From Asterias rubens (taxonomy: Eukaryota): a DNA stretch of 64,000 bases. Positions 1 through 64,000 of the stretch are shown in pieces. Position 1 is the stretch's first letter. Every line of letters starts with the position of its first letter. A program made the translations under genes and the position numbers. The stretch lies in the NCBI RefSeq assembly GCF_902459465.1, contig NC_047081.1, forward strand, positions 11,284,001-11,348,000. Direction: 5' to 3'. The notes under the pieces were generated by a model. The model did no database searches. It saw only the letters and a list, made by a program, of their open reading frames with translations, and was not told the origin of the DNA.

Positions 1-3000
1 AGAGGTTGGTGCCGGACACCTGGCCTGCTTGGGGGTTGGTGTACGCGGTGAAGTCAAACTGAATGATCTGGTTGTTGACGCCCTCGCGGAGGGTTCGGAG
101 GTTACCCCCAAAATCCACCCGGGTGATTTCAAGACCTGGAAAAAAGTTTAATCAAATTGAAATGTTTTTAGCGGCCATCCTCTTTTTACATTCAAAATTT
201 ATAAAACTAAAACACATTCAAAAAGAGGGAATATAGTAAATTATTGATTCTAACCATTCTTTAGGGTGTCTACAAAAAAGTGAATAAAAATGGTTGCCCA
301 ACACGCCATGTACAAAATGTACAAACCAAGAAATGCTGAGAGCAAGGGATCAAACTCACCTCTGCACTGGACTGAGGTACATCCAACCAGAGAGGGACTT
401 CCCTGAACCCCACGGATCGAGAAGGGTGTAGAGGGGCTCTGACCACGCCCGATCACGCCGCAGACGGATGCCACCTGCGTACAGGACAAGGAGTTGGTGT
501 TCAGCGTAGACTGTAAGGTGAAGATGGTGGAGGCTGCTGGTGGGCGCCATTGAACGCTGCCCTGCTGACTGTTAAGATTGACATTCTGGAAGAGAGAAAA
601 CAAAAATAGGTTATGAATAAAGAGCATATTTTGGGTTACTTCTTAGGTTAATTTAGCGCTTGTGTACTTTTGAGCAAGACACTTCGCCAGAGTTGCTTTG
701 TTAAAATGGTGCAAAGATATCATTTTATTTGATACTCCTCTTTCAGGGCAAAATTTGAATTATGACATCATCAGACAGCAAAGAAGAAATTCTTCGCCTG
801 TTATAAGCCCAAATACAATGCCATTTCAATTGAATATCACTAGAACTCAGGAACGAACTGAGAATTAAAAAAATTCTTTGAGCAATAATGCATAGACCAT
901 AACTTTTGGATGTTGACAAGAATTGCACTTTATTTTTGAGTATCACTTGAGTATCAAAGTGGTCTTTTAAACCATTTTAATGTGAGGTTAAAATCCAACA
1001 CCCCCCCCCCTCCCCATGATGTCATATGGACCCCCATCTATTGGAAAATGAGTGGATCAAAAAACTAAATTTGACCTGGGAACCCCTCTTGAAACCCCTT
1101 GTTTTTGCTGCAATTCAACAGAAGAAAACAAGTGACGATTTCATCTCTTTGAAAACAATGAATGGTTTAAAACCAAAACATTCTCTTTACCTGTGTTGCG
1201 ACTTGATTTCCTAAATTATTCCTCAAGAGCAACGTGACGCTCCACAGACCAGTTCCCGTGAGGAGGAACTGGGTTTGACCCGGTGAGAAGGTCAGGTCAA
1301 AGGTGAAGCTCTGACTGAGACGACCCTGAATAACAGGAATACCGGAGCTCACACTGATGGCGGTCTGTGAAACGATTACGGTGCCTAGAGAGAAAAAGAA
1401 GGAGTGTTACCAGACCGTAAATATAGCATGCCTGTTTCCACTAACTACAATCATTTGTAGTGTATTTAAAGTGAGGCTGGTGGGAAAATAAGTCTGGTGC
1501 CATATATTAATATGTAAGCTTTCAGGTAAAAGCTTCAATGATCAACCTTATTTTATTTTTTTCCCCTGCATTTTTTAAAGGGTTGACATTAGTTTTTTGT
1601 TTCTTTTTCAGACAGTTCTTTTAAATGATTTATCTCACCAGTGAAAAATTACAAATATACCCAGTGAATGCAAAGCTGATCACTATGGTCGAAGGACAAC
1701 ACTTTTTTTATATTTTGTTATAAAACAACAACACTGTAAATAAATCATCCATTTAATAACGAGGGTAAATGCCTACCTATTTCACAGTTGACTCCGCTGA
1801 AGTCTAGGAGACAGGTGCACTGGTACCCATTGGTCCCAGTGCTGCCGATTCTATTACAAAAACCCCCATTTTGACATGGATTAACCCAACAAGGATCAGG
1901 ATCTAAAGTTTTAGTAAAAAAAACAAAAAAACATGGAGTTTAATTATAGGCGCACAGGTGACCCATTCAATAGTGCCAATCACTAGTATCATTTGTCAAA
2001 TAATCTTGAGGCACAATTCAGGACCAATTCCATTTCACGGGCCGAAGCCATGTTAAATGAAAAAGATCCAGATTTTATCGAGTGAGTAAAATGCATAAAT
2101 TATTAACTGTTTTTATTATAACACATAGATCTTTAAAATTTGATTTTTGTTTTTCACAATGAAGTTATAAACTAAAAATATACACTGAAGCGTGTCGTTC
2201 TTGTTAGTGTTACTCTCATTACAATACATACAATATGGTAACAAATGTGAAACCAGAGGTGAAACATCACATTTTTAATGAATATTTAAAACACTTTTAA
2301 AAAAGAGACGTTGTGCAAAGCACTGTGACTAGGCAGAAATGCATACTATCTGAATTGTGTTCACTGTAAATATACAGTGTAACACACTCGCACTACATAA
2401 TAAGGTTTATCGAGATTCAGAACCGCAGTGCTTTGTGGGAAGGCATATGGGGCAGTTTGCTATGCGATGTATGTTGTCGTGCACGACTCGCGCCAGATCG
2501 CCTATATCTTTGTGGAAATTGTGCGGGTTCAACAGCCCCCTCTTTTGATATTTTGCTATTGGCGATAAACCTTATGAGCTCAGGAAGAACCAGTGCGTCC
2601 CCAATCATGCCTATAATTTTGGGCTGGGTCTCATTAATATCAATTTTGAAAGAATGAAAAAAAATACAGAACTTTTGCCCCCACCAAAGCTTTAGCCCAG
2701 TAATAATAATATTGTCGGCCTCCAACAATTTATGGGTCTACCCTTATCACTGATAATATCAGTTAACCATGTTTACAAGAATGTTGAGCGGGAGGATAAC
2801 ATTTAAATTGATTTCAAGGGTTGCATAGTTATTATCATAACTGGGGCAGGGGATTTTACACACTGAGTGCACACAAGTGCCGTCATCTTCATCAAACGGA
2901 AACATTGTTTTTAGAGAAAGTATTTGTTGGTGACTTACCGGCTTCATATCTGATTGAAAAGCCTCCACTTGGAACATTGAAGTCTGTATACCAGTACAAC

Positions 3001-5315
3001 ACTACCTGGTTAGTGTTGAATGTTTGTGGAGCGATTTGGTCAGTTCCAATATACGTCCTAAAAAGCACAAGAAAATACAAATGTGTCAAGTTTTAGCAGC
3101 CGACATCCAGCAAAAAAAAACTAATGTTCAATAACAGCGCCCTCTGTTGACCTCTGTCAACAGAAATCGTTCCTCTGTCTGTCTGCTCTGGCCTATGTCA
3201 CTCTGTTTAGTTTGAAGCACAGTCACATAATTATTTTTTGTCGGCAATTATTATTAATTTGAGTGCAAAATAATCAATTATGCTCTCTTGACAGCAGACA
3301 ATGAGTGTAGTCTTTTTAGCAGGTTGTGTGTTTTGTCATCTTCATACAAAATATAAAATGGAAAGCTTATTTTCCCCCAATATTAAATATTGTTTTGTTT
3401 TGTTCTGCTTTTGTTAAGATCATCTTCCCATCAAGGAACTCGGCAGAAACTCCAGGGGAATATAAACACCAAGATGGTAACAGCCAATCCCTCTCATACA
3501 ACAAAGTTTATGATCATGTACGTCTATAATTATGAGTTGCACACAAGATAGGGATTCATTCTACTGCGGCAAAACTTATTGTAGTCATTGTACAATCAAA
3601 AGGTTAGCTAGGTGAGGATTCGAACCCACAACCATTACAAGTCCTGCACCAATGGACATACAACAGAAGTGCGTTTTGGCGACCCCAACCAGAAACTTTG
3701 GTCATCGGTTGAGCGTTTTCGCGTGTTCGGTTGAGCGCGGTGACGATGCTGTTCAGACCAACCGACTTGCTGAGTTGGTTGGCTTGGTGGCTTTGGTTGG
3801 GGTCGCCAAAACGAACCCCTGGTGTCATTTAAATTTTAGCATGTCCTGTTATCACGACCTTCGTGATCTTGAGTTTGTCAACTTGCTTGCTCACCGTAGA
3901 TCTGATGATTGATCATTCACTGTGGTGCCAGGATAGATGATCAACCCATCTTTATGATTCTCAGAAAGGAAGACGTCAAAGAAAAAAGTAATCGACTCGG
4001 CCGAAGGTATCCGAACGATGTAGAAACAGTCTTCGTTGTCATTCGGCGGCAGTGGGAAGTTTGTCGTGGTAATGACGCCAGAGTCACTGTAGAAATTACT
4101 GCCACACTCTTTAGCTGTATAAATAATTGTATTTTTATAATAAAAAAATTGAAGAGGTATTTTAACGCTGATTATCTCATAACAAACTAAACATTAACTT
4201 TGTTTTATTTGTTCCCTATATAGCTCTGTCAATGACGTAGTTTGACATATCGACAAGAGTTCATTTGATTGGGAACTCCGCCGCTAATTCGTCATGTCGT
4301 AACACTCGTCGTGAACAATCATTTTGAAAGAAAATTTATAAAAAGACAGTGTCAGAAAGGTGTTTAAGACTGGGATTTCAACTCAGAAACTGTCTTGAGT
4401 TTGTTCCCAAATTGTTGGGTAATATTGACACAGAATATGGGTGTCACTGAACCGAGTCATTGTGTTTTTATTTTGTCGTAGTAGAGTAAAAATATTTTGC
4501 TATTTTTATTATTGAACATTTTGGATGTTATTAATTACAGAGTGAAAATAATTTGCTAGATTGAACATTTTGAATGTAATAAAAAGTAAGTAATTTGCTA
4601 GATTGAACATTTTAAATATTTTAGTTTAAGGAAAAGGAGAAAGATGTCCTACGAATTGACGGTGACAATCCCGGGAGTCTCTGCTCGCAGTTCTGTCCTT
4701 GCCAGCTTCCTTGGCACTCGCATATGTACCCCGGGTTGAGATAAGCCGGACGACATATCGCACCGTTCAGACATAGCTGTTGTGACTGCTGGCAAGCTAT
4801 TCAAAACAATAACAACAGTGGGAATCAAAGGTGTTAAAACAAAACATAACGCTGATTGTTGTTCTTTATACACGTGACAATACCTACACCAATATTGTGC
4901 CATTTTTAACAACGGTTTTTTATCACAATTAAGAATAAATCAATCAAGATATTGTTATTATTATTTCAGAAATAGAAAAGATATTTTGATTATAATCCTG
5001 AGATAATCCATCTTGGAAAGTTGACATCCAAGAAGTCGACATCGTTAGATAAAGTATAATGTGAACGTTTTTACTGTAGGATGTCGTCATCTTGATAAAT
5101 CATCTCAGAATGTTGCCATCTTACGTTTATGACGTCATCATCGTACAGTATTATCTCAGAATCTCAAAAGAAAAATAGATGGCACTTGAACCTTTTCCCA
5201 AACAGATTGATAAAGTTGTCTTACGATTATTTTGAGCTTGTGAGGTACTCGTTGTGGCAAGAAGGATTCCAAGAAGCAGCCAAGAAAGCTGTTTGCGTAG
5301 TGGTCTCGTAGACAT
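1..5315 (-). CDS. Secreted EGF-CUB mosaic protein with repeated unnamed 4-Cys module; 3' end lies beyond the window's left edge (copy 1)
   Basis: Hand-spliced GT-AG exons with consistent phases. 5225-5315: ATG + signal peptide MSTRPLRKQLSWLLLGILLATTSTSQAQNN. 4653-4796: EGF, CQQSQQLCLNGAICRPAYLNPGYICECQGSWQGQNCE (missed by the ORF track). 3895-4114 + 2939-3057: CUB, KECGSNFYSDSGVITTTNFP..EDCFYIVRIP..TYIGT..YTDFNVPSGGFSIRYEA. 1191-1384 + 360-585: module 1. 1-135: start of module 2. An acceptor at 5340-5341 upstream of the ATG implies an unlocated 5'UTR exon. Confidence 0.88.
3672..3813. mobile_element. Small MITE-like inverted-repeat element in the CUB intron (second copy 13213-13358)
   Basis: Perfect 20-bp terminal inverted repeat cgttttggcgaccccaacca (3672-3691) / tggttggggtcgccaaaacg (3794-3813). 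No clear TSD. Confidence 0.65.
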
Positions 5316-6814
5316 GCTGGTGAGTAAGACACCGTCTACCTGTAAGGGGGGGGGGGGGGCAAGAGGGAGTGGGTACACTCATTAAGAAGTTGTATTTTGA
5401 ACACTGTTGTAATGGACAATCGGGTTGGCTAACATTACGTTTTGGGTAACCATATAATTAATGGCAATAAAAACATACTTTGTTACACAGCAGCTTTCGA
5501 TCTGTAAAGCATTTGAGAATCATTTCACTTTGAAGTAATGTAGATTGGAAAAATGGAAAAATATCAGTTTTTATTCCCCAAACATTTCTCAGATTGTGTA
5601 TTCCAGTATGGATTAGTGTTCTTAAAGTGGAAAATAACCGCCCGGAATTTTCGGCGATATCGCAAAAACGCTTTGAAATACAATTGTCACGGGTGTTATA
5701 GGATTCAAACAATACAACAATTTTAAAACCTTAAGGTACAATATTTGCCAGTTTGCCTAAGTGCCACATCTGCAAATCCCACTTTGGACCGAAGACTTGC
5801 GTGTGGATTGGGTTTTCAGTCCTGGTCACCAGAAACAAAAAGAAAATTCTACTAAAAGTAAAAATTCTTTCAGCGAAAACCGGGCCACGCGAATTTAAAA
5901 AAATTGCGCCAAGATCTGTTCGTAGTCGTGTCTAAAGTCGTTTCCACGAAGATTATTCTAAGCCAAACAAAATAAATTCCACACACTTTTTCAATTTTAA
6001 AGACAACGGACATTGACTTAAATAAAACAAAATGAGCTGCATGGTTGAAATTCTATTTTATGGTTCTGTTTAGAATATTTGTTTTAAACCGTGGACGGTT
6101 TGTGGTTTCCAAAGGCGACAGCGAAAGACTAGTCTAGAATGTCCAGTGTTAGACCTTGACTCTACCTAAGTATAGAAACGTTCATCTCCGGCTATAATAC
6201 GTTCAACAAATCTATCTGGGCTATCTAAACTTAAACACCCATCCTCAATCACACAAACAAAGCAAGGTGGACGCAAGGCCATGCTAGACAATGGAGTTAT
6301 TATTAGAGATGAATATGAAACCCATCCATGGGAAAATTTGTCACAAAAGAGAGATGTTGAGATTGGGGGAGTTGTTTTGTAAAGTTGGATCTTCTGTTGC
6401 CCTTGGAGATGATAATTTTGATTGTGTTTTATGCGGGGATGGATTGAGATAGGTACTGGAAAGCACTGTTTTTGAGTTTGGTGTTTTTCTTTGTTGTTTT
6501 TATTTGTTTGGTAATGTGATGTAAGTGTTACTCATTATGACGGACATGCTACAACTCTTTAGAGGAAATGAAATAAGTTTTTCTTTGAAAACAGTCAGCA
6601 CTGAATCATCACAAGGTTGAAATACTGTATATGGGGAAGAAACGTGGAAAAATGGTGTTTTAGTAAATATTGTTTGACCATTGACGTATGGTGCTGCCTC
6701 GAGACATTGTGTTTTGCTTTGTTTGGGGAAAATAATAAATAACAGAACGTATGGTCAAGCGTCACATGTTTACAGTGCGAATAAAAGTGGGTAATTAGGA
6801 CAGACTCTTTGGTC

Positions 6815-7105
6815 AGCTATTTTTAATAGAGCTTCATCGACTTTAAGTTGGTGTAGCCATATTACTTTTCCCAGGCAAACCAATGTAACCAAACCGAGGC
6901 TGGGAGTAAAATAGTCTGGTCCCGTTGTGGTGTATTTGGTGTATGGTTGATATTGCCTTAATGAACCTTGAGACACGATAAAGTTTGTGCATGGCATGAC
7001 CAATATTATTGGCAAGCTATTTTTAGTAGAAATTTATCCGTCATGCCCAGGCAAACCAATTTAAACAAACCGAGACTGTAAGTAAAAATAGTCTGGTGCC
7101 GTTCG
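6815..7105. repeat. Degenerate direct repeat, two units ~200 bp apart
   Basis: agctattttt..cccaggcaaaccaat.taa.caaaccgag.ctg..agtaaaa.tagtctggt.ccgtt occurs at ~6815-6925 and again at ~7015-7105. Confidence 0.7.
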
Positions 7106-8834
7106 AAACTAATTCAAGTAAAAAATCATAAGTGACACCTGGGTATAAACAATTACAAAGAAATTAAACAAATTTTGTAAGAACATGTGTAACTCATTGT
7201 TGTGCGCAGTGAAATTGTGACTCCCAAAACAGACAAAATGATTATACGTTTGTACAAGAAGGGTTAACTTTATATCCCCTGAAGAAAAGTGTGACTCTCG
7301 TATTAGTGTGACGTTGTACAAGGGGTTAACTTTTAAATCCACCAAAAGGACCAACAAATCCTTTTTTGAATGGTTTAAACCTGACCAGTAGGGAATGCAA
7401 GGCATTCGGTCTGTCGACCAACCCATGTTTGCTTTAAAAGCAAATCTACTTTTCGCACCCACTGAAGCGTGGTCTCGATGAAAGGAACTGGGACGTACGT
7501 TTGTTGGAAATAAACACAAGCTACATTCCACTAGGCATTGAATTCAAAGCAAACTTGTCTGATTCAGTGAGTACTCAGTCTGAGTTGCTACTTTGAAGTC
7601 TCATTACTCTAATGGGTATAGACCCCGACTGTCACATTGTATACTCTGCCATGTTTGTCGTGTTCCAAGTGTTCGTAAGCAATACTGGAACCTGTATTTC
7701 TATTGAACATGAAAGGGTTCAGACTAATAATTTGTCGTCAAAACCTCGATGTGTTTTCAATGATGTTATAATTTATGACGTAATTGGTATTACATGTATT
7801 TGAACATTATAATCGGGTAAAACCGAGTATGTTTTCGGAGACTTAAAAACTGGTATAGGAAAACTAAAAACTGTGATCAGGCACCCCATCATAATCGGAG
7901 TCCAACAGTTTGTGAGTGTTGGGTTTATGTCCAGCAAGGAAAACTTTATGTATCCTGCCACTCCCACTTTTCACCCATTTTTACCAAAAGGAACATCTCA
8001 TTGGAGTAGTTTAGAGACAGAATATTTCAGTTTATTTTATAACGAATGGAAAAGTAGTGGCAGGATACAGACACTTTCCCTAGTCCAGCAAACTCATTCT
8101 GGATATTTCTATTTAATATACATATCATTTTGGAACTTACATGAATGTGGATAAATACAACAAAATTAATATGTGAACATTTTATTTCGAAAGGTGGTAG
8201 TGTTTTTGAGATAATATTGCCGAAAATCTGGAGCGGTTATGTTCTAATTCGTAATAATTATGATACACACAATTTGAGAAACCTCCCTGACTGAGAATTG
8301 TTTCTCAAAAATAAACTTGTATTTTTTTTCATAACCACATTATTGAAGTAAAACGATTCTAAATATGCATTGACGAGCAGAGTGTACAGTTCGAAACGTC
8401 GAGACCCAACCGGCTCTTTTCAGAGCTAACACTCACCCTAAGAGATTTACACATGGTTGTACTCGCAAGTTGACTATTTATTTGTATTTTCTTCTAACTA
8501 CGTGTGTTTTTATTGGTATTAATTTGAAGAAAGATTTCCAAACACAATATATAACTTCCCTATAAAAATACAAGTGTTCTTGAAATCATACTCCCCATCG
8601 CCATTCAAAAGCTAGGGTGAATAAAGGTCAACTCTGTGGAAAAATTCCACCTTCAAAATATAGTGAATAACAATAATCCAGTGTTCACAAAAAGGAACAA
8701 CACGTCAAAAGAAAGTACGACGAGTGATGAATGGCTTCTGTTGTATATCCACAAAAGTGGAAAAATAGACTTGACTTATGCATCTGTCAGTATTTAAGAG
8801 GCCTATGTCTGCATGGCCAGGTGATGGGCCAAAT

Positions 8835-9192
8835 CTCACGGACACCTTTGATAATTAATTGTCAAAGATCCAAGTATTCTTACTTCATTAAGTAATCGGT
8901 GAAAATTTTGACTCAATTGGTCATCGAAGTTGCAAGAGAATCATGAAAGAAAATTCACCCTTGTTGCACAAAATTGTATGTGATTTCAGATGCCTAAAAA
9001 AGGCTTCAGGCTTGAAGTATTTTAATATTGAGCGAGAAATTACCTCTTTCTTAGAAAAGTACGTTACTCTGAGGGAGCCGTTTCCAAAAATGTTGTATAG
9101 GCCTACTATCAACAGCTCTCCATTGCTTGTTACCAAGTAAGTTCGTATGCTCACAAATTTTGAATAGTTAACAGTAGTGTCCAGTGTCTTTA
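8835..9192 (-). mobile_element. Diverged copy of the TTAA-flanked (Kolobok/T2-like) MITE family seen intact at 63065-63450 (second copy ~18375-18740)
   Basis: Shares ggacac..tt.gtaatt / tagtgtccagtgtcttta ends and internal segments (gagggagccgttt, caattggtcatcgaagttgc) with the 63 kb element, in reverse orientation. Confidence 0.75.
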
Positions 9193-10039
9193 GCACAACT
9201 AAGGACATCATAATTACGCTTAGAACAAAAGATTTGTGTGTTTTTTGCCCTCGTCCGATTGACCGTGATTAATTTGTGTTGCGATCGATTTGTCCCCCAC
9301 CCACCCCAACAACAAAAGAGTAAATTCCAAAATACAATCTACAAAACTACAATGTTTTTTTAATATTTTGTATTATTCATCATGTCAACTTGTGTACAAT
9401 AATGTTGAAGCCTGCGTAAGACCAGTAGCTGTAGCTCATTGCACCTGTTTGAGCTACCCGTAGTTAACACGTAACACCAGAAGCATAATAATAGGTGCCT
9501 GCATTATAACCGGGTTAAAATAAAGCCGAACACAGCAACCTGTATTACGCAGAAAATACACATTGCGCAAAACCTGCTTGACGCAACATTGAAAGGGTTA
9601 TGTTTTCCCATGAGTTGTTGTCACAGTTTGGTAAATGTGTCATACAAAGTGAGTAATGAAGAACATATAAAGGGATTTCGTTTCTGGGGTGTTTTTCGAG
9701 CAGTTTGCTTTCAAGATTAAGGACAAATTCAGCAATGACATTCGTTTTACTCGTCATACAACAATGCACACCGGTTTTACTTTCATGTTAAAAACAATCA
9801 TTTGATGTATATTCTCTTAACTCTTGGTTCTATATGGGCAGAAGCAATGGAATCGACTTGCCAACATCAGTGTTGGTTTTATTGATTCAATCATTGGTTT
9901 TAGTTGAAAAAGCCTAAGCAAAGCGGTAAGCCCAGAGTTAAAATTTCGAAACGTGTTGAGTTTTGAGTCGGCCAATTATGCAAATTCTGGTGTTGGGGCG
10001 TTGGATGTGTTACTTTAATTTTAAAATAAAAGCCACCAG

Positions 10040-10172
10040 CAGTCCTGATACTTCAAGGAGGCAACCATGCCCCTTGGTGCCCTTGAAATGCTCCAGTAGA
10101 AATTTCCTCATAGGGTGCCCTTTACCAAGGAGAACATGCCTTGGCGCCCTTGCCCTTTCAAGAAGAACTCAC
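10040..10172. repeat. Interspersed repeat family (ggtgcccttgaaatg..catagggtgccctttaccaaggaga)
   Basis: Homologous sequence at ~19600-19725 (duplicate copy) and ~63845-63947; fragments at ~30965-31010 and ~38270-38320. Confidence 0.7.
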
Positions 10173-10348
10173 AATTAGTTTAATTTTGAGGCCCACAGCT
10201 TAAAAAGTGAAGAAACTAAACAGGCATTTCAATAAAACCCCATTGTTCATTTTAGGTTAAATGGTTGGGATCAACCGTCCACCGTTATGGTCCAACAATG
10301 TTCCATGAAGGGATTTCTAAGTCAACTATTTTCTGAGTCACCAACAGT

Positions 10349-10848
10349 NNNNNNNNNNNNNNNNNNNNNNNNNNNNNNNNNNNNNNNNNNNNNNNNNNNN
10401 NNNNNNNNNNNNNNNNNNNNNNNNNNNNNNNNNNNNNNNNNNNNNNNNNNNNNNNNNNNNNNNNNNNNNNNNNNNNNNNNNNNNNNNNNNNNNNNNNNNN
10501 NNNNNNNNNNNNNNNNNNNNNNNNNNNNNNNNNNNNNNNNNNNNNNNNNNNNNNNNNNNNNNNNNNNNNNNNNNNNNNNNNNNNNNNNNNNNNNNNNNNN
10601 NNNNNNNNNNNNNNNNNNNNNNNNNNNNNNNNNNNNNNNNNNNNNNNNNNNNNNNNNNNNNNNNNNNNNNNNNNNNNNNNNNNNNNNNNNNNNNNNNNNN
10701 NNNNNNNNNNNNNNNNNNNNNNNNNNNNNNNNNNNNNNNNNNNNNNNNNNNNNNNNNNNNNNNNNNNNNNNNNNNNNNNNNNNNNNNNNNNNNNNNNNNN
10801 NNNNNNNNNNNNNNNNNNNNNNNNNNNNNNNNNNNNNNNNNNNNNNNN
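10349..10848. other. Scaffold gap (500 N)
   Basis: Exactly 500 consecutive N, a round number typical of an arbitrary gap size. Confidence 1.
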
Positions 10849-13800
10849 TGAAGCTCTGACTGAGACGACCCTGAATAACAGGAATACCGGAGCTCACACT
10901 GATGGCGGTCTGTGAAACGATTACGGTGCCTAGAGAGAAAAAGAAGGAGTGTTACCAGACCGTAAATATAGCATGCCTGTTTCCACTAACTACAATCATT
11001 TGTAGTGTATTTAAAGTGAGGCTGGTGGGAAAATAAGTCTGGTGCCATATATTAATATGTAAGCTTTCAGGTAAAAGCTTCAATGATCAACCTTATTTTA
11101 TTTTTTTCCCCTGCATTTTTTAAAGGGTGACATTAGTTTTTTGTTTCTTTTTCAGACAGTTCTTTTAAATGATTTATCTCACCAGTGAAAAATTACAAAT
11201 ATACCCAGTGAATGCAAAGCTGATCACTATGGTCGAAGGACAACACTTTTTTTATATTTTGTTATAAAACAACAACACTGTAAATAAATCATCCATTTAA
11301 TAACGAGGGTAAATGCCTACCTATTTCACAGTTGACTCCGCTGAAGTCTAGGAGACAGGTGCACTGGTACCCATTGGTCCCAGTGCTGCCGATTCTATTA
11401 CAAAAACCCCCATTTTGACATGGATTAACCCAACAAGGATCAGGATCTAAAGTTTTAGTAAAAAAAACAAAAAAACATGGAGTTTAATTATAGGCGCACA
11501 GGTGACCCATTCAATAGTGCCAATCACTAGTATCATTTGTCAAATAATCTTGAGGCACAATTCAGGACCAATTCCATTTCACGAGCCGAAGCCATGTTAA
11601 ATGAAAAAGATCCAGATTTTATCGAGTGAGTAAAATGCATAAATTATTAACTGTTTTTATTATAACACATAGATCTTTAAAATTTGATTTTGTTTTTCAC
11701 AATGAAGTTATAAACTAAAAATATACACTGAAGCGTGTCGTTCTTGTTAGTGTTACTCTCATTACAATACATACAATATGGTAACAAATGTGAAACCAGA
11801 GGTGAAACATCACATTTTTAATGAATATTTAAAACACTTTTAAAAAAGAGACGTTGTGCAAAGCACTGTGACTAGGCAGAAATGCATACTATCTGAATTG
11901 TGTTCACTGTAAATATACAGTGTAACACACTCGCACTACATAATAAGGTTTATCAAGATTCAGAACCGCAGTGCTTTGTGGGAAGGCATATGGGGCAGTT
12001 TGCTATGCGATGTATGTTGTCGTGCACGACTCGCGCCAGATCGCCTATATCTTTGTGGAAATTGTGCGGGTTCAACAGCCCCCTCTTTTGATATTTTGCT
12101 ATTGGCGATAAACCTTATGAGCTCAGGAAGAACCAGTGCGTCCCCAATCATGCCTATAATTTTGGGCTGGGTCTCATTAATATCAATTTTGAAAGAATGA
12201 AAAAAAATACAGAACTTTTGCCCCCACCAAAGCTTTAGCCCAGTAATAATATATTGTCGGCCTCCAACAATTTATGGGTCTACCCTTATCACTGATAATA
12301 TCAGTTAACCATGTTTACAAGAATGTTGAGCGGGAGGATAACATTTAAATTGATTTCAAGGTTGCATAGTTATTATCATAACTGGGGCAGGGGATTTTAC
12401 ACACTGAGTGCACACAAGTGCCGTCATCTTCATCAAACGGAAACATTGTTTTTAGAGAAAGTATTTGTTGGTGACTTACCGGCTTCATATCTGATTGAAA
12501 AGCCTCCACTTGGAACATTGAAGTCTGTATACCAGTACAACACTACCTGGTTAGTGTTGAATGTTTGTGGAGCGATTTGGTCAGTTCCAATATACGTCCT
12601 AAAAAGCACAAGAAAATACAAATGTGTCAAGTTTTAGCAGCCGACATCCAGCAAAAAAAAACTAATGTTCAATAACAGCGCCCTCTGTTGACCTCTGTCA
12701 ACAGAAATCGTTCCTCTGTCTGTCTGCTCTGGCCTATGTCACTCTGTTTAGTTTGAAGCACAGTCACATAATTATTTTTTGTCGGCAATTATTATTAATT
12801 TGAGTGCAAAATAATCAATTATGCTCTCTTGACAGCAGACAATGAGTGTAGTCTTTTTAGCAGGTTGTGTGTTTTGTCATCTTCATACAAAATATAAAAT
12901 GGAAAGCTTATTTTCCCCCAATATTAAATATTGTTTTGTTTTGTTCTGCTTTTGTTAAGATCATCTTCCCATCAAGGAACTCGGCAGAAACTCCAGGGGA
13001 ATATAAACACCAAGATGGTAACAGCCAATCCCTCTCATACAACAAAGTTTATGATCATGTACGTCTATAATTATGAGTTGCACACAAGATAGGGATTCAT
13101 TCTACTGCGGCAAAACTTATTGTAGTCATTGTACAATCAAAAGGTTAGCTAGGTGAGGATTCGAACCCACAACCATTACAAGTCCTGCACCAATGGACAT
13201 ACAACAGAAGTGCGTTTTGGCGACCCCAACCAGAAACTTTGGTCATCGGTTGAGCGTTTTCGCGTGTTCGGTTGAGCGCGGTGACGATGCTGTTCAGACC
13301 AACCGACTTGCTGAGTTGGTTGGGCTTTGGTTGGGCTTTGGTTGGGGTCGCCAAAACGAACCCCTGGTGTCATTTAAATTTTAGCATGTCCTGTTATCAC
13401 GACCTTCGTGATCTTGAGTTTGTCAACTTGCTTGCTCACCGTAGATCTGATGATTGATCATTCACTGTGGTGCCAGGATAGATGATCAACCCATCTTTAT
13501 GATTCTCAGAAAGGAAGACGTCAAAGAAAAAAGTAATCGACTCGGCCGAAGGTATCCGAACGATGTAGAAACAGTCTTCGTTGTCATTCGGCGGCAGTGG
13601 GAAGTTTGTCGTGGTAATGACGCCAGAGTCACTGTAGAAATTACTGCCACACTCTTTAGCTGTATAAATAATTGTATTTTTATAATAAAAAAATTGAAGA
13701 GGTATTTTAACGCTGATTATCTCATAACAAACTAAACATTAACTTTGTTTTATTTGTTCCCTATATAGCTCTGTCAATGACGTAGTTTGACATATCGACA

Positions 13801-14858
13801 AGAGTTCATTTGATTGGGAACTCCGCCGCTAATTCGTCATGTCGTAACACTCGTCGTGAACAATCATTTTGAAAGAAAATTTATAAAAAGACAGTGTCAG
13901 AAAGGTGTTTAAGACTGGGATTTCAACTCAGAAACTGTCTTGAGTTTGTTCCCAAATTGTTGGGTAATATTGACACAGAATATGGGTGTCACTGAACCGA
14001 GTCATTGTGTTTTTATTTTGTCGTAGTAGAGTAAAAATATTTTGCTATTTTTATTATTGAACATTTTGGATGTTATTAATTACAGAGTGAAAATAATTTG
14101 CTAGATTGAACATTTTGAATGTAATAAAAAGTAAGTAATTTGCTAGATTGAACATTTTAAATATTTTAGTTTAAGGAAAAGGAGAAAGATGTCCTACGAA
14201 TTGACGGTGACAATCCCGGGAGTCTCTGCTCGCAGTTCTGTCCTTGCCAGCTTCCTTGGCACTCGCATATGTACCCCGGGTTGAGATAAGCCGGACGACA
14301 TATCGCACCGTTCAGACATAGCTGTTGTGACTGCTGGCAAGCTATTCAAAACAATAACAACAGTGGGAATCAAAGGTGTTAAAACAAAACATAACGCTGA
14401 TTGTTGTTCTTTATACACGTGACAATACCTACACCAATATTGTGCCATTTTTAACAACGGTTTTTTATCACAATTAAGAATAAATCAATCAAGATATTGT
14501 TATTATTATTTCAGAAATAGAAAAGATATTTTGATTATAATCCTGAGATAATCCATCTTGGAAAGTTGACATCCAAGAAGTCGACATCGTTAGATAAAGT
14601 AATGTGAACGTTTTTACTGTAGGATGTCGTCATCTTGATAAATCATCTCAGAATGTTGCCATCTTACGTTTATGACGTCATCATCGTACAGTATTATCTC
14701 AGAATCTCAAAAGAAAAATAGATGGCACTTGAACCTTTTCCCAAACAGATTGATAAAGTTGTCTTACGATTATTTTGAGCTTGTGAGGTACTCGTTGTGG
14801 CAAGAAGGATTCCAAGAAGCAGCCAAGAAAGCTGTTTGCGTAGTTGTCTCGTAGACAT
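10849..14858 (-). CDS. Second copy of the EGF-CUB mosaic gene, truncated at the gap (likely alternate haplotype)
   Basis: Exons 14768-14858 (signal peptide, MSTRQLRK vs MSTRPLRK in copy 1), 14198-14341 (EGF), 13440-13659 and 12480-12598 (CUB), 10849-10929 (partial module-1 exon cut by the gap). Confidence 0.75.
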
Positions 14859-17800
14859 GCTGGTGAGTAAGACACCGTCTACCTGTAAGGGGGGGGGGGG
14901 GGGCAAGAGGGAGTGGGTACATTCATTAAGAAGTTGTATTTTGAACACTGTTGTAATGGACAATCGGGTTGGCTAAAATTACGTTTTGGGTAACCATATA
15001 ATTAATGGCAATAAAAACATACTTTGTTACACAGCATCTTTCGATCTGTAAAGCATTTTGAGAATCATTTCCTTTTGAAGTAATGTAGATTGGAAAAATG
15101 GAAAAAATATCAGTTTTTATTCCCCAAACATTTCTCAGATTGTGTATTCCAGTATGGATTAATGTTCTTAAAGTGGAAAATAACCGCCCGGAATTTTCGG
15201 CGATATCGCAAAAACGCTTTGAAATGCAATTGTCACGGGTGTTATAGAATTCAAACAATACAACAATTTTAAAACCTTAAGGTACAATATTTGCCAGTTT
15301 GCCTAAGTGCCACATCTGCAAATCCCACTTTGGACCGAAGACTTGCGTGTGGATTGGGTTTTCAGTCCTGGTCACCAGAAACAAAAAGAGAATTCTACTA
15401 AAAGTAAAAATTCTTTCAGCGAAAACCGGGCCACGCGAATTTAAAAAAAATGCGCCAAGATCTGTTCGTAGTCGTGTCTAAAGTCGTTTCCACGAAGATT
15501 ATTCTAAACCAAACAAAATAAATTCCACACACTTTTTCAATTTTAAAGACAACGGACATTGACTTAAATAAAACAAAATGAGCTGCATGGTTTAAATTCT
15601 ATTTTATGGTTCTGTTTAGAATGTTTGTTTTAAACCGTGGACGGTTTGTGGTTTCCAAAGGCGACAGCGAAAGACTAGTCTAGAATGTCCAGTGTTAGAC
15701 CTTGACTCTACCTAAGTATAGAAACGTTCATCTCCGGCTATAATACGTTCAACAAATCTATCTGGGCTATCTAAACTTAAATACCCATCCTCAATCACAC
15801 AAACAAAGCAAGGTGGACGCAAGGCCATGCTAGACAATGGAGTTATTATTAGAGATGAATATGAAACCCATCCATGGGAAAATTTGTCACAAAAGAGAGA
15901 TGTTGAGATTGGGGGAGTTGTTTTGTAAAGTTGGATCTTCTGTTGCCCTTGGAGATGATAATTTTGATTGTGTTTTATGCGGGGATGGATTGAGATAGGT
16001 ACTGGAAAGCACTGTTTTTGAGTTTGATGTTTTTCTTTGTTGTTTTTATTTGTTTGGTAATGTGATGTAAGTGTTACTCATTATGACGGACATGCTACAA
16101 CTCTTTAGAGGAAATGAAATAAGTTTTTCTTTGAAAACGTCAGCACTGAATCATCACAAGGTTGAAATACTGTATATGGGGAAGAAACGTGGAAAAATGG
16201 TGTTTTAGTAAATATTGTTTGACCATTGACGTATGGTGCTGCCTCGAGACATTGTGTTTTGCTTTGTTTGGGGAAAATAATAAATAACAGAACGTATGGT
16301 CAACGTCACATGTTTACAGTGCGAATAAAAGTGGGTAATTAGGACAGACTCTTTGGTCAGCTATTTTTAATAGAGCTTCATCGACTTTAAGTTGGTGTAG
16401 CCATATTACTTTTCCCAGGCAAACCAATGTAACCAAACCGAGGCTGGGAGTAAAATAGTCTGGTCCCGTTGTGGTGTATTTGGTGTATGGTTGATATTGC
16501 CTTAATGAACCTTGAGACACGATAAAGTTTGTGCATGGCATGACCAATATTATTGGCAAGCTATTTTTAGTAGAAATTTATCCGTCATGCCCAGGCAAAC
16601 CAATTTAACCAAACCGAGACTGTAAGTAAAAATAGTCTGGTGCCGTTCGAAACTAATTCAAGTAAAAAATCATAAGTGAAACCAGGGTATAAACAATTAC
16701 AAAGAAATTAAACAAATTTTGTAAGAACATGTGTACCTCATTGTTGTGCGCAGTGAAATTGTGACTCCCAAAACAGACAAAATGATTATACGTTTGTACA
16801 AGAAGGGTTAACTTTATATCCCCTGAAGAAAGGTTTGACTCTCGTATTAGTGTGACGTTGTACAAGGGGTTAACTTTCTAAATCCACCAAAAGGACCAAC
16901 AAATCCTTTTTTGAATGGTTTAAACCTGAACAGTAGGGAATGCAAGGCATTCGGTCTGTCGACCAACCCATGTTTGCTTTAAAAGCAAATCTACTTTTCG
17001 CACCCACTGAAGCGTGGTCTCGATGAAAGGAACTGGGACGTACGTTTGTTGGAAATAAACACAAGCTACATTCCACTAGGCATTGAATTCAAAGCAAACT
17101 TGTCTGATTCAGTGAGTACTCAGTCTGAGTTGCTACTTTGAAGTCTCATTACTCTAATGGGTATAGACCCCGACTGTCACATTGTATACTCTGCCATGTT
17201 TGTCGTGTTCCAAGTGTTCGTAAGCAATACTGGAACCTGTATTTCTATTGAACATGAAAGGGTTCAGACTAATAATTTGTCGTCAAAACCTCGATGTGTT
17301 TTCAATGATGTTATAATTTATGACGTAATTGGTATTACATGTAATTGAACATTATAATGGGTAAAACCGAGTATGTTTTCGGAGACTTACAAACTGGTAT
17401 AGGAAAACTAAAAACTGTGATCAGGCACCCCATCATAATCGGAGTCCAACAGTTTGTGAGTGTTGGGTTTATGTCCAGCAAGGAAAACTTTATGTATCCT
17501 GCCACTCCCACTTTTCACCCATTTTTACCAAAAGGAACATCTCATTGGAGTAGTTTAGAGACAGAATATTTCAATTTATTTTATAACGAATGGAAAAGTA
17601 GTGGCAGGATACAGACACTTTCCCTAGTCCAGCAAACTCATTCTAGATATTTCTATTTAAGTATACATATCATTTTGGAACTTACATGAATGTGGATAAA
17701 TACAACAAAATTAATATATGAACATTTTATTTCGAAAGGTGGTAGTAAGTGTTTTTGAGATAATATTGCCGAAAATCTGGAGCGGTTATGTTCTAATTCG

Positions 17801-19928
17801 TAATATGATACACACAATTTGAGAAACCTCCCTGACTGAGAATTGTTTCTCAAAAATAAACTTGTATTTTTTTTCAAAACCACATTATTGAAGTCAAACG
17901 ATTCTAAATATGCATTGACGAGCAGAGTGTACAGTTCGAAACGTCGAGACCCAACCGGCTCTTTTCAGAGCCAACACTCACCCTAAGAGATTTACACATG
18001 GTTGTACTCGCAAGTTGACTATTTATTTGTATTTTCTTCTAACTACGTGTGTTTTTATTGGTATTAATTTGAAGAAAGATTTCCAAACACAATATATAAC
18101 TTCCCTATAAAAATACAAGTGTTCTTGAAATCATACTCCCCATCGCCATTCAAAAGCTAGGGTGAATAAAGGTCAACTCTGTGGAAAAATTCCACCTTCA
18201 AAATATAGTGAATAACAATAATCCAGTGTTCACAAAAAGGAACAACACGTCAAAAGAAAGTACGACGAGTGATGAATGGCTTCTGTTGTATATCCACAAA
18301 AGTGAAAAATAGACTTGACTTATGCATCTGTCATTTTTAAGAGGCCTATGTCTGCATGGCCAGTGATGGGCCAAATCTCACGGACACCTTTGATAATTAA
18401 TTGTCAAAGATCCAAGTATTCTTACTTCATTAAGTAGCAAATCGGTGAAAATTTTGGCTCAATTGGTCATCGAAGTTGCAAGAGAATCATGAAAGAAAAT
18501 TCACCCTTGTTGCACAAAATTGTATGTGATTTCAGATGCCTAAAAAAGGCTTCAGGCTTGAAGTCTTTTAATATTTGAGCGAGAAATTACCTCTTTCTTA
18601 GAAAAGTACGTTACTCTGAGGGAGCCGTTTCCAAAAATGTTGTATATAGGCCTACTATCAACAGCTCTCCATTGCTTGTTACCAAGTAAGTTCGTATGCT
18701 CACAAATTTTGAATAGTTAACAGTAGTGTCCAGTGTCTTTAGCACAACTAAGGACATCATAATTACGCTTAGAACAAAAGATTTGTGTGTTTTTTGCCCT
18801 CGTCCGATTGACCGTGATTAATTTGTGTTGCGATCGATTTGTCCCCCACCCACCCCAACAACAAAAGAGTAAATTCCAAAATACAATCTACAAAACTACA
18901 ATGTTTTTTTAATATTTTTTATTATTCATCATGTCAACTTGTGTACAATAATGTTGAAGCCTGCGTAAGACCAGTAGCTGTAGCTCATTGCACCTGTTTG
19001 AGCTACCCGTAGTTAACAAGTAACACCAGAAGCATAATAATAGGTGCCTGCATTATAACCGGGTTAAAATAAAGCCGAACACAGCAACCTGTATTACGCA
19101 GAAAATACACATTGCGCAAACCTGCTTGACGCAACATTGAAAGGGTTATGTTTTCCCATGAGTTGTTGTCACAGTTTGGTAAATGTGTCATACAAAGTGA
19201 GTAATGAAGAACAATATAAAGGGATTTCGTTTCTGGGGTGTTTTTCGAGCAGTTTGCTTTCAAGATTAAGGACAAATTCAGCAATGACATTCGTTTTACT
19301 CGTCATACAACAATGCACACCGGTTTTACTTTCATGTTAAAAACAATCATTTGATGTATATTCTCTTAACTCTTGGTTCTATATGGGCAGAAGCAATGGA
19401 ATCGACTTGCCAACAATCAGTGTTGGTTTTATTGATTCAATCATTGGTTTTAGTTGAAAAAGCCTAAGCAAAGCGGTAAGCCCAGAGTTAAAATTTCGAA
19501 ACGTGTTGAGTTTTGAGTCGGCCAATTATGCAAATTCTGGTGTTGGGGCGTTGGATGTGTTACTTTAATTTTAAAATAAAAGCCACCAGCAGTCCTGATA
19601 CTTCAAGGAGGCAACCATGCCCTTTGGTGCCCTTGAAATGCTCCAGTAGAAATTTCCTCATAGGGTGCCCTTTACCAAGGAGAACATGCATTGGCGCCCT
19701 TGCCCTTTCAAGAAGAACTCACAATTAGTTTAACTTTGAGTAATTGGCCATTCGTCTTCAGAATTTTGAGGCCCACAGCTTAAAAAGTGAAGAAACTAAA
19801 CAGGCATTTCAATAAAACCCCATTGTTCATTTTAGGTTAAATGGTTGGGATCAACCGTCCACCGTTATGGTCCAACAATGTTCCATGAAGGGATTTCTAA
19901 GTCAACTATTTTCTGAGTCACCAACAGT
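10849..19928. repeat. Copy B of ~9 kb near-identical segment (starts exactly at the gap edge)
   Basis: Colinear with 1304-10348; begins mid-exon at the first base after the Ns. Confidence 0.97.
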
Positions 19929-20261
19929 TTTTCTTTGAAAATGCGCAGTTTTACTCCAACAGTGACTCTCTTTATGCCAAAACCAGGCACTTCCAGCCAA
20001 AACTTTAAAAAAGGGATTCATTTGCTCATTATAGCATGTGGGTTTGATTTTTTATGAGATTTCGTCTGAAATATCACAAGGCCGGGCGGCCACTTTAGGT
20101 AAGAGTAAGAGCTGCACTTAACAGATTTCGGCCAAAATCAAAAACCTACTCTTGGGGCCAGCCCTTTACAGTCCATATGAATGTAGGCATAGGTCCGGAG
20201 CCTGGCTGATGGAGCACAGTGCACCATCTTCCCAACTTTTAACGAAACAATTGTTTACTTT

Positions 20262-20311
20262 TGAAGTAGCTTGCTCAAGGGCACAAGTGACATGACTGGG
20301 ATTCGAACCCA
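20262..20311 (-). mobile_element. tRNA-derived SINE fragment
   Basis: Reverse complement gggttcgaatcccagtcatgtcacttgtgcccttgagcaag: B-box followed by the core shared with the SINE copies at 39-43 kb. Confidence 0.65.
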
Positions 20312-20734
20312 ATCCAAAGATTATGGATTTGCAATTGATGATGGCATCGTGTTCTTTGCAATCATTTTACCGATCTATTGTATTATATAAACTGCCTGTA
20401 TTAATGCTTGACAACCGAGAAAAATCCTTTGTAATTATTCATGCTAAGCAAACAAAATCATGATCTTATTTTAAGTATTCCACTATGCATAAAACATTAT
20501 TGGACCCATACACAAATTAATCAGTCAAGACTAACGAAACTGAAGCAAAGCTGAGATGAGTACACAAAAGTCAAGTCGATGAACAGTTGTTCTGGCGAAA
20601 ACACACATACAGTTGCCCTAATCGTAAAACGCAGTCCCTTGACAAAAAAAATCGACCGTCGATTGCAAAATATATAATTATTTACAAATGGATTACCAAC
20701 CAAAGACGGTGCTATAAAAAAACCGATAGCTTTC

Positions 20735-20812
20735 AGGTTAGGTGTCTTGCCTCGACCTCCGTGACCCCGGTTCGAATCCCACTGGATGCACTATGTGGAA
20801 TGGGTTTTCCTT
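20735..20812 (+). mobile_element. tRNA-derived SINE fragment
   Basis: ggtgtcttgcctcgacctccgtgaccccggttcgaatccc..atgtggaatgggttttc: tRNA-like head with B-box, no complete cloverleaf. Confidence 0.55.
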
Positions 20813-21189
20813 GAACAATTCTTGGGTTTGCCTTACACATCTAAAACTGATATTTCCTCATTGTCTTCTCTCTTTTCGTTTAGCTCTAAATAAGAGCGTT
20901 GAGAATTTATCCAGATCAAGATACGATTTCTCATCTACGTTATGAACCTTTGTGAAAGCCCTTCTTCGTTCTATAGACAGATTGAATAATTAATCGATAC
21001 AAAGGGCTGTATATTTTTCTGAGAACTAGACAAGCGTCCATTGGGCAACAACTAATTTTATGACAACTCCCTGCGTTTTTAAAAGTAGAAATTTTCTCAG
21101 TTGGTTAAGGTTTCATTTCAATTAATTTATTCTGGTTGTGACGCCAAATACTCGCAGAAAAAGGCGACTTTATCACTGTATTGTCAAGA

Positions 21190-21560
21190 ACCCACTCTAG
21201 AGGATAAGGAAGGAAGTTTCAGTTTGAGTTGTGGGGGGAAAAAAACCCCGGGAGAATTATTCCAGTGAAACAAACGCAGTCAGGTGGGGACTGAAAAACC
21301 AAATCCATCGTAGTGCCCTGACGTGATTCGAACCAGGGGTCGATTTCACAAAGAGTAAGGACTCGTCTTATCTCGAGTTGGGACGAGTAACTCGTTCTAA
21401 CTTAGGATTAATCTTAAGGTCTGCATGCTACAGTGCAGGGTTGCGACTCGTCTCATGTCCTAAGATTTGTCTTAAAGTTAGGAAGAGTTTTGTGAAATCG
21501 AAGGCAGGTCGTTCATATAGATGGAGGGTGTATACAGATACTACTATGCCAACACGACCA
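21190..21560 (-). mobile_element. SINE interrupted by a nested MITE
   Basis: ttccagtgaaacaaacgcagtcaggtggggactgaaaaacc..gattcgaacc matches the SINE at ~35200-35310; the sequence resumes after 21507. Confidence 0.6.
21337..21504. mobile_element. PIF/Harbinger-like MITE with 3-bp CAG target-site duplication
   Basis: TIRs gggtcgatttcacaaa / tttgtgaaatcgaagg, flanked by cag (21334-21336) and cag (21505-21507). Family member at 58655-58777. Confidence 0.75.
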
Positions 21561-23939
21561 CACGGTTAGCATTTTTGGTTTCACATCTCTTAGCAGTTTG
21601 TCAGTAATTTAAACCACTACTTGTTTATATGGACGTTTACATGACCCAAAACAAGATCTCATTTTACCCATTGTTTTGTTGCTTTTGTTGGTCATTGATA
21701 AATCAAATTGTTCTGGTTTCAATGTTTCTCAAAAGTCGACATCAAAGTGGTCACTTCTGTAAACATGTGATGTGCTTTTCATTTTTAACAATAACATAAC
21801 TTTTAGTTATAAAAGTTATTACACTATGTTATTGATATAAGCAAATACAAAGTGTTTAATTATCTACTCACCAAATTTCACAAGTCCAATCACCAATTAA
21901 CCATTGACTCCAAGATGGATCCGTGATGCAATAACAATCAAATCAGAAAATGCTTAAAACTTTGGATGAATACAAATCCTGACGATGTTCGGTAATTTAC
22001 ATCATCAACATACAGTTGGGTGAACTCGTGTGTGGAAAACAGGGTTATCCAACACTAAAGTGTGGGATTATGTCATCTGACAGATCATGAAAGAAGACAA
22101 ACTCTCATGCGCCGATGACGATGTTGAAGTCTATCTTGGGAAAGCCTGAGTTAGACAATGCTGTTAAATCCATAAAGTCCCATATCTGTCTGTCCCCCTT
22201 GGTACCACCGCAAACTCTCTTCACCCGCTCGTGGGAAATTCACACTTTGGCGTTTCAGGATACCAAGGTCGCGTACCTAGGCTGGCGACGCGTATAAACG
22301 GTTGACAGATAGGGCTTGGTGCACGGTAGTTTTGTTTCTCCTGAACTTAGCCCACGTAAAAAACGTACATTATTACATGCTGAATAACCCAAGCCCGCTG
22401 ACATTGTGTTGTTGATATTGCTTTGCTACCTTTAGAGGCCTCCCATAACCCATTCAAGTCGACCCTTTTGATATCTGAAGCCCTGCCATTGTTCACCTTT
22501 AAATCCCGTCTTCACTATTCGAAACCAGTAGACCGTGATCGAATGAAAGGTGTGTTGTCATTGGTCTGTTTGGCACACCTGTACGTTACATAGGAACGCG
22601 CTTGGACCAATAGGCAGCGACGTTTCATAATAAGCGAAAGTTTTTCGCCTCCTTTTTAGGTAGGGGCGGACCTTTAACTCCATGAATAAAACACAACAAT
22701 TTCAATTCGTATGAAGTTTTCTCTGCAAAGAGACTCGCCTTATTATTTGTGGACAATATTTCAACTTGAAAATAATGCTCTCTTTCAGCAAATTCAAAAA
22801 CATAACAGAAAAGCTATCACAATTCAATTAAACATCTCTCCTTAGGGGCAGCGATTTCCCATGCAAATCAATGTAACAAAACTGAGACACAAGAGCAACA
22901 TTTAATGGAATCTCTTTCACTTTTTACGGAGAAAAGGTAGGACCAGGGTTGGACGGCATGCAAACATCAACAGAGGGCGCAACCTCAGTTTCGTACAGCA
23001 CTTGATATCTGTTATCCCGAATCATCATGTGGGGAGAGCTGGAAACCAACACTGGCCGAAAGTAACACTTGATGAAAGTAAAACTTGATGAAATAAAGGT
23101 TTTTGCAACCTCTATGTTTCTCGTGTTGTTCTGAAACTCGGCCTTTGTTGATCTTTCTTGTTTCTACCTGGTTTATTTTCTGTCTAACCTTATATTTTAA
23201 AAAGGGGGAAACCACCATTTGGGTGGTTTAGGGGTGAACAAATTATTTGTTTTCCCAAAATAAATCAGAGCTTATTAATTTTGGTTAACATAGTTATCCT
23301 TCATTGTTTGAAGGGTAGAAATACATCTTCAGTGCTGTTTGATAGAAAATATCGCGTCCTATTTTCAGTACAAGGCAAACAATGATATTATATCGCCAGT
23401 GGACACCATGTCTAAGCAGTAAAAAAATAACCTATATTTTTTATAGGAATACATAATCATGAAAAGCGTGATTAACAAACGCTGCCCTTTCACACTAGTT
23501 TTGTGTGTTTGGAGCCAAAAGTGCCCAGCTGGTTTTGTTTTGCCGAAAAGAAGCAAATTCGCCTTTTTTATTCCGAGAATAATTGAAATCAAATACAGGC
23601 CGAAAGTCAAACTTCTCTTAGAGGGAAGACCCTGCGATCTTCTATAATACAATACTATCAAAAAGGACCATGATAACTAACTAGGTAAGAGATCGGTTCA
23701 TTGGCTTTTGCTTACATACAGACCATGTATGCCACTTTTGGAAATGAAAAGTACTTTCATTATCGGTTTTAGTTTTCAACACTGGGAGCTTCCACTCTTC
23801 TGCAAGCCATATTAACACCCAGCTGCTTGTGCATGTCATTGTCAATGACACATTTCTTACTCACTAAACCTCGGGATTACTGGATTAAAAACATCTGTGT
23901 AAAGAACACATCTACCGCTAATTTATCAGCACGCTCACT

Positions 23940-24998
23940 ATGGAAACTGAGACGAGCACCAACATTACTGATGAGTTCTTAACTTCTTCTAAAACTTTAT
24001 ACCCGTACCCAGAGCTTGTGTTCTGTGCTACAGGCTTCGCAATTTTGTCAGTGACAGCCCTAGTTGGTAACAGCATTGTCTTAATCGCTGTGGCTCGCCA
24101 CAGGAAGCTCCAGAACGCGACCAACGTCTTCGTGGTGAACCTCAGCGTGACTGACTGCCTCACGGGGTTCGCGTTCCTGTGGAGCATACCCGGGATGGTG
24201 AGCAGAACCCCCGGCTACCCGCTACCCTTCGCGTTCCCGTGCGTGGCGTCCGCAGCGATCGTCTTTAGTACCGTCGGGTGCAGCATGTACACCCTAGCCA
24301 ACATCGCCATCAATAGGCTCGTGCTGATCACCCAGCCCATGGAGACCTACCGATCGGTGTACACACCCAAGAAGATCGCTGTGATGGTCTTCATCAGTTG
24401 GTTGATCCCCACGACTGGCATCGTCCTACCTCCACTTCTCGGAATCGGTGACGTTGGTTTCGACATCGAGAGCCGGACCTGCAGCGACATCGACGGCCAT
24501 CCGAAAGCTGGTCTCTACGACAAGATACAGTTCGCAACCCTATATCCTGTACCTTTCCTAGTGATCATAATCGCGTATGTGTTAATCTTAAAACATGTCC
24601 GGCGACACTTCAAGAAGACACGAAGAGCTTTTACACCCAAGTCATCCATGGTCATCGCATCAGCTCCAGCCTCATCCGCGACTAGGCTTGACGACGATGG
24701 ACCGACCCCTGCACCACGGTCAGGTACCTCCCTAAACCACGCTGAGAGCATCCGTAAGCTAAGCCTTAACCGTACACGCAACGACCAGTTGGAGATCACC
24801 AAAAACCTCTTCGTGGTGGTGTGCGCTCTGGTCGTCTGCTTCACCCCGCTATCCATCATGGTGGTCACTAAGAACAACCGATACCAACTCTACGGTGGAT
24901 TGGCGTTGTTCGTGAGTAGCTGTATCAACCCGCTCATCTACGCCACTAAGCACCCACATTTCAAACCGGTCTTACGGTCCATGCTCCGTTGCCGATGA
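23940..24998 (+). CDS. Intronless rhodopsin-like (class A) orphan GPCR, 352 aa
   Basis: Seven hydrophobic segments. GN in TM1, NLSVTD in TM2, INR at the DRY position, W in TM4, CFTP in TM6, NPLIY in TM7. N-terminal N-glycosylation sequon NIT; extracellular Cys pair. Confidence 0.95.
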   Translation: METETSTNITDEFLTSSKTLYPYPELVFCATGFAILSVTALVGNSIVLIAVARHRKLQNATNVFVVNLSVTDCLTGFAFLWSIPGMVSRTPGYPLPFAFPCVASAAIVFSTVGCSMYTLANIAINRLVLITQPMETYRSVYTPKKIAVMVFISWLIPTTGIVLPPLLGIGDVGFDIESRTCSDIDGHPKAGLYDKIQFATLYPVPFLVIIIAYVLILKHVRRHFKKTRRAFTPKSSMVIASAPASSATRLDDDGPTPAPRSGTSLNHAESIRKLSLNRTRNDQLEITKNLFVVVCALVVCFTPLSIMVVTKNNRYQLYGGLALFVSSCINPLIYATKHPHFKPVLRSMLRCR

Positions 24999-25081
24999 CC
25001 AACTGTCCTCTCCAAGAATCGTCATGGTCCCTAGCCTAACTGCACCCCTTCCGGTTCTTGTTACGGACTACCAACCGAGGC

Positions 25082-25422
25082 TCTCGTACGGTAGACTGTG
25101 ACAGCAACTTACGGTAAACCACTCTCAAAGTGAGTTGTTATGTTCCAGACTGTCAATTTTAGAATCAACGGTTGGTGTGGTAGGAGATAATGTCCCCGGT
25201 GATTCGGTCCCCATACGACAAACTGTAAAAAAAAACTACTTCTGATAGCGCCATTTCAGCTACTCACTACTCTCTGATAACTTCCCCCTTCAGCCGTCGT
25301 TAATTTCCCACAAGGGGAACAGAATCTCGTGGACCGGTTTCTCGTAAACGGTACTTTGTAACATAAACTTACGGCCAACGGTAAACCACACTCGGATCTG
25401 GTGTTCATGTTCCAGACCGTCA
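25082..25422. repeat. Two degenerate ~75-bp direct repeats downstream of the GPCR stop
   Basis: ctcgta..cggta..tgt.aca..aacttacgg..taaaccac.ctc..atgttccagac.gtca at 25082-25155 and 25340-25422. Confidence 0.65.
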
Positions 25423-27894
25423 TGTCTAGTACGAACCAACAGCATGTACTTTGGGTTTAAAACCGGCCTGCAATATCCCGCCCTTTTTTAGGCAGCCCTG
25501 AAAGTTGCCTGAAAGCAACCGAAGCCGGCCAACTGCGTGGAGAGCTTCATAGAGTCAGTCGTCGTCTGCAGTTTTGCATGCAAGGGAAGTGTGTGAGTGG
25601 GATTTGGATATAGGAAAGCTAAAATACAAGTGTGGTTCTTACCCTCGAACCGAACCGAACCCATGTCTGTCGTTATGACCACAGCAGGCATATACTCTGG
25701 CTGTATAACTCGCACCCAATTACAGCGCGCGATGTTGAGGGCGAGCGCGTGCAGGTGGGTGTGTCACTGACCATGACGACACAGCCCCTTTAAGACCAGT
25801 ACAAACTTGCGGGAAACATTATTTTCAAAAACCCCAACTTCTTCGAGAAAGTACGGGAATGCTTCAACTCTTGTTCACGAGACGATCAGAGCCGTCGCCC
25901 ATCAATACTGAGACGGGCACTTTTAACACTCTTTGAATAAATGAAACAGACGCCATGGATGATTTCACCAAAAACAACTCCCCAAGTTTTATTTTGCTGG
26001 GAAAAGAACCCAACTTTTCTCCACTTATATAATTTATATTCAATGAAGTGTATAGTAAAACTTTGCAATATAAATAACTAAGAGAACATTCATTTGATAA
26101 AGTATTTTTTTTCTTCAGATTTATATTATTATGACTAGAAGGACCATAAGCCACAAATAATTTCAGGGGTGAAAGGCTTTGGGTGTTTTTCGTCATAGTT
26201 AACTTTCCCAATTGTTGCCGTTATTGTTCTTAGCAGGATAGGTTACCAGCCAAAATGCAATGTGATGTTGATTGTGACTTGTACCATACACATGTTGTTT
26301 TTGCTTGGCAACTCAATGTTGTTAAGCAAAATATTTTCAGTTTACGAAGCTCTACAAAAAGGGTCCTTTTCAGATGAATGTTCTCATTAAAATTGGTATT
26401 CTAAGCAGAATGGAATTTCTGATTCAATCGCAAATTGAGGATTAAATCAATTACATTATACAGTCCAAAATAACAAATTTACATATACAATAAATTACGA
26501 ATTATACAAACATGGCTGACTGGGTTGCTGTCACCCCAACTGAGACAATTGTGATAACTATACCCCTTCTGGGTTCCCTTTCCCCCAGTGAGAAAGTAAA
26601 GTGGAGCCCAATCGGACCCCATCCCCTGGGTGAAGTGTGAAACAGCGGCACTTCTACCTCCATGGTGGCACTAACGTGCTTTGGGTTCAAGTCCCAACAT
26701 AGGTACAGAACTCGATGTAAAAAAAAAAAAAAAAAAAAGGACCGCTTATCAACTCAAAGGGATTATATATGTTTGGTAATTGGGATCCACTTTGTTTCAT
26801 ACCTAATTAGTTGTCCAAAGATATATGCCATAAAACTAAACTAGACAAATTTAATTTCAAAGGGTGGAAATGTTTTTGAGATATTGCAGAATATTTTGAG
26901 CGGTTATGTCCACTATCCACGCAGGAAGAATAATCTGCGATTGGAAACCACAACCTCAATAACGTAACTGTCATTAACGCTTCTCAGATTACAAATGACT
27001 GGAAGAAAAAGTGTAACTTTTCCCATAACCGCTGTAGTTCACAGTAAAAGGTTTCTCTAAATGAATGGAATTCTCCAAAGCTGCTCTAACCAAGTAGGTT
27101 TGTATTGCAAATGATTTTCATAGTCATCAACAACATTAACAGATACTTCAGGTCAATAAAAGGGGTCTACTTCCCTGTGTAAGTAGATAATTAAAAACAA
27201 ATATATCCATCCACTTTCAGTTTCCATAGTTATGAACATTGATCCTTCACTTTCAGAATATTGGTCAAATTGAAAACGAAACGACCATACCACTAATTTG
27301 AGTCATTTTGCTTTTGAAATGGTTGTGTTTTCTTTAGACAGAAACTCTGAAGTACTTTTCCTTCCTTATACAAAAAGGTAATACACAAATAAATGCTTGA
27401 ATTTATATGTAAATTGATTGACAACAAGGGAAAAATATCTTTAACGATTGCAAGGGGAAAACATATTAATGGTAGATTGAGCCAACACAAGACAAGAGTG
27501 TGGCTCATATGTGCATAAGTCTAATTTTGATATTTCCGTCACACCATTATTTACATAGTAATTAAATTAATATCTATTTCATATTATTTGTTTTTACATA
27601 CACGTGTTTAATTAAACAAGTATTTTGATAAGTGGTAGGAGTTAAACGCGCGAGGACAGAGGAAATAAACAACCACCACTCTCTCTCTCTTACATTTTCT
27701 AAAAAAAGACAATAGAATTTCTCAATGCAATGATTATTATGAGTGTTTTATATGTGAAGAAATTGTCTACAGCGAAATATAGAATGCATATTTTGTGATG
27801 TCAGACCCTACGCCCCCCCCCCCCCCCCCCCCCCTCAGGCCTTAAGATATTTAATGAATCATGTTAATTACATTCACGCACGATACAGACCCTG

Positions 27895-27999
27895 TTGGTT
27901 GGCAAATGCCATAGAGTTTTGCACTTTTCGCGCAATCGCGTCTGCGTCGCGCACATAGTGTACAAAACAGCACGATGTTCCCTCATTTTTGCCAACCAA
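27895..27999. mobile_element. Short CpG-rich MITE-like element
   Basis: 12-bp TIR ttggttggcaaa / tttgccaaccaa. Confidence 0.45.
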
Positions 28000-28269
28000 A
28001 ATGTTAGTGCGCACGCGCTTTGTGCAATTTACATATTTCATGACAGGGAACATTGGGCATCATTACGGGGCCATCTGGCTACTATCATTAACAAAGAATA
28101 CTAAAGAAATGCAAATGTACACTACTTGGAGCTAGGAGTGGCAACATGTCACCCGTTGGCTTCAGTGTAAGGGCACAACCACCGCCCAATTTCATGGCGC
28201 TGCTTACAGTAAACAAAGAATCGGCTTTACGGAAGAAGGGAATTCTGTGCTTACGCCAAGCATATTATA

Positions 28270-28419
28270 GGTGCGTTCGTTTAGCTTCCCTGGGTCGACC
28301 CCGGTGTGTGACGTTTTTTTTTCCCCAGGACAAGTGTGTGCAGATAATTACCCACGTTCGTCCTGGTAAAAACAACCGCCACGCACCGGGTCGACCCAGG
28401 GGAGCTAAACGATCGCACC
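28270..28419. mobile_element. MITE with ~36-bp terminal inverted repeats
   Basis: ggtgcgttcgtttagcttccctgggtcgaccccggtg / caccgggtcgacccaggggagctaaacgatcgcacc. Confidence 0.8.
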
Positions 28420-29259
28420 CATTATCATGGGTAAGTGGGGAATTTTGACTGGGCATTCTTTGCTTACACAGCTAGCGCTGAAATTTGGTGCTTGCACATC
28501 ATGAGCGGAGAATTGTGATAGTAAGCGCAGAATTTGGAGGTAAGCAGAGCCATGAATTTGACTCTTCACTGGGTGAGCTGCCAGCCCTGGAGTAGTTCAA
28601 ATTTGTTTATGGGTCTGACACTAAGTACACAGAATTTGTTAACAATTACCAGAATTTCCAAGGATAAAAAAAATCTTACGAAAACATCAACAAAGGACAA
28701 TCAAATATTTGTACAATTCACAAACAGCTTACTCAAATTTGTACATTATATTCCCGCAGCCGATTTAACAAAACTTTACGCAACGGCACAAGTCCATTTG
28801 CGGCGCTTGCGCAAGATTTCAAGATTAAATGGTGCACAGCTTTAGCAATGAATAATGCACAAGTGGACTGATGCAGTTGCGTAAAAGTTTACGTCAAAAA
28901 ACATCAGCTGTAATATAACTGTGGTCCTGTACCCTTAAGGTACCTCAGCACGGGAGTTACGCTAGTTAATAGAAAAGTCGGCCGACAATACAATAAAAAC
29001 AATTCTGAACATTCCTGCGGCTAAAAGTGTATTTCAAATTCACAGGAACTGGTAGGGTGGCAGGGATAGTGGGTTAAACGGGCTACCCCTTCCCCTCCCC
29101 ATGGCAAAAATCAATCCAATCATGTCCTACTGACCTCAATGGCCGCCTTAGCCCCCTGGCAAGTGATTTGACACACCACTTAACAAGTGCCTTTTACTGA
29201 TACTAAAATCCACGTTGCCTTGATACATATCAGGCCCGACCCCAATATAAATGCAGTGT

Positions 29260-29407
29260 AATGGGAGACTTTCTGGGACGATAGAGAATAGCAGGCTTAC
29301 CGGGTAAATCCATTGTTCTCAGAATTATGCGCATGTTCAGAACTACGTAAACAATGGAAATTTACCCGGTATGTCTGCTGCCACCTAGTGTTGGAAAGTC
29401 TCCTATT
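29260..29407. mobile_element. ~150-bp foldback MITE (reverse-oriented homologue of 56629-56778)
   Basis: TIR aatgggagactttc / gaaagtctcctatt, plus internal inverted ccgggtaaat..ccattgtt arms. Confidence 0.85.
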
Positions 29408-29977
29408 CACATTTAACCATTATGGCATCACAAAATTGACCCCCTGCTGGAAAAAAACCAAGCACATACATAAACACGTGTCTCGGACACAATGCACAAG
29501 CCGAACTTTATATATGGCAAAGTGGGGTATTGACCCCTTGCACGCACGTCACATGGGGCGACTGATGCCACACTCACCATGTTGGTGGGCAGTTAGTTAG
29601 GCTTACGTGTATAAACGCTGCGTCGCCTAAAATGCGCAGTTCACTTATCGTAACAGCTTAGAGTTTTATATAAAAACGCAGTGAAATTGCCCAACAGTAT
29701 GGCGCATTCAAGATTTTTGTGATGATGACGTCAGGTGAATTGGGTCAATACAGACAGTGTCTCTGCTTGATGATTTGGGTAGAAATCTACTAGAACTTTT
29801 ACAATTATGTACACTATGATGTACCACTAACAAGTACAAAAGGTGCATTGCATATAATTACTCTCCACATGTCCATGGTTCAAGATTAAATGCAGGATTG
29901 TGGTAGAGACATTCAAGAAAACAATCAAACAGAGGGGAGAAATAGTAGAACTTGAACTAAAATAAGTGGTTTGTAAT

Positions 29978-30289
29978 TAGGCCTGGGCGACTAGTCGTCC
30001 CTCAAATAGTCGTGACTCTGACACTAGTCATGACTACTTTTAATTTTTAAGATGCATTGCTGCATTTTGTTTGCCGCAGGCGCAATATGGTAAAATTCAT
30101 GCTGAAAAGATTGAAGGAATGTGGCACTGATGTCTGATTGTGTTTTGTAGGTAAATCATGTTGTCGTGAATAGTCGTGAGCGACACAATTGGTTCACCAA
30201 GCAGGTAGGCGTGACAATTTTTGTAGCAGTCTTGGCAGCCGATCAACGAAGTAGATTTTCAACACTTGTCACACTAGTCGCTCAGGCTA
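29978..30289. mobile_element. hAT-like non-autonomous element
   Basis: TIR taggcctgggcgactagt / actagtcgctcaggcta and subterminal tagtcgtga repeats. No 8-bp TSD found. Confidence 0.55.
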
Positions 30290-30329
30290 ATATTTGTAAG
30301 GTCCTGTACTTAAGAATTGTTTGTGCTGG

Positions 30330-30893
30330 GAGACAAAAACAAGTATTTTATTACAACAAATAGTGTAGTTTTTTGGGGTTTTGACTCTGAGAACCAACTG
30401 CATTGATGCATACTGAGGGCTATTGTATGTTGGATATGTATATATATTTGGTTTGCGGTAACACCATGTATGTATCTACTTGCCAGATAGAGTTTGTTTT
30501 TAGAGAACTGTCTTTTCTTCTACTGGAACTCTTACATTTATGATAATGTACACAATAAAGTACCACATACAGGTACAAAAGGTGCATTGCAAATAATCCA
30601 CTCTCCACAAGTCCATGGTTCAAGATTAAGTTGGTTATGATTCAAATGAAAACATAGCAGACAAATTATACATGTGAATAGGTTGGTAATTGACAACTTC
30701 GGCAGTGGCTATTGCTAGATGATCGAGCCTGTGGATATGTTGTGAACGGAAACCTTACTATATTGTATTCCCACCGTGCAAGGTTTCAAGTCATATGTAT
30801 AAATATAACCCTAATCTATGGCAAGCAGAACCAAATCTTGAATACTACCGAGGTACAAGCCGCAGCGCTGCAGGCCGCCAACTCTTAAGTTGC
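30330..30893 (-). other. Predicted non-coding terminal (3'UTR) exon of DNAJB12/14
   Basis: Donor GT 1 nt after the stop (31383-31384), strong acceptor gttttttttacag at 30894-30895, AATAAA on minus at 30347-30352. Confidence 0.55.
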
Positions 30894-31385
30894 CTGTAAA
30901 AAAACTAACCTCATACAAAAAGGCCTTTAGTTGTCTTAGAGAAGTTCTAAAATTATACGGAGGCCAGGGCCTCTGTTGCCCCTGGTCTTGGCCTTGATGC
31001 CCCTTCAAAAGCTTTCCAATTTGATTTTCCACATGCAAATACCAATTACAAAATGGAAATGGCCTTGTCCTCCTCTCAAAGAGGAAATTCCAGGCCTGTC
31101 AGGGCTAATTTTAAACAGTGAAAAACAACTTCAAGATGTGGTGAAGTAACTGTTGCAAAATGAGAACAGCCTTGCCCTCTCAAAATTGAAGTCCCAGGAC
31201 TGACACTGGAGGCTGCCAAATATTAAACGGAATCAAAACCACTAAGTTGGTTAAAACTTATACACAATTACAAATTTAAAAACACATTTTTAAATAACAT
31301 AACTTCTATTATTTTGTTTTTACTTGAAAAAAAAAAAAATTTTACAAGAAAAAAAATCCCCCCCAAACTACAATCCCCTGGTACC

Positions 31386-34300
31386 TCACGATAATCTTCT
31401 GATTTCATCCAACTGATCGCAAGTCCGTAAAACCATCTTGTGGGCTTTCTCGTACATTTTTTTATCTCCGAAATAGCGGGCTCTCTGCATTGCTGCCTCT
31501 TCTGTGACGGAGAATAAAACAAACAAACAAACAAATAAATAAATAAAAGTGGACAAGGGCTTCTTATTAGAAGTGGTGCATGTTAACTTACAAAACAGTA
31601 ACCGTGATTTTGTATAAAAACTGGCTTAAACTTACTGTTCAATCTTTCTCGGTAACAATTACTTCTTAAATTATCCATGTGCTCTGCTTCCACTCGTTGC
31701 TCCACTAGATTTATCCGACCAGAATACTCCTTACTAAATGTATTCTGTAAACAATTAAAAATAATGATTGATTATTGTTATTTATCTGACTCTTAAGAAA
31801 AAAAGAAAAAAGAAAAAAAAAGGTTTTCTCAGAAAACACAAACATAAAACAGACGAAAAATAAATGTTTTCAATATTGCATAAGATGTTGGGAAAGCCAG
31901 GCTGAGGAGGAACCCCCAATTGTTTTCTTATAGCAAACAAATTCAACCTGCCCATAAATAATAAAAGGCGCTATACTATAACATACAATATTTTCCTGCA
32001 CGGTATGTGGGACTATGTTTGAACTATGAGACCAACTCATTTTACGTAGCACCATCTAATGATTTACATCAGTGTAACGGTAAAACCGAAATTAACATCC
32101 TTTCTCTCTGATGAAAATTTAACATCCATTAAATATTCACATTGACGGAATTTTCCCTTCATAAGCCTTTGTCATCCCAGCGGCACTCACCTTAACGTAA
32201 TACTTTATCTTTAATTCATGTGTCGATCTTTCAATTGTATATCCTCTGGAAAGATAGAAAAACATAATCTGTTTATTCATTATTTTCAAACAACGTGAGG
32301 AGTGGTTTAAACATGACCTAAGGAAATTGAGTCATAAGAGGGCGCTATCAGATGATTGCGTAGAGCGCACAAATTTCACAGCCCAGTTTAATATGGTCGG
32401 CCGCATTTTGAATTGCCCAAGTTAGAAACTTGGGTGCGTTAGTTTGAATCATAACCGGCCAAGTTTAAAACTGCACGAGGAGCTACTTGGAAATCAATAT
32501 GGATATAAATTCAAGTCAGAGTCGAGGTAAGCTAAGGCTAAATTGTTAGATTTGTTCTAATCTTTTAAAATTTTCTAAGAGTGTCTTTCTTTTCCTATAT
32601 ACCCACAGGATATACACAATAATAGTGATTTTTCTGTACAACATAATATCAAATTCATGTAATGTGTATCTGCAAAGTTGTAGTGTGTTAACCTTGCACT
32701 TGTATTTTCTATTATTGTAAAATAAATGTCAAGAGAGGTAATTAACAAAAAGTTTGTAGACCTTTGTAACAAAGGTATTCCTGAATGATGACTCAGTCTG
32801 AAACAGCAGGGAAGTTGGCCATGCTATAAAGGCCCTCCCCTTTGGCTCGGTCCTTTATGGCACGACCACGACCCTGCCGATGGTTGGGAGGGAGGGGTTA
32901 AACTCACGCTTTCTTTGAAAGACTGTACGGAGATTCTTGAATAAATGCAGTTGATAGAAGGGAGATGACTACAAGCATGAGGATGGGTAACAACTGAAGC
33001 AGAAACGTGTACCGCGCCTGTAACATAAATATAAACAGTAGATTAGGTGTGACTATACAATAAGTCCCTCCTGTAAACAGGTAGCACAGACTGCCTCAAG
33101 GTACTGCTTTTGAAAGCACAAAAAGTTGCAAAGCACAACAACATTGTGCTTACCAGAATAAGGTTACCAGCAAAACTGCTATGTCACTCGAAAGTTTGTG
33201 AGTGGTATCCTGCTCAATTCTGCTAAGCAGAAGCAGAAATTCTTAAGCAATATTTTCTTTTTATGAAGCTCTATGAAATTGAAAAACCACCAGACCACCC
33301 GGCTTGTCCAATTGTGTATTTACTGGCCCAACACTAAAATCACAGGCCACGAGCCTGTGGTCCAGTGTGGTCCAGTGTTAATTTCAAGCCCTGGTAAGAT
33401 GTGAAATAGTGACGCAACCTCAAAATCATGAAGTAAGAGTAGAGAAACGAACCTCTTCTCTTGAGTTGTTGTCCTGACGTGGGCGGTTCTGCCTCCTGTG
33501 TCTGGCTACATTCCCCTGAGGGAAACCCCCTCCGAAGAACATGTTAAATAGATCCTCCGGTGAAAATTCCTCATCTGTTGGTAAACAACAACAAAAGTCA
33601 ACAAACTGAAATCTGTACGGATGATGGCTATAACTCTTGTCAACGAAATGGACACAGCCAGAGAGTGGTTTTGCAGCCTTATGGAACACTTGGCACGAAG
33701 AGGATATATGAAGGTAAGGTAAGAGAGTGGATGGGTTGGGGGGAGGGGGGGACGCAGCCACGAGATGGTTTGGAGAGGGGAACAGTCAAAGGTTGGTTGT
33801 GGTAGGAGGAAAGCGATATAGTAGGGTTAACTTGGTCATAGATTTGATTTTGTGAACAAAATGCCGATTTATAGGCTTATTCACAAGATACCATTTACAT
33901 TTGAATTCTTTTGACCATAGAGACATTTGCTATGTCAAATGGTTCGGTGCAAGCTTTTGTATAGCAACCTCCAGATGAGTAAACCCTAGTACCATTGTGC
34001 CATATACATTCATTCAGAATTGTGTACGGGTGTTCGTCGTCTCTTACATAACTACGCAAAAGAGCGCCTCCAATCATGTGACATACTAACTGTCTCTATA
34101 GTCAGAGGAATTTAAACTTTTAAGCAATCACTTATGATAGAAACGTCATTGTACCAGACAATATTAAAATCAACACACAAGTAGCATATTTTTTTGTACT
34201 TGACTTGGGCCCTTATTGAAACCAAGGCTCAAGATTCGGCTTAGGCTAGCTTGGCGGTTGTTTTGCGTACGTGCTCTGCGTACACGTGCTCAGGGCTTCA

Positions 34301-36786
34301 GACGAAAGAGAACGAAGCCTAAGCAGTGGATTTGAAAAGGACCATGGAGTCAACCTCGTCAAGTGCCCAGACTCTTACCATCAAATCCCCTTGTCTCGTA
34401 GTAGAAGCCCCCATGGTGGTGACGATGGGTGTGCCGATGTTGGCTCCTGGAATTGCTGACCTCGTTCGTGTCATCCCCGTAGAGGTCATATCTCTTCCGT
34501 TTGTCTGAATCATTCAACACGGCAAAGGCTTTTCCAATAGCTGGAAAAGATGAATAAAAACAGGCAGAAAACTTACTCACTGTTGTATACGCTTTGAGGA
34601 ATTGCATAGACACTGTGCACTGAGGCTTTAATGGGTACTCTGTTTGCGGTAACACCATGTAAATAACTACTTTGTTGTTGGTCTTTGAACTGTCCTGAAA
34701 AGAACTGCCCTGCTTTTTGCTTTTGGAACGGTGTTTTGGCTGGTGACCTTATTCTGGTCTGCATAATTTTATTGTGCTTAGCTACTTTATATTGCTTAAG
34801 CAGGTTTCTGAAATTGGGCCCTGCTCTTACCTTTAAACGCCTCCCCTGCTCCTGGGGCATGGTTCTTGTCCGGGTGAAAAAGCAACGCTAACTTCCTGTA
34901 TGCTTTCTTGACATCCGTCTCGCTTGCATCTTTGGCTACTCCGAGGATTTCATAGAAGTTTTTACATTTCTTTATTCTGAAGCGGGAGAAACAAATTGAG
35001 AAAAAATGTGAGTAAACAACGCTGACAATAGGTAACCCTAAGACCCCCCCTTATCATTTAATTTAATTTCTTCTGGTTGTGAAGCCCGGACTCTCTCAGA
35101 CAAGCGAACTTAATCATTGTACCAGCCAAGAACCCAATAGAGAGAGAAGACAATGAAGAAAGTTACAGGTTAAGATGGTGGAGGAAAACCCCAGTGAAGT
35201 ATTCCAGGGAAAACCCATGCAGTCAGGTAGGGACTGAAAACACAATCCACACAAGTGCCTTGGCGTGATCCAAGTCAGGGTTCTAGACTTGGAAGGCAAG
35301 GAAATACTATGTAGGTTTATATCAAGCTGTTGTTGCTTCTTGGATCAACCAACCAGAATAGACCGATCCATTAGGATCCGCCCACGGCGCACGTGTGAGC
35401 AAGAACATGTGAGCCTCTCCAATTCCATTCTGCTCAACTCTGCCGCACGCACCAAGCACGCGTGCATGCATATCATACTTTTTTTGTCAGCCTTTTGGTT
35501 GCACAATCGGTTGTGATTGGTCAATACGTAATGGGGCGGAGCTTAATGGATTGGTCTATTGACGATTCATGTTTGCTTGAAGACGTTACAATAATTTGTA
35601 AGTGGTTTTGTAGCACGCACCTATTTACACCCTTGAGCTGTTCTTCCGTATAATCATGTTTGACACCACCGTTTGTCTCTGCTTTACTATCTGCCTTGCT
35701 CTCCCTAGAACCCGATGTGTGTCTCTGTCTTGTGGTGGGGGTTGGTCCGTTGGACTGCCGGCGTTGTCTTTCTTTTGTATTTGTGGGCTCTGTGGATTCT
35801 GTCGACGATGATGAGGATGATGTTGCACTGTCGTCAGATGGATTCTGAAGTCGGTATAGAATATCTACGAGAGAGAGAGAGAGAGCGCGGGGGGGGGGGG
35901 GGGGGAGAGAGAAAAAAATGCTATATGAATACTTCAGGGGTCAAAATAAACTAGATTTTCATGATCCTACAGTCAAGTCCTTCACCAACCCGTTTCATTT
36001 CATTCTTTGTATATTTATTATTAACTGCTGAAGGAAGCAAAATGATCCACTAAATTATAATAATATTAACACTAAGTAACAGATGACAAATAAGAATTAA
36101 TTCATTATTTCAAATTGACTGAGTAGGCCTACAATTCATGAGATTATATTATGATGATTTCAAACTTGGTCCGCCATGGTTGTTGGGTGTATCACTAGCA
36201 GTTTCCTTGCTCTACTCATGGAGGAAGTCTTCCTCCATGCTCTACTACAGTGTACAGGGTGGAGGTTTTGTGATTTTTTGTCTTAGCATTTGGTTGGGCC
36301 ATTTGATTTTGTTTTGTCTGAAAAATTACAAAATGACTTTATGATTTTGACAAATTTTGCATCAAATTAATTATGAAAACTTGGAGAATTTGTTCAGTTT
36401 ACAAAGAAAACTGAAGCTCAACAAATTTGACAATAATCTTGATAATTAGAATTGATGAATAGCTGTAGCGTAGGATAAATGTGTACTGACACTGTCATGC
36501 ATTCGCTACTGCACTAGCGGACTTGCATAGTCGACATGACGGTGAACTTTCTACCGGTGTGTATAGTGGGGGCGCTCTTCCAACTCACGACAACCGATGA
36601 TTCGTGAAAATTTCCAGTGAAATATTTACCGAAAAACGTCACACTTATCTTACCTTTCGCTCTTTGTGAAGGAAATAATCTCTGTGCTTTATTTAGGAAT
36701 TTAATAGCCTTTTCTCTGTCACCGGCAGCGATACATTTCTGGGCTATTTTGATACATTTAATGCTCTCATCGCGATTTCCCTCCAT
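31386..36786 (-). CDS. DNAJB12: DnaJ homolog subfamily B member 12/14 (ER membrane J-protein), 398 aa
   Basis: Exons 36654-36786, 35621-35864, 34831-34976, 34379-34540, 33453-33574, 32908-33017, 32191-32245, 31636-31744, 31386-31501 (1197 nt, phases consistent). MEGNRDE N-terminus; J-domain with HPD ([25 protein letters not shown]); [15 protein letters not shown]; TM segment [18 protein letters not shown]; DUF1977-type C-terminus ([19 protein letters not shown]). B12 vs B14 not resolvable. Confidence 0.95.
33100..33282. mobile_element. MITE family ending in gctctatgaaattg
   Basis: Shared tgcttaccagaataaggttaccagc..aagcaatatttt..gaagctctatgaaattg. Homologues at ~26230-26352, ~51045-51180 and ~52095-52295 (reverse). 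Confidence 0.65.
35195..35315 (-). mobile_element. SINE fragment in DNAJB12 intron
   Basis: gaagtattccagggaaaacccatgcagtcaggtagggactgaaaac.. homologous to 21250-21335. Confidence 0.6.
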
Positions 36787-36799
36787 GACCATTGCGAAT

Positions 36800-37500
36800 G
36801 TTGTGTGGTAGCTTTTTGCGATGCAATAAAATAACGCATATCAAACTCAACGTAAATTTAGTACACGTATGGTAAGCGCCATTTGGGGTAGCGCTAGTCT
36901 TGACTGACGACGCTGTTTTTCGTATGTCACCAGTAGAGGGCGTAGCACTGAAGGCTAACTTCCAGGAGAGACTGGACAAGTCTATTTTAGCTGGAACGAA
37001 TAACGTTGAGCTAGATGTTTGTGTAATACTATCTCTTCTCCAGTAAATCGTACTCTTGCTGTGTTTACAAATAAACTTCGCGCGATCGCCACTCAAGACT
37101 AGGCCTAAAGGGTTGCACTGGTATCCGCCTCTACCTCTATGTGCCATTTCTGGGTTATAAAAGGGTTGTTTAAAAACAGATTTGTCTGCGTACACAAATA
37201 AACAACAAGGAAGCAGTTATAAATGTAACTTTTTGGGGATAGTCCTCAAAGTTGAACAAATTTAGCTCAGCTGAAAGACGAATTTAGCTGGCCAAGTTGC
37301 CAACCTATGAGTCATATGACTCTTGACCTATATCATATCTAGACCCCGCCTCTTTCAGATAAACTTGACGGCTACCTACTCTACAAATTAGACTGGACTC
37401 CAAACCTGTTGTATTACCATGGAGCAATAAACTAGATTGCTCCATGGTATTACTTGATGCATGCACGCACGTGATAATCCTGTGGTCTGAGCTAGCTACA
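36800..37500. promoter_or_regulatory. Shared divergent promoter region between DNAJB12/14 and the lipase
   Basis: Head-to-head gene starts. CTCF-like ccagtagagggcgt 36930-36943, AP-1-containing palindrome 37309-37322, GC box near 37344, E-box CACGTGA 37468-37474. Confidence 0.55.
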
Positions 37501-37672
37501 AATTAATGTAAAACTGTAAACATTGGCAGTCGAGTCGAGTCATCGGCGATGTGTGGTTATCGATTGCAGGAATTGCTTTTGCTAGGAAGCCGCTCTATTG
37601 TCATAAAGTTTATTTGTTTGTTTCCCTGATCACTGGACCGAATAACACAGTTTTTAAACAGCAAATCTTGAG
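37490..37672 (+). other. Predicted 5'UTR exon of the lipase gene (start approximate)
   Basis: Consensus donor ttgag|gtaagt at 37672/37673; acceptor ttctaattag just upstream of the lipase ATG. Confidence 0.5.
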
Positions 37673-38439
37673 GTAAGTTTTTATTTACTCTCCACCGGGA
37701 AACATGATCAATTATTTTATATGTTTACAACAAACCTAAAAAATGAAGACCCGTCTAACTAGCCAAGAAAAAGGAGCAAGAGTAAATTGTAAAGTGGTGG
37801 TTATATATAATAAATAACAAATAGCCCCCATAAATACCGTGTCGTCCACTTCGTTCGAGGTTGATTGGCACTATTTTAATGAGGCTGATCTACGGTTTAT
37901 GAATAAATTGTTGGCAAGAACGTAGAGCTGAACTGATGCCATGGTCACATTGTTGTCACACCTTGACCACACCCCCTTCTTTTTGTAAACAACCGGCCCG
38001 CCCCCATCGTTGTTGCGCTCTCTGTTTCTACCTCCATGCTGTGAGCATGCTGTTAGTGGTCCCTTTTAAATTCATATGCAAATATAAAATAGTTATTTTC
38101 TAAATTCTGTTCATGGTGTTTATTGATCATGGATTTTATTCAGAGTTTTACCTTTGACTTTGACTTTTTGAAACAGCATGGTCAACTCACTTTCAATTTA
38201 CAAAGGGCACTTTAACATGTTTAAAGTTCCAATCCTTTGGAAAGTCTGAAGGCCTTTTGAGTATTGGGAACCTTTGAAGGGGCACCAAGGCCAAGACCAG
38301 AGGCAACTGTTGCCTCTGAGTAATTCCATAACCTGACTTTACAATTTGAATTACACTTGTATTCATTTTGTAATATTTTTCTAATGATAATGTAGTTTTG
38401 TTTTTTGTTCTTTCTAATTAGTTCATCCTTTCTTTCAAG

Positions 38440-41400
38440 ATGAAGATGCTTTCATCCAAGACCTGCATTTGGCTCTTCGTCCTTTGTGCTGGGCTCCGAT
38501 ATGCAGCCTCGTCAAGCTCAATGGAAAAAGTTATCAACAATTCACATGAACTAAAAGACATCCTTAGCCTATTGGGTCGTGATAAAGGAGACAACCCTGA
38601 TATTAAAATGAGCAACTGTGAAAGAGCTATGAAGTTTATCTCGGGCCTTCTAAAAAGATTTGGGTCAGATGACATTGAGAAGAAGTTCAACGAAGCTCAT
38701 CTGGGCTTTGATTTCTGTAAATCAGGGCTGAATCACGACCAAGATGTTAAGTACAATGTGGTGAGTGTATAAAGGCAGTATGCAACTTCAAAATGTGTTT
38801 GGGAATTTCGATATTTCAAACGTACATTTAGCAGAGGAAAGCGTATTTTTAAAACAAAGAATTTACTTTGTAATTCCTCCAAGGTTTTTATCACACCATC
38901 ATTCGTTATCGGGAGTTTAAACATGAGTCACGAAGAGATGTTGTTGTTTTTTTGGCAATTTGTCCTCGTGTTTATGACTTTTTGTATTTGTTTTTGTTTG
39001 TTCGAGGGATTGATTAAATAGATAAGCTCTCTGGTCAACAACTCTTCCAGGAGCTTTGTTTTTGCTTTTTACATATCGGATTTTTGAGGAGGATTTCTAG
39101 CAAATTATGGTGAGGCTATGTTTTATTAGCCTTTGCAATATCAATATTGATTTATTGTTGTTTTTTCGGAGCAGTCATATTGCATCATGCATTGACATTG
39201 TTATCAGGTAGACAGGCATGAAGTCCACAGGGCGTCTGGTTTCCTTTTTCGCATAAAAATAAAAAGACATTTGTCTGGCGCTTATAAACATTTTAAACGT
39301 TGTATCAAACGTATCAAATTGTTTTACTACAACCCCGGTTCATTTGGGCCTTAAGTATTCCTGGAATCATCTCAACTCCTTTGGAGTATGCAGCACCAGC
39401 AGCCAAGATGGTGCACACAGATTGCTAACCATTCACATGAACAATCTGTACCCTCGCGGAGTCGCAGGTACCCATTTACCTCTGGGTGATGCGAAGCATA
39501 TTGTAATAAAGTGTCTTGCCCAAGAACTTAAGTGTCATGATGGGGATTCAAGCCCACCCTCTGGTGACTCATCAGAACTTCAAGTTGATGCTCTAACCAG
39601 ATTAAAAAAAATAACAATCAAAAAGTCCCAGTAATTTCTTAATAATAATCATAAACAGCCAGTATAGCACCAAAATCCACAAACAAACCTCAAGGCACTT
39701 TACAGATAAAGATTTAAAACAAGATGCCAATAGACATGCCGATAAATATAAAGCAACTGTAATCAGAAAAAGGAACTTCATGAACCCCTTGAAAACATGA
39801 AACTGCTTAAGACTGAATGGACTCCTAAGAAGGAGGAATATAAGAAGAACTGAAATTGAAAACCAATCAGTAATATGAGAATTCAAGCCTTTAACAGTTT
39901 CAGTTTTTATTCAATTTGTTTTTATTTTCAGAGCGGTCTTATCGCAAGTCACGGTTATCCGGTAGAAGAACACGAGGTCCACACTGTAGATGGTTTCATT
40001 TTAACTCTGCACCGTATTCCGCACGGTTTAAAAAATGCATCCAAAGGTGAGATTTTGTGTTTCTCTTTATCATCTGAGGAAGAACAAAGTCATTGCATCA
40101 TGTGATGGTAGCAGCACAGAAAGCAGGAAGTGGTTAATTTTTTTTATGAAAGCAAAATGTTTCAATTCTTATCTGGTAATGAAACCAGGGAGGTCTCATA
40201 ACGTGATCTTGGTCACTAGCTGGCAAGCTGGAGGATACCTGGGTGGTGTCGTGGCCGAGTGGTTTATAGTATCAAATCCAAGTTCTGGCGGTTAAGGGGC
40301 AAGCTTTTGAAGTGTGTGATATCCTTGAGCAAGATGCTTTGCTATGATTGATCCTCTTTACCCAGGGTTCTGGGTTCTTTTAACATTCATAGTACACGGG
40401 ACACACAGCTTAATGTCCCATCCAAAGGACAAAGCAATTATGGTAAAGAATCTTGCTCAAGGACACAAGTGCCAAACCCGGGACTCGGACCCACACTCTG
40501 CTTGTTAGAAACATCTGAACAGGTTATTTTGGCACAATGCCTAAAATAATGGACTTTGGCTAGGGTTTATTTCAGTCCTCGGCAAGGGAATGATGCTGTA
40601 TCCGACTGCCGCTCCTTTTTTTCAAATAATTTTGTTAATTTTTTTAAATAAAATTATGAGAGGTCGCATAACATCAAAAGGCTGTGAGATGTGTTTTTTT
40701 TCTCCACTCATTTTCATACAAAATAAACTCTGTGTTTCCAGGACCTAAGGAGGTTGTCTTCCTTCAGCATGGTCTACTTGCCGCTGCATCCAACTGGATA
40801 ACCAATAAACCCAGTCAGAGTCTCGGGTATATCCTGGCCGATGCTGGCTTTGATGTGTGGATGGGTAACTCCCGCGGAAACACCTACAGTCTGAAACATG
40901 AGACACTGAAACCTGATCAACAGAAGTTCTGGGAGTGGACGTGAGTATGGGTCGAATTGTCCAGTAGGCACTGTGTCAAGGACTTGGGGGGGGGGGGGAC
41001 TGGGGCCTATGACAAAGTATAAAGCATATGGAAAAACCATCAGAGAGAGGACCAATACACACCTACATACAACAGTGTACAGTGCTCATTTCGAGCCCTG
41101 CAATAAAGATAGTAATTATAACAGTGGCTTCTTATACAGTGCTCAGATCTGTTACTGAGTGACACTGGTGCTCCAATAGTCAGTATTTTTCCTGCAAAGT
41201 GGGCGGAGCTCTGTTTTGATTGCGGGACCTTTTCCTTTACATGGTATTATAATGGTTTACACGGTGGTGTGGTGCAATAATTGCTGCCAATCAAACCAGG
41301 ACACCGTGGGTTCTTTTACAACACACAGGACACAAGTGTCACGACCAGAACTTGAACCCACACTCGTGACTCTGCTGACCAGAAACACCTGTATCCAGGG

Positions 41401-43688
41401 ACCATGAAACGCCTATATATTGTTAACAAACATTTATTCATTCCAGGTGGGACGAGATGGCAAAGTATGACCTTCCAGCCTCTTTGAACTTTGTACTAAA
41501 CGCGACTGGCCAGAAACAGCTGAACTACATTGGCCACTCTCAAGGTATACGTTTGACCCAGACTTTTGCACACAGAGTTGTTGGGCCTTACTATTATTCC
41601 CTTTTCTAAAAAGTCCTCTCTTGTGGGGTCCCAGTTTAACCCAGTAAGAAATGTGGGGACTTTTGTTTCCTAGTGTAAAGGCTATTATAGCCCAAAACAT
41701 CCTCATTTCTTTTTAAGTAAAAGGTAGTTAGCCCAAATTTAAACTTCAGACATAATAACTTTGAGGTTTGTGAATAATGCCAAACACGCCGTCAAAGCTA
41801 CACTTGTGAGTCGAAAATTAAAATAAGCTGTTGCAAAAAGTTTTTTAAATGAAATTTCATATCCATTCTGTTTTAAGGAACGATGATCGCTTTCGCCGAG
41901 TTTTCCCGAAACCAGGAGTTAGCGAAAAAAGTCAAGCTGTACTTTGCTATGGGACCCGTGGCAACGGTCGGTTACATGACGTCACCTCTGTTTAGATTTC
42001 TCTCGGACGATGTGCCTGATACTTTTTTCACTGTAAGTTTTTTTGGTTTCAGCTGAAAGTTACTTGTACTCACTTATGCACTTGAGTAACAAAATACTCG
42101 TACTTGAATTTGGGTTTCTAAGATGCTTTGCAGGATTTTTTTTATGATGGTGTTCATGCATAAGGGCTATTAAATGCAAAAGCAAACTCACCAAAATTGT
42201 TTTCAATGTGTAATAACACTGCACTCACCGGAGGGCATTTGGAAGCAGCTTGTTTAACTTCCAAACACACATGGGATGGCAGTGCTGTTTATTAGCACGA
42301 CAGTATAATTATTCTGTGATTTATTTTTTAAAGAATTTACAAAATAGGGGGAACCACTAAAGTAATAATCTGTAGGTCGCAGGTTGAAGTCGTGCTCTAA
42401 TTAAGTCGTCTCTGCTCAGGTGCTAAATTTGCATCTGGATAAAGAATCTTATCTGTGTTTCACACATAAACTGATATATTCTGAGCACTGTGAAAAAGAC
42501 AAGACAACAAGCCACAGAAATATTAATCTGGTCAGATTTGAACCCATGACCTTTCTAGAGCAGATGTCTTACCACTAGACTACCAAGCTTGCCCGGTACG
42601 TAGCTAGAGACAGGTTGATTTAAATTAAATTTTTGTTCTTTATTTTTATCCTTTTTTTTTTCCAGGAAGTTCTTGTGGATCTTCACCTGTATGATTTCTT
42701 TCCGAGCAACGAGTTCTTCCACTTCCTCGGTCAGACGGTCTGTAGTTGCTCGGACACTGTGTTTGCTTGTGAGTTTGTCCTGTCCATGTTCGGTGGGTAC
42801 AGCAAGGAGCATATGAATGCAACGAGATTACCAGTGTACGTACAGAACACTCCGGCAGGAACGTCTGTGTGGAACATGGACCACTGGGGCCAGGTTAGTT
42901 TAATGGGATATTTGTTTGTGTGTTTGAGGGTTGTTGTTTTTTAGTTTTTTAGTTGTTGGTTTTTTTTTGGGGGGGAGGGGAATGGGATGGTCTAAAGTAG
43001 TTTTCTATTATGGTATGTATTTGTTATATCAAATGTGGGCACCAGGGATTATCTCTTTAGAAATTGAATTAAGTTGTTTTTTTAATTTTTTTTTTATTTA
43101 GATGGTGGAATCGAAGAAGTGCTGCATGTATGACTTTGGCCCTAGTGGCAACTTGCAACATTATAACCAGGTAGGTTGAGACAGGGTTCTCATCAGCAGA
43201 GTGTGGGTTCGAGTCCCAGACACTTGTGCCCTTGAGCAAGGCACTTAACCATAGTTGCTTAGTTAAACAAAAGTTGGGTAGGTAGTGCATTGTGCTGTAT
43301 TGGCCAGGCTCCTTGTGGATATACCCATGCCTACTGCCTTAAAAACTGTGGCAGTTGCCTCCGCTTGCCTACGTGAAGTATCAGGCTTGCTTGTTTTTTT
43401 GGGGACCTTACAAAAAAGAGTAACTATTTTCTTGATTTTCCTCTCCAGACCACACCACCTGAATACCTGATTCAAAACATGGAAACAAAAGTCGCTCTCT
43501 TCTACGGCATGAGAGACACCTTGGCCGATCCAACGGACGTAAAGTTGCTCATCCCGAAATTGAAGAACTTGTTTTACAATAAAAGCATCCCTACATACGG
43601 CCACATGGATTTTATTTGGGCGGTCGATGCTTACGAGTACGTCTACAAAGATATCATTGGTCTCATTCTGAACGGAGAGGGCCTTTGA
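38440..43688 (+). CDS. Acid lipase family (lysosomal acid lipase / gastric lipase-like), 474 aa, secreted or lysosomal
   Basis: Exons 38440-38760, 39932-40046, 40742-40940, 41447-41544, 41878-42032, 42666-42893, 43102-43170, 43449-43688 (1425 nt). Signal peptide; [24 protein letters not shown]; LQHGLL; [18 protein letters not shown]; nucleophile GHSQG; catalytic Asp in DTLAD and His in GHMDF. Confidence 0.96.
39355..39600 (-). mobile_element. SINE in lipase intron
   Basis: ggtacccatttac..aagtgtcttgcccaag..aagtgtcatga..gggattcaagccc: reverse of a tRNA head plus conserved core. Confidence 0.65.
40240..40515. mobile_element. Two SINEs in tail-to-tail orientation
   Basis: Plus copy (gtcgtggccgagtggttta..atccttgagcaagatgc, ~40240-40370) and minus copy (tcttgctcaaggacacaagtg..gggactcggacccacactctg, ~40385-40515). 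Confidence 0.6.
41290..41405 (-). mobile_element. SINE fragment
   Basis: ggacacaagtgtcacgaccagaacttgaacccacactc..ctgctgaccagaaacacc. Confidence 0.6.
43175..43265 (+). mobile_element. SINE fragment
   Basis: cagcagagtgtgggttcgagtcccagacacttgtgcccttgagcaaggcacttaacc. Confidence 0.7.
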
Positions 43689-44789
43689 TGATGTCATCAT
43701 CTAGCCCTCTATGTTAGCCATAAGCCAGTCACTTGACGCAAGAAAAAATTGTCGTAAATTGTAGTAACGGTGCTCAGTTTACATCTTATAAGACATACAG
43801 TTTTTGCTTGAGGTCTACCATGTTGGCATAATAACTGTCAATAAAGGGGCACAGCCTTAAAAAGAACTTTAATGTGGTGATTTTTTATAAGAACAAAACT
43901 GCAGACATTTTTATATATTTTTTATTTTTGAAATAAACTGTTTATCCTTGAGACAGTTTAAAGTTCTCGTTTGTAAATGATCATAGGTTAAGTGAATAAT
44001 CAATGCCCTTTTTAAATTTCCAGGTTTTTACTTAGATTTATTTGTGCAGTTGATTAAAAATTAATTTGTTTTAGTTTATGAAATTTAAACTGAATGAATT
44101 TATTATTTTAAAGAATTTATTATTTTAAAGAGTGATTACAAAACAATGAAATACCTTCCTTTTAAAGGGTGTGTATAACGGCGATTTGAAAGTTTAAATT
44201 AAAAGTGTGAACAGATTTGCACATAATATTAAAACATATTGTACATGGTATGTAGATTGTTTTGGTGGAAACTTCCATTAAAGTGAGAGAACGTTTTGAT
44301 CTCGCATTCATTCCAGCTCCTGATTTGAAAACAGTGAAAAGCATGTTTTGTTTCCCCACCATGTTCTTGTGACAATGATGATTGATTGAGCGCAAGTTTC
44401 CACAAGCTTGTTATTTCTGTACATGTATGTTTGGTCACGCAAAGTACGGAGACCGGTCTACGACGAGTCCCAAAACTGCCGGTGTTTTAAAGAATACACC
44501 ATAGTAATTTTCACACAAATGCAGATTTTAGTTGATTGTGCAGTGTGTGTACACAAACAATATCTACATTGTAAATGAGAACAAGATTTTATATTTCCAA
44601 CCACAATTCTCATATAAGTGCCTTTGAATAAACACAAACAAAAATACATGATGGCCTACTTCATTGAGTTATTACTCTCCTATTTCCTTTTTGTGCTCGT
44701 TTGTGTATTTTAAATTTGGTAGATATAAACATGTTGACAAGTGATTCACAGCAGTGCACAGTGCCTTTTTTAAAATGTGTACATGTATT

Positions 44790-45110
44790 TTAAAGCCATT
44801 ATACACTTTCGGAACAGAAAAAAAAAAGTTCACAGACTTACAAATAACTTGCAGGGCTTACAGAAGGTAATGGTGAAAGACTTCTCTTGAAATGGTTTAC
44901 TTTTTGAGAAAACATTAAAACAACTCAAGATTTACGGACTTTGTTTAAAAACGTGTTTTGACACGGCGAAACAAGGGTTGGCCTTCCCGTTATTTTCTCC
45001 AGACTCCGATGACCGATTAAGCCTAAATTTCTCACAGGTTTGTTATTTTATATACAAGTTGTGATACACGTGTGGGCCTTTGGACAATACGGTTTACCGA
45101 AAGTATCATT
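44790..45110. mobile_element. TTAA-flanked MITE, second family (left end ttaa|agccattatacactttcgg)
   Basis: Right end ggacaatacggtttaccgaaagt matches, as reverse complement, the element starting at 63948; shares ccgatgaccgatt.agcc.aaattt..cacaggtttgttatttt with the 63065 family. Confidence 0.7.
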
Positions 45111-46802
45111 TACAATAACCTAGTAAGCCGCTTTATTTGTAATGTTTCATTTTGTTCAGATAGGAAAATCTTTCACTAAAGTTGTGTGTTGAGACAGCAG
45201 GGCGCTACAAAATATTTTTCAATCCTGCAGTTTCGCCCATAAAACAGAATTCATGTAGATACATTCTCCCTTTTTTGTCGTCTTCAAATGAAAGTTTTGA
45301 TGATAAAAGTGTGATCTCAATAAGATTCCAGTCTCTTTTTTTGCATCACAGCAGTGCGAATGTTAAATGCTCTGTAAGCTACACCAACCTGCAAAATATC
45401 ATGTTGAATGAATATTATTATCATCATGAATCGTACAATTTCCGCGTGGATTAAGCCTTTTGGAGGGGGGGGGGGGGGGGGGGGGGAGTAGGACAATTTT
45501 GAAGGGACACAAAGGCCACAGGGAAACGAAGGCCATTGCCCAAGTTACTACCAGGCATCATATGATGAATCATCAAAATTGTCATGAAGACACCTTAACA
45601 TGTGTACAAGTTAAATCACAAATCAAATCACAGGGAACACAATTTCTTTGTATAAAACGGAGAACCCTCCAGTAATGTTATTATTTCCCACTCAAAAAAT
45701 CACAATCTACTCTAAAAGTAAACAAATACAAAAAATCACTTGCAGTAAAACAATGTATTATGGGGGAGTAAATCAGATTTCATGAAAACACACACCGCTT
45801 TCTGTGGATTCAGCAACGCATTTCATGTTCAAAAGATGTTTTGCCAAATAACGTCGTGCAAAATGGAACAGTTTTGTCGTTCGAAATGAACTGCATTAAC
45901 TGACGACATGTTAATTTTGTTAAAATGTGATACTTTCTTATGGAGAGTACACAAGAATACAACTTCCATCATGAACAATTTAAGGGTTTATTATAAAAAG
46001 GAATGCATGTGCAACCAGAATTAATAATTTATTTCAAATCTTCCGAACAAAATTTTTCAGGCCTGAATCACTTGGCTGTTAGTACCCCCCATGTAGACAT
46101 TGAAAGCTAAATTACATTGACATTTTTTAAAAATCACTACCTACGTATTTTGTGGGCGTGTAAAAATTACAAGAGGGCCACACAACACTGTCCCACATTG
46201 CGAACCAGTGCGATGTAAACCCACTAAGTGACAAAGAGCCCACAGTGCCCCCCCCCCCACCCCCGAGAGAAACTGACTAAAAACAGTAATTGAAAAGTAT
46301 ATCCTGCTAACTGCCACACATTTGTCGTGTAAATAGTGTCTCACTAACCCACAGGCTACTTTGGAGAGGTTTGGTTTTTACGATATTTACAATTTGGCCG
46401 TTTTCACTGGGCCCGCCAAACCCACGTTGTTTTCTCAACATCACTCATGTACATTAAATAAAAACTCTCACAAAGTCCTATAAATCCTACGTCAAAAAAA
46501 AATAATAATAATAATAATAATTGAGACAAAAATTTTAAACAAAAAAATTAAAATTCAACAAATTTATCTGAAGAAATAATGACTGATATATCGAACTTCT
46601 TGAGATAATATAGGAACCAAGACTACAAAACAAATGGAACATACAACGAACACGGTTAAAAAGTCAACAGGATCCGTTTGGTCGGTGCCTGCCAACGGTT
46701 GACCCAGGCCATGATGGCAGTCGAAGGGGGGTCACCCACAACGGCGACGTTCAATTGTGAGGTTGTAGATGGCATGATGTATAGTGCTGATGAAGGTTGA
46801 GT

Positions 46803-49219
46803 CTATGTTGCTTTCTGCGATCCCTTCTTGCCGATCAAACTCTTGTGGATATGGGGGATGACACCTGCAAGTAGAGAAAGAAATTAATTACTGCAGGTGA
46901 TTAACAGACTTGCAAGGAAAAGCAAACAAATATTTCATTGTTAATGTCCTGTTAAGATAAAACATGACCCATGAATTATTGATAAGGGGGGGGGGGGGGC
47001 AAAGTGTATCTATAACAATCGCAGACATTTATTGTAACTGGTTCCAAGCCCTTGACAGCCACACTGTTCAGAGAGAACATTGTTTGACCTAATTTTTTAG
47101 AGCTTCGCCCAGGCATATCGCACCAAACTTAATACCATGCCCATCATTGCAATGGAGAGGCCATGGTCTTCATTGACCAGGGCCTCAAATTTCAAAGAGC
47201 TTGAAAAACCATTCACAAAAAGTTTGCTTTCGTGAATGGTTATTTTGACATAATGAGTATATCTTGACAGGTCCACGTTTTTTTTAACTGGGTACGAATT
47301 TGGCAGCGGACCACTGCTAACCTCGATTCATACTTTCTGCGAAGCAAATGTTGGCGGTGCAATAATCAGAATGCGCCTTTTTTACAGTTAAGCACGGTTC
47401 ATACTTCCTGCAAAAGCGAAGCAAATTTTGGTGACGCAACATTTCCCATTATAACGCAGAGAAATTCACTTCGAAACGAAGCATTTGCAGGAAGTATGAA
47501 CTAGCTTCAAAAGAAAGAACATAGAAAATGTGTAAGATTTTGGAATACATACCACCACCAGCGATTGTTGCCTTGATGAGCGAATCCAACTCTTCGTCTC
47601 CCCTGATGGCCAGTTGTAAATGACGGGGTGTGATACGTTTGACTTTCAGATCTTTGCTTGCATTTCCCGCCAACTCTAATACCTGAAATTTAAAAAACAA
47701 ACAAACAAAAAACATGAATATTTCATACAAAAAACGAAACATAGGCTACAAATACAACAAAAATCATAAACCAAAAATAATTTTAGAGCTCGGCTAATCT
47801 GGATTAGTAGGCCTACACTTGAGTGAAATCAATCAATGTAATATTTATAAATAAAAGCAACAATAATTTAGGCCTACACAATTTTAAATCATTTTTAAAC
47901 AAATGCACAACAGATTTTGAGAAATATTTTCTGTCTACTGCATTTCCCATGAATGGATGAATGAATGAAAGTTCCCACAACACAAGCCAAAATGCACTCA
48001 ATGCAGTAAGTTTGTAAATTTCACTACGGTGGGAGAGCTAATGAAATTATAAACCGTAATAAAAATGCAAACCTAGCAGGAAGTTTAAAAGATGTTTGAC
48101 CACTGAATGACGCCCAAACCTTTCCAAAACAAGAAAGTCAAATTCATGTTAATTCCATTCATGCACCACACAAAAAAACCCACTCAACTTAACAGAATTA
48201 TCAACCAAGCTAGGCCTACATTTTTCTTGAAGTAAAACACACCTCATTCATTGTAAACCTCACAAGATAATACATAAATATATAAAATAATATATTGTTA
48301 AAACAAATATTCATTTGGTGAATAACAACACTGGACAAGAAGTGCATTGTGACCTCTGGCCTTGTTATGGCGCCGATTTCTGAAAATCGCGCCAAAATTT
48401 GTAAACACAAAAGTGGCCCTCGACTTGACAACAACACATTGACAAAAATTAAACACATTTTAAAATTAGAATGAAATACACAAAATACAGTAAAACTAAC
48501 CAACTTCACATAAATCGGGTACGAAATGAATGTTAGATAAAGAAAGAAATTATTGACCACAAATAATAATGGCCAATATTTTGCGGGGGGACAAACGCGC
48601 AAATTATCGCGCCAAATTTAATTTTGGTTCTACACAATCTTGGATTTTCTATAAATGGACACAATAAAATGACATTTTGGACAAATCTGTAATACAGGTC
48701 TAGAAAGGCATCTTTTGCAAACCTACCTCAGCGGTCAAATATTCCAGAATAGCGGCAGAGTAAACAGCAGCGGTTGCACCAACACGGCCATGGCTGGTCG
48801 TTCGGTTCTTCAAATGCCTGTGAATACGACCGACTGGAAACTGCAAAACAAAACCCACAAACATGAAATTTTAGAAAAGGTGCATTTATAAGCAATTGCT
48901 GTAAATTGTAAAATTTAATTTGACGAAGCAGTGATGATTTTATGTGAGAAATGCTGCAAACTGTGTGCTTACCTGGAGACCGGCCCTCGCTGACCGTGAA
49001 ACGGCCTTTGCCTTCGCCTTTCCGGAATCTTTACCTGCTTTGCCTCCTGCCTGGGTACAAAAAGTCCGTAAAATATCCGTGTAAATAACATATAAACCCT
49101 CGAAATAAAACAACGAATAACAAGAATAAGCGTTAAAGATTACATTAACATAAAAAATATGGGCGGATGGCATGAAATTACCAAGTATTTTTAAAGGATT
49201 TAAACATTTAGCTCACCAT
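46803..49219 (-). CDS. H2A.Z: Histone H2A.Z (H2A.V / H2A.F/Z), 128 aa
   Basis: Exons 49217-49219 (ATG only), 48973-49050, 48727-48840, 47553-47682, 46803-46864 give [128 protein letters not shown]. Confidence 0.99.
47390..47508. mobile_element. Small MITE in H2A.Z intron 4
   Basis: Perfect 18-bp TIR gttcatacttcctgcaaa (47397-47414) / tttgcaggaagtatgaac (47484-47501). Confidence 0.75.
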
Positions 49220-49289
49220 CTTTGTCTAGCTTGGATCAGTACAACAACCTTCCGTTACAGATGCCCGCGCGTAAACTGCAAAAAAAGAG

Positions 49290-49435
49290 ACGCTTATAAT
49301 ATATAATAAATGAGTGGATCACGTGGTAAATATCCACCAATCGAATGACTGGAAACGTTAGCTTATGAATATTCGTGAATCTCCGGCTTTGTTCGGGTTG
49401 GTTGTAGAACGATGGGTTGAAAGAGGGCGCTCATT
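49290..49435 (-). promoter_or_regulatory. H2A.Z proximal promoter
   Basis: TA-rich TATA-like tract ~49295-49305, E-box TCACGTG ~49318-49325, CCAAT ~49337-49341, AGAGGGCGC 49422-49430. Confidence 0.55.
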
Positions 49436-52400
49436 CAAAACGCTGTAACAAAAGAGGTCATTGATGGTATTTTTTATTGTGTCTCTTTTGATTCAGTGGA
49501 TGCGTAGTCAGGGGTCAGTCGAAATTCCTTCATTGTTCCACGCATCAGCCAATGTTAATCTGCGGGCAGTGCGTAAGGATAATGGAGTGTTTGGTTGAAA
49601 GATCGATACTTTGCAAAAAAAAATTTTCTGGAAACAAAAAAATGCTGATAGGGTTTGAGATGGGTGGGGTTACCCGCATTTATTACACCATCCCTTGATG
49701 ATGCACATTGGAAGTTTGGCGTTGTACAGCAATAGTAGGGAACTATACATACCCATGCTGTTACAGAGCCTAACACTTGAATATGTTTTTTAATAACTAA
49801 ATAATTAAAGAAAAATACATAGTAAGTTGTATAAGATTTCACGCCTATTATTAAACCCATTGAACATTTTTTGTCAGAAGGGATAAGTTTCGCCTGTTTG
49901 TTTCCATGCCATTCAAGTGTATATCAAGTAAAATATTAGATGTTAGATCAAAGTGAATCGAAATTGTGAAACTAAAGCATAAACCATCTCATAAAGCTCA
50001 TCTTGGAATGTGCCATGCCAGAGGGTCTTTTTCCTATGGCCGCTCCAATCATTGCTCAAATCAAAGGACTTTTAGAAAGTACTAGATCGTTCAGCAATAA
50101 TTACGTAAAAGTTTACAACATAATCTGGAGTAACTGCACCATTATTAACTCAAAAATATAGAATCATTACAGTTTTTTTTTTTTACAATGTCGTCATTTT
50201 GGGCCTCACGTGTGATTCAAAAAAGCAACTTGTTGAAGAATTAAACGGTTATGGTTATTAGCGGACTTGAACAAGATGCCAATGGGCATTGTCGTTTAAA
50301 AATTCATGTTCTGCTATGCGGCCAATGTGAGCTTGGGTATTATTATTGGACGTTTTGAGTGTGTTCACTTGTAATGATTTCATTTGATTTTACAATAATA
50401 GGCTACACATGCTTTGTCTCCACTCAGCATATGGCGCTTTATTTCATTTTGTACAACGGGGATCAGACCCCCCAAAAATAATGCCAGGCAGGATGTGCCA
50501 GATAAACAAAATAGCGCCCTCTCCCATTCACGTCTTTGAAACTAGTTATTCAGTCATGTTTTTGCCTTATGAAAATGGGTGGGGGTGGGGCCTCATAAAT
50601 GTGCACGTTTGTTATTTTCTCGCAGAAGACGAGCACCATTTCGCAGACCAATTATTAAACTTCAAAGAGGATGCTGAAGATCAAGAATTAGCAAATGAGC
50701 CAAGTGCAGACCATCCAACTAAGGAACAAGTTACGCCATGTCATGTAGACAGACGATGGTTTCAATTAGCCGAACATCAAAGCTCTCTGAGCACAGAACT
50801 TAACATTATAAATCCCTCCCGGATGGTGAAAACAGTTGGCATTCTTTGTCACAAAGAATCGCCCTAGCCCTCGTCATTCTCATTATCCAATCCAGTGCAA
50901 CCATGGAGGTAGAAATAGCCAAACCAAGATTGCAAGGTAAAATCAGTGTGGCCTTCATTGGCGTGAAAACTTTCTGTGTTCATTATAGCTATTACACACA
51001 CAGTGAACACAACAAAAGCCCCCCCCCCCCCTTTTTTTTTTTATAAAGCACACAAATGTGCTAAGCATGGTAAAATCTTGCTTAGCTGAAACAAGTTACC
51101 AGCCCAAAAGGCAAATTACATTGTTCCCGTCACCCGTATCTATAAGAAGTATTTTCAGCAGCTTTATGAAATTGGGTTAGGGAAGGTTGCAGCATCATTA
51201 AAGTATAAAATGATAATTACCGAGACAAAGAACTGAACACAAGTTATTTTTTTATATGAAAAATGTATTTTATTCATCACAATATAAACATCTGAATCTC
51301 TTTATTTAAATAGAATAATGGTTTGCATTAATAGTAATCAATGGGATCACACAATAGATAGAAAAAAAAAATGTTGTAATAGGGGAATGGTTACCCCATT
51401 AATTGACTGCCTTTATATTATTGTTGGTATAGGATACCTGCTGAAAATGCTCACATGAATTTAACACAGTGAATGTTTTCAACAAAGCATCTGGTGATAG
51501 ATGAACACAAGTCTTTGGCAGTAAAGTATAATTACTTTTAAATTACTACAGTGGAGTTAATTGTACAATGAAAGGGGGGAGAGGTGCCAGCACCTCTTTG
51601 ATAGCACAAGGTTTTTGATTTGAATTGAAATAATGTAGCTTTTTAATTTGTTGTAAAATGTTAACATGGATGGTGGGGTTAAATCACCCATTTCGCTTAC
51701 TTTCAAAATTCTGTATTTGGTTCATTATAGGATTTCATTAGTAAACACAAGACTCCCTTTTGGTTTAAAATAGTGTATATCAATTTATACTAACAGATAA
51801 GGTCTTGAAGTTTGCACTTCTTGAACTAACATTATTACTTTGGTATTTTGGCAACTTTGTTTGGGCAGGAAAAACAACACAACATTGTTTCAGAAAATAA
51901 TGACAAACCATTTCATAACCAGTTTACAACTGGCTTTAGATATTTCATAACAGTCCTAGCCAGTTACGTCATCACATCACATGACGTGGATAAGGGAGTG
52001 TGTTTGTTGGTCATCCACAAAATGGGACTTTATTTATTTCTAGAAAATGATCAAGTATTTAATATTGATTGCACAGAATGAATCATGTTTAAGCAATTGC
52101 AGAGCCAAATGTCTTAGAGCTGCCAAGCAGGAAGTATTGCTCAACAACTTTCTGCCAACAAAAGAGGATACCAATCACAAAATGGTACATGTGACATGCT
52201 ATTGTGGTTGGTAACCTTATTCTGGTAAGCATACCTGTTCTGTGCTTAGCTACTACTTGTGCTTCAAAGCAGCTCTTTGAGTTTGTGCCCTGGTTTAGTA
52301 AGATGTGTACAGGAAGAACTGATAATTTGACCAGCAAATCGTCAACTCTTTTACAATAAGACACCAGTCCTGGAATTGCATTTAAGAGTGCCACAACTTT

Positions 52401-54162
52401 CGTGGAGAAACAAAGGTTTCTTTTGGATTATTGTGGCGATCATTAGGAAATCTTGCCGGGAATGCAAGTGGCCTCTGCAAAAACTTCCAGACCTGTTAAG
52501 CTATGCTAACAGATTTGTCTTTTTCATAAACTACAGTAGCTACGAAACAAATGCAGCAGTATTCTTGGCCTTCTTAAGAGGGTGTCCATAATCTTCAATA
52601 TTGTCGCAGTTGTACAGAGTGTACTAACACGATTATCATGAACGATGGTGATGTTTTTAACATCTTTGAAAAGCTTTCTCTGTACTACCACGACAATACA
52701 TTAATAATGAACAGCCCTTTACATCAGAAAGTTAGTGAATACAATGTTGACTTCATTAACAGCTAAGTAAATGGCAGCAATGTTTGAATCTTCGCAGTTT
52801 TTATGAATATCAAAATAATTTTCAATGAAAACTTGTTTTTTTTTAAACGACAAAAGAAACAAACAGACAAACTTTAACAAATCTTTAACAAGAAAACAAA
52901 ACAATGACAAACCATACAAAAAACTGACCTTTTGAAAAGCAGTTCCACAAAGAGAAATTAACTCGTAAAAATTTTACTTGAAAGAAAATGACCTATTTGA
53001 CAAAATGATCTATACATAAAAGATCTCAACTTAAACTGAAGTGAACACTAATTTCAGGTCTATAAGACTTTAACAATTAGTTCCTCATTCCTCAAGTGAA
53101 TTATGATATGAGATGAAATGTCACTAATTGTTTAGTCTAAGACCGACTGACCAAAATGATGCTATGAACACAAACATATTATTTAAAGGCTTGCATATAA
53201 TGGTATCTTGCCAATAATTGTTTGTTGAAATACATGCAATGTGAAGCATACAAAAATGAAAAAGTGTGAAAACTTGGCGTCAATGTATGTAGTAAGTTTG
53301 TTTAAAAACGAAAATACTACAGAAGAAAAAAAAAACCTCAGTGGGATGGTGAATTTCAGCTTTCCACCAGTTTTATATTTTTGACTTATCATTTTTTTTT
53401 TTTTTTTGCTTTACTCCCCGTGGAGATGCACAGCAGTGAACTAATATTTCAAAATAAATTCTTTTTCTTGAGCAAAATTCAGTGTAGGGTGGGGCACAGT
53501 CGAAGCGGTTTGCCTCACACTGCTATCTTACTGGTGTTTGGGACTCATCAAGTGGAGTTTTCAATAATTTACTTAGCATTTGTGTGTTTTTATTATGGAT
53601 GTGTTCCGGGTTCAAACCCTGTGAAAGAATTTACCAAAATCGGGGACATTCAGAAATATTGCAATATAACAATCATCCTCTTCTGAAGGAGAACTGATTA
53701 AAAAAAAGAAGCACCAAACACGTGACCGATGACAATATTGGCTTAAGAACAAGAAAACAAATAAACAGTTCCCTCACCGTATGTCAAAATACAAAAAAAC
53801 GTAGAAAACATTTCATTAATCCCTTGCAGGCTTCTTAAAAAACCTGGAGGGAAGAAACTGGCATATAACTTTTATCATAGAAGATTTCAGTCTAATTAAA
53901 CTGCACATGAGTTGGTATCAGATGATAATATAACACAAACAATTTCAACCAGCCAGAGTCCAAAGTTGGCTTCACTTTCCGAATGGTGTTTGTTCACAGG
54001 TTGACCTTTTACAACACTCGCCCGACAAAAGCTCCACTTTGTTGTTTTTTGTTTTGGATCATGCTTAGGAGAAACTGTAGGCTTAAACGATTACTTACAC
54101 ACAAATTCATTTGGTTGAGAGCTATTTAGTTTCGATAAGGGCTGTCAAAAGCTTGCCATAAG

Positions 54163-54854
54163 CTACAATCCTTCTCGTACATAGATGTGCGACTCCCTCC
54201 GGTACAGTTTTCTCTTTATGAGTTTATAAGAGGACTTTACGACAGTGGGCTTCTCCGATGAGTTTCTGAGATAAGTTTGAAGTTTACTGATAAGCCACCT
54301 CGGGGTTTCTTTAGAGAGCACCAGTACAATCTCAAACGTTGTGACGGTGGATGGATCCACGGTGATCTTCCCGACACGTTCGCAAAGCTCTCCATCCTCG
54401 AAGATGACGGAGATGGTGCATCCGCGTACCCCGCAAGGTTCGTCTAGTGACATACGCATGATGTCATCGGCGACTCTCTGGGGTAGATCTTCGGGGACGA
54501 GGAGCTTGCTTGGCTGCTTTTTCTCCCGGGCAACTCGGAGACAATCCAGGAGCATGGATGCAACAAACTGACTCATCTTCACCTCTTGCAAGTCATCTAC
54601 TCCATTGTCGTAGTCATCGTCCATTGTGTCTGAATCTGTATGGGATTAAAACAAAGGCAGAAACACATGTTAAGTATTGTGCAATTGAATATACAACAAT
54701 AAAAGGTTGAAGCAGAAACAATTTGCAACTCCACCCTAAAAGAAAATTACGAGGGAAAAATCAAACCCAAAGCAAAAATTGACTCACCATCCAGTTCACT
54801 TTGAAAAACACTGTCGGAGTTATAATAAAAGACCATTGTGAAACCACCATTCAT
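54163..54854 (-). CDS. DDIT4: DDIT4/REDD family (RTP801_C domain; scylla/charybde-like) mTORC1 inhibitor: main exon plus proximal 5' exon
   Basis: Main exon 54163-54635: LLVPEDLPQRVADDIMRMSLDEPCGVRGC..VDPSTVTTFEIVLVL..YKLIKRKLY (EPCGxRG and KxKLY family motifs). Proximal exon 54788-54854 (MNGGFTMVFYYNSDSVFQSELD) ends in phase 1 at gtgagt and joins in frame. DDIT4 vs DDIT4L not resolvable. Confidence 0.9.
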
Positions 54855-56628
54855 AAATTTCACTCCAGAAAAAACAGCCTCACTATAAAGTGTCAAGGAC
54901 CTGAATGGCTCAAGTCAACTTTCAGAGCTAGTGGTGCTACACACACTCCAGTGATCAGCTGAATAGTATTATGATGTAATTGATTGATCACTCATCAGTC
55001 ATGTGATTGCACAGGGACAGGTCATGTGAGAGGTTGCATGTGGTGTGTACCTTTTATGGTATGAGTAAGAGTAGTCACACACAAGCGCGTTATCACAAAG
55101 CCAGTGGCTTAGCCAAGCAGGATCTTCCATGCTGGCTGTTGAGAGGAAGAACTGTTATTGCACAAATTTGCAAACTAACATCGAAAATTGCAGGAAGCTA
55201 GTTGTATCCTGTACTGAAGTTAGTGGTTAAAGTTTTGTTCATTGCGCAAACTGAAAGCTTAATTGCACATGTACAAACTCTCAAGTGATTATACCATGCA
55301 GTGCAGGTATCCTAGTTACTTTTTTTAAAAACATGCCACAGGTAACTATCAGAATTGGTTTTAATCTTGAGCCAAATTCAACTCCTATCTAGTTTTTAAT
55401 GCAGCACATATTTGTTAAACATGATAGTTTGCAACTTTGCATGCAAGCCTTAAAAAAAATATTTGAATAAAACAAAAGGTCAGTACTTCAAGTTTGAAAT
55501 TTAACACAATAATAGGCTTTGGATTGGAAACGGACTATACTGACAATAGATTGTATATAGTACGATCGTATAGTACCAGTACAACCATCACATAGGAATA
55601 CCAAACACAAAATGTGTTATGAAGTATGTATTGAGTTTTGTATTGATGTAATAAACAAATAACAAACCGAGAGTTGAAGTTTAAAGGATTATGCAGGTAT
55701 GAAAAGGCGGCGTGTAAAAATGATTGACGTTTATTATAAACACAGATGGATTTAACTGAATTTAAAATGTAGATCTTTGTTCATAGATATTCATACCAAT
55801 TATGACTTTCTTTCTTCAATACTAGTTTGTAAAATGTTCTTCAAAGTGTTTAAAAGTTGTTTGCACCCTCTCTGTTTGATCACCCTTTCGGTCAATTTAG
55901 AACCAACCCAAGCCCCAGGTCATTTTTTTTGACCTCACCAAATTTCCAAGGGGTCAATTTCCACCATAAACTTAGCTGACCAATCAGCACTCAGTAGTGG
56001 AGTGCAAACAACTCCGAGGAGGTCATTATGACCCGGCTTCAGTTTCTTCCAAAATTCTTGCCTTGGGATTGGGGGGGGGGTGATGGTCAAGCAAATTGCA
56101 GACAAGTCTTGCAAATATTTACTTTTTTGATGTTGGATGCTTCAATGAAATCTCTTCGCTTGGTCACCCTGAAAAACTACTTCTCTGGAAATAGTTAACC
56201 TTTAATAACTTGTCTCATGGGATTTTCTCGAGTAAATCCATACATAACAATTGACTCTGACAAACCCGAGGCCATTTGTTTTTTGTGTTGGGACAGTACA
56301 AACAGTCAAATGCATGTTGTCAGGAATCAGGACTTTTTTGTTTTCAAAATTCTGGTCCAATGAACTTTTTTTAGCACCAAGCACTGTTGTCTTGTGGGGT
56401 TTTCTCCCTAATTTGAGCGTATTCTTATTTTTAACGGTTCATTACAAATACAATGCAACAGTCAACCATCAAGCAGTTGACTGTACATTCAAATGTGTCT
56501 AAAGGGTAAACTCTCCATGAAATTTTGAACAATAGAAACGAAAATAGATACTTTGACCTTGTCAAGTAAGTAAATTTTGAAGCCCCATTTTCCTGGGGCA
56601 CTGTGAGTGGATTAAATCAAACTCAGAA

Positions 56629-56778
56629 CAATAGGAGACTTTCCAACGCTAGGTGGCAGCAGACATACCGGGTAAATTTCCATTGTTTACGTAGTTCTGA
56701 ACATGCGCATAATTCTGAGAACAATGGATTTACCCGGTAAGTCTGCTGCCCTCTATCGTCCCAGAAAGTCTCCCATTG
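56629..56778. mobile_element. ~150-bp foldback MITE with subterminal CTCF-like motifs
   Basis: TIR caataggagactttc / gaaagtctcccattg; reverse complement of 29260-29407. Confidence 0.85.
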
Positions 56779-57597
56779 AATCACACTCTTCAGAGTAGAA
56801 TGTCTGGACAGGTGTTTCCTGTAGTTCGGCACAGCAGTTAACACATATCCTCTCTCATCCAGGACCACTAAAATAACACTGAAAGCTCAAAACTACAGAA
56901 CAAGCTTTCGATTGGAATTCGGTTTCAATATGTCTTTACCACTTTTGCAGAAAGTGCAAAATGCAAACAGATACTAAGAAGGTAGTGGGGTTGAATTACT
57001 TTACATGTATAGAATGATTTTTGAGGAGTAAGGGAAGTTCTGAACAATTCACTAACAAAATGTTGTGCCACGATACAAAAAGCAAGCTGCAACGGAAAGC
57101 GAAAGTGGGGAGATAACTGAACAAAACTGTTAATTATGGTAATATGCATATTATGTAGATGAGGAGCATTCCACTTTAACCAGCATAAATCTATGTCTCT
57201 TTTAACACACTAAACATGTGCTGCACAGCATCCAGGCAAGCGATAATTTGATCAATATTAACAAGGGTCAAACAGCTGCTGCTGCACACTCTTAACCACA
57301 GAGTCTTCTGGAATGAAGGGGCATTACTGCCTGCAAGCCAATCAGCAGTGCCTGGCAACAGCATCTGCATTTGTCTGCCTATCGCAGCAAGGCGCTGGGA
57401 GCATCATTATCATTTTTCCCCCTCATCCACAAATCCCAGGGATGGCATCCGAAGTTACTTAGGTCTGTACAGAGGAAACGGGGATCTTGCACTTTTGTCA
57501 AAGGGGTAGAGTAGAGTGTTTTGTCTTTTATAAATTAAACTTTTTTTGCAGGCTATGTCACTGGGGATGTGACAAACAGTATTTTAAGTATGGATTG

Positions 57598-58070
57598 CTT
57601 TCGAAGAAATGTGGTGGTTTTTAGTTGTTTTAGTCGAAGGCGGGTACTAATCCGCAAGTATTGTGGTGAAATGTTAAAAGCAAATGCCAATTATGAGCAT
57701 AGCCTAAGTTTGTCAGTGAGCGGATCTATTTGGATCAAAAAGGGATGGACTGAAAATTTTCAATGAATAAAATAAATAAAATATTTAACGATTGATCTTC
57801 CATTGACATTTCTTTTTGATTAAACCTATATACTTTCGAAGAAATGTGGTGTTTTTTTTAGTTGTTTTTGTCAAAGGCGGGTACTAATACGCAAATATTT
57901 TTTTGAAATGTTACAAGCAAATTTATGCAAAGTGGGTAGGCCAAGTTTGCCAGTGAGCGGATCTATTTGGATCAAAAAGGGATCGACAAAACATTTTTAA
58001 TGAATAAAATTAATTTAAAGTAACATTTTATTTATCTTCTATTGAGATATAGTTTTTTATTGAACCTATT
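57598..58070. repeat. Tandem duplication, two ~235-bp units
   Basis: ctttcgaagaaatgtggtg..aggcgggtactaat.cgcaa..cagtgagcggatctatttggatcaaaaagggat at 57598 and 57833. Confidence 0.9.
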
Positions 58071-58654
58071 TTTGAGTTGTTAAAAACATGTTGTCAGTTA
58101 AGCATTGCCAATTCAGAGTGCAAAAGTATACAAAAAAAGGTTTGTTCACAAGTGTTGGATACTAATACGGATTTTTGTGTCCTAGTAATAAATTTGAAAA
58201 AGGGTATTTTTTTAAGTGATATAATGCAGAATCAGATGTTTGGTTCAAACACTTCAGCAACTGTACTTTGACATCATACGATGTTCGGCCCACACTGATC
58301 TTGTTTGCTAAATGGGAAGATCGGGGGCCAGACAGGCTCTTGTCCAATAAGCGTTTCAGGATGGCAATTATCGTCTAAATCTTAACGAATGTGATAGCGT
58401 TTGGATATTGATCTCTGCCATAACAGGACAACGTTCCAGTTACAACGACCCTCAATTTACACAATGTTTGAGAGGTTTTAACAGATAAATTGTCCGATAA
58501 ATTTAATGATTTGAAGTCTGCCACATGACTCATTAACAGGTCTTTATTGACGCATACTTTTTCAGATTAAAATTATTATCTAACTAACAAATAGTGAGAC
58601 CATGTATGGCGATGCTTTACACATGGACTTGAAACTACAGTATCACAAGTCCAG

Positions 58655-58777
58655 GGGAACAAAGAGTTAGGACTAGTCCTAGGAGATATACAAATTGCAT
58701 GGATAGTCCTAGGTTAGGACCAGTAACTGGTCCTAACTCAAGATAAGACTAGTCCTAACTCTTTGTGAAATCCACCC
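58655..58777. mobile_element. PIF/Harbinger-like MITE, internally deleted, CAG TSD
   Basis: Right TIR ctctttgtgaaatccaccc; cag at 58652-58654 and 58778-58780; internal gttaggactagtcct inverted repeats; same family as 21337-21504. Confidence 0.7.
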
Positions 58778-59580
58778 CAGAACTTTTATTTAGTAATCGA
58801 CCAATAACCTCAAAACACCCCTAAAGCTATAGTTGGTTGGTTGTTTAAAAAAATTGTTTGCTCATTATTATTGATTCAGATTTAAAGTTGTCGGTATTGT
58901 GAAAACTGTTGTTAAAGGTCCAGTGAAAACTGTATGGTTCAAACTTTCAGGAAATTCACACCCTGGTCTGGGTACGGGACCCACTATATTTCTGGAAAAA
59001 TATCCCTCACTTTTTTGTGCAAATTTGTTTTTACCATTATTTCACTGTTACGAAGTGGCCACATGACACTGAAAAAAGAAATGTTTAACAAACTACAATA
59101 ATATTAACATAATCCTAATTTCCTTGTAAGCTGTACATGTATACTGCCGTGGTAAATTCTACAAATAATTGAGACTAAAATAAGTTTGACAAACGAAACC
59201 ATAAACAAGTTTGGTGAACTATATAAATGCGTGGTGGGTGAGAAGAAACGGAACCACGTAAAAAGAAGAACAGACGACATATCCGCTAAATTGAACACGA
59301 TATTACCTTTGTAATGAGTCTATTTTTAGCTACTTTACTTATGACTCTTCAAGCGTTTCTCAATCTCAGTTGAACAATAAATTTAGCTGAAAGGACAAGA
59401 ATTGCGAAATCCCCTGGCAGTCACAGCCGGACAATGGCGCTCGGATTGAGTCACGACTTGCCCACGTATTGGGCAATCCCCCGGCCGTGCGTTGACTGAC
59501 AAAGCCCATGTACACCGTGCATGCACAAAAATTAACCACAAACATACAAAAAGGCATGGAAAAGCTTATGAAAAACTCAC

Positions 59581-59770
59581 CTAAATAACCGTTTGAGCAC
59601 CTCCGAACTGTCTCTATGACTAGGTTAGGCTCTGGACACCTCTGGTTTTCTCGGCTGTCAATCCTCTCACCAACTTTAAGGAGAATTTTCTGCAAAATCT
59701 TGAAGGCACCTGGCTGATGACAGTTGTTGGAATTCAGTGGCAAATCCATAACGCCATCCAAAGAAGACAT
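59581..59770 (-). CDS. DDIT4: Distal first coding exon of the DDIT4-family gene
   Basis: ATG at 59770, 63 codons (MSSLDGVMDLPLNSNN..RCSNGYL) + 1 nt, donor ttag|gtgagt at 59579-59580. Phase 1 matches the main exon at 54635, giving 220 aa. TATA/CCAAT promoter lies ~250 bp upstream. Confidence 0.7.
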
Positions 59771-60009
59771 GGAATGTCGAGGAAAATGAATGATTTTTAA
59801 CGATTAAACGTTGACAAGCAAAATACACTCTCAACTGAATAGATGATACGAGTGTGTTGGATACCGAATTTCAAATATAACTCGAAAAAGTGGCTTCGGA
59901 AAGTACACGAAAATCAGTGATAATATGTTGTACAATCACTCCACCAACCCCTGGTTCGTCTTGCAACACACTTCAACCAGCTGATCGGCTGCACGAAATT
60001 TCAGCTGAA

Positions 60010-60290
60010 CAGGGGCTTTTTATACTCGCAAGGACGTCATCCAATCAATTATTCCTTATTTGGTGAAAAGGGTGGAGTTAGCTCCTTTTTACTTAGAATA
60101 GAATGCCCTGCATTAACCAATCACAGCAATGAATTCCTGTATCTGAGAGGCGGCTCATGAATAAAGGTCAAATGTTAATTTAGACCAATGGGAGCCAAGA
60201 ACTTTGTCCTTGCAAAATGCATGAAATGATGGTCTACGTGTCTGACGTCAAGTAAACCTTGTGTGTACGTTGTGATGGGAATAAACAATA
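60010..60290 (-). promoter_or_regulatory. Distal DDIT4-family promoter
   Basis: TATAAAAA 60017-60024 (minus), TGACGTC 60033-60039, CCAAT at 60041, 60117 and 60185, TACGTG 60235-60240, TGACGTCA 60243-60250, ATAAACAA 60281-60288. Confidence 0.65.
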
Positions 60291-60618
60291 ACTGGAAAAG
60301 AATGAGTCGGGGGATTGCTCGTTTTAGCTGGCTTGAATGTCATTGACACTTCGCGCTCTGCATGCACTGTGGGTTGCCCATTGTATTCATGAAAAATGAA
60401 ACTTCGGGAAAACATAAGCAGCAAGAACTATAATTGTAAATTTGCTATATTTCTTTTTTAAAGCATAGGCCTACATAAAATAAAATGCAAACAGGAAATC
60501 CAGGAGGATTTGCATTTCTACTTCCAAAGTAAAATGTAGTGTTAGATAAAGCATAGGATAAAGCATGGATGTAGCAGATTAATATTTTTTTGTTCGAAAG
60601 CATTACGAGGTTTCGAAA

Positions 60619-60660
60619 GCTTTGACACTACTTTGTCAAGCTTTGACACTACTTTGTCAA
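60619..60660. repeat. Perfect 21-bp tandem repeat x2
   Basis: gctttgacactactttgtcaa twice; each unit contains an inverted ttgaca..tgtcaa. Confidence 0.9.
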
Positions 60661-63064
60661 ATGTTGACAAAGTTCCCCCTCCCAAAAAGCGAACAATTTC
60701 TCAACTTCGCCCTTTGCTGATGCCCTTTCATTATATTTTGAGAATTCGAAACCTTTTGGAAAAGTATAGGATAAGCAAGTTAAGTTAAAAGGGTCGGGGT
60801 CGGGGTTGGGGTGGGGCGGAGGGGGGACGAAGGCTGCAAACACATGCCCACAACAGTACGATGCACTTCTGGGTATGCCTTCAACTGCGAAAACAACCAA
60901 AGTGTTTCACAATATAGCCATGCGTAAATTCTAGGGAAATGGTTTTCAACCCCCATAAAACCGGTTCAGTAACCGGTGTTCAAAAACACACTCATCGGCT
61001 TGTGTTCGGTATACCGGTGGGTTTCTAGGAAAATTGATAAACTACTGGCCATACATGTTATCGTAGTACCGACCCATATAACGTGCTGGGTTGAGGTGTT
61101 CGTCCACATCCAGGGTTCAAACTTCACATGGCTGTTTTATGCCCCGAAGCGACCCCGGGTCAGGTCAAGTCGAGGGGTGAAACACACGGTTTGGTTTCAC
61201 CAAAAAACAAACAAAAAATCTAACATTTTGTTAGTTTTCCGAGCCTAGGCCTATAACTTCACACTTCCGAAAATGTGTCCCATTATTAAACAGTTTGAAG
61301 AAAAAAAGTCAGTTTGACCACGATGGTTTGACATGTTTGACTAACACAAGGGCCCGTGGTTTTCAGTAATTTTCCTCTCATCAGTTCAGTTCAGTTTAGT
61401 TTATTTTCCACTCTTAGAAATCAGTTGCCGTACAATGATAAACATTATGGTAGGCCTATATCCAAGCATGTTTGGTGAGAGACCCCTGATAAAAATCAAT
61501 GTAACTGGGTTAAAGCATAGGGTTAAAGGATCAGGCATAATGGCAGTGATTACGTAAAAAAAGGGGGGTCACTGGACAAACACATCAGTATACAAAACAG
61601 AGCTGGAATTCTTTACCGCACAGCAGCATTACCTGTGGTGATTAGTCCAATTTAATGACAATGGACATCATTGGTAAAAAGCTGGAGAGCTGATGAGAAA
61701 GAGTTTTAGAGAAAGACTTGATTTTTTTTGGACACAGTTTTAGATCTGAGAGGGAAGGCTTTCAAGGAATCAAGGTATATTAGCGTTTTGTAAGGCATCC
61801 GAAAACAAACAAGTCTTTGCACAAAAAAAATCTTTTCTTTTTCTTGTAACTTTATGACCAATTGAGCACAAATTGTCACCGGTTTGGAATATTATTTTGT
61901 TATGCACTTGTGTTGGATTTCACAAAGTGAGTGTACTCTTTGACAATCTAAATTTACCCAGTCCTCCCTTTATGATTAATTGTAAAAAGCGGTGTCTCAA
62001 ATTAAATTACGAAAATACTATTCGCTTAGCAACATAGGACTGGATTTTATTATTTATTGTTCATCCAAATAATCCGGGCTAGGCTAGTAAAAAATAATAT
62101 TAATGTTTAAAAGGAAAGAGCAAGTTCCCCACACGTCCATTGTGATTAATGTTTGTGGTTTCAACAATGGGCTTTTGGGGCCGGGTGGGCGATCTCCCGC
62201 CAGCCCAAGCCCCACCGTTCTTGATCCTCAATGATTCAACAAAAGTTCAGAGGGTGCGTGATTATGATATGTTAAACTTTGCCTAAATTGTTGGCTTTTT
62301 GAAAATGGTTGCGAAATGATGTGATGAAAAGGGAAAATTATTTTGAGAGGCGAGCCTGCTATCTGATAGGGGCCATACTGCAGATACAATGAATTTATGG
62401 AGTAACATCATGATGTGATTGCAAAACAAGCATCAAGCCTGGGTTTTTAAAACTAGATGGATAGTGTTAACTGTTGATGACACCTGTTATAGGACTACCC
62501 CCCTATGCTAAAAGAAACAACGGGCAAATGAAGTGTAAAACAAGTTTATAATTGAAATTTTTTCGAAGATAGGCCCTATAAGCTAAGATGTTTCCCATCT
62601 TGAAAGCAGATGTCTTAAAACTTTAAACAATGACCTTTGCAGTTTGCTAAAACAGACCGGGAAACTTGACCTTTTACGAACTGGACTTCATTCATTGTTT
62701 AGCAATGGTCATGGCTATTTGATAAACGGGACATCAAACTGATAACAAACAATAAGGGACACTACACAAAAACTGACCCGTTAGTTCCCAAACTCCCTCT
62801 CCGTGGTGATTGAGGAAAAAGAAAAAGAAAAAAAAAACACATCTGTGCCAAATTAGAAAATAATGACACACCAAGGTAAAAACTTATAATGCACGAAGTT
62901 TGTTTGCTTTTCCACAGTGCGTTCTTCATGAATCAAGGTCTGAATGTCAAAACGTCCAGTGAAGCCAAAACGGTCACTAACAAAAATACATCAGTCCCAA
63001 ACTTGCTCATTGTAAAAGATAGTCATTAGTTTAACAAATAAATCTATAAATGCCTAGGATTTGT

Positions 63065-63450
63065 TTAAAGGCAGTGGACACTATTGGTAATTACTCAAAT
63101 TAATTATAAGCATAAAACCTTACTTGGTAATGAGTAATGGGGAGAGGTTGATAGTATATAACATTGTGAGAAACGGCTCCCTCTGAAGTGACTTAGTTTT
63201 CGAGAAATAAGCAATTTTTCACGAATTTGATTTCGAGACCTCAAGTTTAGAATTTGAGGTCTCGAAATCAAGCATCTGAAAGCACATAACTTCTTGTGAT
63301 CAGGGTGTTTTTTCTTTCATTATTATCTCGCAAGTTCCATGACCAATTGAGCTCAAATTTTCACAGGTTTGTTATTTTATGCATATGTTGAGATACACCA
63401 AGTGAGAAGACTTGTCTTTGACAATTACCAATAGTGTCCACTGTCTTTAA
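63065..63450 (+). mobile_element. Intact TTAA-flanked (Kolobok/T2-like) MITE
   Basis: ttaa|aggcagtggacactattggtaatt .. aattaccaatagtgtccactgtct|ttaa. TTAA TSD with AG..CT termini; central perfect 18-bp hairpin at 63227-63271. Confidence 0.9.
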
Positions 63451-63947
63451 CAAAAAGATGACATGGTCAAATCTCTGAACACGAATTATAAGTCTGCTTG
63501 ACCCAACATTCCCGTTAGACCGTTTGAAGCCGATGGTCACAATATTCTGTCCTACGTCCAGCTGGCCAGTGACATTGACCACAAGTTGCTCATTATTCCT
63601 CATACTTCCAATACTTTGTACACAAAACAATGATGACAATGAGCGGTATAAACATACTGGCTGACTAAAACATGACAAACAATAGGGACCGGCCCGCGAC
63701 TATAGTCCCACCACAGGTGCAGAAAATGAAAGCCAATATTGTCACACTGAAAAAAAAAAAAGTTAAGGGCATTTAGAACCACCGCATGAGGCACAAACTA
63801 ACTTGTCCAACTAAATGTATAGACCTGATACTTCACGGAGACAACAGAATGCGATTGCCTCCATGCCCCCTGTGTCCTTGAAATGACCTAGTAAAAACTT
63901 ACAATTTCCCCATATTATAGGGTGCCTTTTACTAAGGAGAAAATGCC

Positions 63948-64000
63948 TTAACGCCATTGGACCCTTTCGGTAAACAGTATTGTCCAAGGCCCACACTTCG
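63948..64000. mobile_element. Start of a TTAA-flanked MITE (44790 family) abutting the 63845 repeat; runs off the window
   Basis: ttaa|cgccattggaccctttcggtaaacagtattgtccaaggcccacac. Confidence 0.65.

What the first reader, a model, noticed from the sequence alone, without database searches (positions are those of the whole stretch)
1..1384. Unnamed ~140-aa, 4-cysteine extracellular module repeated in tandem behind EGF-CUB
Seen: exons 1191-1384 and 360-585 encode GTVIVSQTAISVSSGIPVIQGRLSQSFTFDLTFSPGQTQFLLTGTGLWSVTLLLRNN..LSCTQVASVCGVIGRG..FSIRG..LVGCTSVQCRG. Exon 1-135 starts a second copy that aligns without gaps over 27 residues (G..Q..FD.T..GT.L: GRLSQSFTFDLTFSPGQTQFLLTGTGL vs GVNNQIIQFDFTAYTNPQAGQVSGTNL). 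The module is bounded by phase-1 introns with an internal phase-0 intron. Established: phase 1-1 boundaries mark shuffled extracellular modules such as EGF and CUB. Inference: a beta-rich, disulfide-bonded mobile domain that I cannot assign to a named family. From memory it may relate to echinoderm egg-coat/ECM proteins such as the ARIS proteins, but that is unverified.
Basis: partly seen in the sequence, partly recalled or inferred. Interest (0 to 1): 0.8.

Follow-up and report, generated by a model that had tools for sequence, protein, structure and literature searches.

The report
Starfish fibrosurfin-like gene with SURF modules
The "unnamed" 140-residue four-cysteine repeat is real and transcribed, but it is the SURF module already described in sea-urchin fibrillar collagens and fibrosurfin, found here in a starfish relative of fibrosurfin.

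Summary
Observation confirmed. The minus-strand exons 1384-1191, 585-360 and 135-1 have canonical splice sites. The predicted next codon is Trp, and six more modules follow to the left of the window.

The module is not new. A profile built from 31 starfish copies hits the named Paracentrotus lividus fibrosurfin (Q9GNU3) as 13 tandem domains, each at E 1e-16 to 1e-35. It also fills the space between the VWC domain and the triple helix of an Acanthaster fibrillar collagen. That is where the literature places SURF (sea urchin fibrillar) four-cysteine modules.

The gene reads signal peptide-EGF-CUB-EGF-4 SURF-2 EGF-3 SURF, followed by about 36 EGF exons. Its first SURF module groups with the first module of fibrosurfin. 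I file it as a fibrosurfin-family matrix protein of Asterias rubens.

Three points go somewhat beyond the papers I could read:
- SURF has no Pfam model and no solved structure.
- AlphaFold gives a confident (pLDDT 94.7) Ig-like beta-sandwich.
- The module has at least 100 copies in this genome. It also occurs in hemichordate receptor phosphatases, a sea-urchin adhesion GPCR and perlecan-like proteins. All 30 sampled relatives are Ambulacraria.

No link to ARIS was found, but ARIS sequences could not be fetched.

The parts
5225..5315 (-). Exon 1: start codon at 5315 and signal peptide (MSTRPLRKQLSWLLLGILLATTSTSQAQ..), donor GT, phase 1
   Evidence: The start codon and the signal peptide are inferred from the sequence. 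This exon was not inside the stretch laid with reads.
4653..4796 (-). Exon 2: first EGF domain, phase 1-1
   Evidence: Pfam EGF E 1.1e-4; AG/GT borders
3895..4114 (-). Exon 3: CUB domain, first part (profile positions 1-64)
   Evidence: Pfam CUB E 7.7e-7. Aligns to fibrosurfin residues 94-137, E 1e-5 pairwise.
2939..3057 (-). Exon 4: CUB domain, second part (profile positions 75-110)
   Evidence: Pfam CUB E 0.08 alone. Its 3' end is the loose end of the spliced contigs.
1777..1902 (-). Exon 5: second EGF domain, phase 1-1
   Evidence: Pfam EGF E 4.4e-6; contig piece and joint to 1384
1191..1384 (-). SURF module 1, exon a (phase 1 in, phase 0 out)
   Evidence: the spliced module matches the SURF profile at i-E 7.4e-19
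360..585 (-). SURF module 1, exon b, carrying all four cysteines (phase 0 in, phase 1 out)
1..135 (-). Start of SURF module 2. The exon runs on to window -287 (G000:C21:11283713) as one 423-nt phase 1-1 exon.
   Evidence: profile i-E 2.9e-43 (member of the training set); AlphaFold model pLDDT 94.7
10849..19928 (.). Near-identical second copy (99.1%) of window 1304-10348, directly after the 500-N gap. It duplicates exons 1-5 and the first 81 nt of SURF1 exon a. Probably an uncollapsed haplotype at an assembly gap.

Best explanation
The stretch encodes the first one and a third SURF (sea urchin fibrillar) modules of a large secreted matrix protein of the fibrosurfin family in Asterias rubens. 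The gene on the minus strand reads: signal peptide, EGF, CUB, EGF, four SURF modules, two EGF, three SURF modules. About 36 EGF exons and two LDL-receptor class A repeats follow on the same strand. Each SURF module is about 140 residues with four conserved cysteines. It is predicted to be a seven-stranded Ig-like beta-sandwich, and phase-1 introns bound it, so it can be shuffled like EGF and CUB. By analogy with sea urchin, where SURF arrays sit on the surface of collagen fibrils (5-alpha N-propeptide) or between fibrils (fibrosurfin, cleaved 2-alpha N-propeptide), the tandem array most likely forms a stiff beaded rod. This rod would lie between collagen fibrils of echinoderm connective tissue and mediate or space fibril-to-fibril contacts. 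Shown here: the exons, their splicing, the family membership of the module, the domain order, and the predicted fold. Inferred: secretion, tissue location, the binding role, and whether the EGF/LDLa exons beyond SURF7 all belong to one transcript.
For: Splicing and frame: (three studies). Seven modules in the gene. Family: a profile of 31 starfish modules hits named fibrosurfin Q9GNU3 (found) as 13 tandem domains at residues 264-2095, each E 8e-16 to 2e-35. The same profile fills residues 127-1146 of an Acanthaster fibrillar collagen, between VWC (72-123) and the triple helix (from 1174). This is the position that PMC2852846 gives for SURF modules. PMC10817530 names SURF in the 2-alpha and 5-alpha N-propeptides and in fibrosurfin. 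Same N-terminal layout as fibrosurfin: EGF, a CUB-sized segment, EGF, then SURF, and the CUB exon aligns to fibrosurfin 94-137. Window SURF1 groups with the first modules of fibrosurfin and of two other urchin SURF-EGF proteins (SH-aLRT 96). The nearest rows of the other four window modules tested were mostly urchin fibrosurfin-type modules rather than the chromosome-3 arrays or collagen modules. Fold: pLDDT 94.7, pTM 0.87, seven strands. The best structural matches are uncharacterised proteins with TM up to 0.83; by their accession series (my recollection, the tool hides the organism) they are sea-cucumber and sea-urchin entries.
Against: The module count and order differ from urchin fibrosurfin: 7 modules interrupted by two EGFs, against 13 uninterrupted. 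Pfam sees no CUB in fibrosurfin itself. The C-terminus could not be matched to the urchin long form, which ends in a transmembrane helix. One-to-one orthology is therefore not shown. Only the first module has a supported position in the tree, and most forks are unresolved. The original SURF papers (1992, 1995, 2001, 2004) were not held, so the definition comes from two reviews plus the named UniProt entry. No localisation or function data exist for the starfish protein, and fibrosurfin's own function is stated as unknown (PMC10817530). The runs laid are contigs labelled 'RNA?' by guess.
Confidence: 0.88

Rival explanations
1. A truly new, unnamed extracellular domain family.
For: No Pfam match for any module at E up to 10. 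No PDB relative by sequence and none by Foldseek at E <= 0.001. All 30 sampled database relatives carry 'uncharacterized' or misleading automatic names.
Against: The module has been described and named in the literature as SURF. The named fibrosurfin entry is hit 13 times at E down to 2e-35, and the collagen N-propeptide position agrees with PMC2852846.
Confidence: 0.04
2. The module is the conserved domain of the starfish egg-jelly ARIS proteins, so the gene has a role in fertilisation.
For: A paper on 'novel conserved structural domains' of ARIS exists (Naruse 2011, cited in PMC9759900) but could not be read.
Against: No ARIS-named protein appeared among homologues of an Asterias amurensis SURF protein or among the 30 named relatives sampled. 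All sampled relatives are Ambulacraria, whereas the title of the ARIS paper says its domains are widespread in invertebrates. The window modules sit nearest fibrosurfin modules.
Confidence: 0.05
3. The modules are the N-propeptide of a fibrillar collagen gene, like the sea-urchin 2-alpha and 5-alpha chains.
For: SURF arrays occur in that context in Acanthaster and Patiria collagens.
Against: Here the array is preceded by EGF-CUB-EGF rather than VWC. It is followed by EGF exons, with no Gly-X-Y exons and no COLFI domain within 70 kb downstream on that strand. The modules lie nearer fibrosurfin than collagen modules.
Confidence: 0.02
4. Chance open frames or a dead gene copy created by the local duplication.
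For: Window 1304-10348 is duplicated across an assembly gap, and the copy boundary lies inside the SURF1 exon.
Against: Spliced contigs from three studies match the left copy and run on through SURF2 and SURF3 without a frame break. All frames are open and all splice sites canonical.
Confidence: 0.01

Closest known systems
Fibrosurfin of Paracentrotus lividus (UniProt Q9GNU3, 2656 aa; Cluzel et al. 2001)
   Same: Signal peptide, EGF, a CUB-sized segment, EGF, then a tandem SURF array, then an EGF array. The first SURF modules group together.
   Different: 13 uninterrupted SURF modules against 7 here, split 4+3 by two EGFs. Two EGFs precede the array in urchin, one here. Pfam sees a clear CUB here and none in fibrosurfin. 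Two LDLa repeats lie downstream here. The C-terminus here is undetermined.
SURF modules in N-propeptides of sea-urchin fibrillar collagens 2-alpha and 5-alpha (Exposito 1992, 1995; Cluzel 2004; reviewed in PMC2852846)
   Same: Same roughly 140-residue four-cysteine module in tandem arrays. The starfish profile fills the VWC-to-triple-helix interval of Acanthaster collagen.
   Different: The context is an EGF-rich non-collagen protein, with no VWC, no triple helix and no COLFI domain.
Fibropellins and urchin SURF-EGF-avidin proteins (e.g. S. purpuratus LOC575916, Diadema XP_072167954)
   Same: EGF/CUB N-terminus and long EGF arrays. Some urchin members carry 6-9 SURF modules.
   Different: Those end in an avidin-like domain. 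No avidin exon was seen downstream here.
CARDB, TRAP-beta and macroglobulin MG-type Ig-like beta-sandwiches
   Same: Overall seven-stranded sandwich. VIA-align Z is 7.6 (2l0d), 7.0 (TRAP, 8b5l) and 6.2 (CARDB, 3idu). Language-model neighbours are CARDB clusters at 0.85.
   Different: Z under 8 is the level of a common fold only. Sequence identity is about 10%, and Pfam CARDB does not match. This is a resemblance of shape, not membership.

Membership tests
SURF (sea urchin fibrillar) module | About 140-145 residues with four conserved cysteines | tested here: met
   Modules are 137-152 aa. C100 and C107 are invariant, C134 is present in at least 90% of rows, and the fourth Cys lies near the C-terminus. 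Window module 1 has four Cys.
SURF (sea urchin fibrillar) module | Significant sequence similarity to the modules of named fibrosurfin | tested here: met
   The starfish profile hits Q9GNU3 with 13 domains at E 8e-16 to 2e-35. Window module 1 matches the profile at 7e-19 and module 3 at 3e-26.
SURF (sea urchin fibrillar) module | Occurs as a series between VWC and the minor triple helix of some echinoderm fibrillar procollagens | tested here: met
   Acanthaster collagen P0002: VWC 72-123, seven modules 127-1146, collagen from 1174, then COLFI. The definition comes from PMC2852846.
SURF (sea urchin fibrillar) module | Match to the original S. purpuratus / P. lividus 2-alpha and 5-alpha collagen SURF sequences | not tested
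   Those entries were not retrieved, and the original papers are not held.
Fibrosurfin (orthologue) | N-terminal signal peptide-EGF-CUB-like-EGF, followed by a SURF array and an EGF array | tested here: met
   for the window gene; for fibrosurfin.
Fibrosurfin (orthologue) | One-to-one orthology (same module number and order, matching C-terminus) | tested here: inconclusive
   7 against 13 modules. Only module 1 has a supported pairing (SH-aLRT 96). The C-terminus was not matched.
Fibrosurfin (orthologue) | Interfibrillar location in collagenous (catch) tissue | not testable with these tools
   Needs antibody or in situ work. PMC10817530 and PMC11959729 report it for urchin and brittle star.
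ARIS egg-jelly proteins | Sequence similarity to ARIS1-3 conserved domains | not tested
   ARIS sequences and the paper were unavailable. No ARIS-named hit appeared.
Ig-like beta-sandwich fold | Two-sheet sandwich of about seven strands | tested here: met
   AlphaFold model with pLDDT 94.7 and strands at 2-9, 22-32, 45-52, 61-67, 83-93, 105-112 and 132-136. The matches are generic sandwiches. This is a prediction only.

The most novel reading that the evidence does not exclude
SURF is not a sea-urchin collagen oddity. It is an Ambulacraria-wide, promiscuous Ig-like module that arose before echinoderms and hemichordates split. It has been shuffled into collagens, fibrosurfin-type proteins, receptor tyrosine phosphatases, adhesion GPCRs and perlecan-like proteins, and is amplified to more than 100 copies in Asterias. 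It may therefore be a general collagen- or matrix-docking unit, relevant to mutable collagenous tissue.
Probability: 0.55. Interest if true: 0.45.

Novelty: new member of a known kind. Interest (0 to 1): 0.3.

Why it matters
The practical result is a correction: the repeat already has a name and a literature, so it should not be reported as a new domain. Two things remain useful. First, SURF has no model in the Pfam copy searched here and no solved structure, and every relative sampled is annotated 'uncharacterized' or misnamed (collagen-like, adhesin-like, mucin-like). The 31-sequence alignment and the confident Ig-like model would allow a proper family to be defined. Second, SURF-bearing molecules are candidates for the interfibrillar links of echinoderm mutable collagenous tissue, whose molecular basis is still open. 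A starfish fibrosurfin-like gene, more than 100 further modules in Asterias rubens and hemichordate copies in receptors give concrete targets for that question.

Tried and rejected
- Pfam on single exons and whole modules gave nothing at E up to 10, apart from a chance AraC_binding_2 hit at 0.029.
- ESM Atlas by features gave CARDB clusters at 0.82-0.86, below the reliable level; I use this only as a hint of fold.
- Foldseek against PDB gave no match at E <= 0.001. VIA-align wide gave a best Z of 7.6, the level of a common sandwich. Atlas by shape gave TM about 0.5 to bacterial MG2-like models. A PDB sequence search with the profile gave only E 0.47.
- ARIS: literature searches found only reference-list citations or the unrelated Xenopus ARISX. 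The Naruse 2011 paper is not held.
- The original fibrosurfin and collagen papers are not held.
- tblastn of fibrosurfin's N-terminus and of the C-termini of the long urchin models against 92 kb of the locus gave only EGF-to-EGF matches, so the 3' end of the gene stays undefined.
- No full-length model of this gene appeared among the best 150 representatives.
- Cadherin-repeat exons from about window -41700 on the same strand may belong to a neighbouring gene; this was not resolved.
- Earlier scan notes hold no record of SURF or fibrosurfin.

Full report
**Coordinates.** The window is G000:C21:11284001-11348000. The gene lies on the minus strand and runs off the left end of the window. I fetched 70 kb to the left. 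Positions of 0 or below are window coordinates continued leftward, so position x equals C21:11284000+x.

- Reverse-complement reading shows three open exons with AG/GT borders at 1384-1191, 585-360 and 135-1.
- The module borders are phase 1, and the intron inside module 1 is phase 0. Module 3 has the same internal phase-0 intron.
- The exon continues to -287 as one complete 141-residue module.
- Five further modules follow. Modules 3, 4 and 7 are split into two exons; modules 5 and 6 are single exons. Two EGF exons lie between modules 4 and 5.

**Transcript evidence.**
- Logan contigs of three runs from three studies, laid on window -1499..2900, contain single records of 0.9-5.1 kb.
- These records skip exactly the proposed introns. 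Each skipped piece has GT..AG ends on the minus strand.
- The joints give the exon chain 1777-1902 | 1191-1384 | 360-585 | -287..135 | -791..-586 | -1383..-1182.
- The upstream loose end equals the last bases of the CUB exon at 2939. The downstream loose end equals the start of module 4.
- These are contigs, and their RNA label is a guess. Still, intron-free records in three studies are hard to explain otherwise.

**Upstream exons.** They give a start codon at 5315 with a signal peptide (5315-5225), then EGF (4796-4653), CUB in two exons (4114-3895 and 3057-2939) and EGF (1902-1777). This agrees with an earlier first-stage note on the same window.

**What the module is.**
- No Pfam model matches any module.
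- The module has at least 100 six-frame matches in this genome. Most lie in long one-exon-per-module arrays on contig 3, with others on contigs 6, 37, 1, 4 and 5.
- I aligned 31 copies. Conserved features are G..LW, FGS...DG.G.R, two invariant cysteines six residues apart, a KG....PDF motif and two C-terminal cysteines.
- A profile search of 1.84 billion representatives gave 612 proteins at E <= 0.001 and 89 at E <= 1e-30.
- The 30 named relatives I looked up are all Ambulacraria. They cover crinoids, asteroids, ophiuroids, echinoids, a holothurian and three hemichordates. All are 'uncharacterized' or carry automatic misnomers.

**The link to SURF.**
- One relative is an Acanthaster fibrillar collagen. 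Seven modules fill residues 127-1146, between the VWC domain and the triple helix.
[quoted passage not shown] - A search with a sea-urchin relative returned the named entry: Fibrosurfin, Paracentrotus lividus, Q9GNU3, 2656 aa.
- My starfish profile hits it as 13 back-to-back domains at residues 264-2095, each at E 8e-16 to 2e-35.
- The module is therefore the SURF module.

**Which gene this is.**
- Fibrosurfin begins with a signal peptide, an EGF, a roughly 120-residue segment, two EGFs and then the SURF array.
- The window gene has the same order. Its CUB exon aligns to the middle of fibrosurfin's unassigned segment (E 1e-5).
- In a tree of 129 modules, window module 1 falls in a supported group of four (SH-aLRT 96). 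The other three are the first modules of fibrosurfin and of two other urchin SURF-EGF proteins.
- The nearest rows of the other four window modules tested were mostly urchin fibrosurfin-type modules rather than this genome's contig-3 arrays or collagen modules. Most forks are unresolved.
- Downstream on the same strand lie 36 EGF exons, two LDLa repeats and one more EGF, reaching about -37070. Cadherin-repeat exons follow from about -41700.
- The contig lengths imply that transcripts run past module 7 into the EGF array. I did not see this directly, and the 3' end is not defined.
- I conclude that this is a fibrosurfin-family gene. One-to-one orthology is unproven: there are 7 modules here against 13, and the array is split by two EGFs.

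**Fold.**
- AlphaFold2 with the 31-row alignment gives pLDDT 94.7 and pTM 0.87, with seven strands and two short helices.
- The closest AlphaFold DB clusters are uncharacterised proteins (TM up to 0.83, E 1.5e-9). Their accession series suggest sea cucumber and sea urchin, but the tool hides the organism.
- Solved structures give only generic sandwich matches: Foldseek E >= 0.003, and VIA Z at most 7.6 to CARDB-like, TRAP-beta and macroglobulin domains. The PDB has no sequence relative.
- The two close cysteines lie before and within strand 105-112. The third lies in the last strand (132-136) and the fourth just after it.
- The disulfide pairing could not be read, because model coordinates are not exposed.

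**Mechanism.** Tandem Ig-like modules joined head to tail without linkers would give a beaded rod. The published urchin localisations place SURF arrays on or between collagen fibrils. I therefore propose that this protein is secreted into starfish connective tissue, lies between fibrils, and spaces or links them. Only the architecture is shown here; the rest is inference from the urchin data.

**ARIS.** I could not obtain ARIS sequences or the Naruse 2011 paper. No ARIS-named protein turned up among homologues of an Asterias amurensis SURF protein. This is weak negative evidence only.

**Organism.** A hit named Asterias rubens LOC117287918 sits on a contig of 22,888,987 bases, which is the length of this genome's contig 3.

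**Verdict.** The feature is real and expressed. It is a new starfish member of a known module and protein family, not a new domain. Added value is modest: the missing database model, a confident fold prediction, and the wide Ambulacrarian and architectural range.

Noticed in passing
window 1304-10348 versus 10849-19928; gap 10349-10848; also G000:C1:7110186 onward: A 9-kb block holding exons 1-5 and part of the SURF1 exon is repeated at 99.1% identity directly across the 500-N gap. A third copy (99.4% over 1.6 kb) starts at the very same base after another 500-N gap on contig 1. The copy boundary lies inside an exon. This looks like uncollapsed haplotype or misplaced contig ends rather than a real tandem duplication.
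   Followed up: partly
G000:C3:14.96-15.11 Mb, 15.69-15.75 Mb, 16.20-16.22 Mb; C6:0.70-0.74 Mb; C37:33-40 kb: There are at least 100 further SURF-module open frames, mostly one exon per module in long arrays. In the tree, modules of three contig-3 arrays interleave with each other and with Acanthaster collagen modules. This suggests paralogous genes with conserved module order. One of them is A. rubens LOC117287918, a 1514-aa protein; its near-identical A. amurensis counterpart carries six SURF modules, and a VWC domain is listed only in the unthresholded precomputed Pfam column.
   Followed up: partly
proteins P0014, P0011 (Saccoglossus, Ptychodera), P0004 (Glandiceps), P0309 (S. purpuratus): SURF modules occur outside collagen and fibrosurfin. 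Six modules sit ahead of fn3 repeats and a tyrosine-phosphatase domain in hemichordate receptor PTPs. Seven modules sit between VWC and LDLa-Ig-Laminin B in Glandiceps. A sea-urchin protein named adhesion GPCR L4 shares a 90% cluster with profile hit P0127.
   Followed up: partly
window -35102 to -35330 and from about -41700 leftward (C21:11248898-11248670 and below 11242300), minus strand: Two LDL-receptor class A repeats interrupt the EGF array. About 4.5 kb beyond the last EGF exon, a run of cadherin-repeat exons begins on the same strand. Whether they belong to the same gene is unknown.
   Followed up: no
protein P0155 (S. purpuratus LOC589927, 3899 aa) and P0161/P0174 (urchin SURF-EGF-avidin): The genome-predicted long form of urchin fibrosurfin carries 13 SURF modules, 36 EGF domains, a CUB domain, and a hydrophobic stretch that I read as a transmembrane helix followed by a tail. 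This suggests the published 2656-aa fibrosurfin may be one isoform. Other urchin SURF-EGF proteins end in an avidin-like domain, like fibropellins.
   Followed up: no
window -163 and -162 (L001 1337-1338), inside SURF module 2: All three transcript sets read CG where the assembly has TA on the plus strand. This is a two-base difference within the coding exon, presumably an allele.
   Followed up: no
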